Under the pieces are notes generated by a model. That model saw nothing but the letters and a program-made list of their open reading frames with translations. It did not search any database and was not told where the DNA came from. From assembly GCA_038060895.1 (NCBI GenBank), contig JBBTCT010000022.1:320001-384000 (forward strand): 64,000 bases of DNA, written 5' to 3'. Shown here piece by piece: positions 1 through 64,000 of this stretch. Made by a program: the position numbers and the translations under genes. Every line of letters begins with the position of its first letter. Position 1 is the stretch's first letter. This stretch comes from Planctomycetota bacterium (GTDB lineage: Bacteria; Planctomycetota; MHYJ01; WSZJ01).

Positions 1-75
1 GGCAACGCGATGGTGCGCTCGGAATATGAGGTGGAAGTCACGGGCATGGAGATCGTGGAGCCGAAGACAGAGTAA
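1..75 (+). CDS. 3' end of a CDS running in from the left edge (…GNAMVRSEYEVEVTGMEIVEPKTE*)
   Basis: Frame 1 is open to TAA at 73-75, with GC3-rich codons, converging on acs. Confidence 0.5.
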   Translation, partial: GNAMVRSEYEVEVTGMEIVEPKTE

Positions 76-86
76 CGCGGCCGGCG

Positions 87-2030
<1,944 letters not shown>

Positions 2031-2094
2031 GGAGGGCTCCTGGGGATTGGGAGTGCGTTGGCGCATTCGGAAGGCGGACGGTCTTCGTCAAAGG

Positions 2095-2219
2095 ACAACT
2101 TCAAGACCGCGAACTTTCAAGCAATCGACAACTCCAAATGGCAATCACCGGCCTCTTCCCCGGATGGCGTTGCCCTTTGAAGTTGGCGTTTGCTTGAAAG
2201 TTCGCGGTCTTGAAGTTGT
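2095..2219. repeat. long inverted repeat (30-bp perfect arms, ~50 bp imperfect)
   Basis: ACAACTTCAAGACCGCGAACTTTCAAGCAA (2095-2124) is the exact reverse complement of 2190-2219. Confidence 0.9.
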
Positions 2220-2254
2220 TGTTCCCGGCGCGACAGCGCCGGCATCATGCCCGC

Positions 2255-3118
2255 ATGAAACCGTCACCGCCCAACATCGGCGCTCACATGTCCATCGCGG
2301 GCGGCCTGCATCTGGCGCTCGATCGCGGCGCGGAAGTCGGCTGCCGCTCCATCGCGATGTTCTGCAAGTCGTCGAACCAGTGGCGCGCGGCTGCGCTTCC
2401 CGATGACGAGATCGAGCTGTTCCGCAGAAAGCGCCGCGAGATGAAAGTGCCGCACGTCGTTGCGCACGCCTCCTACCTGGTAAACCTGGCTTCGCCGGTG
2501 CCCGCACTTCTTGAAAAATCGCGCGCCGCGTTCCGCGTCGAGATGGAGCGGTGCGAAGCGGTCGGCGCGGACTACCTTGTCTTTCATCCCGGCGCGCACA
2601 TGGGGGCGGGCGAGGAAGCGGGACTCGCGACGCTCGCCGCTTCCCTCGACCGGATGCACCAGGAGTGCGCCGGCTTCAGGCTCAAGGTTCTTCCCGAGAT
2701 CACCGCCGGCGCCGGGACGCTTCTCGGGTCCCGCTTCGAGCACCTCGCCGGCATTCTCACGCGGGTCCGCGAGCCGGAACGCCTCGGATTCTGCCTCGAC
2801 ACGTGCCATCTCTTCGCCGCGGGATACGACATCCGCACGCCCGCCGGCTGGCGTGCCGTGACGGACGAGCTGGAGGGGACGGTTGGCACGAAGCGCGTGC
2901 TGGCGTGGCACGTCAACGACTCGAAGGGTGATCTTGGGTCGAAGAAGGACAGGCACGAGAATCTCGGCCGCGGGAAGATCGGAAAGGAAGCCTTCCGGTG
3001 CCTGATGAACGACAAGCGGTTTGCGGCTGCGCCGAAGTTGCTCGAGACGCCGAAAGAGGACGGGATGGACGCAAAGAATCTCGCGCTGCTTCGACGGCTG
3101 GCGAAACCGGCTCGCTAG
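2255..3118 (+). CDS. nfo: endonuclease IV (AP endonuclease 2)
   Basis: GAHMSIAGG, HASYLVNL, CLDTCHLFAAGYD, HVNDSK, DRHENLG and LETPK motifs. Confidence 0.95.
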   Translation: MKPSPPNIGAHMSIAGGLHLALDRGAEVGCRSIAMFCKSSNQWRAAALPDDEIELFRRKRREMKVPHVVAHASYLVNLASPVPALLEKSRAAFRVEMERCEAVGADYLVFHPGAHMGAGEEAGLATLAASLDRMHQECAGFRLKVLPEITAGAGTLLGSRFEHLAGILTRVREPERLGFCLDTCHLFAAGYDIRTPAGWRAVTDELEGTVGTKRVLAWHVNDSKGDLGSKKDRHENLGRGKIGKEAFRCLMNDKRFAAAPKLLETPKEDGMDAKNLALLRRLAKPAR

Positions 3119-4074
3119 ACACCCTTTCCCAGGATGTCCCTGACCCGGTTCCAGTCGCGCGTCAGCCACGGGTTCGGGGTCATGACCATGCTCACGCGGT
3201 CCAGCAGTTCAAAGGTCTCCGCGTCCACCTTGACCCAGTTTCCGTCCCCGCCCGCGTTCAGCGTCGGAACGCCCGCATGGCACACCCGGCTGGTTTCCAG
3301 GAATTTGCCCTTTGTCTTCGCGCGCATCAGACCCAGCGGCTCTTCGATGGCGCTCCGCGGAAGCAGTTTGCCGCGCCGGTGAGCCCAGACCGCGAGGAAG
3401 TAGAGGCCGCGCAGCAGGTCGTACCAGTAGAACCGCGGAAATCCGAGTTCGAGCCAGTCCTCGTTGATCACGCCGCCGGTGTCGATCGCCCGGTACAGGC
3501 GGTGGTCCAGCAAGTAGCGGGCGCCGTTGTCGAGGAAGCGCTCTTCTTCGGGTGTCCAGGGGCGCTTCGTGCAGAAGAGCACCGCTTCCAGCGGCGGCAG
3601 CGTGGAGACGACGGAGCTTTTCGGGGTCTCCCTGGTGTACACGCGCTCATCGCAATTGAGGCCGCCGTCGGGGAGCTGGTACTTGAGGAACCACGGGCGG
3701 ATCCACGGCAGGGCGGCATCGACCTCGACGTTGCAGGCGTGGAGAAGCTGGTAGAGGCATCCGAGCGCGCAGTGGCACGGGATGTGGCGCATCGGGTCCG
3801 CGCCCTTGGGGACTTCTGATTCGCGAATCGGGAAAATCTGCACAAAGTGGCGGGAAACCACTTCGGCAAGCTTGTCCACGGCGACGCGCGGGATGCGCTC
3901 TGCGAGCCCCATCTCGAAAAGAAGGAGCATGCGCCACCAGGGCGTGTCCCACTTCGGCCAGTACGGGTCCCGCTCGAGGCTCGCCATGGCTTCGGGGGAC
4001 GCGAGGTACTCCACCGTCGATTGGACGGCTGACTCCAGGCTGGGGTCGAGCGGCTGCAACAGGACTCCCGTCAA
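3115..4074 (-). CDS. hypothetical protein, prenyltransferase/squalene-oxidase-repeat (alpha/alpha toroid)-like
   Basis: QLPDGGLNC QW-like repeat; FPRFYWYDLLRGL. Confidence 0.6.
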   Translation of the reverse strand: MTGVLLQPLDPSLESAVQSTVEYLASPEAMASLERDPYWPKWDTPWWRMLLLFEMGLAERIPRVAVDKLAEVVSRHFVQIFPIRESEVPKGADPMRHIPCHCALGCLYQLLHACNVEVDAALPWIRPWFLKYQLPDGGLNCDERVYTRETPKSSVVSTLPPLEAVLFCTKRPWTPEEERFLDNGARYLLDHRLYRAIDTGGVINEDWLELGFPRFYWYDLLRGLYFLAVWAHRRGKLLPRSAIEEPLGLMRAKTKGKFLETSRVCHAGVPTLNAGGDGNWVKVDAETFELLDRVSMVMTPNPWLTRDWNRVRDILGKGV

Positions 4075-4135
4075 AGGGAAGGGCGAAAGGAACTCGTGGA
4101 CAGTTTTACCAGATTCGAGGCGCGGCAGGCCCGCA

Positions 4136-4831
4136 CTAGAACTTCGGGGCGCCCACGTGGAAGGTGAAGTCCCTCCCCATCCACGAGATCACATCGCCTT
4201 CCTTGAGCACGTGGTCCGTGAAGGGCTGCCTGTTGACCTTCGCCGGTTTCCATTTCCCCAGGTTGTAGATGATGAACGACGTCGTGTCGCGCAGGAGGAG
4301 AACGTGGCGGGGAAGGACCCCGAATCCTGCGCCACGGAAGTCGCAGGTCTTTTCGGTCCCCATCCAGGTCGCGGTCTTCATGACCGTCATCGTCTCGATC
4401 TTGCCGTCGGGGCGCGGAAACGTGATGTACCCGGCCAGCGCGCTCGACCGTTCCTTGGCGATCTTCTCCATCGCCCGCTGGTCGACGAGGATCGTGCCCT
4501 CGATGTTGTTGTGATCCGTCGCCTTCGCCGGCCGGACGCCTTCCGACTGCTGCGGTTCGCGGAAGAGGCACGAGAACTTGCCCATCCAGAACTCGTCGCC
4601 GTCGTTCAGGTTGTACTGCGCGATGCGGGCGCCCCGCACGTACGTCCCGTTTTCGCTGAGGTCGATGAGAATCCAGACGCCGCCCGAGCGGAAGAGCTGG
4701 GTGTGCTTGCGGGAAATGCCGACGTTTTCGATGACGACGTCGCAGGCCTTGTCCCGGCCGATGACGACCTCTTCCTTGTCGAACTTGTAGTGCTTCAGCA
4801 CCTTGCGGTCGATCATGAGCGTCAGTTCCAC
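4136..4831 (-). CDS. tandem FHA-domain protein
   Basis: IGRDKACDVVI…ISRKH…DLSENGTYV FHA signature plus a second degenerate FHA; GTG start after GGGAGG. Confidence 0.85.
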   Translation of the reverse strand: MELTLMIDRKVLKHYKFDKEEVVIGRDKACDVVIENVGISRKHTQLFRSGGVWILIDLSENGTYVRGARIAQYNLNDGDEFWMGKFSCLFREPQQSEGVRPAKATDHNNIEGTILVDQRAMEKIAKERSSALAGYITFPRPDGKIETMTVMKTATWMGTEKTCDFRGAGFGVLPRHVLLLRDTTSFIIYNLGKWKPAKVNRQPFTDHVLKEGDVISWMGRDFTFHVGAPKF

Positions 4832-4832
4832 T

Positions 4833-5666
4833 TCAGGCCTCCCTTCCGTCGGGCTCGACGAATCGGATGTCAGGGGGCGACGAAAGCACACCGGCACGGG
4901 CGCCGTCGGCCAGCAGCCGGCGAATGGCTTCCCTTCCGACAGGGCCGAAATCGACGGTCCATCGGTTGACGTACATGGAGACGAAGCGGTCGGCCTTATC
5001 GCGGGCGAGGCCCCGGGCGTAGGTGAGCGCGTGGTCGAGGGCGGCTCCGCGGTGCGCAAGGCCGTGCTCGATGGACGCGCGAAGATCCTTCGCAATTCTT
5101 GCGAGTGTCGCCGGGCCCAGCGACCTGCGGACGGCATTCCCCCCGAGCGGAAGCGGCAGCCCGGTCTTCTCCATCCACCAGGCGCCGAGATCGACGACAA
5201 GCTCGAGCCCCTTCTCCGAATAGGTCAGCTGTCCTTCATGAATGACAAGCGCCGCGTCGGCCGCGCCTTCCATCACGCGGTCCACGACCTGGTCGAAGGG
5301 CGTCACGACCGCCTCGAACTCCGGCAGCCAGAGGCGCGCCGCGAGATACGCGGTGGTGCGCAGACCGGGGACGGCGATTCGCTTACCGCGCAGGTCGCCC
5401 TTTTTCTTCGCGACGACCGTGGGGCCGTAGCCGTCGCCGAAAGAGGCTCCGGTTGTGAGGAGCGCGTACTTGCCCGCGATGGACGCGTACCCGTGAAACG
5501 AGACCGCGGTCACGTCGTACGTCTCCTTCTCCGCTTCCCGGTTCAGGGTCTCGATGTCCGACAGCACATGCCGGTAGGCGAGGGCGCCTGGGACGGCGCC
5601 GGTCGCGAGCGCGTGGAACATGAACGCGTCGTCGGAGTCGGGGGAGTGGGCAAGCGTGAGGGTCAT
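4833..5666 (-). CDS. mqnD: 1,4-dihydroxy-6-naphthoate synthase (futalosine menaquinone pathway)
   Basis: LAHSPDSDDAFMF, DIETLN, IHEGQLTY, LPLPLGG and MYVN motifs. Confidence 0.9.
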   Translation of the reverse strand: MTLTLAHSPDSDDAFMFHALATGAVPGALAYRHVLSDIETLNREAEKETYDVTAVSFHGYASIAGKYALLTTGASFGDGYGPTVVAKKKGDLRGKRIAVPGLRTTAYLAARLWLPEFEAVVTPFDQVVDRVMEGAADAALVIHEGQLTYSEKGLELVVDLGAWWMEKTGLPLPLGGNAVRRSLGPATLARIAKDLRASIEHGLAHRGAALDHALTYARGLARDKADRFVSMYVNRWTVDFGPVGREAIRRLLADGARAGVLSSPPDIRFVEPDGREA

Positions 5667-5725
5667 CGGAGCGGAATCATAGGGAGGGAGGGAGGGCGGG
5701 TCAACCGGGGGAGTGCCGGCCTTCG

Positions 5726-7264
5726 CTATTTCGCCTGGAGCAGCTCGCAACGGCCCTGCTGGGGTTTCCCGAGGGCCCAGGTGAGCGTTCCCTGCCCGGA
5801 AGCGAGGTCCAGGTCGAGCACCGCGTCGGGATTCTGCAGCTCGACGTGAATTCGAGTCGGCTGGCCGCCCTTGAGGTCGATCCGGTTCACGGAGACGCGC
5901 GGCAGCGGAAAGGTGTTGATTCCGTCGAACACGAGAACCGTGCCGACGGCCTCGCCGGCGACGAATTCATGCACCGTGTCCTGCCAGGTGTTCTCACAGC
6001 TGCGGGTCGCGCGTGACTCCAGCTTCACGGAGCGGACCTCCAAACCCGAGATATCTCCCGGGGAAGACAAGGAAATCGCGACGATGTCCTCGAGCAGGCG
6101 AGCGGGAGCAGGAGGCGCCGCTTCGTCCCTCGCGAAATTCCCCACGACGCAGGGGCGCTGCACTTCCAGCCGAGGCCGCGCGGCGCTCGAGCGGACACGC
6201 GCGGGCCGAGAAGGCGCGACCGCGGAGGATTTTGAGAACGGTCCCAGTCCGAGAACCTTGGCTGCGATGAGGCCGACTGCTGCCACTGCCGCGACGAGAA
6301 ACAGCCAGGGGAGGATCGCAGAGCGGGGCTTCGCTTCCTGGAGCATCCGCTGGGTCCCCGGAGTTGCATCGAGCATCTGCCCTGGCGCCGGCGACCGGGG
6401 TACCGCCTTCATAGGCTGGTGCGGAGTCTCCAGGTCAAGACGAGGCGCCGGCGTCGAGTCCGGCGCGAAGACCTTGAGCGTCGCTTCCAGCGCCGTGACG
6501 AAGGCGCTGGCGGTGGGGAAGCGCTCCTCCGGGTTTTCATGAAAGGCGCGTTCGAGGACGGCGTCGGCTGCGCGAGGGACGCGGTGGGAAATGGTGCTTG
6601 CCGGCTTGTAGCCGGTGAAGGGAGTGCGGTTCGTGAATATCTCGTAGGCGACGATGCCGAGGGAGTACACGTCCGAGCGGCGGTCGATCACCCCGCCTTC
6701 CGTGAATTGTTCCGGCGCCGAGTAGATGACGGTGCCACCGAGCGCGGAGCTGTCTTTCGAGACGGGGTCCTTGCGTCCGATCTGCGCGATGCCGAAGTCG
6801 CCCAGGCGGACGATCGACTTGTCGAGGATGAAGTTGTCCGGCTTGATGTCGCGGTGAACGACGCCGCGGTCGTGCGCGTGGTCCAGGCCCGCCGCGGCCT
6901 GCCTCAGAATTGAGAGCGCCTCGTCGCGCTCCGGCTGGCCCCATTTGAGCCGTTCCCGCAGCGTCGGCCCCGAAACGAATTCCATCACGATGTAGTGCGA
7001 GGATCCGTGGACGCCCGAAGCCAGCCCCCGGATGAGATTCGGGTGGTCGAGCTTCGTCACGATCGCCGCTTCCGCCCGGAACATGTTCACCATGTCCGGG
7101 TTTTTCGCCAGGTCGCTGCGAAGGAACTTGATGGCGACGTGGCGGTCCGTCGGGATCTCGGTCCCCTCGTAGATCGTGGCCATGCCGCCGCGGGCGCGCA
7201 TCGCACCGAGGCGGAAGCGCTCGTGGATCAGGATGCCACGGGGGAGAGTTTCAGATTCCCTCAC
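5726..7264 (-). CDS. membrane-anchored Ser/Thr protein kinase
   Basis: VAIK, HRDIKPDN, DFG, APE and DVYSLG motifs followed by a TM helix. Confidence 0.92.
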   Translation of the reverse strand: MRESETLPRGILIHERFRLGAMRARGGMATIYEGTEIPTDRHVAIKFLRSDLAKNPDMVNMFRAEAAIVTKLDHPNLIRGLASGVHGSSHYIVMEFVSGPTLRERLKWGQPERDEALSILRQAAAGLDHAHDRGVVHRDIKPDNFILDKSIVRLGDFGIAQIGRKDPVSKDSSALGGTVIYSAPEQFTEGGVIDRRSDVYSLGIVAYEIFTNRTPFTGYKPASTISHRVPRAADAVLERAFHENPEERFPTASAFVTALEATLKVFAPDSTPAPRLDLETPHQPMKAVPRSPAPGQMLDATPGTQRMLQEAKPRSAILPWLFLVAAVAAVGLIAAKVLGLGPFSKSSAVAPSRPARVRSSAARPRLEVQRPCVVGNFARDEAAPPAPARLLEDIVAISLSSPGDISGLEVRSVKLESRATRSCENTWQDTVHEFVAGEAVGTVLVFDGINTFPLPRVSVNRIDLKGGQPTRIHVELQNPDAVLDLDLASGQGTLTWALGKPQQGRCELLQAK

Positions 7265-7468
7265 GGCAGGAAGGATAGCACCGTGGGGCCAGCGAAGCGA
7301 AGCGGAGGGAGGCAGGCGGGGGGGCCTGGAAATGCAAAATCAAAGAATCCGCTTTGCACCCCTGCGGCGTAGGTTAACGTGGCGCCCTGCGAAGAGCCCG
7401 TTGGGGGGGTGGAGCGGTTCCACCGCCGCGCACGGCTCAGGGGAAACGAACTGGCGGAGGTGAACGCG

Positions 7469-7834
7469 ATGGACATGAATCGGCGGGACTTCAGCAAGAT
7501 GGTGATCGCGGCAGTCGGCGGAATCGTTGCGGGCGGCGGTATGCTCGGCTGCAGCGGCGACGGCGAGAAGGACGGCGGGAAGAAAGACCACATGTGCGCC
7601 GGAAAGAACGAGTGCAAGGGCCAGGGCGGCTGCAAGGTGAACAATGCGAATTGCGCCGGCAAGAACGAGTGCAAGGGCAAGGGCGGTTGCGCTTCGGCCG
7701 CGATGAAGCACGACTGCAAGGGCAAGAACGCGTGCAAGGGCCAGGGCGGCTGCAAGGTTGAGGGCGCGAACAAGTGCTCCGGCATGAACGAGTGCAAGGG
7801 CAAGGGCGGCTGCAAGGTTCCGGGCAAGCACTAA
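7469..7834 (+). CDS. Cys-rich MNIO precursor (BufA2/bufferin-like), Tat lipoprotein with 4 repeats
   Basis: GGAGGTG RBS; NRRDF twin-Arg and MLGC lipobox; 4x CxGxNxCKGxGGC; directly upstream of DUF692. Confidence 0.85.
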   Translation: MDMNRRDFSKMVIAAVGGIVAGGGMLGCSGDGEKDGGKKDHMCAGKNECKGQGGCKVNNANCAGKNECKGKGGCASAAMKHDCKGKNACKGQGGCKVEGANKCSGMNECKGKGGCKVPGKH

Positions 7835-7841
7835 GCATTCG

Positions 7842-7880
7842 GGGCCCGGCGGGCAGCAAACCCGCCGGGCCCTTTTTATT
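7842..7880 (+). terminator. intrinsic terminator between precursor and DUF692 gene
   Basis: GGGCCCGGCGGG-CAGCAAA-CCCGCCGGGCCC-TTTTTATT. Confidence 0.8.
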
Positions 7881-7899
7881 CGGCCCGACGCTGGGAGGT

Positions 7900-8763
7900 A
7901 TGCGTGTGATCGTCCCGAACAAGTGGGGATTCCCGGATCTCGGCCTGGGCGTCGGGCTGAGGACGGTGCATTACGACCACATTCTCAAGAAACGGCCGCG
8001 GGTTGACTGGTTCGAGGTCCTGTCCGAGAACTACATGGACACGGACGGGCGGCCGATGCGGATCCTGGAGCAGGTCGCCGCGAGATACCCGGTGGCGCTC
8101 CACGGCGTTTCGCTATCGATCGGCAGCACGGATCCGCTGGACTTCGAGTACCTGAAGAAGCTGAAGCGCCTCGCGGAGAAAGTACAGGCGCAGTGGCTGG
8201 GCGACCACGTCTGCTGGACCGGCGTGGCGGGGCGCAACGGGCACGATCTCCTGCCGGTTCCGCTGAACGAGGAGACGCTGAAGCACATCGTGAAGCGGAT
8301 TCGCACGGTGCAGGACTTCCTCGAACGGCCGCTCATCCTCGAAAACGCTTCGACGTACGTGACTTTCGCCAACAGCACCATGCCGGAGCAGGAGTTCATA
8401 GCCCGGATGTCGGAGGATGCGGACTGCGGGCTGCTCCTGGACGTGAACAACGTGTACGTGAGCTGCCGCAACCACGACTGGGACCCGTGGGCGTACCTCG
8501 AAGGGATTCCCTACCACCGCGTGACGCAGATTCACCTCGCGGGGCACACCGACAACGGGACTCACTGCATCGACACGCACAATGCGCGCGTCGTCGACGA
8601 GGTGTGGAAGTACTACGCCGAGGTTCACAGGCGCACCGGAGGACGGGCGACGCTTCTGGAATGGGACGCGGACATCCCGTCGTTCCCCGAAGTGCACGCC
8701 GAGGTTCTGAAAGCGAAGAAGTTCCGTCGCGAGGCGATGAAGCGTGAGCGCGCGGCGCGGTAG
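7900..8763 (+). CDS. DUF692 multinuclear non-heme iron oxidase (MNIO, BufB-like)
   Basis: GVGLR, WFEVLSENY, HGVSLSIGS, LLDVNNVYV, IHLAGH, IDTH and LLEWD motifs; GGGAGG RBS. Confidence 0.95.
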   Translation: MRVIVPNKWGFPDLGLGVGLRTVHYDHILKKRPRVDWFEVLSENYMDTDGRPMRILEQVAARYPVALHGVSLSIGSTDPLDFEYLKKLKRLAEKVQAQWLGDHVCWTGVAGRNGHDLLPVPLNEETLKHIVKRIRTVQDFLERPLILENASTYVTFANSTMPEQEFIARMSEDADCGLLLDVNNVYVSCRNHDWDPWAYLEGIPYHRVTQIHLAGHTDNGTHCIDTHNARVVDEVWKYYAEVHRRTGGRATLLEWDADIPSFPEVHAEVLKAKKFRREAMKRERAAR

Positions 8764-9748
8764 CGGCGACGAAGGCCGGAAAGTCCGGGGTTCAGCGCCG
8801 CGGCGCGGCCGCGGATCGGAGGCTGCGCCGGGGCGCATCGAAGGACTGGTCTTCGCCGGCCATCCCGGGGGGCTTCCGAGGGTCCAGGCGAGCCGGCCGC
8901 GCGCCCCGCTGCGCGCCGGCCTGGACGCCGTCGAGAACTGGATGCAGGCCGTGATCACGGACCCGGGCGGCGTCGCCGCAGGAGAGCGTTCGACGGAAGC
9001 ACGGCGGCACATTGACCGCGGCGCCGGGACCATCGAGCAGGTCATCCTCCCATCGCGTCAGCAGTCCTCGCGAGAGCGTCTCCAGGTTTATGCGAACGCC
9101 TACTACTGGCGCCTCATCGATATCCTCGCCGAGGAGTACCCGGTCGTCCGACACGCGACTGGGCCACGTCGGTTCTCGCGCCTCGCCGTCGAATACCTGC
9201 AGACGCATCCTTCGCGCAGCTACTCCCTCAACTTCCTCAGCATTGCGTTCCCGGCGTTCCTTCGAAGCGGGGCGAAGCAACTTCCGCGGCGTGACTTTCT
9301 CGCGGACGTCGCAACGGTTGAGCGGACCATGGAAGACGTCTTTGACGCGCCGGACGTCAAACCGATCACGCCAAAGGCGTGGAGGAAAATCCCGATGTCG
9401 GCCTGGATGTCGAAGAGGCTGAAGATGACGCCGGCGATGCGGCTGCTCGAGCTCGGATACCCGGTGAACGGGTACCTCTCCGACGTGAGAGAAGGAAAGA
9501 ACGTGAAGCCGCCGCCGAAGGAGAAGCAGCGGATTATCATTTTCCGCCGGAACTACTCGGTGTGGCGAGCGCCGCTCACGCCGATCCGCTTCAAGCTCCT
9601 CTCCCTGCTCCAGTCCGGATCAACGTTGCCTGAGGCCTTCGGCGCGTGCGCCGCGCTGAAGGGCTTCGACGCGGAGAAGTTCACAGGAGCTCTGAAAGGG
9701 TGGTTTCGAGGATGGGCATCCGACGGACTTTTTTGCGGAGTGGATTGA
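8744..9748 (+). CDS. DUF2063-family MNIO partner protein (BufC-like)
   Basis: RLQVYANAYYWRLIDILAEEYP and HPSRSYSL motifs; position after DUF692; start uncertain. Confidence 0.85.
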   Translation: MSARRGSGDEGRKVRGSAPRRGRGSEAAPGRIEGLVFAGHPGGLPRVQASRPRAPLRAGLDAVENWMQAVITDPGGVAAGERSTEARRHIDRGAGTIEQVILPSRQQSSRERLQVYANAYYWRLIDILAEEYPVVRHATGPRRFSRLAVEYLQTHPSRSYSLNFLSIAFPAFLRSGAKQLPRRDFLADVATVERTMEDVFDAPDVKPITPKAWRKIPMSAWMSKRLKMTPAMRLLELGYPVNGYLSDVREGKNVKPPPKEKQRIIIFRRNYSVWRAPLTPIRFKLLSLLQSGSTLPEAFGACAALKGFDAEKFTGALKGWFRGWASDGLFCGVD

Positions 9749-9779
9749 TCCAGGGGCTTCGACGAAGCGTATCTATCTC

Positions 9780-11534
9780 ATGAAGACACTCCTCCTCGCG
9801 CTGACTCTCCTGACGCTCGCTGGCTGCGCTTCGAGCGAAAAACCGTCTCCCGCTCCAACCGAGGTCGCGTGGCAACCGTGGTCGGACGCCGCGTTCGAGC
9901 GAGCGAAGCGAGAAGGCAAACTCGTGCTCCTCGATCTGGGCGCTGTCTGGTGCCACTGGTGTCACGTGATGGATCGCGAGACGTACGGCGACCCCGGGGT
10001 TGCGAACTACATGGGCGAGCACTTCGTCGCGATTCACGTAAACCAGGACGAGCGCCCGGACCTCGCGAACCGCTACGAATACTATGGATGGCCTGCCACG
10101 ATCCTTTTCGCTGCGGACGGCACGGAGCTTGGAAAGTTCCGGGGTTTCATGCCGCCGAAGCGGCTGCTCGCTGTGTTGCAGGCGTTCGTGGCGGACCCGA
10201 CGCCTGGGCCGTCGGCGCTGGAACGCGAGCCGGACGTTGCCGCGGCGCCCGCGACGTTCGCGAAGGAACTCGACGACGCGCTTCATGATAAATGGGCGGC
10301 CGCCTACGACCACAAAGCGCAGGGCTGGGGCACGGTCCACAAGTACCTCGACCCCGACTGCGTCGAACTTGCGATTGCCGAGGGGCGTGACGACATGGCG
10401 CGCGGGACGCTGGATGCCATGCTCCAGCTGATCGACCCGGTCTGGGGCGGCGTCTACCAGTACTCTGACGGCGGCGTCTGGACCAACCCGCACTTCGAGA
10501 AAATCATGTCGTTCCAGGCGGAGGACATGCGGATTTTCGCGCTGGCGTACCGGGTCTATGGCGAAGAGAAGTACCTGGTGGCTGCACGAGACATCGAGCG
10601 ATACCTGCTCACGTTCCTGAAGTCGCCGGAGGGCGCGTTTTACGCGAGCCAGGACGCCGACCTGGTGCAGGGCGAACACGGTGGCGACTACTTTTCGCTC
10701 GGCGATTCGCAGCGGCGGGCGAAGGGAGTGCCCCGAGTTGACACGCGCGTCTACGCCCGGGAAAACGGATGGGCGGTCGTTGGGCTGGCGAGCCTTTACC
10801 GGGTCACGGGTGACCTCTCGACCCTGGAAGCGGCGATTCGAGCCGCGGAATGGACGCTGGCCCACCGCGGCACGGCAGAAGGCGGTTTCCGCCACGGCGA
10901 GTTCGATTCCGGCGGACCGTTTCTCGCCGACACCCTCGCCATGGGGCGCGCCTTTTTCGAACTGGGCCAGGTGACCCAGGACGCAAAGTGGCTCGAACGA
11001 AGCGAGGCGGCCGTGCGCTTCATGGAGCAAAACTTCGGGAGCCGTTCCGGCGAACGCGCCGGCTATGCGACTGCCGTTGCCGCACGTTCCAGCGGAAAGC
11101 CGTGGGAGCCCACGCCCCAGGTTGACGAGAACATCGCCTTCGCGAGGCTGTCCCTCCGGTTGTGGGGGACCGGCCGCCTGGACTTGCGAGACTCCGCGGA
11201 CCACGCCCTGAAGTACCTGGCCGGGGTTGCCGGTGACGCGAGCGGAGTCCGGGCCGCGGGGATTCTCCTGGCCTCGCGAGAACGGGCAGGGGAGGCCCAG
11301 TCCATCGAGGTCGTGGGCGAACTCGCCGACGAGCGAACGACCGCCTTGTTGCGCGCGGCGCTCTCGGCGCCCGTCGGGTACTCCCTGGTCCGCCTGCTCG
11401 GTCGCGCCAATACCGAATACCCCATGGACAACGGAACCCCCACCGCCTACGTGTGTACCGTTTCGGCCTGCAAGGGTCCCTTCCACGACCCCGTCGCCCT
11501 CCGAAAGGCCGCCGCCACCCCTCGCCGGCGCTGA
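9780..11534 (+). CDS. DUF255/YyaL (SSP411-like) thioredoxin-domain lipoprotein
   Basis: LAGC lipobox; WCHWCHVMDRET, ERPDL, GWPAT, PHFEK and AYVC motifs. Confidence 0.9.
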   Translation: MKTLLLALTLLTLAGCASSEKPSPAPTEVAWQPWSDAAFERAKREGKLVLLDLGAVWCHWCHVMDRETYGDPGVANYMGEHFVAIHVNQDERPDLANRYEYYGWPATILFAADGTELGKFRGFMPPKRLLAVLQAFVADPTPGPSALEREPDVAAAPATFAKELDDALHDKWAAAYDHKAQGWGTVHKYLDPDCVELAIAEGRDDMARGTLDAMLQLIDPVWGGVYQYSDGGVWTNPHFEKIMSFQAEDMRIFALAYRVYGEEKYLVAARDIERYLLTFLKSPEGAFYASQDADLVQGEHGGDYFSLGDSQRRAKGVPRVDTRVYARENGWAVVGLASLYRVTGDLSTLEAAIRAAEWTLAHRGTAEGGFRHGEFDSGGPFLADTLAMGRAFFELGQVTQDAKWLERSEAAVRFMEQNFGSRSGERAGYATAVAARSSGKPWEPTPQVDENIAFARLSLRLWGTGRLDLRDSADHALKYLAGVAGDASGVRAAGILLASRERAGEAQSIEVVGELADERTTALLRAALSAPVGYSLVRLLGRANTEYPMDNGTPTAYVCTVSACKGPFHDPVALRKAAATPRRR

Positions 11535-11709
11535 CTTCAGCCGCAGGCCGATCCGATCCGATATAGTGGGCTCACGCGCCGGGAATTTTGGGCCCCCACG
11601 GTCCGTTCGGGTTCCCGTCGCACCTCTCCCGGTTCCGGACTCGCGGTCCTCACGGCCGCCGGATCGGCCCCCCGTTGCGGGCCAAGGTATCTCTAGGGGA
11701 CGTCAAAAC

Positions 11710-12153
11710 ATGTTGAGAGCCCTCGTTGTCTGTTGCGCCGTAGTGTTCGGAGGCGCAATCCTCGCTGGTTGTTCGAGCGAGGAAAAGCAGGAGCAGAAGG
11801 CGTGCGCCGACTGCGAAAAGGCCGGCGCCGGCAAGATGTGCGACGCGTGCCAGAAGTCTCACGCGGCGGAGTGCGCGAAGGCGTGCGCGAAGTGCAAGGC
11901 AGCGGGCGAAGGCAAGATGTGCGCCGACTGCCAGAAGTACATGCGCGACTGCGCGACGTCGAAGGCGTGCGAGATGTGCAAGAAGGAAGGTCCGGGGCAG
12001 GTTTGCGCCACGTGCCAGAAGGGAATGCACGCGGACTGCGCGGCGAAGTGCGAGAAGTGCAAGGCCGCCGGCGAGGGCAAGATGTGCGCAGATTGCGAGA
12101 AGGTGTGCCGCGCAAAGATGGACAAGGAAGGTTGCGGCGACTGCTGCAAGTAG
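11710..12153 (+). CDS. Cys-rich repeat lipoprotein (4x CxxC-x8-CxxC), metallothionein-like
   Basis: AGGGGA RBS; LAGC lipobox; 23 Cys after the lipobox; downstream terminator. Confidence 0.85.
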   Translation: MLRALVVCCAVVFGGAILAGCSSEEKQEQKACADCEKAGAGKMCDACQKSHAAECAKACAKCKAAGEGKMCADCQKYMRDCATSKACEMCKKEGPGQVCATCQKGMHADCAAKCEKCKAAGEGKMCADCEKVCRAKMDKEGCGDCCK

Positions 12154-12170
12154 TTCCCGGGGAAACGAAG

Positions 12171-12204
12171 CGGCCGGCGGAACCATCCGCCGGCCGTTTT
12201 TTTT
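12171..12204 (+). terminator. intrinsic terminator
   Basis: CGGCCGGCGGA-ACCA-TCCGCCGGCCG-T8. Confidence 0.85.
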
Positions 12205-12266
12205 CGTACGCGGGCGAAGCTCGCGATTAGACTTCGCGCGTCTCAGGGGGAGACAAGGAGTCCGTC

Positions 12267-12518
12267 ATGTTGAAGAGTGCGTCGAAAGCCGTTGCCATCC
12301 TGGCGCTGGCGCTGTCCCTTCCCGGCTGCATCTCGCTGGCGATCGGCGACAACTCGAGCAAGAGGGCCCGCGCCGAGTGCACGAGCTGTGGGAAGGATCT
12401 GCACGACCAGTTGTGCGAAGGCTGCCAGAAAGAGAAGTGGGACGCCGCGTGTGGCGAGTGCGCGAAGCTCGGATCCGGGAAAATGTGCCCGGCGTGCCAG
12501 GAAAAGGCGGGGAAGTAG
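12267..12518 (+). CDS. small Cys-rich lipoprotein (2x CxxC-x8-CxxC)
   Basis: AAGGAG RBS; LPGC lipobox; shares the GxGKMCxxC motif with the upstream gene. Confidence 0.8.
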   Translation: MLKSASKAVAILALALSLPGCISLAIGDNSSKRARAECTSCGKDLHDQLCEGCQKEKWDAACGECAKLGSGKMCPACQEKAGK

Positions 12519-12524
12519 GGAGTG

Positions 12525-12645
12525 GGTAGGGGGTAGTAGTTAGGAAGGGCCAGAAACCAAACGCCGCCCGAAACAGAAACGGCCTCCGGAGTTCCCGGAG
12601 GCCGTTGTTATTGCCGTTCCTACCAACTACCAACTACAGACTACC
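12525..12645. repeat. heptamer-repeat (GGTAGNN) inverted element enclosing a terminator-like hairpin
   Basis: GGTAGGGGGTAGTAGTTAGGAA versus TTCCTACCAACTACCAACTAC; inner stem AACGGCCTCCGG/CCGGAGGCCGTT at 12578-12606 between convergent genes. Confidence 0.6.
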
Positions 12646-13214
12646 TACTCCTTCACGCGCTCCATGTACTCGCCGGTGCGCGTATCGACCTTGATCATCT
12701 CCCCGGGGTTCACGAACGGCGGCACCCGGATCACCATCCCCGTCTCCAGCGTCGCCGACTTCGACTGGTTCGTGACCGTCGCACCCTTCAGCGCCGGTTC
12801 CGTCTCCGTGACACGCAGATTCACGTTCGTCGGCAGGTCGACCCCCACCATCTCGCCGTCGATGTACTGCATCTGGCACATCGTGTTCGGCAGCAGGAAC
12901 CCCTTCGTGTCCTCCATCATCTCCGCCGACACGCTGTGCTCCTCGAACGTGTTCTGGTCCATGAACACGAAGTTGCCGCCGCTCGAATAGAGGTACTCCA
13001 TCTCGCGGGCCTCGCTCCCGACCGTTTCCACTTTTTCGCCGGTCCCGAAGCGCTGCTGCTTCGTCGACCCCGTCTTCACGCTGCGCATCTTGCACTGCAC
13101 CATCCCGCGCCAGTTCCCGGGGGTAACGTGCGTCGTGTCCATCACCCGGTAGAGGTCGCCTTCCCACCGGAAGATCATCCCCTTGCGCAGCTCCGTCACG
13201 TTGATCATGCCCAT
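12645..13214 (-). CDS. efp: translation elongation factor P
   Basis: ELRKGM, HVTPGNWRGMVQ, KGAT, ATLETG, VPPFV and DTRTGEY motifs. Confidence 0.95.
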   Translation of the reverse strand: MGMINVTELRKGMIFRWEGDLYRVMDTTHVTPGNWRGMVQCKMRSVKTGSTKQQRFGTGEKVETVGSEAREMEYLYSSGGNFVFMDQNTFEEHSVSAEMMEDTKGFLLPNTMCQMQYIDGEMVGVDLPTNVNLRVTETEPALKGATVTNQSKSATLETGMVIRVPPFVNPGEMIKVDTRTGEYMERVKE

Positions 13215-13215
13215 G

Positions 13216-13512
13216 TCACTTCACCTCCGCCTTCGCGTACTTTTCCAGGATCGCCGGCACGTCGGCCGGCGTCACGCCCGACAGGAGCGTGCCTTCAGGA
13301 TACACCACCACGTTGGGCCCCAGCTGGCACAGCCCGAGGCAATGTGTCTTTGTCACCCTCACCTGGCCCTTCAGCCCCACGTCGTTCACCCCCTGCTTGA
13401 TCGCGTCCGCCACCGCCTTCGACCCGCGCTCGCCGCATGACGCTTCTCCCTCGGGCCTCTCGTTGAGGCAGATGAGGAACATGCGCCGGAACGGAACCGG
13501 GGACGTGTTCAT
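13216..13512 (-). CDS. thioredoxin-like [2Fe-2S] ferredoxin
   Basis: IC…SC…CLGLCQLGPNVVVYPEG Cys pattern. Confidence 0.88.
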   Translation of the reverse strand: MNTSPVPFRRMFLICLNERPEGEASCGERGSKAVADAIKQGVNDVGLKGQVRVTKTHCLGLCQLGPNVVVYPEGTLLSGVTPADVPAILEKYAKAEVK

Positions 13513-13596
13513 GGGGGGCGGGGAGTATACGCGGAGAAGCGGCGTGGGCAAGGGGCGACTGGCAGAAGCCTGGGCCGAGCCGGTATTCTCGGGTTC

Positions 13597-14394
13597 ATGA
13601 AAGCCGCTGCCATGGGACTGGTCTTCTTCAGCACGAGCCTGCAGGTCGCAGCCCAGGAAAAGGCCGAGCTGAAGTGGACGCTCGTGACGGGGGACCGGTA
13701 CTCCTACGAGGTCTCCAACGAAATCACGGAGACCGACGCCCCGGGAAAGCCGAAGAAGCGCGTGACGAAGCGCTCGTACAAGCTCTCGGCCATTCTCGAG
13801 GTCGTTGACGCGAAGGCCTATCCCGTGCAAGTTGAGCTCCTGGTCGTGAAGACGTCGCAGCGGACGGAGGTGAATCAAAAGGAGGTCGCGGCCGAGACCC
13901 GCAGCACGGCAGGTGGGGACTGGGACAGGCCCGTTTCCGGCACGTACATGAAAAACGGGGAACTGAAGCTGAATGCCGGCGATTTCAAGCAGGCCGCCGA
14001 GGGCGTGGACCTCGCCAACTACGTGTTCATGAATTTCCCGCTGCTGCCCGAGAAGGTGGTCCGCGTGGACGAGCAGTGGCCAGGGAACAGGACGGAAGCG
14101 AAAGAGACGCTTCGGCTCGCTTCGCTGGCCGAGAAAGAGAAATACTTCGAAGCGACCGTCGATGGAACATCGAAGAACCAGAGCGACATCATGACCGAGG
14201 GCGGAATCCGGCTGGGGAGCAGGACGACGACCGTCAAGACGCACGCGGTGCTGGACGTGACGAACGGATGGTTCAAGAGCGTCGAATTGACGGCCAATGG
14301 CGAGCAGTTCGACGCGGGAGTGCCGAAGGCGGTGAAGACCAGCTCATCGCGCATGGCGATCACGCTCGGGCGTCTGGAAGCGCGGAAGAAATAG
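13597..14394 (+). CDS. hypothetical secreted protein
   Basis: Signal-peptide-like N-terminus; coding-like composition. Confidence 0.7.
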   Translation: MKAAAMGLVFFSTSLQVAAQEKAELKWTLVTGDRYSYEVSNEITETDAPGKPKKRVTKRSYKLSAILEVVDAKAYPVQVELLVVKTSQRTEVNQKEVAAETRSTAGGDWDRPVSGTYMKNGELKLNAGDFKQAAEGVDLANYVFMNFPLLPEKVVRVDEQWPGNRTEAKETLRLASLAEKEKYFEATVDGTSKNQSDIMTEGGIRLGSRTTTVKTHAVLDVTNGWFKSVELTANGEQFDAGVPKAVKTSSSRMAITLGRLEARKK

Positions 14395-14501
14395 TCGCAC
14401 GCCGGCGCCGGAGAAGAAGTAGCGCGGCGCTTCATCCTGATTCCCCCGGTCAGGATTGACTATTGGTGGAACGCACGCGGCGCACCGTCGACACTGGGCC
14501 C

Positions 14502-16136
14502 GTGCGCTACGGCTTCGTTCTCGACCAGGACAAATGCATCGGCTGCCACGCGTGCACGGTCGCGTGCAAGGAAGAGCACAACGTTCCGCTGGGGGTGTTC
14601 CGGACGTACGTGAAGTACGTGGAGAAGGGGAAGTTCCCGGACACGGAGCGGAAGTTCGCGGTCATCCGCTGTAACCAGTGCGACGACGCGCCTTGCATGA
14701 CGATCTGCCCGACCGCCGCGCTTTTCCGCCGCGACAACGGCATCGTCGACTTCGACAAGGACGCGTGCATCGGCTGCAAGGCGTGCATGCAGGCCTGCCC
14801 GTACGACGCGCTCTACATCGACCCGGCGACGCAGACGGCGGCAAAGTGCAACTACTGCGCGCACCGGGTGGAGAAAGGGATGGAGCCCGCGTGCGTGATC
14901 GTGTGTCCCGAGCAGGCGATCATCACGGGGGACCTCGACAATCCTGCGAGCCGCATCTCGACGTACGTTGCGAGCGGGAAGACGACGGTGCGCAAGCCGG
15001 AGAAGGGGACGCGGCCGAAGGTTCACTACAAGGGCGCCGACCCGGCGACGCTGAACCCTTCGCTCACGCACGTCCTCGGCGGCCAGATGTGGGCGGCCGC
15101 GACGGAGAAAGAGGCGACCTTCGCGGCGATGCAGGTGATGGGCCGCGGGCCGGGAAGCGGCGTGCCGCCCCCGATGGACATGGCGCGAACGGTGATGGAC
15201 ACGGCGAAAGAGCGCGCGCCTTGGGGGTGGAAGGTTTGGGCCTACCTGTGGACCAAGTCGATCGCCGCGGGCGCGATGGGCATCGCGGGGGTCGCCGTCG
15301 GCTGCAGTGTGCCGGGAACGGACCGGCTGATGGGCCCAATCGCTTCCGGCATCGCGCTTGTGTTCACGGCACTCACGTGCCTTCTGCTCGTCCTCGACCT
15401 CAAGCGTCCGGAGCGCTTCTACCTCATCCTCACCCGCCCCAACTGGAGTTCCTGGCTCGTCTGGGGGACGCTCGCGCTCATGGCGTTCTCGGGCGTCTGC
15501 GCGTTGTGGTTCGTGGCGTCGCTCGCGGGCTGGACCGGGCTGATGAAGGCTCTCGCGTGGCCCGCTGTCCTGTTCTCGGCCGGGGCGGCGGGATACTCGG
15601 CCTTCCTGTTCAGGCAAGCGAGGGGTCGCGACTTCTGGCTGAGCCCGTTACTGCTCGTGCAGCTTCTCATCGCCGCTGCGCTCGCCGGGGCGGCGACACT
15701 GCTCATCACGCAGCAATTCTTGAATCTCTTCGAACGCGGGTACGTCCCCGAAGTCACCCTTGGAACCCGGTATGCATTCGACTCGCACCGCACATACTCC
15801 AAAGGGGCGCTTGAGAGGGTGCTCCGCACCGGTTGGCTGGAGACCTGCCTCCTGGGATCCCTGCTGGCCCAACTGGTCATTCTCATTGCGGAAGTGGTGG
15901 TGCCCCACGGCAGCGCCGATTCTCGACGCGCCGTCCGTTTGCTGACCCATGGGGCCTGCGCCGCCCCGTTCTGGGGCGCGGCCGTTCTCGGGGGCATTGC
16001 CCTTCCGCTCGCGTTGGTGGCGACTTTCAGGCACGTCGTCGCCGCGGATCTCTTCGCCGCAGCGCTCGCGCTTGCTGGCCTGCTGATCTACGAGCATCTC
16101 TGGATCAAAGTCGGCCAGTCAGTGCCGCTGAGCTAG
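14502..16136 (+). CDS. 4Fe-4S ferredoxin (NrfC/PsrB-like) fused to NrfD/PsrC membrane anchor
   Basis: CIGCHAC, CNQC, CIGCKAC and CNYC clusters, then WGWKV…DLKRPERF…SWLVWG and ~8 TM helices. Confidence 0.92.
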   Translation: MRYGFVLDQDKCIGCHACTVACKEEHNVPLGVFRTYVKYVEKGKFPDTERKFAVIRCNQCDDAPCMTICPTAALFRRDNGIVDFDKDACIGCKACMQACPYDALYIDPATQTAAKCNYCAHRVEKGMEPACVIVCPEQAIITGDLDNPASRISTYVASGKTTVRKPEKGTRPKVHYKGADPATLNPSLTHVLGGQMWAAATEKEATFAAMQVMGRGPGSGVPPPMDMARTVMDTAKERAPWGWKVWAYLWTKSIAAGAMGIAGVAVGCSVPGTDRLMGPIASGIALVFTALTCLLLVLDLKRPERFYLILTRPNWSSWLVWGTLALMAFSGVCALWFVASLAGWTGLMKALAWPAVLFSAGAAGYSAFLFRQARGRDFWLSPLLLVQLLIAAALAGAATLLITQQFLNLFERGYVPEVTLGTRYAFDSHRTYSKGALERVLRTGWLETCLLGSLLAQLVILIAEVVVPHGSADSRRAVRLLTHGACAAPFWGAAVLGGIALPLALVATFRHVVAADLFAAALALAGLLIYEHLWIKVGQSVPLS

Positions 16137-16157
16137 GCGGCTGCGAAGAAGACGAAC

Positions 16158-16256
16158 TTGAGGTTGCAGATTGCAACCTCAAAGCCAGCGTGCCTTTGAA
16201 GTCGCAATTTGCGATTTCAAGTTGGATGGATTTGATATTCCAAATTGGAATATCAA
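16158..16256. repeat. array of three 25-bp palindromes TTGA-N5-CA(A/G)(A/T)TTG-N5-TCAA
   Basis: Units at 16158-16182, 16196-16220 and 16232-16256. Confidence 0.9.
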
Positions 16257-16263
16257 GGCGCAA

Positions 16264-16794
16264 CTACCGCGTCCCATGGAACCCGATCCGCTTCGGCCCG
16301 CGTCCGCGCGGCGGGTTCACGAGCTGGCGGATTGCGGCAAAAATGCCCTGTATCGCCTCGTCGTGGGTGCCGACGCGTCGCTCCAGCTCCGAGAGTTTTC
16401 GCGAGATCTCCTGCTGCGTCGCCACGATCTCGCGCGTACGAATGAAGGCGCGCATGATCGCGATGTTGACGAGGGTGGCGCGATCGCTGCGCAGGACGCT
16501 GGAGAGCATGGCCACCCCGTGCTCGGTGAAGGCGAAAGGGAGGGTTCGGCGTCCACCTCTTCCGTTTGAGGTGCCAATCTGGCACATCAAACCCGAGGCT
16601 TCTTCGTCCGTGAGCCGGAACATGAAATCCGGCGGGAAGCGACCGGCGTTCCGCTTTACCGCCCGGTTGAGGCCGGAAGTCCGGACGCCGTACATCCGGG
16701 CAAGGTCGTTGTCCAGCAGCACCCTCTGTCCGCGAACACGAACGATGAGATGCTCGACACTTTCGACTGGGATCATGACTTTCAGCCCGCTCAT
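16264..16794 (-). CDS. ORF6N domain-containing DNA-binding protein
   Basis: VRGQRVLLDNDLARMYGV, AVKRNAGRFPPDFMFRLT and FTEHGVAMLSSVLRS motifs; GGAGGAG RBS. Confidence 0.93.
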   Translation of the reverse strand: MSGLKVMIPVESVEHLIVRVRGQRVLLDNDLARMYGVRTSGLNRAVKRNAGRFPPDFMFRLTDEEASGLMCQIGTSNGRGGRRTLPFAFTEHGVAMLSSVLRSDRATLVNIAIMRAFIRTREIVATQQEISRKLSELERRVGTHDEAIQGIFAAIRQLVNPPRGRGPKRIGFHGTR

Positions 16795-16923
16795 GCGCTC
16801 CTCCAGGAACTGGAATGGGGAAGTCTCTTCAGCACGAACGGGGCATCGTAGGCACGGAGAGAATTGGAATGCAATCCGTCGCCGGCAGATTTCCTGCGAT
16901 TCGAGCTTGAACGCGCTCCCAAC

Positions 16924-16985
16924 TTGAGATCACAGATTGTGATGTCAAGTCAGGGCGGGACGGGTGGTCGCAGATTGCGACCGCC
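16924..16985. repeat. two further palindromes of the same family upstream of ORF6N
   Basis: TTGAGATCACAGATTGTGATGTCAA (16924-16948) and GGTGGTCGCAGATTGCGACCGCC (16963-16985). Confidence 0.85.
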
Positions 16986-17051
16986 TGCCGCCCGTATCAA
17001 GTCGTCAGAACCGTGATCGCCCCCCGCGCGCCGCATATGATCCGCCTCTCC

Positions 17052-19865
17052 ATGACGCCCCCGAACCCCCAGCCTCTTCACCCCGCCGCGCGCGAACTCG
17101 ACCCGCCGGTCGGAGGGCTCGCGGCGTATCCGCCGGTTGAAAAGTGGGACAACTGGACGGAGTACGACGCGCAGGCGTGGCCGAAGAAGGTGGAGCACAC
17201 GTACTCGCTGGTGCCGACGATCTGCTTCAACTGCGAAGCGGCGTGCGGGTTGCTGGCGTACGTGGACAAGAAGGACGGGAAGATCCAGCGGTTTGAGGGA
17301 AACCCGGAGCATCCGGGGAGTCGCGGGCGGAATTGTGCGAAGGGGCCGGCGACGCTGAACCAGGTGTACGATCCTGAGCGGATTCTTTATCCGCTCAAGC
17401 GGAACGGGAAGCGTGGCGAAGGGAAGTGGAAACGGGTGACGTGGGACGAGGTACTGACGGACATCGGCGGGCGGATCCGGAAGGCGCTGATGGAGAACCG
17501 GCAGCGCGAGATCATGTACCACGTGGGGCGGCCGGGGCACGAGCTGATTTACAACCAGCGGGTGCTGCATGCGTGGGGGATCGACGGGCACAACTCGCAC
17601 ACGAACGTTTGCTCAGCGGGGGCGCGGGCGGGGTACGCGTTCTGGATGGGGATCGACCGGCCTTCGCCGGATCATGCGAACTCGAAGTTCATGCTGCTCC
17701 TGAGCGCGCATCTCGAGACGGGGCATTACTTCAACCCGCACGCGCAGCGGATCATGGAGGCGAAGGAACGCGGCGTGAAGATGGCCGTGATCGACACGCG
17801 TCTCTCGAACACCGCTTCGATGGCCGACTGGTGGCTGCCGACCTGGCCGGGGACGGAAGCGGCGCTGTTGCTGGCGCTCGCGAACGTGATGATCCGCGAC
17901 AAGACGTACGACCGGGAGTTCGTGCGGCGGTGGGTGAACTGGGAAGAGTTCCTGCGCGAGGAGCGGCCGGGCGTTGCCTCGACGTTTGAGGCGTTCGAAG
18001 CGGAGCTGGCGAAGTTGTACGCGGAGTTCACCCCGGAGTACGCCGAGAAGGAATGCGGCGTGCCGGCGAAGACGATCCTCGAGGTCGCGGCCGAGATCGC
18101 GAAGGCGGGGTCGGCGTTCGCGACGCACGTGTGGCGCAACGCGGCGGCGGGAAACCTCGGCGGTTGGCAGGTGTCGCGCGCGCTGGAACTGCTCGTTGTC
18201 CTCGCGGGCGCCGTCGGCACGAACGGCGGCACCGTCCCGAACCAGTGGAACAAGTTCACGCCGAAGCCGCCGCTGATGCCGCCGCCGTCGAAGGTGTGGA
18301 GCGAGCTGCTCTACCCGAAGGAGTACCCTCTCGCGTTTTTCGAGATGTCGTTCCTGCTGCCGCATTTCCTGAAAGAAGGTCGCGGCAAGCTCGATACGTA
18401 TTTCACGCGCGTCTACAACCCCGTGTGGACTAACCCCGACGGCATGACGTGGCTCGAGGTCCTCACCGACGAGTCGAAAGTCGGATGCCACGTGTGCCTC
18501 TCGCCGACGTGGAGCGAGACCGCGTGGTACGCGGACTACGTGCTCCCGATGGGCCACGGCTCCGAGCGCCACGACCTCATGAGCCAGGAGACGCACGCGG
18601 CCAAGTGGATCGGCTTCCGCCAGCCGGTGCAGCGCGTGTGGCTCGAAAAACAGGGGAAAAAATTCAACTCGACCTGGGAAGCGCACGAAGCGTCCGGCCT
18701 CGGCCAGGTCTGGGAAGAAGAAGAGTTCTGGATCGAGCTGTCGTGGAAGATCGATCCCGACGGCGCGCTCGGCATCCGCAAGTACTTCGAGTCGCCCTTC
18801 GAGCCTGGCAAGAAGATGGAAATCTCCGAGTTCTACCGGTGGATCTTCGAGAACAGCGTGCCGGGGCTGCCGGAGAAGGCGAAGAAGGAGGGACTGACGC
18901 CGCTGGAGTTCATGCGCAAGTACGGCGCGTTCCTGGTCTCGGAGGGGACGGTGCTGGGGCACGAGCAGGCCGTGCCGAGCGAGGGCGCGACGACGGACCC
19001 CGTGACGAAAGTCGTCTCGAAATCCGGTGCGCCCGTCGGCGTCGAAATCGACGGGAAGCCGCTCGCCGGATTCCCGACGCCGTCGCGCAAGCTCGAGTTC
19101 TACTCGAAGACGCTCAAGGACTGGAAATGGCCGGAGCACGCGCTCCCCGGCTACATCAGGAGCCACGTCCACCCTTCGAATTTCGACATCGCGAAGGGCG
19201 AGATGCTCCTCCTGCCGACCTTCCGCCTCCCGACGCTCATCCACACGCGTACCGGCAACGCGAAATGGCTCATCGAGCTCTCGCACTCCAACCCGCTCTG
19301 GCTCAACACCGGCGACGCGGCGCGCTTCAAGGTGGGCATGGGACACCTCCTCAAGGTCCACACGGAGATCGGGTGGTTCATCGACAAGGTCTGGGTGACC
19401 GAAGCGATCCGCCCGGGCGTCGTCGCGTGCTCGCACCACATCGGGCGGTGGCGCGTGATTGAGGAGCAGGCCGGGAAATGGTGCACCGCGCTCGTTGACC
19501 TGAAGGAGCAGTCGGCGGGGAAGTGGAAGATGCGCCACATCCACGGCGTGCAGCCCTTCAAGAGCAGTGACCCCGACTCCGAGCGCATCTCGTGGACGGA
19601 TGCGGGTGTGCACCAGAACCTGACGTTCCCCGTCCAGCCCGACCCGATTAGCGGGCAGCACTGCTGGCACCAGAAGGTGCGCGTCGAGAAGCCCGCGGCC
19701 GGCGACAAGTACGGGGATATCTTCGTCGATACGGCGAAGTCGATGGAGGTGTACCGTCGGTGGCTCCAACTCGCGCGGCCGGCTCCGGGGCCGGGAGGAC
19801 TTCGGCGGCCACGGTGGCTGCCGCGGGCGTACATGCCGGCGAAGGAGACGTACGAAATCCGGTGA
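17052..19865 (+). CDS. molybdopterin (Mo-bisPGD) oxidoreductase catalytic subunit
   Basis: CFNCEAAC…NCAKG 4Fe-4S, RILYPLKR, ADYVLP, TPSRKLEF and C-terminal dinucleotide-binding domain; no Tat signal seen. Confidence 0.92.
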   Translation: MTPPNPQPLHPAARELDPPVGGLAAYPPVEKWDNWTEYDAQAWPKKVEHTYSLVPTICFNCEAACGLLAYVDKKDGKIQRFEGNPEHPGSRGRNCAKGPATLNQVYDPERILYPLKRNGKRGEGKWKRVTWDEVLTDIGGRIRKALMENRQREIMYHVGRPGHELIYNQRVLHAWGIDGHNSHTNVCSAGARAGYAFWMGIDRPSPDHANSKFMLLLSAHLETGHYFNPHAQRIMEAKERGVKMAVIDTRLSNTASMADWWLPTWPGTEAALLLALANVMIRDKTYDREFVRRWVNWEEFLREERPGVASTFEAFEAELAKLYAEFTPEYAEKECGVPAKTILEVAAEIAKAGSAFATHVWRNAAAGNLGGWQVSRALELLVVLAGAVGTNGGTVPNQWNKFTPKPPLMPPPSKVWSELLYPKEYPLAFFEMSFLLPHFLKEGRGKLDTYFTRVYNPVWTNPDGMTWLEVLTDESKVGCHVCLSPTWSETAWYADYVLPMGHGSERHDLMSQETHAAKWIGFRQPVQRVWLEKQGKKFNSTWEAHEASGLGQVWEEEEFWIELSWKIDPDGALGIRKYFESPFEPGKKMEISEFYRWIFENSVPGLPEKAKKEGLTPLEFMRKYGAFLVSEGTVLGHEQAVPSEGATTDPVTKVVSKSGAPVGVEIDGKPLAGFPTPSRKLEFYSKTLKDWKWPEHALPGYIRSHVHPSNFDIAKGEMLLLPTFRLPTLIHTRTGNAKWLIELSHSNPLWLNTGDAARFKVGMGHLLKVHTEIGWFIDKVWVTEAIRPGVVACSHHIGRWRVIEEQAGKWCTALVDLKEQSAGKWKMRHIHGVQPFKSSDPDSERISWTDAGVHQNLTFPVQPDPISGQHCWHQKVRVEKPAAGDKYGDIFVDTAKSMEVYRRWLQLARPAPGPGGLRRPRWLPRAYMPAKETYEIR

Positions 19866-22042
19866 AGCTGATCCGCGCCATGGCCGTCCTCGCGCTGGTT
19901 TCCTCCTTTGCTGCCGGGCAGGAAGCGCCCGCCGTTGACGTCACGCGGCTCCTCCGCGAGCTCAACGACGACGATGTCGAGAAGCGCGATGAGGCGACGC
20001 TGCGGCTCCTCGAACTCGGCGGCGCCGCAGAAGCGGCGTTGAGGGCGGCGGAGGCGGAAGCGCCTGCCGAAGCCAGGGTCCGGATCAGAGTTGTGCTCCT
20101 GGCGCTCGAATGGGAGCTCCCGTCCCCGATCCGCAGAGCGGCGGGGCGCAAGCTGGCGGAGTACCTGCAATTCAAGATCGAAGACCGGATTGCGCTCCTG
20201 AACGATCTGAAGAAGGATCTCGAAAAGTTCCCCCTGTGTTACGCCCACGTCATGGCCGTCGCATGGGAGCGCGAAGCGGACGACCCGAATTCCCGCAAGG
20301 CCATCGCAGAGCTCTTTCGCGACGTCCCGGGATCCGTCCACATCGTGGCCCGCCGTATCCTTGCGCGCTCCCCCGGCGCGGCCGGCCTCGCTGCGCTGCG
20401 AGACGCGATCAAGACATTTGACGACGGCGGCCAGGGCAACCTGGAGGCCCCGCTGGCCGTCTGCGCAGCGATGCGCGACGCGGGGCTCGGCGACCTCGCG
20501 ACGCCCGGTTTCGGCGCGCTTCTGCTCAAGCCCGGCGATGCGGCCCAAGGATTGTGCGACGGTGCGGCGGCGCTCGAGAAGTCGGGTCATTCGAAGGAAG
20601 CGATCCTGATGTACCGGCGCGGCGTGGCACTTGACACGTCGCGGGAGGAGGAGCTGAAGCGCCTGGACGCGCTGTGCGCCAGGGAGAACTGGGGCTCGGC
20701 GCATCTCGCGCTTCTGAAATGGCTTCCCGCGGGAACCGAAACGGGAATCCAGCGGGCACGGCTCGAGAAGGCCGGGGCGCTTCCGCCGATGGACCTCTCG
20801 GATTCGCTGAGGCTTCGCAACTGGACGGCGGTGCCGGATGAGGAGTACCGCCTGCTTGGGGACGGAGTGCTCTACCTGGCGGGCGGGTATCGAGGCCAGA
20901 ACGATGTCCCGAACGTGTGCGCGTACGACCTGAAATCCGGATCGCTGCTCTGGGTGTACGCATCGCCGAGCGAGCCGGCGTCGAATGTCGCGATGTACCG
21001 CGGGCGCGGAAGCTGTCTGTTCGCGATGAAGGACGGGCTGCTCGCCCTCATGTCGGTTCAATCGAACCTGGGCTCCGGCGGGCGCCTCGGCCGGTCGGCG
21101 CTTCACACCCGCGTCGTCTGCCTTGCGGCTGAGGGAAGCGCGCGCTGGAGTCGCGAGTATGACCCGAACCCCGGCATGCGCTTCGAACTCCTCGGCGACG
21201 ATGTCGGATGGTTCACCCCGGGGGGAAACCAGTCGCGCGGCCGCGCGTGGCTCACGCGCCTGGGAGACGGACAGGTCGTCCAATCGATCCCCCTGCACGA
21301 CGACGTGGTTCTCGCCGGGCCGGGACGCCTGATGTTCAAGAAGTCGTGGTCGACCCAGCTTTGCAAAGTCGGCGCGGAAGGGATCGAGAAGATCTGGGAC
21401 AGGAAATTCCTGCCTGAAATCACGACCACGGCCGGGTTGCCGGTCTACTCGCTTGACGGCGACACTCTCTTCGCGACGACCGGATGTCATGCAGCGCGGG
21501 TCGACATGAAGTCCGCGGCCACCGAGTGGACGCACGAGTTCGACGCCGATGAGAGGACGGTCGGTGCCGCCGTGCGGGGGGAAGACGTCTTCGTCGTCCT
21601 CGAGGCAGGCGGCGGCACGTGGAAGGTCGTGACGCTCGACGCGGCCAAGGGCGAGCCGAAGGCAGACTTTGAAGGGCCGGCCGGGCCGTCGCCGCGGCGT
21701 GAGTACGGATTCGCGGAGCAGGTCGTCTGGGTGTCGAAGGACGCGTTCGCGCTCGCCGGCCGCATCGTCGACACCGCGGCCCGGCGTGTTTTCAGCGCGG
21801 ACCTCGAGCCTGACGCAGGGCTTCCGTCGCCGAAGGGCGAGCAGGGAATCTCCTGCTCGTCCGGAGCGGCGCCCGTCCCCTACTTCGACTTCGGCGGCGT
21901 TTTCGCGACGCTCCAGACCGGCGTCGCTCCGGTTTCGACAGCCACCCTCCGCGAGCAGGCCGACGTCTGCGAAAAAGCAGGTAGCACATCCGCGGCCGAA
22001 GCTCTTCGCCGCACCGCCTTCGACCTGGACCCGCTTCGATGA
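19862..22042 (+). CDS. secreted protein, helical N-terminus plus PQQ-like beta-propeller
   Basis: GTGA overlap with previous stop; signal peptide; AYDLKSGSLLW repeat. Confidence 0.7.
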   Translation: MKLIRAMAVLALVSSFAAGQEAPAVDVTRLLRELNDDDVEKRDEATLRLLELGGAAEAALRAAEAEAPAEARVRIRVVLLALEWELPSPIRRAAGRKLAEYLQFKIEDRIALLNDLKKDLEKFPLCYAHVMAVAWEREADDPNSRKAIAELFRDVPGSVHIVARRILARSPGAAGLAALRDAIKTFDDGGQGNLEAPLAVCAAMRDAGLGDLATPGFGALLLKPGDAAQGLCDGAAALEKSGHSKEAILMYRRGVALDTSREEELKRLDALCARENWGSAHLALLKWLPAGTETGIQRARLEKAGALPPMDLSDSLRLRNWTAVPDEEYRLLGDGVLYLAGGYRGQNDVPNVCAYDLKSGSLLWVYASPSEPASNVAMYRGRGSCLFAMKDGLLALMSVQSNLGSGGRLGRSALHTRVVCLAAEGSARWSREYDPNPGMRFELLGDDVGWFTPGGNQSRGRAWLTRLGDGQVVQSIPLHDDVVLAGPGRLMFKKSWSTQLCKVGAEGIEKIWDRKFLPEITTTAGLPVYSLDGDTLFATTGCHAARVDMKSAATEWTHEFDADERTVGAAVRGEDVFVVLEAGGGTWKVVTLDAAKGEPKADFEGPAGPSPRREYGFAEQVVWVSKDAFALAGRIVDTAARRVFSADLEPDAGLPSPKGEQGISCSSGAAPVPYFDFGGVFATLQTGVAPVSTATLREQADVCEKAGSTSAAEALRRTAFDLDPLR

Positions 22043-23136
22043 GAAAACTCACACAAGCCGCGATCCTCTTCGCCCTCGCCGGGATCGCGCTGGGAGAAGG
22101 GAAGGGCTGGCCGCTTTTCCAGGGCGACGCCCGCCGCACGGGCCTGACGACGGGCGAAGGACCGGACAAGTGGAAGAAGCGCTGGGTCGTGGAAGGCAAC
22201 TTTGGCAATTACGACGCTCCCGGATTCGTGGTCGGGACCGACGGCAGCGTCTGCACGGTCGTCGAGACGAATTTCAGCGACGGCTTCGCGCTCTTCTCCT
22301 GGGACGCCGCCGGCAAGGCGCGATGGAGCTGCAAGCTCCCCGACGATTCGCTCGCCGTCCCTGCCTTTGCGCCCGACGGCGGCGTTGTGGTCGGCCTGCT
22401 CGACGGCACGGTGATCAAGGTCAAGGCGGACGGGACGCTGGCGTGGGCGACGGCGACGAAGGGCCCCGTCTCGAGCTCGGCCGCGTTCGCGGCGGACGGC
22501 ACCGTCTACATCGGCAGCCGCGACAATTCCCTCTACGCACTCGACCCGATGGGCGGTCGCCGCTGGAACTTCGCCACGAACGGTTGGGTCACCGCGGCCC
22601 CCGCCCTTGCCCCCGACGGGACCATTTACGTCGCCTCATGGGATGGCCGCCTGTACGCCCTCACCCCCGAAGGAAAGGAAACATGGCGCGCCCAGACCCC
22701 GCGCCCCATCACCGCCTGCCCCGTCGTCGCTTCCGACGGCACGATCTACCTCGCCGGCCAGGACGGCGCCCTCCGCGCCTTCACTCCTGCCGGCGCCGAA
22801 ATCTGGAAAGTCCAGACCGACGGCTGGCTTCCGTTTCCCCCGTGCCTCGATCCCTCCGGGAACATCCTCTTCAGTTCAAACGACAGCTTCCTCCGCTCCC
22901 TTTCGCCCAAGGGGGAAGAGCTGTGGCGCCTGCAGGTCGATCAGCCCAACGCCGCTCCTGTCTGCGACGCCAAGGGCCGGACCTACCTCCTCGCCAACGA
23001 CGAACTCCTCGTCGTGAAGCCGGATGGCAAAGTCCTGTGGAAGCGCCCCGGTGCCCAGTCCGAGGCGATCGCGCTCGGCGCGGACGGGACGTTGTACCTG
23101 CAGGGGACGCGGTTCCTGTACGCGGTTCACGAGTAG
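22039..23136 (+). CDS. PQQ-binding-like beta-propeller repeat protein (BamB-like)
   Basis: WPLFQGDARRTG plus repeated DGTIYxxSxDGxLYAL…GxxxW units. Confidence 0.9.
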   Translation: MRKLTQAAILFALAGIALGEGKGWPLFQGDARRTGLTTGEGPDKWKKRWVVEGNFGNYDAPGFVVGTDGSVCTVVETNFSDGFALFSWDAAGKARWSCKLPDDSLAVPAFAPDGGVVVGLLDGTVIKVKADGTLAWATATKGPVSSSAAFAADGTVYIGSRDNSLYALDPMGGRRWNFATNGWVTAAPALAPDGTIYVASWDGRLYALTPEGKETWRAQTPRPITACPVVASDGTIYLAGQDGALRAFTPAGAEIWKVQTDGWLPFPPCLDPSGNILFSSNDSFLRSLSPKGEELWRLQVDQPNAAPVCDAKGRTYLLANDELLVVKPDGKVLWKRPGAQSEAIALGADGTLYLQGTRFLYAVHE

Positions 23137-23164
23137 CGGACCCGGACTGCCTGCCGGGTGACCG

Positions 23165-24589
23165 CTACCTCAGCCACCCCTTGATCGCAAACACGTACAT
23201 CGCCACCGCCGCCACCATGCCCACGCCGAAGGCGACCTGGCCGAGCGTCATGGGCCAGGGGTTCCCGACCACGTTCATGCCGAGCATGCCGCCGACGACC
23301 GTCGGAATGAGCCCGAGGAAACTCACGATCGCGAGCAGCTTGAGGAAGTTGTTCATCTCAAAGCCCTTCACGTTGATGTGAAGCTCGATGAGCGACTTGA
23401 TGTCCTCTTTCAGCGTGGTGACGCGGTCGAAGAGCTGCCCAGTTTCCGCGGTGAGGTCGTCGAGGAATTTGTCCTCGTGCAGGTTGCTGCCGCGCAGCTT
23501 GATCCGGCCGTCGGCAAGCGCGCGGAGGATCGAGGAAAGATGCCCCAGGTCCAGCGCGGCGGCTGAAATCTCGCGGCGCAGGAGGAACGTCTCTTCGAGA
23601 AATTCACGGCCGCCCTCGGAAATAGGAATGGACTCGAAGCGCCGGAGCTCTTCGTCGAACCGCTGAGCCGTAAACTGGAACCGCTCGCGTGCGAGGGCGA
23701 GCAGGAGCAGCGTGATGCGGATCGGGAACGGCCGTGCGGGAAGAGGCGAGCGCGCCGCGAGGCGGGAGATGCTCCCCGGCAGATCGAACGACTCCGGGGT
23801 GGCCGTCATGATCCCTTTCTCCGGGATGATGGCGGTGATACGCACGCGGGTGACGGCCGGAAAGCCGGTCTCGGCGACGGTCGGGATCCACAGAAAGAGA
23901 AGCGACGAGCGCGCGTCGGAGCGCAGGCGCGCGGGGGCGTCGGGGGCGAAGGCCTCGTCGAGGCTGGCCGGTTCGAGGCCCGCCGACCGTGCGGCGACTC
24001 GGATGTGCGCGAGGGACACCGCCGAAGCGTGGAACCAGTGCGACGTGGGGTCGCGAGTCCACTCCAGGCAGGTCCCCCAGTCTGAATCGTCTATCTGGAA
24101 CGAAGTGCCGTCGGGCACCCGCGAGACCTGCGGCATCGTGTTGACCGCGGTTTGACCGAGTCCCCGCCGCAGGCCCGCGGCTGCTCTTCCCGCCCTCGTC
24201 GCAAGCGCCACCGATCGCCCGACGCGGAGGAGTCGAAGCGCGAGCGAGCTTCCGGCGGCGCTGGAGATGCCCGGCGCGAGCGCCGCAATCGGGCCGCCGA
24301 TCGCGACGATGTCGATGATGCGCCACGGGCTCGTGAGCCATGCGGCCGAGTTCTCCGCTGCGCAGAGCTCCAGGACGAAGTTGAGTGCGAACACGCCGAC
24401 CAGAATCCATTCAAGTCTCTGAAGCAGGAGGTTGACGGCGGGACTGATGTCGAAGACGAGAGGCCCGAGGGCGACGGCGAGCGCGATGAGCGCGAGGAAG
24501 CCCATGACGGGCTCGTTCAGCATGCCGGCGAGGCGCGAAGCCAGCGATCGCCGGGCCTCAGCCTGCGGGTCGATTCGTTTGGTGGGCAA
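23165..24589 (-). CDS. CorA-family divalent cation transporter with N-terminal ion-channel S1-S4-like domain
   Basis: C-terminal MNNFLKLL…LGMNV plus 2 TM; N-terminal WRIIDIVAI…LRLLRVGR. Confidence 0.85.
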   Translation of the reverse strand: MPTKRIDPQAEARRSLASRLAGMLNEPVMGFLALIALAVALGPLVFDISPAVNLLLQRLEWILVGVFALNFVLELCAAENSAAWLTSPWRIIDIVAIGGPIAALAPGISSAAGSSLALRLLRVGRSVALATRAGRAAAGLRRGLGQTAVNTMPQVSRVPDGTSFQIDDSDWGTCLEWTRDPTSHWFHASAVSLAHIRVAARSAGLEPASLDEAFAPDAPARLRSDARSSLLFLWIPTVAETGFPAVTRVRITAIIPEKGIMTATPESFDLPGSISRLAARSPLPARPFPIRITLLLLALARERFQFTAQRFDEELRRFESIPISEGGREFLEETFLLRREISAAALDLGHLSSILRALADGRIKLRGSNLHEDKFLDDLTAETGQLFDRVTTLKEDIKSLIELHINVKGFEMNNFLKLLAIVSFLGLIPTVVGGMLGMNVVGNPWPMTLGQVAFGVGMVAAVAMYVFAIKGWLR

Positions 24590-24954
24590 TCCGGGGGACC
24601 TCCGGGGGGAGCGGGGAGTCTAACGGATCGAGTGCATCCGCCCGCGACAGGTCCTGAACTCGGGCAACTCAGGCGATTGCCCGCCGAAGCTTTCTGCGAT
24701 TTCAGCGGGTGCCCGGCGATCCGCCCCTTGCTCTGGCAACGATCCGCGTCGAGCTTGTCACTCACGCGGTAGAACTGTTTTTATACGGACAGATGCAACT
24801 AAGTCGGACGCCTTGCGGTTTCCATCTCTCCCTGAAGCGAGGTTTAAGTATCCATAACTATCTATGCAATAATCATTTACGATAATTCATCCGGTGGTCA
24901 TGCATGTGGTCCGATCCTTGCGGTATATGAATTTAATTCCCACAGGAGAAACCC

Positions 24955-25926
24955 ATGAATATCTCAAAGATCGTGACCACCGCTACACTCGCCCTCTGCT
25001 TCTCCCTCGGCATCGCCGATTCTCTCTTCACGACGCGAGCCCTCTTCGCCGATGCCCAGTCCGATTTGAGCAGCGCGCGCAGCCTCGTCGAAGAGACCCA
25101 GGACGCCATCGCACGCGTCGAGAACCTCTCCACGAAGGAGCTCGAAGCCAACCCGGAGCTTCTCCGCGAGGCCCATCGCCTGGCTGAGGACGCGCGGACC
25201 GCGCTGACACGGGCCCGCACTTCTCTGGCCAACCAGCTCGGCAAGTCGATCGGCAGGGAAGAAGCCATCCAGATCAACCTGGCGATCGCGAGCAGCGAAG
25301 CGAAACTGCGCAACGCGTCGAGGAATCTTCCGCCGCTGCCGACGCCCGAGCCGAAGGAAGGCAAGATGTCTCCCGAGCGCGCCGTCAAAGTCCTGAACCG
25401 CGACGTCCAGATACTGACCACGCTTCTCGAACGCTCGAACGCCCTCTATGACGACGACCACGCCCGCGCGACGGTGCAGGCCGCCTTCGACAGGATCGGC
25501 ACCCGGTTCCCGAACGCCAACGAGTGGGGCGACAGTCTCTGGCTCAGGACCCACGACCCGCTCGGTCGCCTGTCGAAGTCGATCGACATCCTCCGCCGGT
25601 ACGCGAAGTCGATCGCTCGCAACGGCAGTAGCATGAATGCCGACTACGTCGTCCACCTCCACGACGCCGCCCTCCGGATCGGCCGCGAACACAAGAGTTT
25701 CATGGAGACCGCCGCCGGCATCGTCGACAACCTGGCCCGCCAGGCCAAGTCGATGCAGGACGACCACGACGATGGCGAGGTCGGCAACCCCAACCCCGGA
25801 CTCGACCGGATCAAGCGCGAAATGAAGCCGCTCTACGAGGCGATCAATGACCGGAACCTCATGAAGCGCCCGAGAGAGGCCGACGAGTGGGTGAAGCTTG
25901 AAGCCGGGAAGAACAAGCAGAAGTAG
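24955..25926 (+). CDS. hypothetical secreted alpha-helical protein
   Basis: AGGAG RBS; signal peptide; hairpin downstream. Confidence 0.75.
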   Translation: MNISKIVTTATLALCFSLGIADSLFTTRALFADAQSDLSSARSLVEETQDAIARVENLSTKELEANPELLREAHRLAEDARTALTRARTSLANQLGKSIGREEAIQINLAIASSEAKLRNASRNLPPLPTPEPKEGKMSPERAVKVLNRDVQILTTLLERSNALYDDDHARATVQAAFDRIGTRFPNANEWGDSLWLRTHDPLGRLSKSIDILRRYAKSIARNGSSMNADYVVHLHDAALRIGREHKSFMETAAGIVDNLARQAKSMQDDHDDGEVGNPNPGLDRIKREMKPLYEAINDRNLMKRPREADEWVKLEAGKNKQK

Positions 25927-25942
25927 GAAGACGCGAGTTTTC

Positions 25943-25974
25943 CGGGACCGGGCCTCGAAAGGGGCCCGGTCCCG
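25943..25974. terminator. GC-rich hairpin with GAAA loop between convergent genes
   Basis: CGGGACCGGGCCTC-GAAA-GGGGCCCGGTCCCG. Confidence 0.6.
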
Positions 25975-26006
25975 CTCTCGATTTCCGGGGCCCGCTTCCG
26001 GCCGAC

Positions 26007-27311
26007 TCAATGACGAGCCGTGCCACCTGACTCGAGCGGCGGAACCCCGAGCCGCCCGCATTCGCTGAGCATCCGGTCGTGCTGCGCGCCGCGCTGGGAG
26101 GTGTCGCCCACCTCGTCAAGGAGTCCCGCGCCTTCTCTCCAGGCGGCCTCCGCTTCCGCACGGCGGCCCTGCGGCAGAAGGAAAAGGGCGTACCCGCACA
26201 AGAACCCGCCTCGGGACCGCACGTCCCGGGCCTCGGCGAGAATCGCGAAAGCGTTCGAGAAGGCCGCTTCCGCCTCTTGCGGCCGCCCGGTTTCCGCGAA
26301 CATCCGCGCACGGTTGCCCCATGCGACGCCCTCGGAACGGCGAATTCCGACCTCGCGATGGATCGCCATCGCTTCCTCGTCCAGCGGTTCCGCCTCGGCA
26401 TGCCGACCGAGGGACATGAGAAGCACCGACAAGTTGCCGAGGACGATTCCTTCCGACCGCCGGTTGCCGACCTCCCTGTGAACGACGAGCGCGTCGCGGT
26501 AGAAGCGCTCCGCTTCTGCGGTGCGGCCCGTCTCGTGGCAGAGACCGCCGAGATTGCCGAGCGTCACGCCTTCGCCGCGCCGCTCGCCGAGCTTGCGCTG
26601 CAGGGACTGCGCTTCCTCGTACGTCCGCTCGGCCTGCTCAAGCCGCCCGGTTTCCTTGTAGTGGAGCCCGAGGTTGCCCAGCAGCAGGCTGACGCCCCTT
26701 GGATCGCCCAGCTCGCGGTGGATTTCGAGCGAGCGTACGTACTCCGTTTCCGCCTGCGCTCCCCGCCCCGTCTCGAGGTACAGATTTCCCAGGTTCATCC
26801 GCACCGCACCCTCGTGCCGCAGGCTCCCCACCTTGAGGTCCTCCGCCAGCGCCTGCGTCAGCGCCTCCTCGGCCCGGGCCGAACGCCCGGTTGCCAGCAG
26901 CACCAGCCCTGCGCGCCGAAGCGATTCCGCCCGCTCGACGCCGGTCGCTGTTTCGGCGTGGGCCAGCCAGAGCCGGGCGGCGGCCTCGGTCTGGAAGCGG
27001 CGGTCCGCGAATTCCGCCGCGCGACCGAGGTAGAACCGCGCGGCCTCTGCGCCCGGCGCGCCGGACGCTCCCTCCGCCCGCCGCGCGTGCTCCGCAAGCT
27101 CTTCGGCCCACGTGTCCGCCAGTCGCGCCGGCAAGTGAAACGCTTCTTCAAGCTCCCGCAGCGTAGCCCCCGGCGGCCTTCCGCCTCCGCGATCCTCGAT
27201 CACGGAAAACGCAATCGCGTGCAGCCGCGCCCGGTCGCCGGGGAGCTGGAGCTGATACGCCGCTTCCCTGAGAAGGGCATGCCGAAACACATAAGCGATC
27301 TCTGCGTTCAC
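26007..27311 (-). CDS. TPR repeat protein
   Basis: N-terminal YVFRHALLREAAY; ~40-aa EGxxLGNLG TPR repeats; GTG start inferred. Confidence 0.85.
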   Translation of the reverse strand: MNAEIAYVFRHALLREAAYQLQLPGDRARLHAIAFSVIEDRGGGRPPGATLRELEEAFHLPARLADTWAEELAEHARRAEGASGAPGAEAARFYLGRAAEFADRRFQTEAAARLWLAHAETATGVERAESLRRAGLVLLATGRSARAEEALTQALAEDLKVGSLRHEGAVRMNLGNLYLETGRGAQAETEYVRSLEIHRELGDPRGVSLLLGNLGLHYKETGRLEQAERTYEEAQSLQRKLGERRGEGVTLGNLGGLCHETGRTAEAERFYRDALVVHREVGNRRSEGIVLGNLSVLLMSLGRHAEAEPLDEEAMAIHREVGIRRSEGVAWGNRARMFAETGRPQEAEAAFSNAFAILAEARDVRSRGGFLCGYALFLLPQGRRAEAEAAWREGAGLLDEVGDTSQRGAQHDRMLSECGRLGVPPLESGGTARH

Positions 27312-27359
27312 GCGGCGATCATACGAATCCCGGCGGCCGTTTCCGGTGTATGTCATTCC

Positions 27360-28412
27360 ATGAAAACCCTCGCGACCGTCGCTTCGCTGGCCCTCGTCAT
27401 TTCCGCTGCCGCCGAGCCTCCTGCCGTCGCCCCGAAGCCAAAAGGGGACCGGGCCCTCGCGCTCAGCGTGACCATGCCCAGGGAAGGGGACTACGCGAAG
27501 GAGTTTGAGGAAGCGCAGAAGGCGGGGCTGCGGCACAACGTGCTGTCGTTCGACTGGGCGGACCTGGAGACGGCGGAGGGGGAGTACAAGCCGGCGACGA
27601 ATTTCCTCGTGATTGCCAACGCGTGGTATCCGCCGCGCAAGGTCCCGGTGCACTTGATGGTGCGGCCGATTCACACGAACCAGGACGCGCGGCCGGCGTT
27701 CCGGAAGGGGAAGGCGTTCGACGACCCGGAAGTGATCGCCGCTTTCAAGCGGCTGCTCGACTGGGTTTTCGCGCAGGTCCCCGACCTCGAGGTCCCCAGC
27801 TTTTCGATCGGATCCGAGAGCGACCTCTGGCTCGAGCAGGACGACGCGCGCTGGAAGGCCTTCGGGACGTTCCTCAAGGAGGCCGCCGCGCACGCCCGCA
27901 AGCTTCGCCCCGGCCTGAAGGTCGCGAGCGAATTTCGCCTCGCGGGCATCCGCGGCAGTCACTCCGCGCGCCTGAAGGGACTGCTTTCGAGCTGCGACGT
28001 CGCGGGCGTCTCCGACTACCCGATCGACGACCAGACGATCGCCCTCGACCCCGCCGCAGTCCGGGCGACGTTCAAGGACGCGGTCGCGTTCGCGGGGAAA
28101 AAGCCGGTGTACTTCTACCAGCTCGGTTACCCCTCCGGCGCCGGCTGCAAGAGCTCCGAGGAAAAACAGGCGACCTTCATCCGCGAAGTTTTCGCCGCGT
28201 GGGACCAGCACGAGAAGGCCGTCGCGTTCGTGAACACCACCTGGACCACCGACATCCCCGCCGCCGCCGTCGAGGGCTACACGAAGTACTACCAGTTCGA
28301 CACGCCCGCCTTCCGCGATTTCCTGGGCTCGCTCGGGCTGCGCCACGAGGACGGGAAGCCGAAGCCCGCGTGGGAAGCGCTGCGGGACGAGACGAAAAAG
28401 CGGGGCTGGTAG
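27360..28412 (+). CDS. secreted glycoside-hydrolase-like (clan A TIM barrel) protein
   Basis: Signal peptide; FDWADLE, IGSE, GVSDYP, QLGYPS and SLGL…GKPKPAW motifs. Confidence 0.75.
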   Translation: MKTLATVASLALVISAAAEPPAVAPKPKGDRALALSVTMPREGDYAKEFEEAQKAGLRHNVLSFDWADLETAEGEYKPATNFLVIANAWYPPRKVPVHLMVRPIHTNQDARPAFRKGKAFDDPEVIAAFKRLLDWVFAQVPDLEVPSFSIGSESDLWLEQDDARWKAFGTFLKEAAAHARKLRPGLKVASEFRLAGIRGSHSARLKGLLSSCDVAGVSDYPIDDQTIALDPAAVRATFKDAVAFAGKKPVYFYQLGYPSGAGCKSSEEKQATFIREVFAAWDQHEKAVAFVNTTWTTDIPAAAVEGYTKYYQFDTPAFRDFLGSLGLRHEDGKPKPAWEALRDETKKRGW

Positions 28413-28469
28413 CGGGTGCCGCCCGCTCCCAGGAACGCCACGCCTTCTTCAGCGCCGCGATATCGAGCT

Positions 28470-30017
28470 TCACCATTCCCGCGGGTGAGGCTCCTCCGCC
28501 TCGAACGCCTCCACCCCGGCGTTCGCGCAGGCTTTTCGCATGTGGGTCATGGCTTCCTGGAGTTCCAGCGTTTCGTTGACCTCCCTCAGCAGCGCCACGC
28601 TGGAGCGCCAGAAGGCCCTCGACTCGGCGGCCTTTCCCTGGCTGAGGAGCAGGAGGGCGAAGCGCCAGCCGGTGGCTCCCTCGAGCCTGCGGTTCTGGAT
28701 CGCGCGGTGATCGTCGAGCGCCCGCGCGTACATCGACGCGGCCTCCCCGCTCCTGCCGGCTCCCGCGTAGATGCCGGCGAGTTTCGCCTGCATGAGGCCG
28801 ACGCTGCGCCGGTTCCCGACCTCCAGGTTCACGGCGAGGGCCTGTTCGATCAGGGATTCCGCCTCGAGCGTCCGTCCCTGCCGCAGGAGAATCTCGCCCA
28901 GGTTGCCGAGCGCGATGCCTTCGGACCGGCGATTGCCCGTCTCCCGGCTCAGCGCCATTGACTGCTCGTACAGGTCTCGCGCCTTGTCGAGCGCGCCGAG
29001 CTGCATGGCCGCGCCCCCCAGGTTGCCCAGCGCGTTGCCCTCGAACCGACGGTCCCCGACCTCGCGCTGGATCGCCAGCGCCTGCAGCAGGAATTTCTCG
29101 GCCAGCTCCGCGCGCCCCGTCACGAGGTAGACGAGCCCGAGCTTCTCCAGGGCGACGCCCTCACCCCGGCGGTTGCCGACTTCGCGCAGGACCGCCAGCG
29201 AATCCTCGTGCATGCGTTCCGCGAGCTCCATCCGGCCGGTCTCGAGGTAGATCCGGGCCGCGAGGTTGCCCAGCACGATGCCCTCGTTCCAGCGATTCCC
29301 CGACTTCCTGCAGATTCCCAGCGCCCGCTCGTAGGCCCGCTCCGCTTCTTCCATCCGCCCGCCCAGGGACAGGACGCCGGCCAGGTTACCCAGGGCCGCG
29401 CCCTCCCACGAAAGGTCGCTCGTGGGATCGAACGCCTCAAGCGCCCTCCGAAGAGTCGCTTCCGCATCCTCGAGCCGTCCCGTGTCCTGGTACGCAAGCC
29501 CCAGCGCCACGAACGCGATCGCTTCCAGCCGCGCCATTCCCATCTCCCGGAACGCAGCCGCTGCTTCCTCGAGGAGCCGCACCGCCTCGGCGACCCGCCC
29601 CCGGGTCCACGCCGTCCACCCCGCCCGCCGCGTCGCTTCGGCCCGCTCGACGCCCCCCCGCACCCCGGCGAATTCCAGCCAGCTCTCCTGCGCGGCCTCG
29701 TACCGGAAGCGCTGCTCCGCCACCTCCGCAGCCTGGCGCAAGTACAGCGCGCGCGCCTCCCGCATCCCGGCCGCATCGCCCGCCCCCCGCGCATGGTCGG
29801 CCAGCTCCCGCGCGAACGCGTCCGAGGCATGCGGCCGCCTGCCCTTCACGTCCGCCTCCAGCGGCCCGGGGTCCGGCCGCCTCCCGCCCGCCAACGCTTC
29901 GATCGCATCGAATGCGGCCGCGTGCAGGCGCGCCCGCTCGCCGGGAAGCTGGAGCTGGTACGCGGCGTCGCGGAGCAGGGCGTGACGAAACAGGTAGACC
30001 GTTTCAGCGGAGCTCAT
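28470..30017 (-). CDS. TPR repeat protein, paralogue of 26007-27311
   Basis: YLFRHALLRDAAYQLQLPGERARLH; GNRRxEGxALGNLG repeats. Confidence 0.85.
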   Translation of the reverse strand: MSSAETVYLFRHALLRDAAYQLQLPGERARLHAAAFDAIEALAGGRRPDPGPLEADVKGRRPHASDAFARELADHARGAGDAAGMREARALYLRQAAEVAEQRFRYEAAQESWLEFAGVRGGVERAEATRRAGWTAWTRGRVAEAVRLLEEAAAAFREMGMARLEAIAFVALGLAYQDTGRLEDAEATLRRALEAFDPTSDLSWEGAALGNLAGVLSLGGRMEEAERAYERALGICRKSGNRWNEGIVLGNLAARIYLETGRMELAERMHEDSLAVLREVGNRRGEGVALEKLGLVYLVTGRAELAEKFLLQALAIQREVGDRRFEGNALGNLGGAAMQLGALDKARDLYEQSMALSRETGNRRSEGIALGNLGEILLRQGRTLEAESLIEQALAVNLEVGNRRSVGLMQAKLAGIYAGAGRSGEAASMYARALDDHRAIQNRRLEGATGWRFALLLLSQGKAAESRAFWRSSVALLREVNETLELQEAMTHMRKACANAGVEAFEAEEPHPREW

Positions 30018-30285
30018 GCCCGGCGCTGCCACGGGCGAGCGAAGCGAGTCGAACGGCGGAAAGAACATGTAATCTCAGCGGTCACGCCGCCCACTCTACT
30101 CGTCGGGGACCGTCCGCGATTCCCCCTCAGAGTCCCAGCGCGAAGGCGATCGCGAAGTCCACCCGGACGTCAGGTGGAAAGGGAAGCCCATCGGAGAGCG
30201 GGAAGCGGAGCCTGAAACTACAGCCAGAGACGGTTCGAATTGACGGTAACCGGAAATCTGAAGATTGGTCTGGTTCCTGGCTCTT

Positions 30286-31821
30286 CTATTCTCTCACCCA
30301 GCACACCCCCCAAACTTCCTCATCGACCACGAGCTCGACATTGCCGGTTTCGAGAGAGAGCACGCAGAGTCGTGCCATGCTGTTCTTGCCGTCGCGGCAG
30401 AAGAAGGCCAGAAAACGGCCATCCGGGGAGAGGGCCAGTTCGTCGAAGCGCCAGTTGTGATCGAGAAGCGTCCGGAAGCCTGTTCCATCCGAGGCGACCG
30501 AATCGACCCGCTGATGCTCTCCATCGACCCAGGTGGAGAGAAGCACGCGGTCTTCAAATTGCGACCACGCAAGTGGCCTCGTGGACCTGACGTCCTCCAG
30601 CGTCAATGCAGTCTTGACGTCCGTTCCGTCCAGGCTGGCCACGTCGAGCGACCCGGACTCTCCGCCGGCCGGTGAGAAAGCAATCCGCTTGGAGTCAGGT
30701 GAGAGCACGGGCTGCGCTGTCGTGTCCAGCGAAGCAATCCGTCTCGGGTTCTTTCCTTCGGGATCGACCCGAATTACTTCATAGACGAGTTCGTTCGAGG
30801 CGGAGGAGAGCCGGGTGACGAAGATCCCGGAACTGTCTGGAATCCAGATTCCGGCGCTGTCATGGACATCGTCGTCCGCCAGCGGCGTACGCGCGCGCGG
30901 ATTCGATCCGTCGGAGTTCATCAACCAGACCCGCCGCGAGACCTGCCCGGTACTGACGAAGAACAGGATCATCTGGCCATCCGGCGAGTACACCGGCGTG
31001 CTCGCGGGCCGAATTTCCGGCACGAAGGGAAGGACTTCGCCCTTGGCGACGTCCAGCCGCAGCAGGGTCCAATTGTCGAGATCAGGGGAGAAGGAGTGAC
31101 CGACTGCAAAGAGACCGTTCGGCGAGAGGTTCAGGTCGGCAAGTTGCGGTCTCGAGTGTTCCACTGTCTTCCGAGCGGCAATGCGCTTGCGATCCGTGCC
31201 GTCGGGCCGGCAGGTCCAGAATTCCTCCGCTGAGTACTCCTCGCCGTCGCGACAGATGTGCCGGTAGAGGAGTCTCTCTTTCGCCACGGGACGATCGAGA
31301 AGAAGATGATCCGCCCGCTTTCCATCGAGGACGAACGAGTCGACCAGCGTCTCGATCGCCGGGCGGCTGGCGTCCCAATCGCTGTGCTTGAGAAGAAACG
31401 CCATGTCAAACGCAGCAGAATCCCCCTTGGAGAAATGCCTCACCTCGACGAGCGACTCTTCGTCCTGCTTATAAGCGACTGCAAGAAACCTCCGTCCGCC
31501 GGCGGAACCCCCCATGTGCGCGTCTCGAAGCCTTCGAGCGAATTGGCGTTTCTTGCTGGCCGCCAGGCTTTCGAACCACGCTTCCGCCCGGTCGTCCGCG
31601 CCTTCGCCGAACGGTGCCTGGAGAAGCGCACCTCTGACCTTCCGATCCTTCGAATCGAACTCGATGATCGGCTGCCTGAACTCGGTGAACTGGAAGTCCT
31701 CCGTTCTGACGTCCCAGACTTCCGGAGCCGCTTTGAACGACAGTTTCTTGAGCTTCTCTTCGTCGCCAATAGCGGCGGAGGCGAGGCCTAGAATTCCGGC
31801 GAGGATTAGGAGCCGCTTCAT
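30286..31821 (-). CDS. secreted TolB-like (PD40) beta-propeller protein
   Basis: Signal peptide; PVYSPDGQMILF, LSPDSKRIAF and LSPDGRFLAF repeats. Confidence 0.85.
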   Translation of the reverse strand: MKRLLILAGILGLASAAIGDEEKLKKLSFKAAPEVWDVRTEDFQFTEFRQPIIEFDSKDRKVRGALLQAPFGEGADDRAEAWFESLAASKKRQFARRLRDAHMGGSAGGRRFLAVAYKQDEESLVEVRHFSKGDSAAFDMAFLLKHSDWDASRPAIETLVDSFVLDGKRADHLLLDRPVAKERLLYRHICRDGEEYSAEEFWTCRPDGTDRKRIAARKTVEHSRPQLADLNLSPNGLFAVGHSFSPDLDNWTLLRLDVAKGEVLPFVPEIRPASTPVYSPDGQMILFFVSTGQVSRRVWLMNSDGSNPRARTPLADDDVHDSAGIWIPDSSGIFVTRLSSASNELVYEVIRVDPEGKNPRRIASLDTTAQPVLSPDSKRIAFSPAGGESGSLDVASLDGTDVKTALTLEDVRSTRPLAWSQFEDRVLLSTWVDGEHQRVDSVASDGTGFRTLLDHNWRFDELALSPDGRFLAFFCRDGKNSMARLCVLSLETGNVELVVDEEVWGVCWVRE

Positions 31822-31958
31822 GGAAGCAGCCTACCAAGAGCGGCGTTCGCTGACAGCCGACGACCTTGCCTCCTGGTTCTCCGACCGTACTTCTGTCGAC
31901 GGATTTGCACTCATCCGACGGGGCATACTCGCTGACACAAGTCGATCCCAACGACGGA

Positions 31959-34900
31959 TTACTTCAACACCAACCCCTTAATGTTGTAGTACTTCGCCTC
32001 CGGGTGATGCGCCACGATCGCGCATGTGCTCTGCTCCGGAACGATCTGGAACGCGCTGGTGAGCGAGCAGCCGATCGCCTTCTCTGCGTCGAGCAACCCG
32101 AAGATCTTCTCGTTGTCGGCGAGGTCCGGGCACGCCGGATAACCCGGCGAGTACCGTTTCCCCCCGCCGTGCTGCATGCCGAACTCGGCTTTGAACCGGC
32201 GGTGGAGCCACTCGGCCATGGCCTCCGCGGTCTCGACCGCCAAGCCGTGCAGGTAGTAGCTCTTCGAGTACTCGCCCTTCGCGTTGAGCGCGTCGCAGAG
32301 CTCGGTCGCTCTCGCGCCGACCGTCACGCACTGGAACCCGATGACGTCCAGCCGGTCCGGGTCCCAGTAATCGACCAGGCAAAGCCGCTCGCCGTCGGGC
32401 TGTCTCGGCCAGTCGAAGCGACACCGTTCCTTCTTCGGGTCCTCGGGGTCGAAGACGACGAGCTGGGAGTCGCGGACCTGGCACGGGAAGAAGCCGTAGA
32501 CGGCGCGGGGCTGGAACCATTTCTCCTGCAGGGCCTCCGCCTCCATCTTCACGAGGAGCGGCTCGAATTCTTCCTTGATGATGTTGACGACGTCCTTGGC
32601 GGACTTGCCGTGGCCGCCCCAGCTCAGTCGGAAGAGGCTCTTCTTGTCGATGAGCGGGAAGACCTCGCGCAGGTCGATGTTCGCGACGGTCTGGTTGCCC
32701 CAGAACGGCGGGACGGGGATGTGCTGCGCGGGTTTGACGGCGCGCGGAGCGCTCGACGCCGCGGTATTCACTTCCGGCGCAGGACCTCTTCCCGCCTCGA
32801 GGTCGAGCAGCGCGCGGACTTCCTTGTGGTTCTTCTCGACGCGTTCCTTGTTTTTCGCCGGGATGACGAGGTCGTTCATCGCGTCGAGGCCGGTGAAGGC
32901 GTCGGTGCAGTAGAAGACGCCGGAGCCGTAAAAGCGGCCGTCTTCGAGGACGCAGGCTTTCTTGCCGAAGCGGCTGTTGATGGCGGCGCCGCCGATGATC
33001 ACCGGGATTTTCAGCCCGTGCTTGTCGAGTTCCTGGACGCAGTAGGGCATCTGCTTGCTCGTGCTGACGAGAAGCGCTGACAGACCGATCGCATTGGCGT
33101 TGGTTTCCTTGGCCTTGGCGATGAAGTTCTGTACGGGGACCTGTTTGCCCAGGTCGTGCACGGTGTAGCCGTTGTTCGTGAGGATCGTCTTCACGAGGTT
33201 CTTGCCGATGTCGTGGACGTCGCCGTACACGGTGCCGAGGACGATGGTGCCCTTGGAGTACGTGTCGGACTTGTCCATGAACTTCTCGAGGTAGGCGACG
33301 GACTTCTTCATGACCTCGGCGCTCTGCAGCACGAAGGGCAGGATCAGCTCGCCCGTCGCCATCCGGTCGCCGACTTCCTTCATGGCGCCGAGCAGGACCT
33401 CGTTGATCACGCCGACGGGGGAGTACTTCTTGAGCGCCTGGTCGAGAAGCGCCTCGAGGTCTTCGTGAATGCGGTTGAGAATATTGAAGTGAAGCTGTTC
33501 CTCGACGGTCAGGGCGTGCGTCGGCTTCGGCGCGGACTTCTTTTTGGACTTCGTCTTCTCGAAGTACTCGATGAACTTCGCGAGCGCGTCGGGATAGCGG
33601 TTGAAGACGAGGTTTTCGGCGAGCTCGCGCTCGTTCTCGGGGATGGACGGGTAGGGGAGGATCTCGTTGGGGTGGACGAGGGCGATGTCGAGGCCGGCGT
33701 GCACGCAATGAGTGAGGAAGACGCTGTTGAGGACCGCGCGGCGTGCGGCGCCAGGCCGAACGATACGTTGGAGACGCCCAGGCCCGTCAGCGCGCCGGGG
33801 AGCTTGTCCTTGATCTTGCGGATCGCCTCGATCGTTGCCGTCGCGCTGTCGATGTACTCCGGCGAACCGGTCGCCAGCGTGAAGGTCAGGCAGTCGAAGA
33901 TCAGCGCTTCCGGCGGAACGCCGTGGTCGTCGCGGGCCATGTCGCACATCCGGCGCGCGACGTCGAACTTGCGGTCGGCCGTGATGGCCATGCCCTGCTC
34001 GTCGATCGTCATGGCGATCGTCGCCGCGCCGTACTCCTTCACCATCGGCATCACGCGGTTCCAGCGCTCGTGGCCCTTTTCAAGGTTTACCGAGTTCACG
34101 ATCACGCGCCCCGGATAGATCTTCATCGCTTCGTTGATGACGTCGTACTCGGTCGAGTCGATGACGATCGGCGCGTCGACGGCGTGGGCGAGTTTCCTGA
34201 GAAGCGTCGTCATCTGGTGCTTCTCGTCGTCGCGCTCGTTCAGGGCGACGCAGATGTCGAGCGCGTGCGAGCCGCCTTCGACCTGCGCGCGGGCGATCTG
34301 GATGATGGACGCCCAGTCGTCCTTGATCAGCAGCTCCTTGAGCTTGCGGGAGCCTTGCGCGTTCACGCGCTCGCCGACGAGCATGGGTTTGGGGTACTGG
34401 TGAAGAGGCACGGACTTCATCATCGAGCTGATCGCCGGCTCGTAGGGGACCGTGCGCGCGATCGGCCTCAGCCCCTTCACGCGCTCGGACAGCAGCTTGA
34501 TGTGCTCGTACGTCGTGCCGCAGCAGCCGCCTGCGATCGAAATGCCGCGCGACTTCACGAACTCTTCCATCGCGTCGGCGAATTCCTTCGGGCCGAGCGG
34601 GTAGACCGCGTCGCCGGTGCCTTCGTTCGCGGGGATGCCGGCGTTCGGCATGATCGAGATCGGGATTGGCGATTTTTCGCAGAGGTACGCGACCGAGTCG
34701 CGCATCTCTTCGGGGCCGGTCGAGCAGTTGAGGCCGATGATGTCGGCGCCGAGGCACTGCAGCGTCGTGAGCGAAGCTCCGATGTCCGTGCCGAGCAGCA
34801 TGCGCCCGGTCCGGTCGAGCGTGACCTGCGCCATGATCGGGAGGCGCCGGCCGGATTCCTTCTGCCACCGGCGGATCGCGAAGATCTGCGCCTTGACCTC

Positions 34901-35422
34901 GAGGATGTCCTGCGAGGTCTCGATGAGGAACGCGTCGGCGCCGCCGTCGGCGAGGCCGCGGACCTGGGCGATGAAGCCTTCCACGATCTTGTCGAACGCG
35001 ATGTTGCCGAGCGACGGGTCTTCCGATGAAGGCAGGTACCCCGACGGCCCGATCGACCCGGCGACGAACTTCGGCGCCCCCTGCTTCGAGTACCGGTCGC
35101 ACGCCGCCCGCGCCAGCTTCGCCGCCGTCACGTTCTGGTCGTACGTCCGCTCGCCCACCTTGTACTCGTCCATCTTGAACCAATTCGACCCGAACGTGTT
35201 CGTCTCGACGCCGTCGGCCCCCGCTTCGAGGTACTTCTCGTGGATCTCCCGGATCACATCGGGCTTCGTCTGGCAGAGCCAGTCGTTGCACCCTTCCATC
35301 CCCGGCCCGCCGAAATCGGCCGCCTTGAACTTGTAGCGCTGCAACGTCGTCCCCATGGCGCCGTCCCACACGAGGACGCGCGTTTTGAGGGTTTCGAGCA
35401 GGGAGGGGCGGTCGTTCGTCAC
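31959..35422 (-). pseudogene. metH: B12-dependent methionine synthase, split by a 1-nt frameshift near 33740 (pseudogene or sequence error)
   Basis: DGAMGT, GGCCGT, GERVN and GVSNVSFG in ORF 33509-35422; VLNSVFL, GDVHDIGKNLV and RYSPGYPACPD in ORF 31959-33947. Confidence 0.9.
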
Positions 35423-35466
35423 GTTGCTGAAGGTTGGTCCTTTCTTCGGTTATCGACGACAGGAAG

Positions 35467-35562
35467 GGCGGACGCTGATAAATGCTGATTTTGCTGAAAC
35501 CTCCGCTGATACGGCCGTATCTGCGGACGTTTCAGCGGAATCAGCCGTTATCAGCGTCCGTC
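35467..35562. repeat. imperfect ~96-bp palindrome built from GCTGA(T/A) units
   Basis: CGGACGCTGATAA…TTATCAGCGTCCG centred on TACGGCCGTA. Confidence 0.8.
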
Positions 35563-35576
35563 GTTACTCTGGATAC

Positions 35577-36420
35577 TTACACCGCCGACAGTCCCAGATG
35601 ATCGCACCGGCAGAAGCGGGAGATCTCGAACAGCGCGCGAAGCACATCCTCCGCCTGCTGCGCCGAAAGCCCCGCAAGCCCGCACGCCGGTGTGAAGAAC
35701 GACTGTTCCAGCACCTTCTTCTTATCGCCGAGCGGCGCGATCGCCGCGAGGAGTTCCTTGAGGATGGCCCGCGAGTGCCCGAGGGGCACCGCGCGGTCGG
35801 TCGGGACGATCCCCCAGCCGATCCAGCCGCCCGCGGCCACGTGCGCGACGAGCGCCGGGCCGCACTCCGCTACGAACGGCTTCACGCCCGCGGACACGTC
35901 GGGATTCACGAAGTCGGGCCGAAGCGCGAGCACGTCCTTCCACGCGCCCTTGCCGCAGCAGTGGAACCCCACGACCGCACCCGCGGCGCGGATCTCCGCG
36001 ACCAGCCGCGTCGCCGCTTCGCGGTCCACCGCCTCCAGCGGCTTCGTCCACGACGGCTCGTCCACGGCGATCACTGCCATCCGACCCGCCATCCGGGCCT
36101 GCGCCGCCTGCCACCGCGCGTGCGCGGCTACCTTCGTCGCGAGCGTCGCGTAGTTGCCCTTCCCGGCCTGGACGAGGCACAGCGGCCCGGCCACCTGTCC
36201 CTTCAGCCACGGAGATTTCGCCGCTTCCTGCCGCAGGCGGTCGAGCATGGCGTAGCAGCCGGGGACGGAAGCGACGGTCGGGGGGGCGAGGGCCTGGTCG
36301 AGCATGGACTCGCCCTTGAGCTGGGGCCAGAAGGGGAAGTCGGGGAAGCGCTCGTGGACGTACGCCGCGGCGTCGGCTGCGCTGGTGTGGAAGGTGGAGC
36401 CGACGCCTGTGAAGCGGGAC
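35577..36420 (-). CDS. core (folate-independent, MesB-like) methionine synthase homologue; true start unresolved
   Basis: In-frame FTGVGS…PFWPQL upstream of the called Met; LKGQVAGP, DEP, FHCC, WGIVPT and TPACGL motifs. Confidence 0.7.
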
Positions 36421-36613
36421 TGGGGGAGCGGGAGTGAGGGGGCGGGAGAAATCTGGCTGAAGGGGGTGAGCTCCTTGGCCGGGCGGGGAGTGGTGGGGTT
36501 CGCACCGTTCGTCGGGTTCGCCCGGCCAACCCTGAGCGAGCGAAGCGAGTCGAAGGGTGGTTGAACCGGGCATCGTAAGGAGGGTCCTTGCCGTGCGCAA
36601 TCGCATTTCCTGC

Positions 36614-36730
36614 TTGACCGGTTCGTGGCGCGGGGGGTAGGCTATGAAAGTTAGCGTAAGGAAACAATGACGGGGCGGCCGCGGAAGCGCGCCCCTTTTT
36701 GAGTGCCTTAAAGTTAGCTTAAGGAAACTT
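36614..36730 (+). promoter_or_regulatory. sigma70-like promoter with two DtxR/MntR-type operators
   Basis: TTGACC-18-TAGGCT; AAGTTAGCGTAAGGAAACAA (36648-36667) and AAGTTAGCTTAAGGAAACTT (36711-36730). Confidence 0.75.
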
Positions 36731-36735
36731 GACGG

Positions 36736-37257
36736 ATGACCACCCGCCTCACCGCCAGCCAGGAGAACTACCTCGAACACATCCTCAACCTTGGCCGAAG
36801 CGCCCCCGTCCGCGTCCGGGACATCGCGGAAGCGGCGGGCGTGCGGCTTCCCAGCGTGTCCAAGGCGATCGGACGGCTCGTCGATGCCGGCCTGGCCCGG
36901 CACGAGGCGTATGGCCGCGTCGAGATCACCGACAAGGGACTGCGCGCGGCGCGGTCCGTCGCCCGCCGTGATGAATGCCTGACGCGTCTCCTCGTGGACG
37001 TCCTGGGCATGCCCCCGGCGCGCGCCGCGGCCGACGTCTGCCGCCTCGAGCATTCCCTCGGCGCCGACGTCCTCGAACGCCTGGAAGCCCTCGTCGCCCA
37101 CGCGTCTTCGCCGGCTTCCGCCGCCTGGCGACGCGGCCTCGCACGGAAACTCGCGGCGCTTCCCGCCCAGCGCGACGACCGCGACGACATCCGCGTCGGC
37201 GCCAACGACCCGCACGTTCACGTCGGGAAATCCACCCATCAGGAGAGCCGGACATGA
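36736..37257 (+). CDS. DtxR/MntR-family metal-dependent repressor
   Basis: ENYLEHI, DIAEAAGVRLPSVS, YGRVEIT and CRLEH motifs. Confidence 0.9.
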   Translation: MTTRLTASQENYLEHILNLGRSAPVRVRDIAEAAGVRLPSVSKAIGRLVDAGLARHEAYGRVEITDKGLRAARSVARRDECLTRLLVDVLGMPPARAAADVCRLEHSLGADVLERLEALVAHASSPASAAWRRGLARKLAALPAQRDDRDDIRVGANDPHVHVGKSTHQESRT

Positions 37258-38144
37258 AATCGATAGCGCTGCTGCTGACCGCATTGACATTCCTGCCCGC
37301 GGCCGCCGATGAGCCGCGCAAGAAGGTCATCGTCTGCTCGACCACCCAGATCGCCGACTTCGCGAGGCAGATCGTGGGGGACCGGTGCGTCGTGAAGTGC
37401 ATCCTCGCGCCGGGAGCGGACCCGCACACGTACATGCCGACGCCGGGGGACGCGGAGATCGCCGCGACCGCCGACCTGTGCCTCGAGAACGGGCTGCACC
37501 TCGAGGGGAAGAACTGGATGGCGACGCTGGCGAAGGATCGCGGCAAGCCGATCGCGACGTGCACGGAAGGGCTGGAACCGCTCGAACTCGAAGCGGGCGG
37601 CCAGAAAATCCACGACCCGCACGCGTGGTTCTCGCCGGTGAACGCGGCGCGGTACGTGAACAACATCGTCGTCGCCCTGTCGAAGCTCGATCCGTCCGGC
37701 ACGGGGGAATTTGAAGCGAGGGCGAAGCTGTATCTCCAGCAGCTCAGGACGTTGGATGCGTGGATCAAGGAGCAGTTCAACGCGATCCTGCCCGAGAAGC
37801 GGATCCTGGTAACGAGCCACGATGCGTTCAATTACTTCTGCCGGGATTACGGCTTCAAGTCGGCGTCGCCGGTGGGCTGGTCAACGGGAAACGAAGTCGG
37901 CGCCGGGATGACTCCCGAGCGCCGCAAGGCCGTCGTGGATTCAATCCGGTCGTTCGGCGTGAAGGCCGTCTTCGTCGAGACGAGCGTGAATCCCAAGATG
38001 GTGCAGGAGCTCGCGCGCGAGGCCGGAGTCGCCGTCGGCGGCCAGCTCTACAGCGACTCGATGGGCGGCCCCGGCACGGCGGGGGAGACGTACATCGGGA
38101 TGATGCGGGAAAACGTCCTCACGATCGTCAGGGCGCTGAAATAG
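37254..38144 (+). CDS. Mn/Zn/Fe ABC transporter substrate-binding protein (TroA/MntA-like)
   Basis: DPHTY, ENGLHLE, DPHAW, SHDAFNYF and LYSDS motifs. Confidence 0.93.
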   Translation: MKSIALLLTALTFLPAAADEPRKKVIVCSTTQIADFARQIVGDRCVVKCILAPGADPHTYMPTPGDAEIAATADLCLENGLHLEGKNWMATLAKDRGKPIATCTEGLEPLELEAGGQKIHDPHAWFSPVNAARYVNNIVVALSKLDPSGTGEFEARAKLYLQQLRTLDAWIKEQFNAILPEKRILVTSHDAFNYFCRDYGFKSASPVGWSTGNEVGAGMTPERRKAVVDSIRSFGVKAVFVETSVNPKMVQELAREAGVAVGGQLYSDSMGGPGTAGETYIGMMRENVLTIVRALK

Positions 38145-38651
38145 ATGCGCTTCCTCCTCACCGCGTTGATCTGGGTCGTCTTCGTAGGCAGCGTCGCGCT
38201 GTTCACGTCGCGCCGGGACGCCCGCGGTCCGGTCGCTTCGTACGCGCGTGCGGCGGCGAAGGGGATCTTTGCGGTGGAGGTGACGGCTTCGTTTACGGCG
38301 GAGCCGGACCCGTTTGCACTGGACACGGGCAAGGCGAAACCGGCCGGGCTGGTCGTCCGCGTGAACGGCGTTGAGGCGATCCGGGCGGCGACGGTCAAGC
38401 CCGGCGCGGCCATCCGGGTCGAGCCCGTTGCCGCCGTCCTCGAGGGGAAGAACGAGCTTTTCATCGAGGCGTATCCGCCCGCGGACCAGCTCAACCGTTC
38501 GCACGCGATCCGCGTGCGCATCCTGCGTGACGGCGAGCCGGTGGCGGAGCGGACGTTCTGGAGCGAGCCGGGGACTCCGATCGCGACGGCGTTCCCGCTC
38601 GAGGTCCCTGCCGCGGGAGCGCCCGCGAAGGACGATCACAATGATCACTGA
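38145..38651 (+). CDS. hypothetical membrane-anchored protein in metal ABC operon
   Basis: Abuts the previous stop; N-terminal TM; overlaps the next start. Confidence 0.75.
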   Translation: MRFLLTALIWVVFVGSVALFTSRRDARGPVASYARAAAKGIFAVEVTASFTAEPDPFALDTGKAKPAGLVVRVNGVEAIRAATVKPGAAIRVEPVAAVLEGKNELFIEAYPPADQLNRSHAIRVRILRDGEPVAERTFWSEPGTPIATAFPLEVPAAGAPAKDDHNDH

Positions 38652-39405
38652 CGCCCGCATTCCTGCCATCCAGGTCGAAAATCTCACCGTTTCCTACGGC
38701 CCCCGGCCGGCGCTTCTCGACGTCTCCGTTTCAATCGAACCCGGCACCCTCGTCGGCGTGATCGGCCCGAATGGCTCGGGGAAGTCGACGCTGATCAAGG
38801 CGATCCTGGGGTTCGTGAAGCGCGACTTCGGGACGGTGAAGATCTTCGGGGAGCCGGTCGAAGAGGCGCGCGGAAGACTGGCGTACGTGCCTCAGCGCGG
38901 GGCCGTGGACTGGGACTACCCGGTGACGGTCGAGGAAGTTGCGATGATGGGCCGGTACGGACGCATCCCATGGTGGAGCTCGCCGTCCGCCGAGGACCGC
39001 CGGATCGTCGGCGAGTCGCTCGACATCGTGCGCATGGGCGACTTCCGCAAGCGCCAGATCGGCCAGCTCTCCGGCGGCCAGCAGCAGCGCGTGTTCATGG
39101 CCCGAGCGCTCGCGCAGGGCGCCGACATCCTGCTCCTTGACGAACCGTTCGCAGGGGTTGACGCCGCGACCGAGCGCGCGCTTCTCGAAGTCCTCCGCCA
39201 GGCGCGCTCTGCCGGCCGCACGCTCGTCGTCGTTCACCACGACCTCGCGACCGCGGCCGAGACGTTCGACCGGTTGATCCTCCTCAAGCAGCGGATGTAC
39301 GGCTACGGCCCTCCTGAAGCGGTGATGCACGAAGATCTCCTGACCGCCGTGTACGAAGGACGCCTTCGAATCTTCGGGAAGCTGGCGAAGGAGGCGAAGC
39401 CGTGA
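38641..39405 (+). CDS. metal ABC transporter ATP-binding protein (TroB/MntB-like)
   Basis: GPNGSGKS, YVPQR, LSGGQQQR and LLDEPFAGVD motifs. Confidence 0.95.
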   Translation: MITDARIPAIQVENLTVSYGPRPALLDVSVSIEPGTLVGVIGPNGSGKSTLIKAILGFVKRDFGTVKIFGEPVEEARGRLAYVPQRGAVDWDYPVTVEEVAMMGRYGRIPWWSSPSAEDRRIVGESLDIVRMGDFRKRQIGQLSGGQQQRVFMARALAQGADILLLDEPFAGVDAATERALLEVLRQARSAGRTLVVVHHDLATAAETFDRLILLKQRMYGYGPPEAVMHEDLLTAVYEGRLRIFGKLAKEAKP

Positions 39406-40940
39406 TCGCTTCGATCTTCTCCCCGCTTTCCGAGACCTTCATCCAGAAAGCGCTTCTGGGCGGCTCACTCGTCGCCATCGTCTGTGGCGTCGTCGGCTGC
39501 CTCGTCGTCGTCCGCCGCATGGCGTTCCTCGGCGACGCGCTCTCGCACGCGATGATCGCCGGCGTCGGCGCGGGGTACCTCTTCATGAAGCTGGTCTTCG
39601 GCAAGGAGGCGCACGCCCCCGCGATGCTCCTCGGCTCGCTCATCGCGGCGGGGATCACGGTCGGCATGATCGCGTTCGTCTCCCGCGTCTCGCGCCTCAA
39701 GGAAGACACCGTCATCGGCATCATGTACTGCGGCGTCTTCGCCGCGGGCGTCGTCCTCGTGTCCGTCTTCCGCGACCATATCCATATCGACATCGTTCAC
39801 TTCATCATGGGCGACGTCCTCGGCGTGACGGACACCGATCTCTGGGTCGCCGGGACCGTCGGCGCCGCCGTGCTGACGGTGCTCACGCTGTTCTTCCGCG
39901 CGTTCCAGTTCTCGTCGTTCGACCCCGTTGCCGCGCGCGCCGCGGGAATTCCCGTCGCGCTCGTGGACATCACCCTCACACTCTGCGTCTCCCTCGTCGT
40001 CGTTTCCGCCGTTTCAATGGTCGGCGTCATCCTCGTCGTCGGCCTCCTCATCACGCCCGCCGCCACCGCCTACCTCCTCTGCGACCGCCTCGACCGCATG
40101 ATGGGCCTCGCCGCGCTCTTCGGAGTGACCTCAGTCGCCGGCGGCCTCGCCCTCGCCATGGCCCTCGACTCCGCCGGCGGCGGCGCCATCATGTGCTTCT
40201 GCACCGCGCAGTTCCTCGCCGTGCTCGCCCTCGCTCCCCGCTACGGCCTCCTCGCCGGCTGGCGCCGACGCCGCAACATGATCCCGCAGCAACTCTTCGA
40301 GGACATCCTCGGCTCCGTCCTCCGCGGCAAACCCCCCGTCGCCGCCGAGGTCGTCGCTTCCCACGTCCATCTGCACCGCGGCCGCCTTGTTCGCGCCATC
40401 GCTACGATGAAGTCGGACGGACTGCTGATCGAGGCGCCGGATGGACTGTCGCTGACCGAAGAGGGCTTCGCCCAGGCGCGCCGGCTGCAGCGCGCGCATC
40501 GTCTCTGGGAGACCTACCTTGCTCGCGTCGGCGTGCCGCAACAGGAGATTCACGCGAAGGCGGACGTGCTCGAACACGTTCACGAGGAAGAGGCGGTGGA
40601 CTACATCGACGACCTGCTGGGCCACCCGGAGCGCGACCCGCACGGCGCGGACATTCCGGAGGACTTCGTGCACGTCGAAGGCGGCGCACCGGTCCCCGCG
40701 AGTTTTCTCCGCGAGGGCCGCCGGGCGACCGTCGTTTCCGCGCCCCCTGCGACCGGGCTCGCCGCCGGGCAGCGCATCGCGATGGCGCCGCGCCGCGACG
40801 AGGGACGGACATGGGTTGCGAAGCGCGAGGACGGGACCGAAGCGCTTCTGGACCACGCGACGGCCGATGCCGTGATGGTGCAGCCCGATGCGGAGAGCGG
40901 GATCCGCCCTGCGGTGAATCCGGGAGCGGTGAAACGCTGA
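39402..40940 (+). CDS. metal ABC permease fused to C-terminal DtxR-like domain
   Basis: GDALSHA and VGLLITPAATA, then HRLWETYL…ADVLEH…LGHPERDPHG. Confidence 0.92.
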   Translation: MIASIFSPLSETFIQKALLGGSLVAIVCGVVGCLVVVRRMAFLGDALSHAMIAGVGAGYLFMKLVFGKEAHAPAMLLGSLIAAGITVGMIAFVSRVSRLKEDTVIGIMYCGVFAAGVVLVSVFRDHIHIDIVHFIMGDVLGVTDTDLWVAGTVGAAVLTVLTLFFRAFQFSSFDPVAARAAGIPVALVDITLTLCVSLVVVSAVSMVGVILVVGLLITPAATAYLLCDRLDRMMGLAALFGVTSVAGGLALAMALDSAGGGAIMCFCTAQFLAVLALAPRYGLLAGWRRRRNMIPQQLFEDILGSVLRGKPPVAAEVVASHVHLHRGRLVRAIATMKSDGLLIEAPDGLSLTEEGFAQARRLQRAHRLWETYLARVGVPQQEIHAKADVLEHVHEEEAVDYIDDLLGHPERDPHGADIPEDFVHVEGGAPVPASFLREGRRATVVSAPPATGLAAGQRIAMAPRRDEGRTWVAKREDGTEALLDHATADAVMVQPDAESGIRPAVNPGAVKR

Positions 40941-40984
40941 GGATTTTGGAACCCGGTCCCTCCCGCTCCCGTATCATTTGACCC

Positions 40985-41890
40985 GTGAAACGCTTCCTCA
41001 GAAAACGCCTCCTGCTGTCTCTCGCGGCCGCCGGAACGCTGGCCGTGGTCTTTCACCTCGGCCTCTCGTCCTGCGGACCTTCGCGCACCGGCAAACCCGT
41101 CGTCGCGTGCTCCAATTCGATCCTCGCCGACTTCGCGCGCACGGTCGCCGGTCCGCACGTGGATGTCCGCACGCTGGCCATTCCCCTGGATGACGCCCAC
41201 AAGGTCGCGCCCACGGAGGAACTCAAACGCGCCGTCGGTGAATCCTGGGCAATCTTTGAGAACGGCCTGGGCCTCGAGCCGTGGCTGGACGACATCGTGA
41301 AGGCCGCGCCAGGCGAACACAGGCGCTTCGTCGCCACAAAGGGCGTCACGCCGATCCTGCGAGCGGACGGCTCGCCCGACCCGCACGCCTGGCTCGACCC
41401 TCGCAACGCCCAGACGTACGTGCTCAACGCCCGCGACATGCTCATCTCGGTGGACCCCGACCACGAATCGGACTTCCGCACGAACGCCGACTCGCTCATC
41501 GAGTCCATCAAGGGCGTCGAGGCCTACGTTACCTCCGAGGTCGAGTCGCTCGCCCCGCAGCGCCGCCGGATTCTCGTCGTCCACGACTCGATGCGTTACT
41601 TCGCGGCCCGCTTCGGATTCCAGACCACCGCCCTCGCCCCCGCAGGAATCAAACCAACCTCGCAGGATGGCGAAGCCGCCACGGACTGGCTCCTGAAGGA
41701 ACGGACGCCCGCGATGTTCACGGAAGCAGGGCACGACGAGGAAGCGATCCGCGCGCTCTCTTTCAAGAACGGCCGCAACGTGCTGGGCCCTCTCTGGACG
41801 GACACGCTCGACGCCCCCGGAAAACCGGCGGGGAGCTACGTCGGCGCCATGAAGGAAAACACGGCGCTGATCGTCAAGGGACTCCGCTGA
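40985..41890 (+). CDS. second metal ABC substrate-binding lipoprotein
   Basis: LSSC lipobox; ENGLGLEPW, DPHAWLD, HDSMRYF and LWTD motifs. Confidence 0.9.
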   Translation: MKRFLRKRLLLSLAAAGTLAVVFHLGLSSCGPSRTGKPVVACSNSILADFARTVAGPHVDVRTLAIPLDDAHKVAPTEELKRAVGESWAIFENGLGLEPWLDDIVKAAPGEHRRFVATKGVTPILRADGSPDPHAWLDPRNAQTYVLNARDMLISVDPDHESDFRTNADSLIESIKGVEAYVTSEVESLAPQRRRILVVHDSMRYFAARFGFQTTALAPAGIKPTSQDGEAATDWLLKERTPAMFTEAGHDEEAIRALSFKNGRNVLGPLWTDTLDAPGKPAGSYVGAMKENTALIVKGLR

Positions 41891-41910
41891 GCCGCCTGCG
41901 CCAGCGCTTC

Positions 41911-42291
41911 TATGTCAGTCCCCTCGTCCTCAAGGACGGCCACCTGCGTCCCGTCGTGGACCTCTACGACGCGGCCTGGACATGGCTCGCGGACATCGGC
42001 GAGCGCCGGCTGGTGCAGGTGTTCGCGAAGCCCCAGACGATGACGCGGCTCGACCGTGACCGGCGGCTGGAAGCGATTGCCGGTGAAGCGTTCTCTCTGA
42101 TGCAGGAGCTGACGCACCGCGAGGGCGGGGCGGAGCTGTTGAGGGAAGCCCTGGTGCGGCACCCGCAGATTGTTGATGCCGCGCGCGAAGCGCTGGCCGC
42201 GGCGCCGCCGAGGAGCGAGTCTCCCTTCGCGGCGGCGGATGCGAACCGCCCCGGAAAAGACGGGTTCGCGCCGCCCTCGTCAACCGGATAA
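41911..42291 (+). CDS. possible small hypothetical protein or gene remnant
   Basis: Protein-like tail of ORF 41281-42291 (…VDLYDAAWTWLADIGERRLVQ…); start unclear. Confidence 0.35.
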   Translation, partial: YVSPLVLKDGHLRPVVDLYDAAWTWLADIGERRLVQVFAKPQTMTRLDRDRRLEAIAGEAFSLMQELTHREGGAELLREALVRHPQIVDAAREALAAAPPRSESPFAAADANRPGKDGFAPPSSTG

Positions 42292-42348
42292 GATCCCGGC
42301 TTCCCCGCGCCCGTCGCCGGGCGCCTTCGACTTCCCGAGGAGTTCTCC

Positions 42349-43131
42349 ATGCGTTCCCTGTGCCTGCTTGCCCTCATCGCCCTCGCCGCGTGGGCCGACG
42401 ACACGGTCATCGTCACGGGTCACGGCGAAGCGAAAGTCCGCCCGGATCGCGTGGAGTTCCGCTTCGCCGTCAGCGCGCGCGCTGAAAAAGCGGCGGACGC
42501 GGTGACGAAGATCGGCGAGAAGTCAGCGAAGGTGCGGGACGACCTCAAGGCAGCGGCGGCGGCCCGGAAGCTCGAAGGCGCGACGGTGAAGGAGAGCGGG
42601 CTCGACTTCCGGAGCCCTCCCGGGAACGAGGACGCGATGGTCGTGATGGGGGGTGCGGGAGGCGGCGGCGAAGGCGGCGGGGAAGTGATGGTCGAGAAGA
42701 CGGTGACGATGACGGTGGACGGGATCGACAAGCTGAAGGATGGGGAAGTGGCGGAGCATGTGGCGGCGATCGTGGATGCGGCGGTCGCAGCGGGAGCGAA
42801 CTACTCGGGCGGCATGCAGTGGGACTGGACGGGGCGCGGGCCGGTCCCGGCGACCGTCGTTTTCCGGATGAGCGATCCGCAGGCCGCGCTCGCCAAGGCG
42901 TGGGACGCGGCGGCCGAAGACGCGAAAAAACGGGCGGCCGAGATTGCGAAGCGCTTCGGCCGGCAGATCGGCGACGTGTCGAAAGTTGAGGACGTGAGCG
43001 GGCCGCTGTCGGGGACGGCGGAGGCGCAGCCTCTGGCGCCCGGGCAGGCGGGGAGCCACCAGTCAACGTTCAGCGGGACGGGGGAAGCGACGATCACGGC
43101 TGAGCTGAAGGTGGAGTTCAAGCTCAAATAG
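42349..43131 (+). CDS. SIMPL (DUF541) domain secreted protein
   Basis: VTGHGEAKVRPD, AVAAGAN and DAKKRAAEIA motifs; GAGGAG RBS. Confidence 0.85.
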   Translation: MRSLCLLALIALAAWADDTVIVTGHGEAKVRPDRVEFRFAVSARAEKAADAVTKIGEKSAKVRDDLKAAAAARKLEGATVKESGLDFRSPPGNEDAMVVMGGAGGGGEGGGEVMVEKTVTMTVDGIDKLKDGEVAEHVAAIVDAAVAAGANYSGGMQWDWTGRGPVPATVVFRMSDPQAALAKAWDAAAEDAKKRAAEIAKRFGRQIGDVSKVEDVSGPLSGTAEAQPLAPGQAGSHQSTFSGTGEATITAELKVEFKLK

Positions 43132-43225
43132 AGCGCGCGGCCGCCGACTCCAGCCTCAGGCCTGGGCAAAAGAGAGGGCCGCGGCAGAAACCGCGGCCCA
43201 CTTTCATGGCTGCAGGATCGCCTGA

Positions 43226-43786
43226 CTAATCGGAGGCCGCGGGCGCTATCCACGTCGTGACGCCGAGGAAACTGTCGGTTGCCAGGAAGAATCCGGAGGA
43301 CGCGTCCAGCACGTCCACGCGGCCCTGGAAATACAGGACGTTGATGTCCTCGCTGTTGTGATTGGCCAGTTCATCGGCCGCAAGGGGCATGTCCGCAGGG
43401 GCGTTCGTGCCGACACCCAGGACGGGGATCGTGTAGGCCGGCCCTGACGGGGGGGTCCACGACGAACCCGTCGAGATGATTCCCTGGTAGTGAGTTCCCG
43501 CTCCCTTCTTGCCGCGAATGGCGCACCGGAAAAGATTGCCGTCGGTGGCGATCGATTGTCCCCAGAGTTCCCCGAACCACGTCGCCGCGCCCGGGATCGG
43601 GTAGTTCTCGAACTTGTTGTGGTAGAGCAGGAAGTACAACCCGATGCTCTTCAGGTTGTTCACGCAGTCCTTCTTCTTCGCCGCTTTTTTCGCTCCCATC
43701 AGGGCCGGAAGGAGGAGCCCGGCAAGGATCCCGATGATGGCGATGACGACGAGAAGTTCGATGAGGGTAAAACCGCGCCTGCGCAT
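43226..43786 (-). CDS. prepilin-type N-terminal cleavage/methylation protein
   Basis: [27 protein letters not shown]…CVNNLKSIG. Confidence 0.92.
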
Positions 43787-44199
43787 GAGAGTGCTCCTGT
43801 TTACGTGAAAATTCCGGGTCCGCGAGGCCGGCGCAGTGGAAGCGCAGGCAGCCTCCGCCGGGGAAAGCCGGTCGCGGACCGACCTGCGCAGCCAGCGGGC
43901 CGAGCAGGGCGAAAAGGTCTTTCGGGCGCGTCGCAGGAGACCGGGTTGTGCCGGCAGGCCCCGGGTTGGGGCGCGCCGTTCGAAGATGGATATAGGAAAG
44001 CGCTTGCGAGCTTGCGACCGGTAGTCTCGGGACGCGGCAGTGCGCGATTTCAGGCTCTCGACGGCGGTCGGACGGGCCTCCTTTCACCACAAAGGGACAC
44101 CAGGAGTATAAGTCGAGAATTGCACGGAGCGCAAAGGTGAAAAGCGCCTTAAAGCCTTAAATTCGAAGGGGAAACGAGGGCCATCCTTACAATCCACGC

Positions 44200-45216
44200 A
44201 TGAGAACCCTGCTGGCGGCGGCCGTGGTGCTTTCCGGCCTTTGCCTGTCCGCACGGTCGGAGGAGCCCGAAGTGAAGCCGCCGACTCTCGACAGCGTCTG
44301 TGACGCGATGGCACCGATCATTGCAAAGGGGATCGCCGAGAAGGACACCGCCGCTCCGGTGTTTCACGGCAACATCGACTGGCACTCCGCCGTTCACGGT
44401 CACTGGGCGCTCTTCAGGATCGCCCGCGCCACCGGCCGCCACGGTGAAGAAGCGCGGCTGGCGGACGAGTCTCTGGAGCCCGGTCTGATTCTCAAGGAGA
44501 TGGCTCTGCTCAAGGACGACCCCCTGGGAGAACTACCGTACGGCTTTGCCTGGTTCCTCCTGCTGGCGGAGGAGTTCGAACAGTGGAGCACAGAGCTGAA
44601 AGGCAAAGACCCGAAGCGGCTGCGCGCCATGGCGGACGCCGCGGCGGCCGCGCTCGTCGCGCACTATCGCCGAAAAGGGCCTTCGCCCCTGACTCGCGAA
44701 TACGAAAACGCATCGTGGGCCATGGTCCGCCTCCACAGCTGGTTCTCGTTCGCGCAGGACAAGGAAGCGCTCGCGGCCGTGAATGCATGGATCGCGGGCA
44801 TGAAAGGCCTGGAGAAGCCTGCGAACGGTTTCGTTTTCGATCGCAGTCACTCCGATTTCTTCTCGCGCTTCGGCAACTTCGCCTACCTCACCGCGAAGAC
44901 GCGCGAGCCGGCTGACCTCTCGGCTTTCATGGCCCTGCGCCCGATTTTCGACGAGGACATTGCGCCCCTCGTGAACACGGACGACACCGCCCACCACCTG
45001 GGCACGAACTGGTCGCGCGCGTGGGCACTCAAGGCGCTGGCAGCGACCGCGCCCGAGGAAGCCGACCGGAAGCGCTTCCGGAAGGCGTTCGAAGCGCATG
45101 TCGTGCAGGGGATGAAGCAGCACGAGGAGTCCAAGGGCGACTACTGGGCGTACGGCCACTGGGTGCCGCAGTTTGCGGTGTATGCCGTGACGGATGGAGA
45201 TGACGAGAAGAAGTAG
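44200..45216 (+). CDS. DUF2891-family secreted protein
   Basis: FHGNIDWHSAVHGHW, PYGFAW, HHLGTNWSRAW and HWVPQFA motifs. Confidence 0.8.
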   Translation: MRTLLAAAVVLSGLCLSARSEEPEVKPPTLDSVCDAMAPIIAKGIAEKDTAAPVFHGNIDWHSAVHGHWALFRIARATGRHGEEARLADESLEPGLILKEMALLKDDPLGELPYGFAWFLLLAEEFEQWSTELKGKDPKRLRAMADAAAAALVAHYRRKGPSPLTREYENASWAMVRLHSWFSFAQDKEALAAVNAWIAGMKGLEKPANGFVFDRSHSDFFSRFGNFAYLTAKTREPADLSAFMALRPIFDEDIAPLVNTDDTAHHLGTNWSRAWALKALAATAPEEADRKRFRKAFEAHVVQGMKQHEESKGDYWAYGHWVPQFAVYAVTDGDDEKK

Positions 45217-45237
45217 CCCGCGAGAGAGATGGGAATT

Positions 45238-45316
45238 GGTAGGGGGTAGTGGGTAGGAGGTAGGAGAGACCGTTGCAGTGGCTGCTTTTCCTGCCTCCTA
45301 CCGACTACCCCCTGCC
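45238..45316. repeat. GGTAGNN heptamer-repeat hairpin between convergent genes
   Basis: GGTAGGGGGTAGTGGGTAGGAGGTAGG pairs with CCTGCCTCCTACCGACTACCCCCTGCC; shares GGTAGGGGGTAGT with the 12.5-kb element. Confidence 0.7.
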
Positions 45317-45352
45317 GTACCGATGTCGGCAGCTTCGTCTGGTCCTGCTTGA

Positions 45353-46795
45353 TCACATCGCAGCGAGCACTGCTTTAAGCAGTCCATACACCCTTTCCAC
45401 GCTCGCGATCTTCACGCGTTCATCCGGGGAATGCGCGCCGTGGATGTCCGGCCCGAACGAGATCGCGTCGAGCCCCGGCATCCGGTCCTTGAGCGTCCCG
45501 CACTCGAGCCCGGCGTGCACGCCGCGCACATCCGGCTCGTGCCCGAATGTTTTCGCGTACTGCTCCCGGACGAGTTTGAGAAGTGCACTGCCGGGGTCCG
45601 GCTTCCACCCCGGCGTCCGCGGCCCCTGCCTGCACGTCGCACCGGCCAGCTGCGCTATCGAGCGGTGCTGGCCCGCCATCTGCTCGAGGGACGAGTTGAC
45701 GGAAGAGCGGCTGGTGCAGCAGATGCGCAGGGCACCGCGCGCAGTCGAAGCGACGGCAAGGTTGGTGCTCGACTCGACGAGGTCCTTGACGGTCTGGGAC
45801 ATGGCGAGGAGGCCGTGGGGGAGCGCCGCGAGAAGCGCGAGGGCGCGGGCTGAATCGGCCGCTCCCCATGCGTCCTTTGGAGACGCAGCGGCGAACCGGA
45901 TCTCGAGGCCGTCGTCGATCCCGGCCACTTCTTCCGCGCGGATTCGCGCGATCGCCGCAGTCGCGGCCTTCTCAAGCGCCGCAAGTCCCTTCGCCGCGAC
46001 AGCTACAACCGCCCGCGCCTCCCGCGGAATCGCGTTGCGCTTGTTCCCGCCCTCGACGTGCGCAAGCCGGAGCCCATCGCCCGCCGCGACGAGCGCCCTC
46101 GCGAGGATCCGGATCGCGTTGCCGCGATTCGTGTGAATCTCGAGCCCCGAGTGGCCTCCCTTGAGACCGGTGACGAATACTTCGCGCGCCACCCAGCCCC
46201 TGGGAAGCGCCGACCGTGCCGCCTCGAGCGAGATCATCGACTCCTGCATTCCAGCGCAGCCGATGGTGAGCGAGGTGTCGTCTTCCGAGTCGAGGTTGAT
46301 CATCCGCGTCCCCGTGAAAAATCCCGGCTCGACGTTCTGGGCGCCGGTGAGGCCGCGCTCCTCATCGACGGTGAGCAGGATTTCGATCGGCCCGTGCGCG
46401 ACCGAGGGATCTTCCGCCGCCGCGATCGCCATGGAAACGCCGATGGCGTTGTCCGCGCCGAGGGTCGTGCCGTCGGCGACCACCCACTCGCCCTTCACCC
46501 GCGGAACGATCGGGTCCCTGGCGAAATTGTGATTCGACGACGCATTTTTCTCGCAGACCATGTCGACGTGACCCTGCAATACGGTCACCGGCGTGCTCTC
46601 GCGGCCTTTGGCTGCAGGGACTGAGATCAACAGATTTCCGGTCTTGTCGCGCTTCGTTTTCTGCCCGCGCCCTTTCGCACGCTTTTCGAGCATGGACATG
46701 ACCGCGGACTCGGCGCCGCTGGCGCGCGGAACGCGATCGATTTCGGCGAACAGCTTCCAGACGGCGGCGGGCTGAAGGGTGTCGTAAGTGCTCAT
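45353..46795 (-). CDS. pepD: aminoacyl-histidine dipeptidase (M20C)
   Basis: QGHVDMVCEK, TTLGADN, DEERGL, NLDSED, GGHSG, HAGLECG and HSPDE motifs. Confidence 0.93.
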   Translation of the reverse strand: MSTYDTLQPAAVWKLFAEIDRVPRASGAESAVMSMLEKRAKGRGQKTKRDKTGNLLISVPAAKGRESTPVTVLQGHVDMVCEKNASSNHNFARDPIVPRVKGEWVVADGTTLGADNAIGVSMAIAAAEDPSVAHGPIEILLTVDEERGLTGAQNVEPGFFTGTRMINLDSEDDTSLTIGCAGMQESMISLEAARSALPRGWVAREVFVTGLKGGHSGLEIHTNRGNAIRILARALVAAGDGLRLAHVEGGNKRNAIPREARAVVAVAAKGLAALEKAATAAIARIRAEEVAGIDDGLEIRFAAASPKDAWGAADSARALALLAALPHGLLAMSQTVKDLVESSTNLAVASTARGALRICCTSRSSVNSSLEQMAGQHRSIAQLAGATCRQGPRTPGWKPDPGSALLKLVREQYAKTFGHEPDVRGVHAGLECGTLKDRMPGLDAISFGPDIHGAHSPDERVKIASVERVYGLLKAVLAAM

Positions 46796-46909
46796 CGAGG
46801 TGTGTTCCGTTTGAGGGGGCAGGGATGATAAATCCTCGGGGGAATCCGGTCACCTTTCGTGGGGAAGCGAGGGCAGGGCGGAATGTTGAGTAAATAAGTA
46901 AACTATAAC

Positions 46910-46938
46910 TTGACCCCGACTCTTTCTCCTCCTATGGT
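46910..46938 (+). promoter_or_regulatory. sigma70-like promoter
   Basis: TTGACC-17-TATGGT with an AT-rich upstream tract. Confidence 0.65.
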
Positions 46939-46948
46939 CTTCACCTTC

Positions 46949-47014
46949 ATGACGACGCGCATCCTCCATCGCATGTGTTGTCCCCGGGCCGCTGCCCGGG
47001 GCGCGCGCTCGTAG
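46949..47014 (+). CDS. putative Cys-Cys leader peptide MTTRILHRMCCPRAAARGARS
   Basis: Starts just after the predicted TSS; TGT TGT followed by hairpin CCCCGGG…CCCGGGG. Confidence 0.45.
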   Translation: MTTRILHRMCCPRAAARGARS

Positions 47015-47099
47015 CGTCTCTCCGGTCGCGGCCCTTCTCCTGCCTTCGCCGGACCGGAATCATGACTCGCTGAATCAACATTAACGGAGACCCTCTTCC

Positions 47100-47189
47100 A
47101 TGATCACCCCCGTCATCCTTCTCGCCGTCGCCATCGTCTTTGCCGTCGCCGCCGGCCTCTGGGGCCGCCACGAGGAAGAGCAGATCTAG
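47100..47189 (+). CDS. 29-aa single-TM small protein MITPVILLAVAIVFAVAAGLWGRHEEEQI
   Basis: GGAG RBS; GC3-rich codons; 5 nt before the ABC ATPase. Confidence 0.55.
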   Translation: MITPVILLAVAIVFAVAAGLWGRHEEEQI

Positions 47190-47194
47190 CCCCG

Positions 47195-48016
47195 ATGAAT
47201 CTCGCCCTCGACACGCCTCCGGTCGCAATCCCGAAAGCCGAAATCTTCCGGCTCGCGCTGGCCGGGGTGTCGAAATCGTACGGCTCTCTCACCGCGGTGA
47301 AGGACGTGTCGCTCTCAATCCGCCGCGGCGAGTTCCTGTCGCTCCTCGGGCCGAGCGGGTGTGGCAAGACGACAATCCTCCAGCTTCTCGCAGGATTCGA
47401 GAAACCAGACTCCGGGCGCGTGCTGATGGATGGCCACCCGATCTCAGGCGCCGGGCCCGATCGTCTCGTCATTTTCCAGGAACCGGCGCTCCTTCCATGG
47501 CTGACCGTCGCCGAGAACATCGGCTTCGGACTGCCGAAACACCCTCGTCCGCTGCACGACGAAACAGTCGGGCTTCTCCTGCGACTCGTGCACCTCGACC
47601 GGTTCGGGCACCTCCGGCCTCACCAGCTCTCCGGTGGCATGAAGCAACGCGCCGCCCTTGCCCGCGCACTCGCAGTCGATCCCCAGGTGCTCCTGATGGA
47701 CGAACCCTTCGCTTCTCTCGACCCGCAGACGCGCGAACTTCTTCATCTTGACCTCCAGCGCCTCTGGCTCGGGTTGCACAAGACCGTCGTGTTCGTGACT
47801 CACAGCGTCGAGGAAGCGGTCCGGCTCTCCGATCGCATCGCCATCATGGCGACTCAGCCGGGGCGTATCCGCCGCGTCCTGGACGTCAATCTGCTGCACC
47901 CGCGCGATTTCAATTCGCCCGAAGTTGCCGAGCTGCGTGCGGCCATCCGGGAAGAGATGCAGGACGAGATGACGAAGCTGGCGCGCCGCGAAGGGGACGA
48001 AGGGTGGCGTCCGTGA
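47195..48016 (+). CDS. sulfonate/taurine/nitrate-type ABC ATP-binding protein
   Basis: GPSGCGKT, FQEPALLPWLTV, LSGGMKQR, LMDEPF and VTHSVEEA motifs. Confidence 0.93.
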   Translation: MNLALDTPPVAIPKAEIFRLALAGVSKSYGSLTAVKDVSLSIRRGEFLSLLGPSGCGKTTILQLLAGFEKPDSGRVLMDGHPISGAGPDRLVIFQEPALLPWLTVAENIGFGLPKHPRPLHDETVGLLLRLVHLDRFGHLRPHQLSGGMKQRAALARALAVDPQVLLMDEPFASLDPQTRELLHLDLQRLWLGLHKTVVFVTHSVEEAVRLSDRIAIMATQPGRIRRVLDVNLLHPRDFNSPEVAELRAAIREEMQDEMTKLARREGDEGWRP

Positions 48017-48756
48017 AACCAGAACATCTCCCGTTGTTTTTCGCGTCCGCCGCGGCCTGCCTCGTGGTTCCCGCCTCCGTCGAGGCCGCCTCCCCTTCGC
48101 CATCGGGGATCGCCCTCAACCTCGCGCACGGCTTCGCTTCCGGAGACTACTTCCTCGCCCTCGGCGCATCGGCGCTTCGCATCGCCGCCGGCTTTGCGAT
48201 CGCAGCGATACTCGGCGGCGCTCTCGGAATTCTTCAGGCCGTGGTGGTCCCCGTCCGCCGCATCTGCGGTCCCCTCACCACAGGAGTCCAGGCCCTCCCG
48301 GCCGTCTGCTGGCTCCCCGTCGCGCTCCTCTGGTTCGGCCGCGGAGAGGCCGCCGTCCTCTTCTGCGTCGTCGTCGGCTCTCTTTTCGCCGTCGCCCTCG
48401 GCGTCCGCGACGGCCTCGCCCAGGTCCCGCCCCTCCTGCGCCGCGTCGGCCAGACCTTCGGCCTCTCCCGCTGGCACCAGGTCACCCGCATCACCATTCC
48501 CGCTGCACTCCCTGCCATCCTCGCCGGCCTCAAGCAGGGCTGGTCCTTCGGCTGGCGCGCCCTCATGGCCGGCGAATTGATCTGCGCCACGGCAGGCTTG
48601 GGCCGATCGCTCACGGCCGGAAGAGAAGCCGGCGACTCCAACCAGGTGTTCGCCGTGATGCTTCTCATCCTCTTCCTCGGCGTCGCCGTCGATCGCTTCG
48701 GGTTCGGGCTGATTGAGAAGCGGGTGCTGGCCAAGCGGGGGCTGGCGTCCGCCTGA
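48013..48756 (+). CDS. SsuC/TauC-like ABC permease
   Basis: QALPAVCWLPVALLWFG, IPAALP and WRALMAGE motifs; GTGA overlap. Confidence 0.88.
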   Translation: MKPEHLPLFFASAAACLVVPASVEAASPSPSGIALNLAHGFASGDYFLALGASALRIAAGFAIAAILGGALGILQAVVVPVRRICGPLTTGVQALPAVCWLPVALLWFGRGEAAVLFCVVVGSLFAVALGVRDGLAQVPPLLRRVGQTFGLSRWHQVTRITIPAALPAILAGLKQGWSFGWRALMAGELICATAGLGRSLTAGREAGDSNQVFAVMLLILFLGVAVDRFGFGLIEKRVLAKRGLASA

Positions 48757-48859
48757 AGCGTCACCCGAGGAGGCCAGGGGGGACTTTGTGCCCAAACGAT
48801 GCGACCCACCACCGTTGTTCCTGATACTCTCTGATCTTCAAATTATCAGGAGACTCCTC

Positions 48860-49789
48860 ATGCCCCGCCCCCTGCTCGCTGCCATTTTCTTTCTCTTCGC
48901 CCCGGCCTTTGCCCTCGCCGGCGAGCCGTCCCAGGACGAGCTCAAAAAGAAGAAAGAGGAGGTCCTCAAGGATCCTTTCCTCAAGAAAGCGCCCTGGACG
49001 CTCGACTACGACAAGGCGCTGGCCGAGGCCGTGAAGACGGGGAAGCCGGTCTTCGCGTACTTCACCCGATCGTTCGCCCCCTGACCCTTCTGCAAACAGG
49101 TTGAAGGCGGCGCCTTCAGCGACAAGGGGTTCCCGGCGTTTGCGGCGAAGGTCGTGCTGTTCTGCCACGTCACTTCGCACATCGAGAACGAGCCCAACGA
49201 CAAGCTGTTCGAGCAGAAGGGCGGCGGCGGGTACCCGACGATCATGATGCTGGACGAGAAGGGCGACATGATCGGAAAGCACTCCGGCGAAAGATCGGTC
49301 GCAGAGTTCGAGAAGACGGTCGGTAAGGCCGTCAGGTACCTCGACCTGCGGAAGAAGGCCGAGTCGGGTGACAAGGCGGCCGGAATCGACCTGGCGATCG
49401 CGAAGCTGGAGCTCGGGTCGCTCACTGCGGACGCGGCGCAGAAGCAGATCGCCGAGCTGGGCACGCCGACACCGGAGCAGCAGGCGCAGCTCGACGCCGT
49501 ACTCTTGAACCAGGAGGTCATGGCGATCTCCAAGTCCGCGGGCCAGGACCGCGCTTCCGCAGGCAAGAAGTTCAGCGAGATGAAAACGGCGGGGAAAATC
49601 CCGACGGGCGCGACGGAGTACCTCACGTTCTGGGACAACATCACTGTCTACGCCGAGGCGCAGAACGACGTGACGATGTTCGAGGAGGCGCTGGCAAAAG
49701 TCCGCGAAAAGATCGGTCAGAATCCCAGCAAGAAGAAGTACTTCGAAACGAAGGAAGCGGCGCTGAAGAAGATGAAGTCGAAGAAATAG
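48860..49789 (+). CDS. secreted thioredoxin-like selenoprotein (UxxC; TGA at 49082-49084 read as Sec)
   Basis: AGGAG RBS; signal peptide; GKPVFAYFTRSFAP-U-PFC in frame with downstream GYPT thioredoxin half; hairpin 15 nt after the UGA. Confidence 0.8.
49085..49128 (+). promoter_or_regulatory. putative bacterial SECIS element
   Basis: GTTGAAGGC-GGC-GCCTTCAGC stem-loop (49100-49120) plus outer CCCTT/AAGGG pairing. Confidence 0.6.
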
Positions 49790-49804
49790 CAGGGTCCGGA
49801 GGCG

Positions 49805-52486
49805 CTATTTCGGCGCGAACTTCTCGACCAGCGCCGCCCAGCGGGGATCCAGGCGAAGCGGAGCCAGCTCCGAGTCGCCGGTCCACGAGCCGTCGCGGCT
49901 GACGCCGGCCTCGAGCCCGTTCTCGAGCGTGCGGAAGGCCTCGTCGGTTTTTCGCTGGCCGGCGAGGGCTCCCGCGAGCCGCAGCGTCGTCATCTGCTGG
50001 AACAGGATTCGACTGGGCATCAGGAGCTTCCCGCCTTCGGGATCGGAGGCGTCGTCGATTCTGCGCAGAACCTCCCGGTAGCCCTTCTCGGCATCAGCCC
50101 ACCGCGCTTCGTCAGAAGCAGCGAAGGCGGCGGCGAGGCTGTCGCGGATGCCAGGGGTCATCGCTGCGAACTTGCGCGTCATATCGACGCCTTGCGCCAT
50201 CTCGACAAGGTTGTTGGTGCGCTCGACGGGAAGCGCCTCGAATTGCTTCCGGGCGGCGCGCCGGTGCGCCGCGAACGCGGCGTCGTCTCCCGCTGCCAGG
50301 TCGAACGCCATCGCGAGGTACCAGCCCGCGCCCATTTCGGGCTCATCCCTCAGGATCCGCTCGAGGTCGTCGCGCGATTCCTTCACCGGGCGCGGCGTCC
50401 CACCGAGCACGAGGTCCTGGTAGTCCAGCGCCGCGCGGACGAGCCTGGCCCGTGTATTCCCGGGCTCGATGACCAGCACGCGCTCGACGTCCTTCAACAT
50501 GCGGCTCCGGTGACGCCCCGTGCCGACGGAGGACAGGAAGACCACCATCAGCCGCTCCAGGATGGTGCGCGGCTCGTCGGGCGCGATCGAGACCGCTTCG
50601 TCCAGGTCCTCCAGCGCTTCTTTTTCGCGACCCAGCCGCAGGCGGATCTGCGCCCGCGCCATCCAGGCTTCGCGGAAATTGGGCTCCTGCTCGACGGCGA
50701 TCGAAGCGTCGCTTTCCGCGCCCGCCAGGTTACGGCGCGTGGCCGCGTCGGGGCGCTCCACGCGATTTCCCAGGCGGTACAGGGCGCGCGCGAGGAAGGC
50801 ATCCGCGAACGTCGGGTCCATCGCGAGCGCTTCGGCCAGGGCGGGAAGCGGGTCGAACCCGGGCTCGAATGCGAGGCGGACCAGGGCTTCGGCGGTCAGC
50901 ATGCGCGGCCGGAGGACGCCGAGATTCCGGAGTTCCGCGATGTCGGCATCGAGGAGCCTGCGCTCCTCTGCGCAGATCATCGCGAGATCCTGTGGCAGCA
51001 CCACGAAGGTTCCTTCGATCGTCCGGTCCTGAACGAACATCATGCGCAGCAGGATGCGGTCGTAACGGGCGTCTCCCAGCGCCGGGTTCAGCTCGAGCGC
51101 GCGGTCGAGGTCGGCCATCGCCTGCGGCAGGCGGTTCAGGTCGCGCAGGACGCGCGCGCGGGCGTGAAGAGCATCCGCGTGGTCCGGGAAGATCGCGAGG
51201 GCCTTGTCGAAGTTCGCGGCGGCGCTTCGCAGGATCCCCTGCCGGAGGGGCCGGTCCTCCTTGCGGCGGATCTTCCGGGCCGCTTCGTAGTCCGCGACCC
51301 CGGCGCTGAAGTCCGGCCGGGCCGCGTTGAGAAGCTCGAGGCGGTCCTGCCGGACCCCGCGTGTTCTCAGTTGCCAGGCCAGGGTCGCGGCGAGCACGAG
51401 GGCCAATGCCCCGGTCGCCGAGAGGGCCGGCCGCCGCCGGGCCCATCGCCAGGATCGCGAGAGCACCCCCTCCCGCCGCGCGGCGACCGGTGCGCCTTCG
51501 AGGAAGCGGTCGAGGTCCTCCGCCATCGCCGTCGCGGACGCGTAACGTTTCGACTTCTGCTTCGCCATCGCGGTCAGGCAGATCGTCTCGAGGTCCCTGG
51601 GTACGTGCGCCACGACGCGCGAGGGGGGCGACGGCTCGCGATCCTCCACGGCGCGCAGCACCGCGGCCATCGTCTCGCCCTCGAACGGCCGCTTCTTCGT
51701 CAGCACCTCGTAGAGCACCGCTCCGAGCGAGTACACGTCGCTCTGCCCGTCCACGGACCGCATTCCCGACACCTGCTCCGGCGGCATGTAGCACGCGGTC
51801 CCCATGACCTGGTCGGTCCGCGTCAGCCCCCCGTCCTCGTCCCCCGTCTTCGCGAGGCCGAAATCGGTCAGCCGAGCCGCCCCCGCGCCGTCCACCAGGA
51901 CGTTCGCGGGCTTGATGTCCCGGTGCACGATTCCCTGCGCGTGCGCGACCGCCAGCGCCCGCGCCACGTCCCGCACCATCCGCGCCGCATCCTGCGGCGC
52001 AACTCCCGGGTCGCGAAGCTGGCGGTCCAGCGCGCGCCCTTCGACGAATTCCATCGCGATGTAGTGCGCGCTCCCCTCGGCCCCGACGTCGTACACGCGG
52101 ACGATCCCGGGATGATCCAGCTTCGCCGCGGCGCGCGCTTCGCGATCAAATCGCGCCAGCGTCTCCCTCGACGCATGCTCGCCCGCGATCATCACCTTCA
52201 GCGCGACAATCCGGTCGAGCGCCGTGTCGCGCGCCCGGTAGACAATCCCCATCCCGCCCGCGCCGGCCGCGGCGAGGATGTCGTAGCGCCCGATCCGCTT
52301 CGGTTGCGCGGGGACCACTCCGGGCGCAGCCGGCGGAGGCATCACCACCGTCGGGTCCGACCCCGAAGCCGCCGGAATCGCGACCGTCAGCGCGGCTTCC
52401 TCCGGCGACTTCCCGCACGCGGGACAGCGGGCAGACTCTTGCTGTCCTTCGAAGCGGTGCCCGCAGCCGGGACAGGTGACGTTCAA
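49805..52486 (-). CDS. Ser/Thr kinase with N-terminal Zn ribbon and C-terminal TPRs
   Basis: CPGC…CPAC; GAGGMG, VALK, HRDIKPAN, DFG and DVYSLG motifs; TPR repeats. Confidence 0.93.
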   Translation of the reverse strand: MNVTCPGCGHRFEGQQESARCPACGKSPEEAALTVAIPAASGSDPTVVMPPPAAPGVVPAQPKRIGRYDILAAAGAGGMGIVYRARDTALDRIVALKVMIAGEHASRETLARFDREARAAAKLDHPGIVRVYDVGAEGSAHYIAMEFVEGRALDRQLRDPGVAPQDAARMVRDVARALAVAHAQGIVHRDIKPANVLVDGAGAARLTDFGLAKTGDEDGGLTRTDQVMGTACYMPPEQVSGMRSVDGQSDVYSLGAVLYEVLTKKRPFEGETMAAVLRAVEDREPSPPSRVVAHVPRDLETICLTAMAKQKSKRYASATAMAEDLDRFLEGAPVAARREGVLSRSWRWARRRPALSATGALALVLAATLAWQLRTRGVRQDRLELLNAARPDFSAGVADYEAARKIRRKEDRPLRQGILRSAAANFDKALAIFPDHADALHARARVLRDLNRLPQAMADLDRALELNPALGDARYDRILLRMMFVQDRTIEGTFVVLPQDLAMICAEERRLLDADIAELRNLGVLRPRMLTAEALVRLAFEPGFDPLPALAEALAMDPTFADAFLARALYRLGNRVERPDAATRRNLAGAESDASIAVEQEPNFREAWMARAQIRLRLGREKEALEDLDEAVSIAPDEPRTILERLMVVFLSSVGTGRHRSRMLKDVERVLVIEPGNTRARLVRAALDYQDLVLGGTPRPVKESRDDLERILRDEPEMGAGWYLAMAFDLAAGDDAAFAAHRRAARKQFEALPVERTNNLVEMAQGVDMTRKFAAMTPGIRDSLAAAFAASDEARWADAEKGYREVLRRIDDASDPEGGKLLMPSRILFQQMTTLRLAGALAGQRKTDEAFRTLENGLEAGVSRDGSWTGDSELAPLRLDPRWAALVEKFAPK

Positions 52487-52573
52487 GGCAACGACGATAG
52501 CGGGGAAGGGACGTCGAAGGAAGGCGCGCGCTTCTGCCTCGATCGCGACCGCTTCTCCGGAGCGGCGGCCAGG

Positions 52574-55500
52574 TCAGGGCTCTCGAAGCGCTCTCTCGGC
52601 ATTTTCGATGTCTTCCGCCGACTCGGACTGCCGGGCGATTCTCAGCGCTTCATGGAAGTCGCCGAGCGCTTCGTCGGCCAGGCCGAGCGTCTTGCGGATG
52701 CGGCCGCGCTCCAGGAGTGCGCGAGATTCGCGCGGTCCCGCGCCGGTCGCCCGGGCCAGCGCGAGGGATTCCTCGATCGCGGCGAGCGCGCGTTGGGGTT
52801 CGCCCCGGCGACACAGGATCCGTGCGAGGTTGGCGAGCGAAGAGGAAAGCCCGCGGCATTCGCTGGTTTCGCGCCGGATCGATATGGATTCCTCGCTGTC
52901 GGCCAATGCGCCGGAAAGATCGCCGAGTTCTCCGCGCGCCCATGCCAGGTTGTTCAGCAGGGCCGCCGTCGCAGGGCGGTCGCCGGATTTGCGGGCGAGC
53001 GCCAGTCCTTCCTCGTACCACCCGAGCGACGGGCCGGTGCGCCCCCGCTGCCCCTCGAGATTCCCCAGGTTCCCCAGGCACGCCGCGACCCCCGCCTGGT
53101 CGCCGATTTCGCGCCGAAGCGCGAGCGCCTGGCGGAAAGGTCCCTCTGCCGCGTCCAGTTCGCCCCGGGCCCGGTGGATGTTCCCGACGTTGTTGAGTCC
53201 GGAGGCGATGCCGGCGCGGTCACCGGTGCGGCGGTCGATCTCCAGGGAAGCGCGATAAGCAGCGAGGGCTTCGTCCGCCCGGCCGAGGGCGCGCAGAGCG
53301 TTCCCCATGTTGTTGAACGCGGCCGCCTCGCACGCCAGGTCGGCTCCGCCCCGCGCTTCGACCAGGGCCTTACGGCATGCGTCCAGGCTTTCCCCGACGG
53401 CGCCGCGGTGCACGTGAACGTTGGAAAGCGCGACGTAGAGCGACGCCGCGAGCCGGCGGCCGGCGCGCGAGGCCGCGAATTCAGGCTCTGCCGCCAGCAT
53501 CTCCTGCCCGCGACCGGTTTCGCGAAGGCTGCCTTCCCAGTCGCCCAACCGCATCAGCGCGCCGGCAAGGGCGATCTGCGCGACGACGCGCCAGCGGCCT
53601 TCCGGCGCTGCCTGCGCCAGCTGCCGCGCCCCGTCCGCCGCCTCACGGTACTGCCCCAGAGCGCCGCGGACACGCGCGGCAATGTTGAGCGCCTGCGCCC
53701 GCTGGTCCGGCGGCAGGGTCGACGGGTCACCGGCGCGCTCCGCCTCGACAAGAGCCTCCGCGGGCCTGGCGAGGGACAGCAGGGCTTCGGCCGTCGCGAG
53801 GACGGAGGCGGGGCGTGGGCCGGCGGCTCGCGTCGCTTCGCGTGCGTGGGCCAGCGCTTCGGCGGGAGCGCCATCCCCGATCGCCTCCACCGAGGCTTCC
53901 TCCCACAGCCCCGCGGCGGCCGTGGCGTCCCCCGAATTTTCGCGATGCCCGGCGGCCAGGACGCGGATCGCGCGGCCGCCGCTTCGCGCCAGCAGGCGGT
54001 CCGCCGCCACGGCGTGGAGGCGCGCGCGGTCCTTTTTCGGGAGAAGCGAGTAAGCTGCGTCCCGGAGGAGCGCGTGGCGGAAGAGGTACTGGGCTTCGCC
54101 CGGGAGGAGGGAGTGCCTCTGGGCGCCGATCATGTCCCGGCGCGAGGCTTCGCGGATTGAGCCAGCGGGGTCCCTCGCGAGAAGTTCGCCGAGCAGCCCC
54201 GGCCAGAAGGCGCGACCGAGCACGCTCGCCGCCTTCATCGCTTCACGCGACTCCGCCGGCATTGCATCCAGCCGTGCCACGAGAAGTCCGCGGAGGCCGG
54301 CCGGGATCTTCCCGGCCGGGCCGGAGAGGTCCAGCGGCACTCCCGCGACGAGGCGTTCGTCCTTGAGAAATCGGGCGAGTTCTTCGACGTAGAAGGGGTT
54401 GCCGCCGGATTGCGCGACGAGGAAATCGCGCAGCGCGGGGGAGAGCGGGGCGCCGAGGGTGTTTGCGGCGAGGCGGAGGGCGGCTTCGGGGACGAGGTCG
54501 GCGAGGTCGAGGCGTTCGAAACCGGCGGGAAGGCGGGCGCCCGGGCGGGCCGTGGCGACGACCATGAAGGGGCTGCCGGAAGCGGCGCGGGGAAGAGATT
54601 CCAGGAGGGCGAGGGCGGCGTCGTCGGCCCACTGGAGATCTTCGAGGCAGAGAAGCGCAGGCCCGCGCGAGGTCGCCCAAACGGCCCAGGCGTGGTGGGT
54701 TTCGTCGATGAGGCGCGCCGGGTCGATCGCGCGCACTCGTGCGTCGGGAACGGCCACGCCGATCGAAAGCGAGATCAGGTGGGCGAAGTTCTCGCGATCG
54801 ACCGGGTCGGGCACGGCGTCCGCCATGGATTCGGCAAGCGCCAGGACGATCGGCCCCGTGGTCTCTGCGCGGGCCATTTCCGCGAAGGGCGCCATCGGCA
54901 ACCGCGCTTCTTCAAGCGCCCTGCCCGTCGCGACGCGGGCGCCGCCCTGCCGGCGAATTGCGACCCGGAAGTCGGCGACGAGCCGCGTCTTGCCGACTCC
55001 CGCTTCACCCACGACCACGACGAACGCGCCCCTGCCCGACTCCCACGCGGCTTGAAGCCGCGCGCGCTCGATGTCCCTTCCCACCAGCGGCGTCTCGCGC
55101 CCCGGGCCGTGCCGGATCGACGTTTCACCCCCCAGGGGGCCCTCGGCTGCAAACGCCCGGACTTGCTCTTCGCGGCCTTTGACCCGCATGGGCTCGAGCG
55201 ACCGGAAGCGAATGACGCGGTGCGTCAATCGCTCGACCGCCGCCTCGACGAGCACTTCCCCCGCCGCGGCGGCTTCCTCGAGTCTCCGCGCGACGTTCAC
55301 GACGTCACCCATCGCCGTGGGAGGCTCGCCGGCGACCTGGCCCCACAGAATCTCTCCGAAGTTCACACCGATGCGAAGCGGCGTCGCGCCGGATTCTTCC
55401 CGCATCGCGAGGGCGGCGCGAACGGCGCGAAGCGCGTCGTCCTCGTGCGCGACGGGCGCGCCAAAAACGGCCATGACCGTCTCGCCGATGAACTTGTCAA

Positions 55501-55651
55501 TCGTCCCGCCGCGGGACTCCACAGCGCCGCGGAGGCGGGTGTAAGCGGCGTCGAGCCAGTCGCGCAACTCGGCAGGCGGGAGTTGCGGGACGTCGCACAG
55601 GCCGGCGAACAGGATTGCCACGGCCCGTCGCTCGCTGGGAACTCTGCTCAC
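52574..55651 (-). CDS. class III cyclase-like domain + STAND/AAA ATPase + TPR protein
   Basis: KFIGE, GDVVNVARRL, LVGRDIE, GEAGVGKT, EDLQWAD, GGNPFY and FRHALLRDAAY motifs; TPRs. Confidence 0.92.
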   Translation of the reverse strand: MSRVPSERRAVAILFAGLCDVPQLPPAELRDWLDAAYTRLRGAVESRGGTIDKFIGETVMAVFGAPVAHEDDALRAVRAALAMREESGATPLRIGVNFGEILWGQVAGEPPTAMGDVVNVARRLEEAAAAGEVLVEAAVERLTHRVIRFRSLEPMRVKGREEQVRAFAAEGPLGGETSIRHGPGRETPLVGRDIERARLQAAWESGRGAFVVVVGEAGVGKTRLVADFRVAIRRQGGARVATGRALEEARLPMAPFAEMARAETTGPIVLALAESMADAVPDPVDRENFAHLISLSIGVAVPDARVRAIDPARLIDETHHAWAVWATSRGPALLCLEDLQWADDAALALLESLPRAASGSPFMVVATARPGARLPAGFERLDLADLVPEAALRLAANTLGAPLSPALRDFLVAQSGGNPFYVEELARFLKDERLVAGVPLDLSGPAGKIPAGLRGLLVARLDAMPAESREAMKAASVLGRAFWPGLLGELLARDPAGSIREASRRDMIGAQRHSLLPGEAQYLFRHALLRDAAYSLLPKKDRARLHAVAADRLLARSGGRAIRVLAAGHRENSGDATAAAGLWEEASVEAIGDGAPAEALAHAREATRAAGPRPASVLATAEALLSLARPAEALVEAERAGDPSTLPPDQRAQALNIAARVRGALGQYREAADGARQLAQAAPEGRWRVVAQIALAGALMRLGDWEGSLRETGRGQEMLAAEPEFAASRAGRRLAASLYVALSNVHVHRGAVGESLDACRKALVEARGGADLACEAAAFNNMGNALRALGRADEALAAYRASLEIDRRTGDRAGIASGLNNVGNIHRARGELDAAEGPFRQALALRREIGDQAGVAACLGNLGNLEGQRGRTGPSLGWYEEGLALARKSGDRPATAALLNNLAWARGELGDLSGALADSEESISIRRETSECRGLSSSLANLARILCRRGEPQRALAAIEESLALARATGAGPRESRALLERGRIRKTLGLADEALGDFHEALRIARQSESAEDIENAERALREP

Positions 55652-55869
55652 CTTTCCTGGCCGACGGCATCGACATAGTCGACCTGCATCGTCGGAGCGG
55701 GAATCGGTGCGCCGTCCGTCCGAGGTCCCTCCAGGTGAAGGCGGATCGCTTCCTTGATCAGGCGCCGTACATCTCTCCGGGTCGTGGCGACGGCAATGCA
55801 GCCCGGCAGGTCAGGGACGTGGGCCCCGAATGTCTTCGGCCCCTTCTCGATTACGACGGCACATTTCAT
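55648..55869 (-). CDS. hicB: HicB-family antitoxin
   Basis: VIEKG…HVPDLPGC…EAIRLHLEG…IPAP. Confidence 0.9.
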   Translation of the reverse strand: MKCAVVIEKGPKTFGAHVPDLPGCIAVATTRRDVRRLIKEAIRLHLEGPRTDGAPIPAPTMQVDYVDAVGQER

Positions 55870-55874
55870 GGGCG

Positions 55875-56063
55875 TTAGCGCTCCATCCCGGCCTGCTTGC
55901 AAATGCTCTTGAGTGTCCCTGCGGGGATCTCGAGTCCCGGCTTTCCCGCGACCATTGCGCCGCCCGGCATCGTGGCGTGCCGGAATTGTCGGTGGCTTCC
56001 GCCGGTTCGGACGAGTCGCCATCCCGCGGATTCTAGCATTCGAATGACCTCGCGGACTTTCAT
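55875..56063 (-). CDS. hicA: HicA-family toxin
   Basis: GWRLVRTGGSHRQFRH…GTLKSI. Confidence 0.9.
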   Translation of the reverse strand: MKVREVIRMLESAGWRLVRTGGSHRQFRHATMPGGAMVAGKPGLEIPAGTLKSICKQAGMER

Positions 56064-56240
56064 GTCCGGCCACGCGACCGCATGGCTTTCACAGGAAGCT
56101 CCCCGCTGGAATCCGGATCGACGCGCTTGCCGGATCCGGCCTGGAATTGTAAAGCGCGAGTCGGGTCCGCCTGTGTTACGAATTCACCCGGAGTAAATCA
56201 AGATGCTCCCCGGAGAATCCTCCGAGTTATCGTCCCGTCT

Positions 56241-56660
56241 GTGGAAGACCTGAAAATCACCGATCGCTGGTTCCTGCCGGCCTCCTCCCTCCGCGTCCAC
56301 TTCAGCCGCGGCGGCGGGCCCGGCGGCCAGAACGTGAACAAGCTGAACACGAAGGCGGAGCTGCGGGTCCGAGTTGCGGAACTCGCGTTCCCGTCGCCGG
56401 ACGTGGAAGCGCGTTTTCGCGAGCGGTTTGCGTCGCGGATCACGGCGGACGGGGAAGTGCTGCTGACGTCGCACACGGGGCGGAGCCAGGCGCAGAACCT
56501 GGAGGATTGCCTGGAGCGGCTTCGGGAATTGTGTCGTGCGGTGTTCGTTGCGCCGAAGATCCGACGGCCGACGCGGCCGACGCGGGGATCGAAGGAGCGG
56601 AGGCTGGAGGCGAAGCGGCACCGGGCGGAGAGGCAGAGGCAGAAGCGGCTCGACGACTAA
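56241..56660 (+). CDS. arfB: alternative ribosome rescue peptidyl-tRNA hydrolase
   Basis: GPGGQNVNK, RSQAQN and basic tail RRPTRPTRGSKERRL. Confidence 0.92.
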   Translation: MEDLKITDRWFLPASSLRVHFSRGGGPGGQNVNKLNTKAELRVRVAELAFPSPDVEARFRERFASRITADGEVLLTSHTGRSQAQNLEDCLERLRELCRAVFVAPKIRRPTRPTRGSKERRLEAKRHRAERQRQKRLDD

Positions 56661-56672
56661 GACAGGAGATTC

Positions 56673-57599
56673 ATGAGAGGAAAAATTCCAGGCGTTATGA
56701 AGGCAATCCTGCCGGCGCTCGCCGTGGTCCTTCTGGCGAGCTGCGGCAAGGATGAGGAGGGCGCGGGCACTTCGGGAGCGCGGACCGGCCCGTCCTCGGC
56801 GGGTGCGCCTGTCCTGCAGGTGCAGACAGGAAGATTCTTCAGATTCGCGGTTCCGTCGGGCTGGCGAGTCCAGGATGAGGGACAGTTCGCGGTAGTGCTG
56901 GTGGCGCCGGACGGCTGTGCCTTCACGGTGATGGCCGGGAATTCCGGTTTGCCGGCCAACTATCCCCCGGGCCAGTTCGCGCAGGAGAAGATCCTTCAGA
57001 TGCAGGTCCAGGACTTGCGGTTAGGTCCGGCTTCGATGGCGCGGCCCATGGCGGGGTGCTCGAGCGCATGGGAGTTTGAGTACTCGTACACGGTGGGTGG
57101 CGCGCCCTGCCGGGGCATGGCCAAGTGCAGCGTCGCATCGACCTACGACATGTGCACGATGGTCGTGACGCTGGCGGCCTCGCAGGAGCCGCAATGGAGC
57201 GGCTATTCGACCTGGCTGCCTGCGGTTGCGGAGCAGGTCGCCGCGATCAACGGAGCGGCATTCGGTGCGCGAGGCGTGATGCAGCAGAACCTTGAGAACT
57301 CGATCAACCTTGGGGAGCAAGCCCGCCGGAACCGCGAGTGGTCCGCGACGACGTGGGGCCAGGTGAACCGGGAGCGGGCCGCATCGCAGGACCGGCAGGC
57401 GACGGAGTTCCGGGAGAACCTCGGCAACGTGCAGACATGGACCAATCCCTTCGATTCGGGGAAGGTCGAACTTCCGGCGACCTTTTCGAACTATTGGATC
57501 AACCGTCAGGGCCGGATCGTCGGTACGAACAACCCGGGCGAGGATCCGAATAACGGCTCCACGGAACAGTGGTTGCGGATGAACCCGATTCGTCGATGA
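56673..57599 (+). CDS. hypothetical lipoprotein
   Basis: AGGAG RBS; LASC lipobox. Confidence 0.75.
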   Translation: MRGKIPGVMKAILPALAVVLLASCGKDEEGAGTSGARTGPSSAGAPVLQVQTGRFFRFAVPSGWRVQDEGQFAVVLVAPDGCAFTVMAGNSGLPANYPPGQFAQEKILQMQVQDLRLGPASMARPMAGCSSAWEFEYSYTVGGAPCRGMAKCSVASTYDMCTMVVTLAASQEPQWSGYSTWLPAVAEQVAAINGAAFGARGVMQQNLENSINLGEQARRNREWSATTWGQVNRERAASQDRQATEFRENLGNVQTWTNPFDSGKVELPATFSNYWINRQGRIVGTNNPGEDPNNGSTEQWLRMNPIRR

Positions 57600-57611
57600 A
57601 GTGAGGGTGGC

Positions 57612-58208
57612 ATGGGAATCAGCCGTGCGAACGGTGCGCTGGCGCTGATCCAGGACGTCATCCGCTCCGAGAAGCTGGTCGTTGTCGGGCTGAAGATGGC
57701 GGAGCTTGGGAACCAGAGCTTGCGCAAGGACGTGCTCGGCGTGCAGGTGCCGGCGAAGGCGTTTTTCGCCGCGATGGGGATCCTTCACACCTCGCTCGAC
57801 ATCAATGGCAAGGACGGGTCGCTGCCGGTCGACCTTCGCCTCCCGATCACGCAACCCGAACTCCTGGAGTGCTTCGACATCGTCACCAACTTCGGGACGA
57901 TCCAGGAGATCGAGCGCCAGCACACCGCCTGGCAGAACGTCCACCGCCTCGCAAAGGTCGGCGGCCTCATGCTGCACCTCGTGCCGCAGGCGGGATCGTG
58001 GAAGGGGAAGTTCCCGCTCGGGTTCGGCGAAGAGTTCTTCCCGGCCCTCGCGCAGTGCTGTTCGTACGACCTGCTGAAATTCGACCGCTGCGAAAGCGAC
58101 CCGGAGTCGAAGCTCTTCGCCGCGGTCCTGCGGAAGAAGTCCCGCGAATTCCCTGCGGAGGCCGAGTTTTTCTCGAAAGTGCGGATCGACGGACTCGCGG
58201 CGCAATGA
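57612..58208 (+). CDS. SAM-dependent methyltransferase-like protein
   Basis: ELGNQ, SLDING, FDIVTNFGT and KVGGLMLH motifs. Confidence 0.7.
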   Translation: MGISRANGALALIQDVIRSEKLVVVGLKMAELGNQSLRKDVLGVQVPAKAFFAAMGILHTSLDINGKDGSLPVDLRLPITQPELLECFDIVTNFGTIQEIERQHTAWQNVHRLAKVGGLMLHLVPQAGSWKGKFPLGFGEEFFPALAQCCSYDLLKFDRCESDPESKLFAAVLRKKSREFPAEAEFFSKVRIDGLAAQ

Positions 58209-58227
58209 CCCGGCGCCCCGCCGGGAT

Positions 58228-58674
58228 CTATTTCTTTTCGACGATCGCTTCGAAGCCGTTCGCGCCGATCACGTTGTACCCGCCGTCCTTGTTCCCGTCA
58301 GAGAACCCGTCGTAAGCATTCCGGGCGAGGTAGATGCGGAGCGTCTTCCCTTCGGAGGGGCAGCCCTTGTGACCGCTGGTCCCGGGGGGCATGGGGCCTT
58401 TGCCGGTCCATTCGCGCGTCCAGTACCGCGCGTAGACGAGGCCTCCCTTGGCCGGGCCTTCGCCCTTCTCGACGTCGTTCACCGAAACCTCCGCGACGTA
58501 GTGCTTCGTCCGCCAGTTTCCTTCTTCCACCGTTCGCGTGTATACGGCCGTGACTTTCCCGACCACGACGTGCGTCGCGAGCTCACGCAGCTGCTCGGGC
58601 GACAGGTCGATCTTCTCGGCCGCCAGGGGAAGCAGGCAGGAAAGCACGAGGGCGGCGGTGAGGGTGCGCTTCAT
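58228..58674 (-). CDS. hypothetical secreted protein
   Basis: GGAG RBS; signal peptide; ATHVVVGKV. Confidence 0.7.
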   Translation of the reverse strand: MKRTLTAALVLSCLLPLAAEKIDLSPEQLRELATHVVVGKVTAVYTRTVEEGNWRTKHYVAEVSVNDVEKGEGPAKGGLVYARYWTREWTGKGPMPPGTSGHKGCPSEGKTLRIYLARNAYDGFSDGNKDGGYNVIGANGFEAIVEKK

Positions 58675-58784
58675 GGCATGACTCCGAAGGGGAAGTTGGT
58701 TCGGTTCGCAGGATCTTCGCGTTCGTCCTTCGACGCATTCCGCGGTCCGCAGTTCCAGGTTTCCGGAGCGACCGCGAAAGGGGG

Positions 58785-60848
58785 CTACTTCGGTTTCCGG
58801 GCCAGGAAGCTCGAAACGCCCTCCGGCACGAACGCCTGGTCGGCGGTGATGATGATGGAAGCGATTTCGACCTGTCCGTCGGGGGCGACGATGGAAATCT
58901 TGTGGTCCCCCTTGATCATGGTCTGGAGCTGCGCGCCGCCGCGGGGGCCGGGGAGGAGATCCCAGATCGGGGGCGGGTCGACCCCCGGGCCGAGGCCGCC
59001 GACGAGATCCCAGCGCGCCTGCCAGTTGCGCGGCTGGTCGCCGTCGATGGAGACGCGAAGCGGCGGCGGCTGCCCGGCGCGAAGCTGGCGTAGCGAGACC
59101 CATACGACGACGTCGGTCGGTTCGGGGAGGTCAACCGTGATGTCCACCGGCGCGCGCTTGTTGACGGGGATGACCTTGTGAAACGCCGGGGACCTGGGTG
59201 TCTTGACTTTCGAGGCGGCGGAAGAGGCGCTTTCGTTTCCGGCGCCGTCAACCGCGGTCACGGCGATGGCGTACTCGGCGCCGGCAGAGAGGCCCCATTC
59301 GACATGGCGCGTGGCCGGGGTCGAAGCGACGCGCGCGGCGGACGCGCGCTTCTCAGCGCCCGGGCCGCAGTAGACGTTGTAGTACACGACGTCGAGGTCG
59401 TCCGGGGCATCCCAACCGATCTCGACGGTCCAGGCATCGAGCGCGCCGCACTGGACCCCGGCAGGGGCCCTGGGCGCCGTCGTATCCGTGTGCTCGGACT
59501 CGAGGCCGCTGTGCTCAACCGCGGTCACGGCGTACGTCCCGCCCATTTCGACCTCGCAACCCGTCTCACGCGAGAGCTCGCGCTTCAGCAGTTTGCCGTC
59601 CTTCCAGATGTGATACCCCGCGAGTTCGCGGCATCGCGCGGGAGCCTTCCATGTCAATGCTGTGCCCTTTCGTGTGACCTCGCGCGGAGGATCCGGAAGG
59701 CGGCGAACGGCCACGTAAAAATCGATGTCGCCGAGCATGGTGCTGGCGTAGCCGACCTTGGTGCCGTCGGGGGAAGCGACGGGCTGGGACTCGGTGTTCC
59801 AGCCGCCGTACCCCAGCTGCGTGTTGGGGACGCAGACAGGGGAGATCTTCCCGGTGTCCGAGGCCACCGTGGCGACCTGGTTGCCCAGGCTCGCCAGGAG
59901 CCAGGCGTCCTCGCAGCCCCACGAAAGAAAAACACCGCGGTCGTTCGCGAGGCGCGCGAGCGGCCGGTTTTCTCCCTTCGCCACGTCGAACACCACGATG
60001 TCGCGCCGGAGGTGCGCGACCATTTTCCCCGAGGGGCTGGCGACGCCGTTCTGGAAGTGGACCGGGTCCAGCAGGTTCAGGGTCCCGCCCCTGGCGACGT
60101 CGCAGAGGAACATGCCGTCCTTGTACTCGCGATCCTGCGGTCTCTCGTAGTCGACCAGAAACGCCGCGTCGGCGCGCTTCAGAAACCACGCCTCGTGCGT
60201 CACGTCCGCAAGCTTGAACTTCCGCGGCAGTCCCGTCCCGGCCGCATCGATGATCCACGCCCACGACTCAGCGCCGTTCCGGTCCTGCGGGTTTTCGATC
60301 ACGAGCAGCCACTTTCCGTCGGGGCTCGGGGGAGAGAGCGACGTGCGGCCTGCGGGCAGCTTCCAGAGGGCAGTCTTCTCCCCCGTGAGTGCGTCGGCGC
60401 GCTGGAGCTCCTGCGCGCCTCCGTCGAGGACGAAGGCGATCTTCGGATCGTCCGCGCTCCAGGCGCTCCATCCCCACCCGAACCACTGCCACCCCGATCC
60501 GTCCGTGCGCGCGAGCCACGTTCCACCGCGCTCGCCGCGGATCCCCGTCAGCGCCAGCAGAGACCCGTCCGCATTCCACGGCGAGCGGAACGCGTCGTGC
60601 CGGTTCACGCCCGGCGTTCCGCTCATCCGCCACGCCGTCGTCCCCGTCGTCGCATCCTTGTAGACCACGCGCTCCGACCGCCACTTTCCCTCCGCCAGGG
60701 CCAGCCTCTCGAACGGCTTCACGCGTCCGCGCCTCGCCAGTTGCCGAAGCGCGTGAATCTCCTGATCCGGCGGTTCGGCGGCCAGCGCGGGAAGCGCCAG
60801 GGCGGCGAAGGCCATAAGAGCGCGACGTACGTGAATGGGAGCGGCCAT
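58785..60848 (-). CDS. secreted beta-propeller (oligogalacturonate-lyase/TolB-like) + fibronectin type III protein
   Basis: YKDATTG…WNADGS and SPDG repeats; YAVTAV…GLES and YAIAVTAVDGAGNES FN3 motifs. Confidence 0.75.
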   Translation of the reverse strand: MAAPIHVRRALMAFAALALPALAAEPPDQEIHALRQLARRGRVKPFERLALAEGKWRSERVVYKDATTGTTAWRMSGTPGVNRHDAFRSPWNADGSLLALTGIRGERGGTWLARTDGSGWQWFGWGWSAWSADDPKIAFVLDGGAQELQRADALTGEKTALWKLPAGRTSLSPPSPDGKWLLVIENPQDRNGAESWAWIIDAAGTGLPRKFKLADVTHEAWFLKRADAAFLVDYERPQDREYKDGMFLCDVARGGTLNLLDPVHFQNGVASPSGKMVAHLRRDIVVFDVAKGENRPLARLANDRGVFLSWGCEDAWLLASLGNQVATVASDTGKISPVCVPNTQLGYGGWNTESQPVASPDGTKVGYASTMLGDIDFYVAVRRLPDPPREVTRKGTALTWKAPARCRELAGYHIWKDGKLLKRELSRETGCEVEMGGTYAVTAVEHSGLESEHTDTTAPRAPAGVQCGALDAWTVEIGWDAPDDLDVVYYNVYCGPGAEKRASAARVASTPATRHVEWGLSAGAEYAIAVTAVDGAGNESASSAASKVKTPRSPAFHKVIPVNKRAPVDITVDLPEPTDVVVWVSLRQLRAGQPPPLRVSIDGDQPRNWQARWDLVGGLGPGVDPPPIWDLLPGPRGGAQLQTMIKGDHKISIVAPDGQVEIASIIITADQAFVPEGVSSFLARKPK

Positions 60849-60915
60849 GCGGGCATCGTAGCCGCTTCGCTTGCCAATTGACGACGGCGGGTCGCGCTTC
60901 GCACACTTCGGGGCC

Positions 60916-63489
60916 ATGAGATTCCTGATCCGAACTTTCTTCCTGGTGCTCGCCCTCCACGCGCCCGCCTTCGCCGAGAGCGCCGACAAGCCGATCAATC
61001 TCCTGCGCAAGGCGATTGCCGGCGAAGAACCGGTTCCCGCCGGCCTCGCCGACGACAACCCGGCCACGGTCGCGAGCGGTCCGGCGCCTCTGGAAGTCGT
61101 GTTCGAGTTCGCGGACGTGGTGAGCCCGGAACAGATCGTCGTGCGCATTCCAAAGGGATCTTCGGCTGCATCAAAAGTCGAAGTCCTGGCCTCCACCGTC
61201 TCGCGCGACGGCGGGTTCGTGTTCGTGCGCGGAGACGCCCTTCGCGTCGGCGACATCGGGGCGCAGACATTCCCGCTGCCCGTCACCGGTGCCAGGTGGG
61301 TCATGCTGCGCTTCGCGGGGCAGGCCGGCTCGGAAGAAGCCGCCGTGGCGGATGTCGCGCTGATGGGGCGGGAAGGCCCGCCTCGCAGCCTCTACGAGTT
61401 CAGCGAGTCGCCGGCGAAAGCGCTCGAGATGGTCGCCGGGCTCAAGAGCCTGACGCACCTCAAGATCGAAATCACGCCCGACGAGACGAGCCTCTTTGAG
61501 GACGCGAAGGACGGCAAGCTCGACACGTGGACTTTCGCGGAAGCGGCGCTTCTGGCCTCGGGCGCCACCGACAAAGCCCGCCGCGGGGAGTACGCAACTC
61601 GCATCGACGCGCTCTTTGAAGATGCGAAGAAAGTGAGCGAAGCCGGCAAGACCGCGGCCGAAAAGGGCGAGCTGCTGCTCAAGTGGCTTCACGCCGGCCC
61701 GATGAAAAAGGGCTACGTTTCCAACCAGACCGACGTCTCGGTCATCCTCGACTCCGGGACCTTCAACTGCGTGTCGTCGGCCGCGCTCTACAACATCCTC
61801 GGCCGCCGGCTCGGGCTCGACCTGCGCGCCATCGAGGTCCCCGACCATGCGTTCGCGATCTTCTACGACGGCGCGACGCACGCCGACGTCGAGACGACGA
61901 CCGCGATGGGATTCAACCCGTCGCGCGACCAGAAGGCCGTCAAGGCGTTCGAGAAGCAGACCGGCTTCACCTACATCCCCGACAAGCACCGGGCCCAGCG
62001 CCGCGAAGTCGGCGAGACCGGGCTGGTCGCGATCATCTTCTACAACCACGGCGTCATGCTCAGCCTCGGGAAAGAACACCTCAAGGCGATCCTCAGCTTT
62101 TTCCGCGCCATGAGCATGGACCCCGAGTTCGGCTCGGCGGTGAAGAACGCGCTCGCTTCGCTGACCCAGTGGAGCCTCGAGCTGGCCAGGGAGGGGAAGT
62201 TCGCGGAAGCGGCCGCCGTGATCGACACCGGCGTCGGCCTGGCGCCCGGAGACCGGACTCTCGTCCACAACCGCAAGTACGTCTGGCACCAGTGGGCCGA
62301 GGCGGAGATGAAGGCCGGACGCGAGGAAGCGGCGGTCGCCGTGCTGCGCGACGCCGCGGCGAAAGTGCCCGCGGAAGCGGAGACGTGGAATTCGATGCAG
62401 GCCGGGCTTTTCATCAAGCGGGGAGAAGCGCTCATCAAGGAGAAGCAGTGGGAGAAGGCGCTTGAGACGGGAGCCGCTTCCAGACTCGAAGACAAGCCGC
62501 GCGAGCAGCTCGACGCCTGGCGCTCGGGCGTCCGCACCCGGTGGGCGCTCAGCCTCGTCAAGGAGAAGGCGTACGAAAAGGCGATGGAGCTCCTGGCGGC
62601 GAACCCTCGGGACAAGCGCACGGTCCAGAACATCGTGTTCGTCGTGCAGGAGTGGGCCTTCGCATCCAGCGACGACGACGCGCTGAAAATCCTCCGGGCG
62701 CAGGTGAAGCGCTTTGAGGACATCCCGGGCGTGAAGAAAGTCGCGGCCGCGCACCCGGAGAGAGCAATCGCGGCGCTGATCAAGGGCGGAAAGTTCGAGG
62801 AGTCGGTCGCCTGCGCGGAGCGCTTCGCCGATTTCCTCCGCGAGTTGTCCGCGGACCCCGACCGCCTGCTTCTGGTCGCCTGGGACGGATGGGGGCAGAC
62901 CTTCCTGAAGAAGAAGGACTGGAGCGGTGCGGCCGGCGTTTACGACAAGGCACTGAAAAAGCTCCCCGAAGAAAAGCTGTTTCTGACCAATCTCAAGTAC
63001 GTCGCCCAGGAATGGTCACGGGACGCGTACGCAAAAGAAGGCGAGGCGCGCGCAAAGGAGATTCTCCAGGTGTACGCCGCGCGCTTTCCGGACGTCGCCC
63101 AGGGCCACGTCCAGTGGGTCGTGGCGACGCTGTGCAAGGAGGGCAGGTTCGAGGAGGCCGTCGGGGCTGCGGGGCGGCACAAGGAGCTGGTCAAGGACGC
63201 CGCCGCCGTCGCGCGCCCCGCGTACGACCAGTGGGCCGGTTCGCATTCGAAGAAGAAGGAGTGGAAAGAAGCGACCGAAGTTTATGGCCGCGGCCTGAAG
63301 GAATACCCGGGCGACAAGGCCCTGGAGAACAACGCGACCGTGGCGTGGGACAACTGGGCGCGGACGTTCTGGCCCGCGAAGGACTGGGCCGGCGCGATCA
63401 GGATCTACGACGAAGGCCTCGCGCAACTCCCCGGCAGCAAAGTGCTTCTGCAGAACCGGAAGTACTGCGAGGACCAGTCGAAGAAGTAG
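60916..63489 (+). CDS. secreted protein: discoidin-like + transglutaminase-like + TPR-like repeats
   Basis: FNCVSS…PDHAF…DVETT Cys-His-Asp/Glu pattern; helical repeats. Confidence 0.75.
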   Translation: MRFLIRTFFLVLALHAPAFAESADKPINLLRKAIAGEEPVPAGLADDNPATVASGPAPLEVVFEFADVVSPEQIVVRIPKGSSAASKVEVLASTVSRDGGFVFVRGDALRVGDIGAQTFPLPVTGARWVMLRFAGQAGSEEAAVADVALMGREGPPRSLYEFSESPAKALEMVAGLKSLTHLKIEITPDETSLFEDAKDGKLDTWTFAEAALLASGATDKARRGEYATRIDALFEDAKKVSEAGKTAAEKGELLLKWLHAGPMKKGYVSNQTDVSVILDSGTFNCVSSAALYNILGRRLGLDLRAIEVPDHAFAIFYDGATHADVETTTAMGFNPSRDQKAVKAFEKQTGFTYIPDKHRAQRREVGETGLVAIIFYNHGVMLSLGKEHLKAILSFFRAMSMDPEFGSAVKNALASLTQWSLELAREGKFAEAAAVIDTGVGLAPGDRTLVHNRKYVWHQWAEAEMKAGREEAAVAVLRDAAAKVPAEAETWNSMQAGLFIKRGEALIKEKQWEKALETGAASRLEDKPREQLDAWRSGVRTRWALSLVKEKAYEKAMELLAANPRDKRTVQNIVFVVQEWAFASSDDDALKILRAQVKRFEDIPGVKKVAAAHPERAIAALIKGGKFEESVACAERFADFLRELSADPDRLLLVAWDGWGQTFLKKKDWSGAAGVYDKALKKLPEEKLFLTNLKYVAQEWSRDAYAKEGEARAKEILQVYAARFPDVAQGHVQWVVATLCKEGRFEEAVGAAGRHKELVKDAAAVARPAYDQWAGSHSKKKEWKEATEVYGRGLKEYPGDKALENNATVAWDNWARTFWPAKDWAGAIRIYDEGLAQLPGSKVLLQNRKYCEDQSKK

Positions 63490-63494
63490 CCGGC

Positions 63495-64000
63495 CTACTT
63501 CCCGTCCGGCGGCTCGGTACCTTCCGGTTCGTCGTCCGTCCCGACTTCCCGGAACACGACGGACGTCCCGCTTCCGCCGAAATCCACCAGCTTCCCGGAT
63601 TTCTTCAGCTCCTCGTACTTGTCCTGCTGCGCCAGGTCGAGCTCGCGCTTCACCGATTCATCGCACTTCTTCCGGAGATCTTCCGATTTCTCCTGCGTCG
63701 CGCGCCAGTCCTTCCGCGCCTCCTCGCTCTGCCACATGTCCATCGTCGCGTCGTCCCGTTCCTTCAGGTGCCCCGCGATGCGCGTTTTCTGGATCGGCGA
63801 GAGTTTCAGCTCTCGCTCCATGACCGTCATCGGGTCTTCCCAGTTCATGAGCGACGCCAGCGGGTTCTTCTTGTCGCGCGCCGCGAGCTTCTTCTCGATC
63901 AGCGCCTCAACGTCCTGTTCCGACATGGCCTCGCCCGCCGCCCGCCGCGGAGACTTCAGGCCGGCTGCTGAATCGGTACCCGACCCGGCGGAGCCTGTTG
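63495..64000 (-). CDS. hypothetical protein (probably partial at window edge)
   Basis: Coding-like ORF with ELKLSPIQK…ELDLAQQDKY (LTxxQ-like) motifs. Confidence 0.6.
   Translation of the reverse strand, partial: TGSAGSGTDSAAGLKSPRRAAGEAMSEQDVEALIEKKLAARDKKNPLASLMNWEDPMTVMERELKLSPIQKTRIAGHLKERDDATMDMWQSEEARKDWRATQEKSEDLRKKCDESVKRELDLAQQDKYEELKKSGKLVDFGGSGTSVVFREVGTDDEPEGTEPPDGK

Follow-up and report, generated by a model that had tools for sequence, protein, structure and literature searches.

The locus described here raises the question of why a small gene should carry among its own codons a DNA palindrome whose variants also stand on either side of it, and what would read such a site. Few small genes of unknown mechanism are as common in phages, prophages and defence islands as those of the ORF6N and Bro-N families, to which the question extends. 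The window, by which we mean the whole 64,000-nucleotide stretch of DNA that was analysed, holds six 25-bp palindromes with a CA-NNN-TG core at 16158-16986, one inside an ORF6N gene and five flanking it (Table 1). A recheck of the sequence found all six units where a preliminary description had placed them, with 9-12 of 12 arm pairs; the unit that it gave as 16963-16985 is the 23-bp core of the one at 16962-16986, and the peptides that it quoted are correct when the + strand is read.

Table 1. Features of the ORF6N locus, in coordinates of the window.
Feature	Coordinates	Strand	Details
ORF6N gene	16264..16794	-	176 aa
Internal coding palindrome TTGATGTGCCAGATTGGCACCTCAA (gene strand)	16566..16590	-	10/12 arm pairs; read LMCQIGTS
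Downstream non-coding copy 1	16232..16256	.	12/12 pairs, perfect; inner arms TTCC/GGAA
Downstream non-coding copy 2	16196..16220	.	11/12 pairs; inner arms TCGC/GCGA
Downstream non-coding copy 3, outermost	16158..16182	.	11/12 pairs; 21 nt from left edge of insert
Upstream non-coding copy, TTGA type	16924..16948	.	10/12 pairs; ends 129 nt before start codon
Upstream non-coding copy, GGTGG type	16962..16986	.	9/12 pairs
Conserved non-coding block 5' of start codon	16835..16914	-	L001/L021 pairwise alignment
Inserted cassette (ORF6N gene and palindromes), ~915 bp	16137..17051	.	Filled/empty comparison of relatives

The downstream copies form an array that begins 7 nt past the ORF6N stop codon and that, folded as single-stranded DNA, reaches -29 kcal/mol (z = -7.0). 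Its outermost member is followed on the gene strand by a T-rich tail (TTCGTCTTCT) after a 12-pair stem, and figures among the terminator-like sites of the minus strand. On the upstream side, the GGTGG-type copy is of the palindrome type found in the coding sequence of the frame +1 subfamily discussed below; its stem lengthens to about 18 pairs in the fold when the flanking GGGCGG and CCGCCC are included, and the peptide VVADCDRL read from it is the beginning of a mechanical ORF at 16964-17140. The same pairing of a distal GGTGG-type with a proximal TTGA-type copy lies upstream of the genes at L021, L014 and L096. The conserved block between these copies and the start codon is about 85-90% identical between the window's locus and its counterpart (L001 vs L021, genomes G000 and G002), with the coding sequence at about 70%, and is presumably a regulatory region. 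A scan with the sigma-70 consensus gave no promoter-like site in the block or in the window. A TTGCAT/TACGAT promoter pair read by eye was dropped, its first hexamer scoring 3/6.

The palindromes are specific to ORF6N loci. On its own, the heptamer CARWTTG shows no enrichment in the window (16 matches vs 13.7 expected, with 37 of 100 shuffles reaching 16), but 8 of the 16 matches (6 sites) fall inside these 830 bp. Genome-wide, 647 matches were scored in 5,418,064 bases, and at only 10 of these sites do the flanks form 9 or more of 12 complementary pairs: six at the window's locus, one in the single further PF10543 gene of the genome (on contig C24), and three on contigs C8, C11 and C12 that are unrelated to ORF6N. 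The copies at ORF6N genes in this genome accordingly number 7, spread over two genes. Across 61 related genomes the pattern TTGA-N5-CA-N3-TG-N5-TCAA occurs at 68 sites, as against 3 for the reversed control, with 0-5 sites per genome and nearly all of them at ORF6N loci, which bears out the tie to these loci put forward in the preliminary description.

In this the window's locus is not peculiar, as the internal palindrome is a near-universal trait of ORF6N genes, whatever the reading frame. In a set of 231 unique ORF6N genes, drawn from phages and many phyla and including many closely related phage sequences, 219 have a palindrome with at least 10 of 12 arm pairs at the same position of the coding sequence, as against 0 of 303 control windows. 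The internal copy is lost only in L030 and L061, both of which retain perfect upstream copies, and in-frame tandem duplicates of the palindrome are tolerated in some genes. The same internal feature is found in a subfamily of Bro-N, where palindromy is kept even in relatives whose core is altered. All 8 of the Rha-family genes examined are without it, and HK022 roi, which has a Rha-like N-terminus, has only a 9/12 palindrome. The palindrome is thus shown to belong to the ORF6N family together with a Bro-N subfamily, and to do so in two reading frames: frame 0 in 207 genes and frame +1 in 20. A near-identical 25-mer reads NRSQIATG in L002 and ELVANCDRF in L100. The LRSQxxTS-type and VVANCDHL-type peptides are therefore two frames of one DNA palindrome, and the resemblance of the flanking units to these peptides, noted in the preliminary description, is borne out in real homologues.

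The codons themselves show that a 25-bp palindrome, its arms of 11-12 bp set around a centre rich in A/T, is preserved as a DNA element within the codons of a loop. When synonymous codons are redrawn with the peptide held fixed, the mean number of pairs drops from 11.03 to 5.22, and the observed pairing is reached by fewer than 5% of the redraws in every one of the 207 genes. Synonymous third positions follow their non-synonymous partner bases across the arms: in 81 cases Ser-TCA stands opposite Val-GTG and in 42 Ser-TCG stands opposite Ala-GCG, the exceptions numbering 4, and the choice of GGC or GGA for Gly tracks Cys-TGC or Phe-TTC. The covariation score of 149 coding copies is 0.509 vs 0.155 after shuffling, a value reached in 0 of 500 shuffles. 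For 44 non-coding copies it is 0.475 vs 0.174; these copies were chosen by palindromy, and the percentage of pairing in them does not count as independent evidence. The compensatory change of the inner arms, first read from the six units of the window, therefore holds well beyond it. Because synonymous and non-synonymous positions covary, because two frames are in use, and because the amino acids involved share only the first codon base, the DNA element outranks the protein sequence that it overlaps, which provides a testable handle on what ORF6N and Bro-N proteins recognise. The "conserved protein motif" LRSQ[IF][VAG]TS or VVANCDHL is on this account the shadow of a nucleic-acid constraint, which makes the case an instructive one for molecular evolution, and that constraint alters the reading of domain alignments, dN/dS estimates and motif logos for both families.

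The protein in question is an ORF6N protein (PF10543: 109.2 bits vs a cut-off of 27.8, E 1.2e-31, residues 17-100 on profile positions 3-86 of 86), and the Pfam scan gave ORF6N only, with no HUH/Y1 (Y1_Tnp) domain. In an AlphaFold2 model (mean pLDDT 81.1) the palindrome codons fall at the start of a low-confidence loop (block pLDDT 58-64, residues 69-74 below 50) that separates two structured domain halves. The protein is probably a dimer by virtue of its long C-terminal helix. Searching solved structures by sequence returned nothing relevant (best E 0.23, a coiled-coil match), and the rows that Foldseek gave against the PDB were weak, MarR-like and uninformative (best E 0.36).

Additional copies outside the gene are the exception. 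They occur at about a fifth of loci, mostly shortly 5' of the start codon, and since about four fifths have none, an upstream operator is not a general requirement. Flank copies are lacking in 131 of the 170 genes whose flanks are complete and whose internal palindrome has at least 10/12 pairs, and an upstream copy is present in 29 of 153 unique genes, mostly 12-130 nt ahead of the start codon and at a variable distance. Up to five different inner arms may be found at one locus, all of them complementary.

The gene and its palindromes are shown to have come together in the window as one insertion. To the left of the insert, a FeS/NrfD-like gene has its stop at 16136, and to the right, a molybdopterin oxidoreductase gene has its likely start ATG at 17052. 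These operon genes abut in five relatives (G006, of the same genus, and G008, G009, G012 and G013), with 0-12 nt from stop to start, and an insert between them is found only in G000 and G002. There are two such independent sites, each occupied in certain species of the genus and empty in others; at the second, the palindromes of the cassette stand on one side only. Among 120 neighbouring ORFs, in which 137 Pfam families were matched, no conserved partner gene was found. The closest metagenome-contig match to the locus is only 60% identical. The window's cassette sits in an oxidoreductase operon, outside any defence island.

Taken as a whole, these observations are read most readily, though still tentatively and at a little short of even chances, as a small, solitary mobile cassette for an ORF6N DNA-binding protein, in which the palindromes would be cis-acting sites capable of forming hairpins or a cruciform and putatively recognised by the cassette's own dimeric product. 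A protein with its target hairpins in and around its own gene was one of two readings offered in the preliminary description, and it is now the leading one, with the binding putative. The palindromes would serve as two-fold symmetric DNA sites, extrudable as hairpins or as a cruciform, and recognition may proceed through the N-terminal DNA-binding domain and the probably dimerising C-terminal helix. Specificity would be set by the outer TTGA/TCAA, the T7/A19 pair, the inner CA/TG and the shape of the stem, and the variable middle positions would matter only through staying complementary. With sites 5' of the start, in the gene and 3' of the stop, the protein may control or mark its own cassette, possibly by autoregulation through a roadblock or a loop, and a site within the coding sequence would render site and protein inseparable when the cassette moves. 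Self-recognition, if true, would explain how site and reader remain linked in a minimal mobile cassette. A read-out of structure rather than of sequence is suggested because the inner arms are diverse yet complementary, because the inner triplet is common to the coding and flank copies of a locus only at the level of chance (11 of 46 vs 10.2 expected), and because palindromy in Bro-N outlasts the core. As to the physical form of the site, the evidence is in conflict: position 12 pairs with position 14 in 30 of the 44 non-coding copies and complementarity often extends to the centre, which fits a dimer site on duplex DNA better, whereas a hairpin is the better fit for the middle positions, which vary freely but are compensated.

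Several alternatives must be weighed against recognition by the cassette's own product. The palindrome might act in the mRNA, as a hairpin that pauses translation between the domain halves, that exerts autogenous translational control, or that stabilises or terminates the transcript. Such a role would suit the strong stem of the internal copy (-12.3 kcal/mol folded as DNA, z = -4.4), its position between two structured domain halves, the placement of some upstream copies at only 12-21 nt from the start codon, a suitable position for a hairpin acting in the 5' UTR, and the terminator-like form of the outermost downstream copy. However, G-U pairs are no more favoured than other mismatches (5 of 31 in the non-coding copies, and likewise not favoured in the coding ones), the centre is used symmetrically (AAT 52 vs ATT 47), and no Rfam covariance model matched (best E 0.063, 26.3 bits vs a gathering score of 67, for a plant microRNA family). 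These three results argue for DNA rather than RNA, and -35/-10-like boxes seen by eye between the upstream palindrome and the start in L024, L029 and L030 would put the palindrome outside the mRNA altogether, such that we consider this role improbable. We assign a similarly low probability to the palindromes being recombination or mobility sites of the cassette, that is, hairpin ends for a recombinase acting in trans or for a replication-linked process, as in IS200/IS605, REP or attC. The insertion of the cassette at two independent sites with its palindromes carried along, the position of the outermost palindromes 12-66 nt from the insert edges, the scattering of single ORF6N genes among housekeeping genes with tandem arrays at L053, L090 and L107, and the persistence of orphan palindromes where no ORF6N gene was found (e.g., G004:C108) all accord with mobility. 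Against this, neither filled/empty site has a target duplication or terminal inverted repeat, the empty sites are without a palindrome, no transposase or integrase was found in the cassette or conserved nearby, and most loci have the internal copy only. Nor did a maximum chi-square scan reveal a clustering of breakpoints at the palindrome, with 13 of 157 significant breakpoints lying 0-89 nt away, several of the apparent matches being alignment artefacts from genes with two or three palindromes; breakpoints gather instead at gene ends.

That the palindromes are read by some other protein, whether a host nucleoid or repair factor, a cruciform-cutting enzyme, or the nuclease or regulator of a competing element with a related KilA-N-like domain, would account for the variable positions being unmatched between copies of one locus and for the same kind of site in Bro-N genes, and the GGTGG-type sites upstream of TTGA-type genes (L001, L021, L014 and L096) fit cross-talk between paralogues. 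The strict tie to the genes of one superfamily is explained most simply, however, if their own domain reads the site, and we regard an outside reader as unlikely. It is no more credible, in our estimation, that the palindrome is functionless. Template switching at quasi-palindromes is an established mutational process that symmetrises arms without selection, giving rise to apparent compensatory change, and an ancestral quasi-palindrome could have been kept perfect by such hairpin-templated mutation while a tolerant loop, which accommodates two frames and duplications, followed. But this would leave unexplained the retention across many phyla, phages and a second Pfam family in addition to the 219 of 231 ORF6N genes, the use, in a genome of 66% G+C, of rare codons like TTG and TCA, the keeping of independent non-coding copies in cassettes, and the upstream copies that remain where the internal one is lost. 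The least credible alternative, to which we give hardly any weight, is the other reading offered in the preliminary description, in which the flanking units are donor cassettes whose transfer into the coding palindrome diversifies one stretch of the protein. An apparent exchange of TTCC-type and TGCC-type palindromes between the coding sequence and the first downstream position of the orthologous loci in G000 and G002 speaks for it. The segment, however, is not hypervariable: in 33 pairs of close homologues (flank identity at least 85%) the palindrome is 97-100% identical and the flanks 87-98%, with identical variable arm positions. Flank and coding variants of a locus match at chance, four fifths of loci are without donor copies, and no reverse transcriptase or recombinase was found by the Pfam scan of the protein or among the neighbouring ORFs. 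Contigs of 4 sequencing runs (2 DNA and 2 RNA, the RNA contigs covering of this organism only 15900-16122, in the neighbouring gene) yielded no credible variant or joint attributable to the organism; the joints seen have sides of 20-33 letters with 85% likeness and probably stem from other ORF6N genes.

Set against known systems, the ORF6N cassette shares features with several and differs from each. REP/RAYT (TnpA_REP) units consist of a small gene flanked by short, hairpin-capable palindromic repeats that the product of this gene presumably recognises and that form intergenic clusters, as in BIME arrays. The palindromes flanking the window's gene, with a BIME-like intergenic spacing of 36-38 bp, recall this arrangement, and the likening to a REP/RAYT-like unit made in the preliminary description stands as an analogy. 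It fails as membership, as the protein is without a HUH/Y1 nuclease domain and the repeat has no genome-wide spread: REP elements have tens to hundreds of extragenic copies, whereas this genome has 7, all at ORF6N genes, and the key copy lies inside coding sequence. IS200/IS605 elements encode a Y1 transposase with or without TnpB and carry defined subterminal hairpins at both ends. Like them, the cassette is a solitary insertion, about 0.7-0.9 kb long, in which one small gene is accompanied by hairpins close to the ends, but its protein is unrelated, with no catalytic motif identified, and the two filled/empty comparisons gave no defined ends or target site. It differs likewise from an integron cassette, which has an attC site at its 3' end and an integron integrase context: the palindrome here has a 3-nt centre and perfect arms, housekeeping genes surround the cassette, and the 25 most frequent of the 137 families include no integrase. 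Sites within the gene of their own binder are known from parS in spo0J/parB, the pT181 origin in repC and the HK022 Roi site in roi. In these cases too, a palindromic or hairpin site in the coding sequence links site and gene, as it would for ORF6N if binding holds, but those sites are not known to stand at one codon position superfamily-wide, in two frames and with compensatory arms, as the ORF6N palindrome does. Rickettsia palindromic elements are inserted in frame into many unrelated genes and similarly represent translated palindromic DNA tolerated in a surface loop, whereas the ORF6N palindrome is limited to one superfamily and one domain position. In diversity-generating systems, finally, one would look for a target segment that is hypervariable among close relatives, with donor copies; here the segment is more conserved than its flanks.

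A broader reading, which we consider possible but doubtful, is that the KilA-N-like domain of ORF6N and of part of Bro-N, together with a hairpin or cruciform site in its own loop codons, constitutes a self-referential module whose protein would recognise the structure of its own gene. Such recognition would have kept the palindrome across phyla, phages, two Pfam families and two frames, and the module may underlie self-regulation of the cassette, its movement, or the discrimination of self from foreign DNA in phage defence. The window's protein matches PADLOC models of PDC-S05 (PDLC04869, E 9.1e-51; PDLC04856, E 2.5e-48; PDLC04849, E 3.4e-35), which in PADLOC denotes a candidate single-gene phage defence. 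According to passages of a recent preprint, one PDC-S05 representative, described as having a RhuM domain, lowered T7 and T5 plating about 1000-fold, and these passages make no mention of a palindrome or a mechanism for PDC-S05 (bioRxiv 10.1101/2024.09.26.614923). Among phage protein families, the same protein matches PHROG 4792, annotated as "anti-repressor" (E 3.7e-26).

The six palindromes that the preliminary description had placed around the ORF6N gene of the window are borne out and are far from a chance assembly. Throughout the source genome (G000; 5.42 Mb, 65.8% G+C; G, C and L numbers denote genomes, contigs and collected loci), 647 CARWTTG matches were scored, and the flanking arms reach 9 or more of 12 complementary pairs at only 10 sites. 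Six of these belong to the window locus, one to the only other ORF6N gene of the genome, on C24, whose internal palindrome is a perfect 25-mer read as NRSQIATG, and three are unrelated; with 7 of 10 sites at ORF6N genes, the motif is indeed tied to these genes rather than spread genome-wide. The heptamer alone shows no enrichment across the window (16 matches vs. 13.7 expected), and 8 of the 16 sit in the 830 bp that hold the six palindromes. The copy at 16566 is inside the coding sequence (CDS), where it reads LMCQIGTS.

Coordinates of the ORF6N genes and palindromes of the source genome
Feature	Location	Strand	Details
ORF6N gene	window 16264-16794	minus	176 aa, PF10543 match E 1.2e-31
Six 25-bp palindromes, CA-NNN-TG centre	window, starts 16158, 16196, 16232, 16566, 16924, 16962		9-12 of 12 arm pairs
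Second ORF6N gene (contig C24)	L002 1396-1992		palindrome 1663-1687, AACCGG outer arms, without flank copies

Across 61 related genomes, the pattern TTGA-N5-CA-N3-TG-N5-TCAA occurs at 68 sites, vs. 3 for its reversed control. Most of the 68 lie at ORF6N genes, a few are orphans, and three are chance matches without palindromy. Orphans with no ORF6N gene within 1.5 kb include a palindrome just 3' of an HsdM-like methylase gene (L313; G041:C557 774-798), two overlapping palindromes after an ATPase-like ORF (L300; G042:C294 1480-1525) and a pair next to the flank of a site occupied by an ORF6N gene in the sister species G001 (L309; G004:C108 1544-1608). Another orphan (L290/L333) lies 3' of a Bro-N gene.

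The internal palindrome is a feature of the family, not a peculiarity of the window locus, and the observation is much broader than first reported. ORF6N loci were drawn from the 61 related genomes (39 of which hold the family) and, at 80 loci each, from bacteria at one genome per species (at least 15 phylum-level labels), viral contigs and metagenome contigs. The peptide pattern RN..RFP ... FTE.G recovered 259 genes (231 unique) from 271 loci, and each was scored by its best 25-bp palindrome between the two motifs. At least 10 of 12 pairs are present in 219 of the 231 unique genes and at least 9 in 227, whereas none of 303 size-matched windows from the same open frames reaches 10 and 16 reach 9. 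Nineteen of the first 191 loci escaped the pattern and are hence left out of the 231-gene counts; separate inspection of 18 showed a palindrome of 9-12 pairs in the usual place in every one, while the nineteenth (L010) combines an internal stop codon with a perfect palindrome. Twelve near-identical phage loci among those missed score 9. Only L030 and L061 have lost the internal copy, both retaining perfect upstream copies, and L026 and L189 score 8.

It is the nucleic acid rather than the peptide that is constrained. Synonymous redrawing under a fixed peptide and the gene's own codon usage lowers the mean from 11.03 pairs to 5.22, and in every one of the 207 genes the observed pairing is matched by fewer than 5% of redraws. 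Within the frame 0 25-mer (TTG AGG TCA CAA ATT GTG ACC TCA A), the middle base of a codon pairs with the third base of its partner codon: Ser-TCA accompanies Val-GTG 81 times and Ser-TCG accompanies Ala-GCG 42 times, with 4 exceptions; Gly-GGC accompanies Cys-TGC (28) and Gly-GGA Phe-TTC (23); Leu-TTG accompanies Ser-TCA (157) and Leu-TTA itself (15). Codon 3 encodes S, C, F, Y or L and codon 2 encodes R, K, M, I or T, residues with little in common beyond the first codon base. Among 149 distinct coding copies, 89.1% of cells pair vs. 69.0% in shuffles, slid registers pair only 23-44%, and covariation scores 0.509 vs. 0.155 (0 of 500 shuffles reach it), which upholds the earlier impression that the inner arms change in a compensatory way.

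A total of 207 genes read the palindrome in frame 0, giving peptides of the LRSQ[IF][VAG]TS types, and 20 read it in frame +1, giving E[LV]V[TA]NCD[HR][LF] types. The 25-mers of L002, the second locus of the source genome, and L100 differ at one base and are read as NRSQIATG and ELVANCDRF, respectively, the frames coming back together ahead of LPYAFTEQG; the two peptide classes named in the preliminary description do occur in homologues, and are therefore two translations of one DNA element. Outer-arm variants (L005, L008, L020, L025, L033 and others) shift the flanking residues in step, TTA...TAA giving L...L(K), TGG...CCA giving W...S(N) and TCA...TGA giving S...L(K), and base pairing therefore also dictates the residues on either side of the motif. 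An AlphaFold2 model (mean pLDDT 81.1) predicts the encoded segment as a low-confidence loop (pLDDT blocks of 64 and 58; residues 69-74 below 50) flanked by helix 58-63 and strand 82-85, with long C-terminal helices (99-139, 141-154) further on. Several genes, including L006, L018, L028, L036, L073, L101 and L140, carry two or three in-frame palindromes in this loop.

An equivalent palindrome lies 105-148 nt into the domain of a Bro-N (PF02498) subfamily marked by IRKxIHxNEWWF ... SIPSPKAEPFKRWLA. At least 10 of 12 pairs occur in 16 of 30 Bro-N loci of relatives (L331-L360), the remainder being other subfamilies, and in 66 of 70 unique loci from phage contigs (L361-L440), all 70 of which reach at least 9; none of 67 control windows reaches 10. 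Some members differ in the core (CGATAATATCG) and keep the palindromy, and this palindrome is also two-frame (GWVQIVHT and E[TLV]VTNCH[RGQ]LK), even between proteins of about 60% identity. It is missing from all 8 Rha genes above the cut-off. The roi product of phage HK022 (L461, record 34619-35377) has a Rha-like N-terminus, and the palindrome inside its gene is weak, at 9 of 12 pairs (record about 35136-35160); it may be the intragenic Roi site reported in a 1996 paper.

Copies also lie outside the coding sequence. The first 191 loci (733,943 bases) hold 228 motif palindromes, of which 170 occupy the CDS position; of the other 58, 8 are coding copies of loci missed by the peptide pattern. 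An upstream copy precedes 29 of 153 unique genes, mostly 12-130 nt ahead of the start codon; among 170 genes with full flanks and at least 10 of 12 internal pairs, 39 are accompanied by a flank copy (upstream in 26 and downstream in 16, counts that overlap and include some tandem neighbours). The window locus pairs a distal GGTGG-type with a proximal TTGA-type copy, an arrangement that recurs in L021 (the window locus's orthologue in G002), L014 and L096. Non-coding copies covary (0.475 vs. 0.174 shuffled, 0 of 500 reaching it), and since they were picked by palindromy, only their diversity of pair types is informative. The inner triplet is the same in CDS and flank copies of one locus in 11 of 46 pairs vs. 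10.2 expected, and within-locus arm similarity is only marginally raised (15.83 vs. 15.22 of 22 positions; 51 of 2000 permutations reach it).

The palindrome is under DNA-level selection, is tied to the genes of one DNA-binding superfamily and travels with the cassette, that is, the ORF6N gene and its palindromes. The cassette is an insertion: the FeS/NrfD-like gene (ending at 16136) and the molybdopterin oxidoreductase gene are 0-12 nt apart in G006 (same genus), G008, G009, G012 and G013, and about 915 bp (window 16137-17051) separate them in G000 and G002. The L030 locus is a second such site, occupied in G003, G002, G004 and G006 but empty in G001 and G000; its insert of ~830 bp contains the gene, the region upstream of it and two upstream palindromes. 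Neither site showed a target duplication or terminal repeat. No conserved partner gene emerged among 120 neighbouring ORFs of ORF6N loci, which match 137 different Pfam families, mostly housekeeping, N6_Mtase leading with 4. Between the window locus (L001) and L021, identity is about 93-96% in the flanking genes, about 85-90% in the cassette's non-coding parts, including the upstream block, and about 70% in the ORF6N CDS, a sequence contrast that suggests rapid evolution or allelic replacement of the CDS inside an otherwise conserved cassette. Conservation between G000 and G002 is good at the right end of the insert (window 16987-17051, ~65 bp from the GGTGG-type palindrome to the start of the oxidoreductase gene), a stretch that might supply expression signals for the 3' molybdopterin gene because the insert splits the operon and lies antisense. 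Tandem arrays of two to four ORF6N genes occur in L053, L090, L107 and L063; that of L107 mixes frame 0 and frame +1 palindromes, and the nearly identical 3' halves of its adjacent genes suggest gene conversion.

We propose that the palindrome would be a cis-acting, two-fold symmetric site, probably hairpin- or cruciform-capable, whose reader may be the gene's own, probably dimeric, product. Up to five arm variants occur in one locus, each internally complementary, which argues that complementarity itself matters, not base identity in mid-arm. Pairing that often extends to the centre argues for duplex symmetry. Such self-recognition is the leading reading, held tentatively, and sites within a protein's own gene have precedents in HK022 Roi binding within roi, parS within spo0J and the pT181 origin within repC. 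Action as an mRNA hairpin is unlikely, as mismatches show no enrichment of G-U pairs (5 of 31 in non-coding copies), usage of the centre is symmetric (AAT 52, ATT 47) and Rfam yields no matching family. No likelier is a role in mobility or recombination: a breakpoint scan did not mark the palindrome as a recombination hotspot. That the site serves another protein is more doubtful still, and we consider a functionless palindrome kept by template-switch mutation just as doubtful.

The initial interpretation was half right, linking the palindromes correctly to ORF6N genes and erring in its diversification of the protein segment by donor cassettes, which we regard as very improbable. Across 33 close pairs, mostly related phage genes, the palindrome segment is 97-100% identical, variable positions included, and the flanks 87-98%, so that the segment is not hypervariable; the apparent exchange of TTCC-type and TGCC-type palindromes between G000 and G002 is a single anecdote. 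The read-level swaps envisaged earlier found no counterpart, contigs of four sequencing runs (two DNA, two RNA, the RNA ones covering only 15900-16122 of the source genome's sequence) showing no variant or joint attributable to this organism. The alternative offered there, a protein whose target hairpins lie in and around its own gene, survives as the self-recognition reading above but not as a REP/RAYT unit; REP/RAYT, IS200/IS605, integron and diversity-generating memberships each lack a defining feature. A literature search on ORF6N/PF10543/KilA-N palindromes and core motifs, with most subscription journals outside its reach, found nothing on such a palindrome. PADLOC assigns the window's ORF6N protein to PDC-S05, and phage resistance is reported for another PDC-S05 representative in a preprint (bioRxiv 10.1101/2024.09.26.614923).
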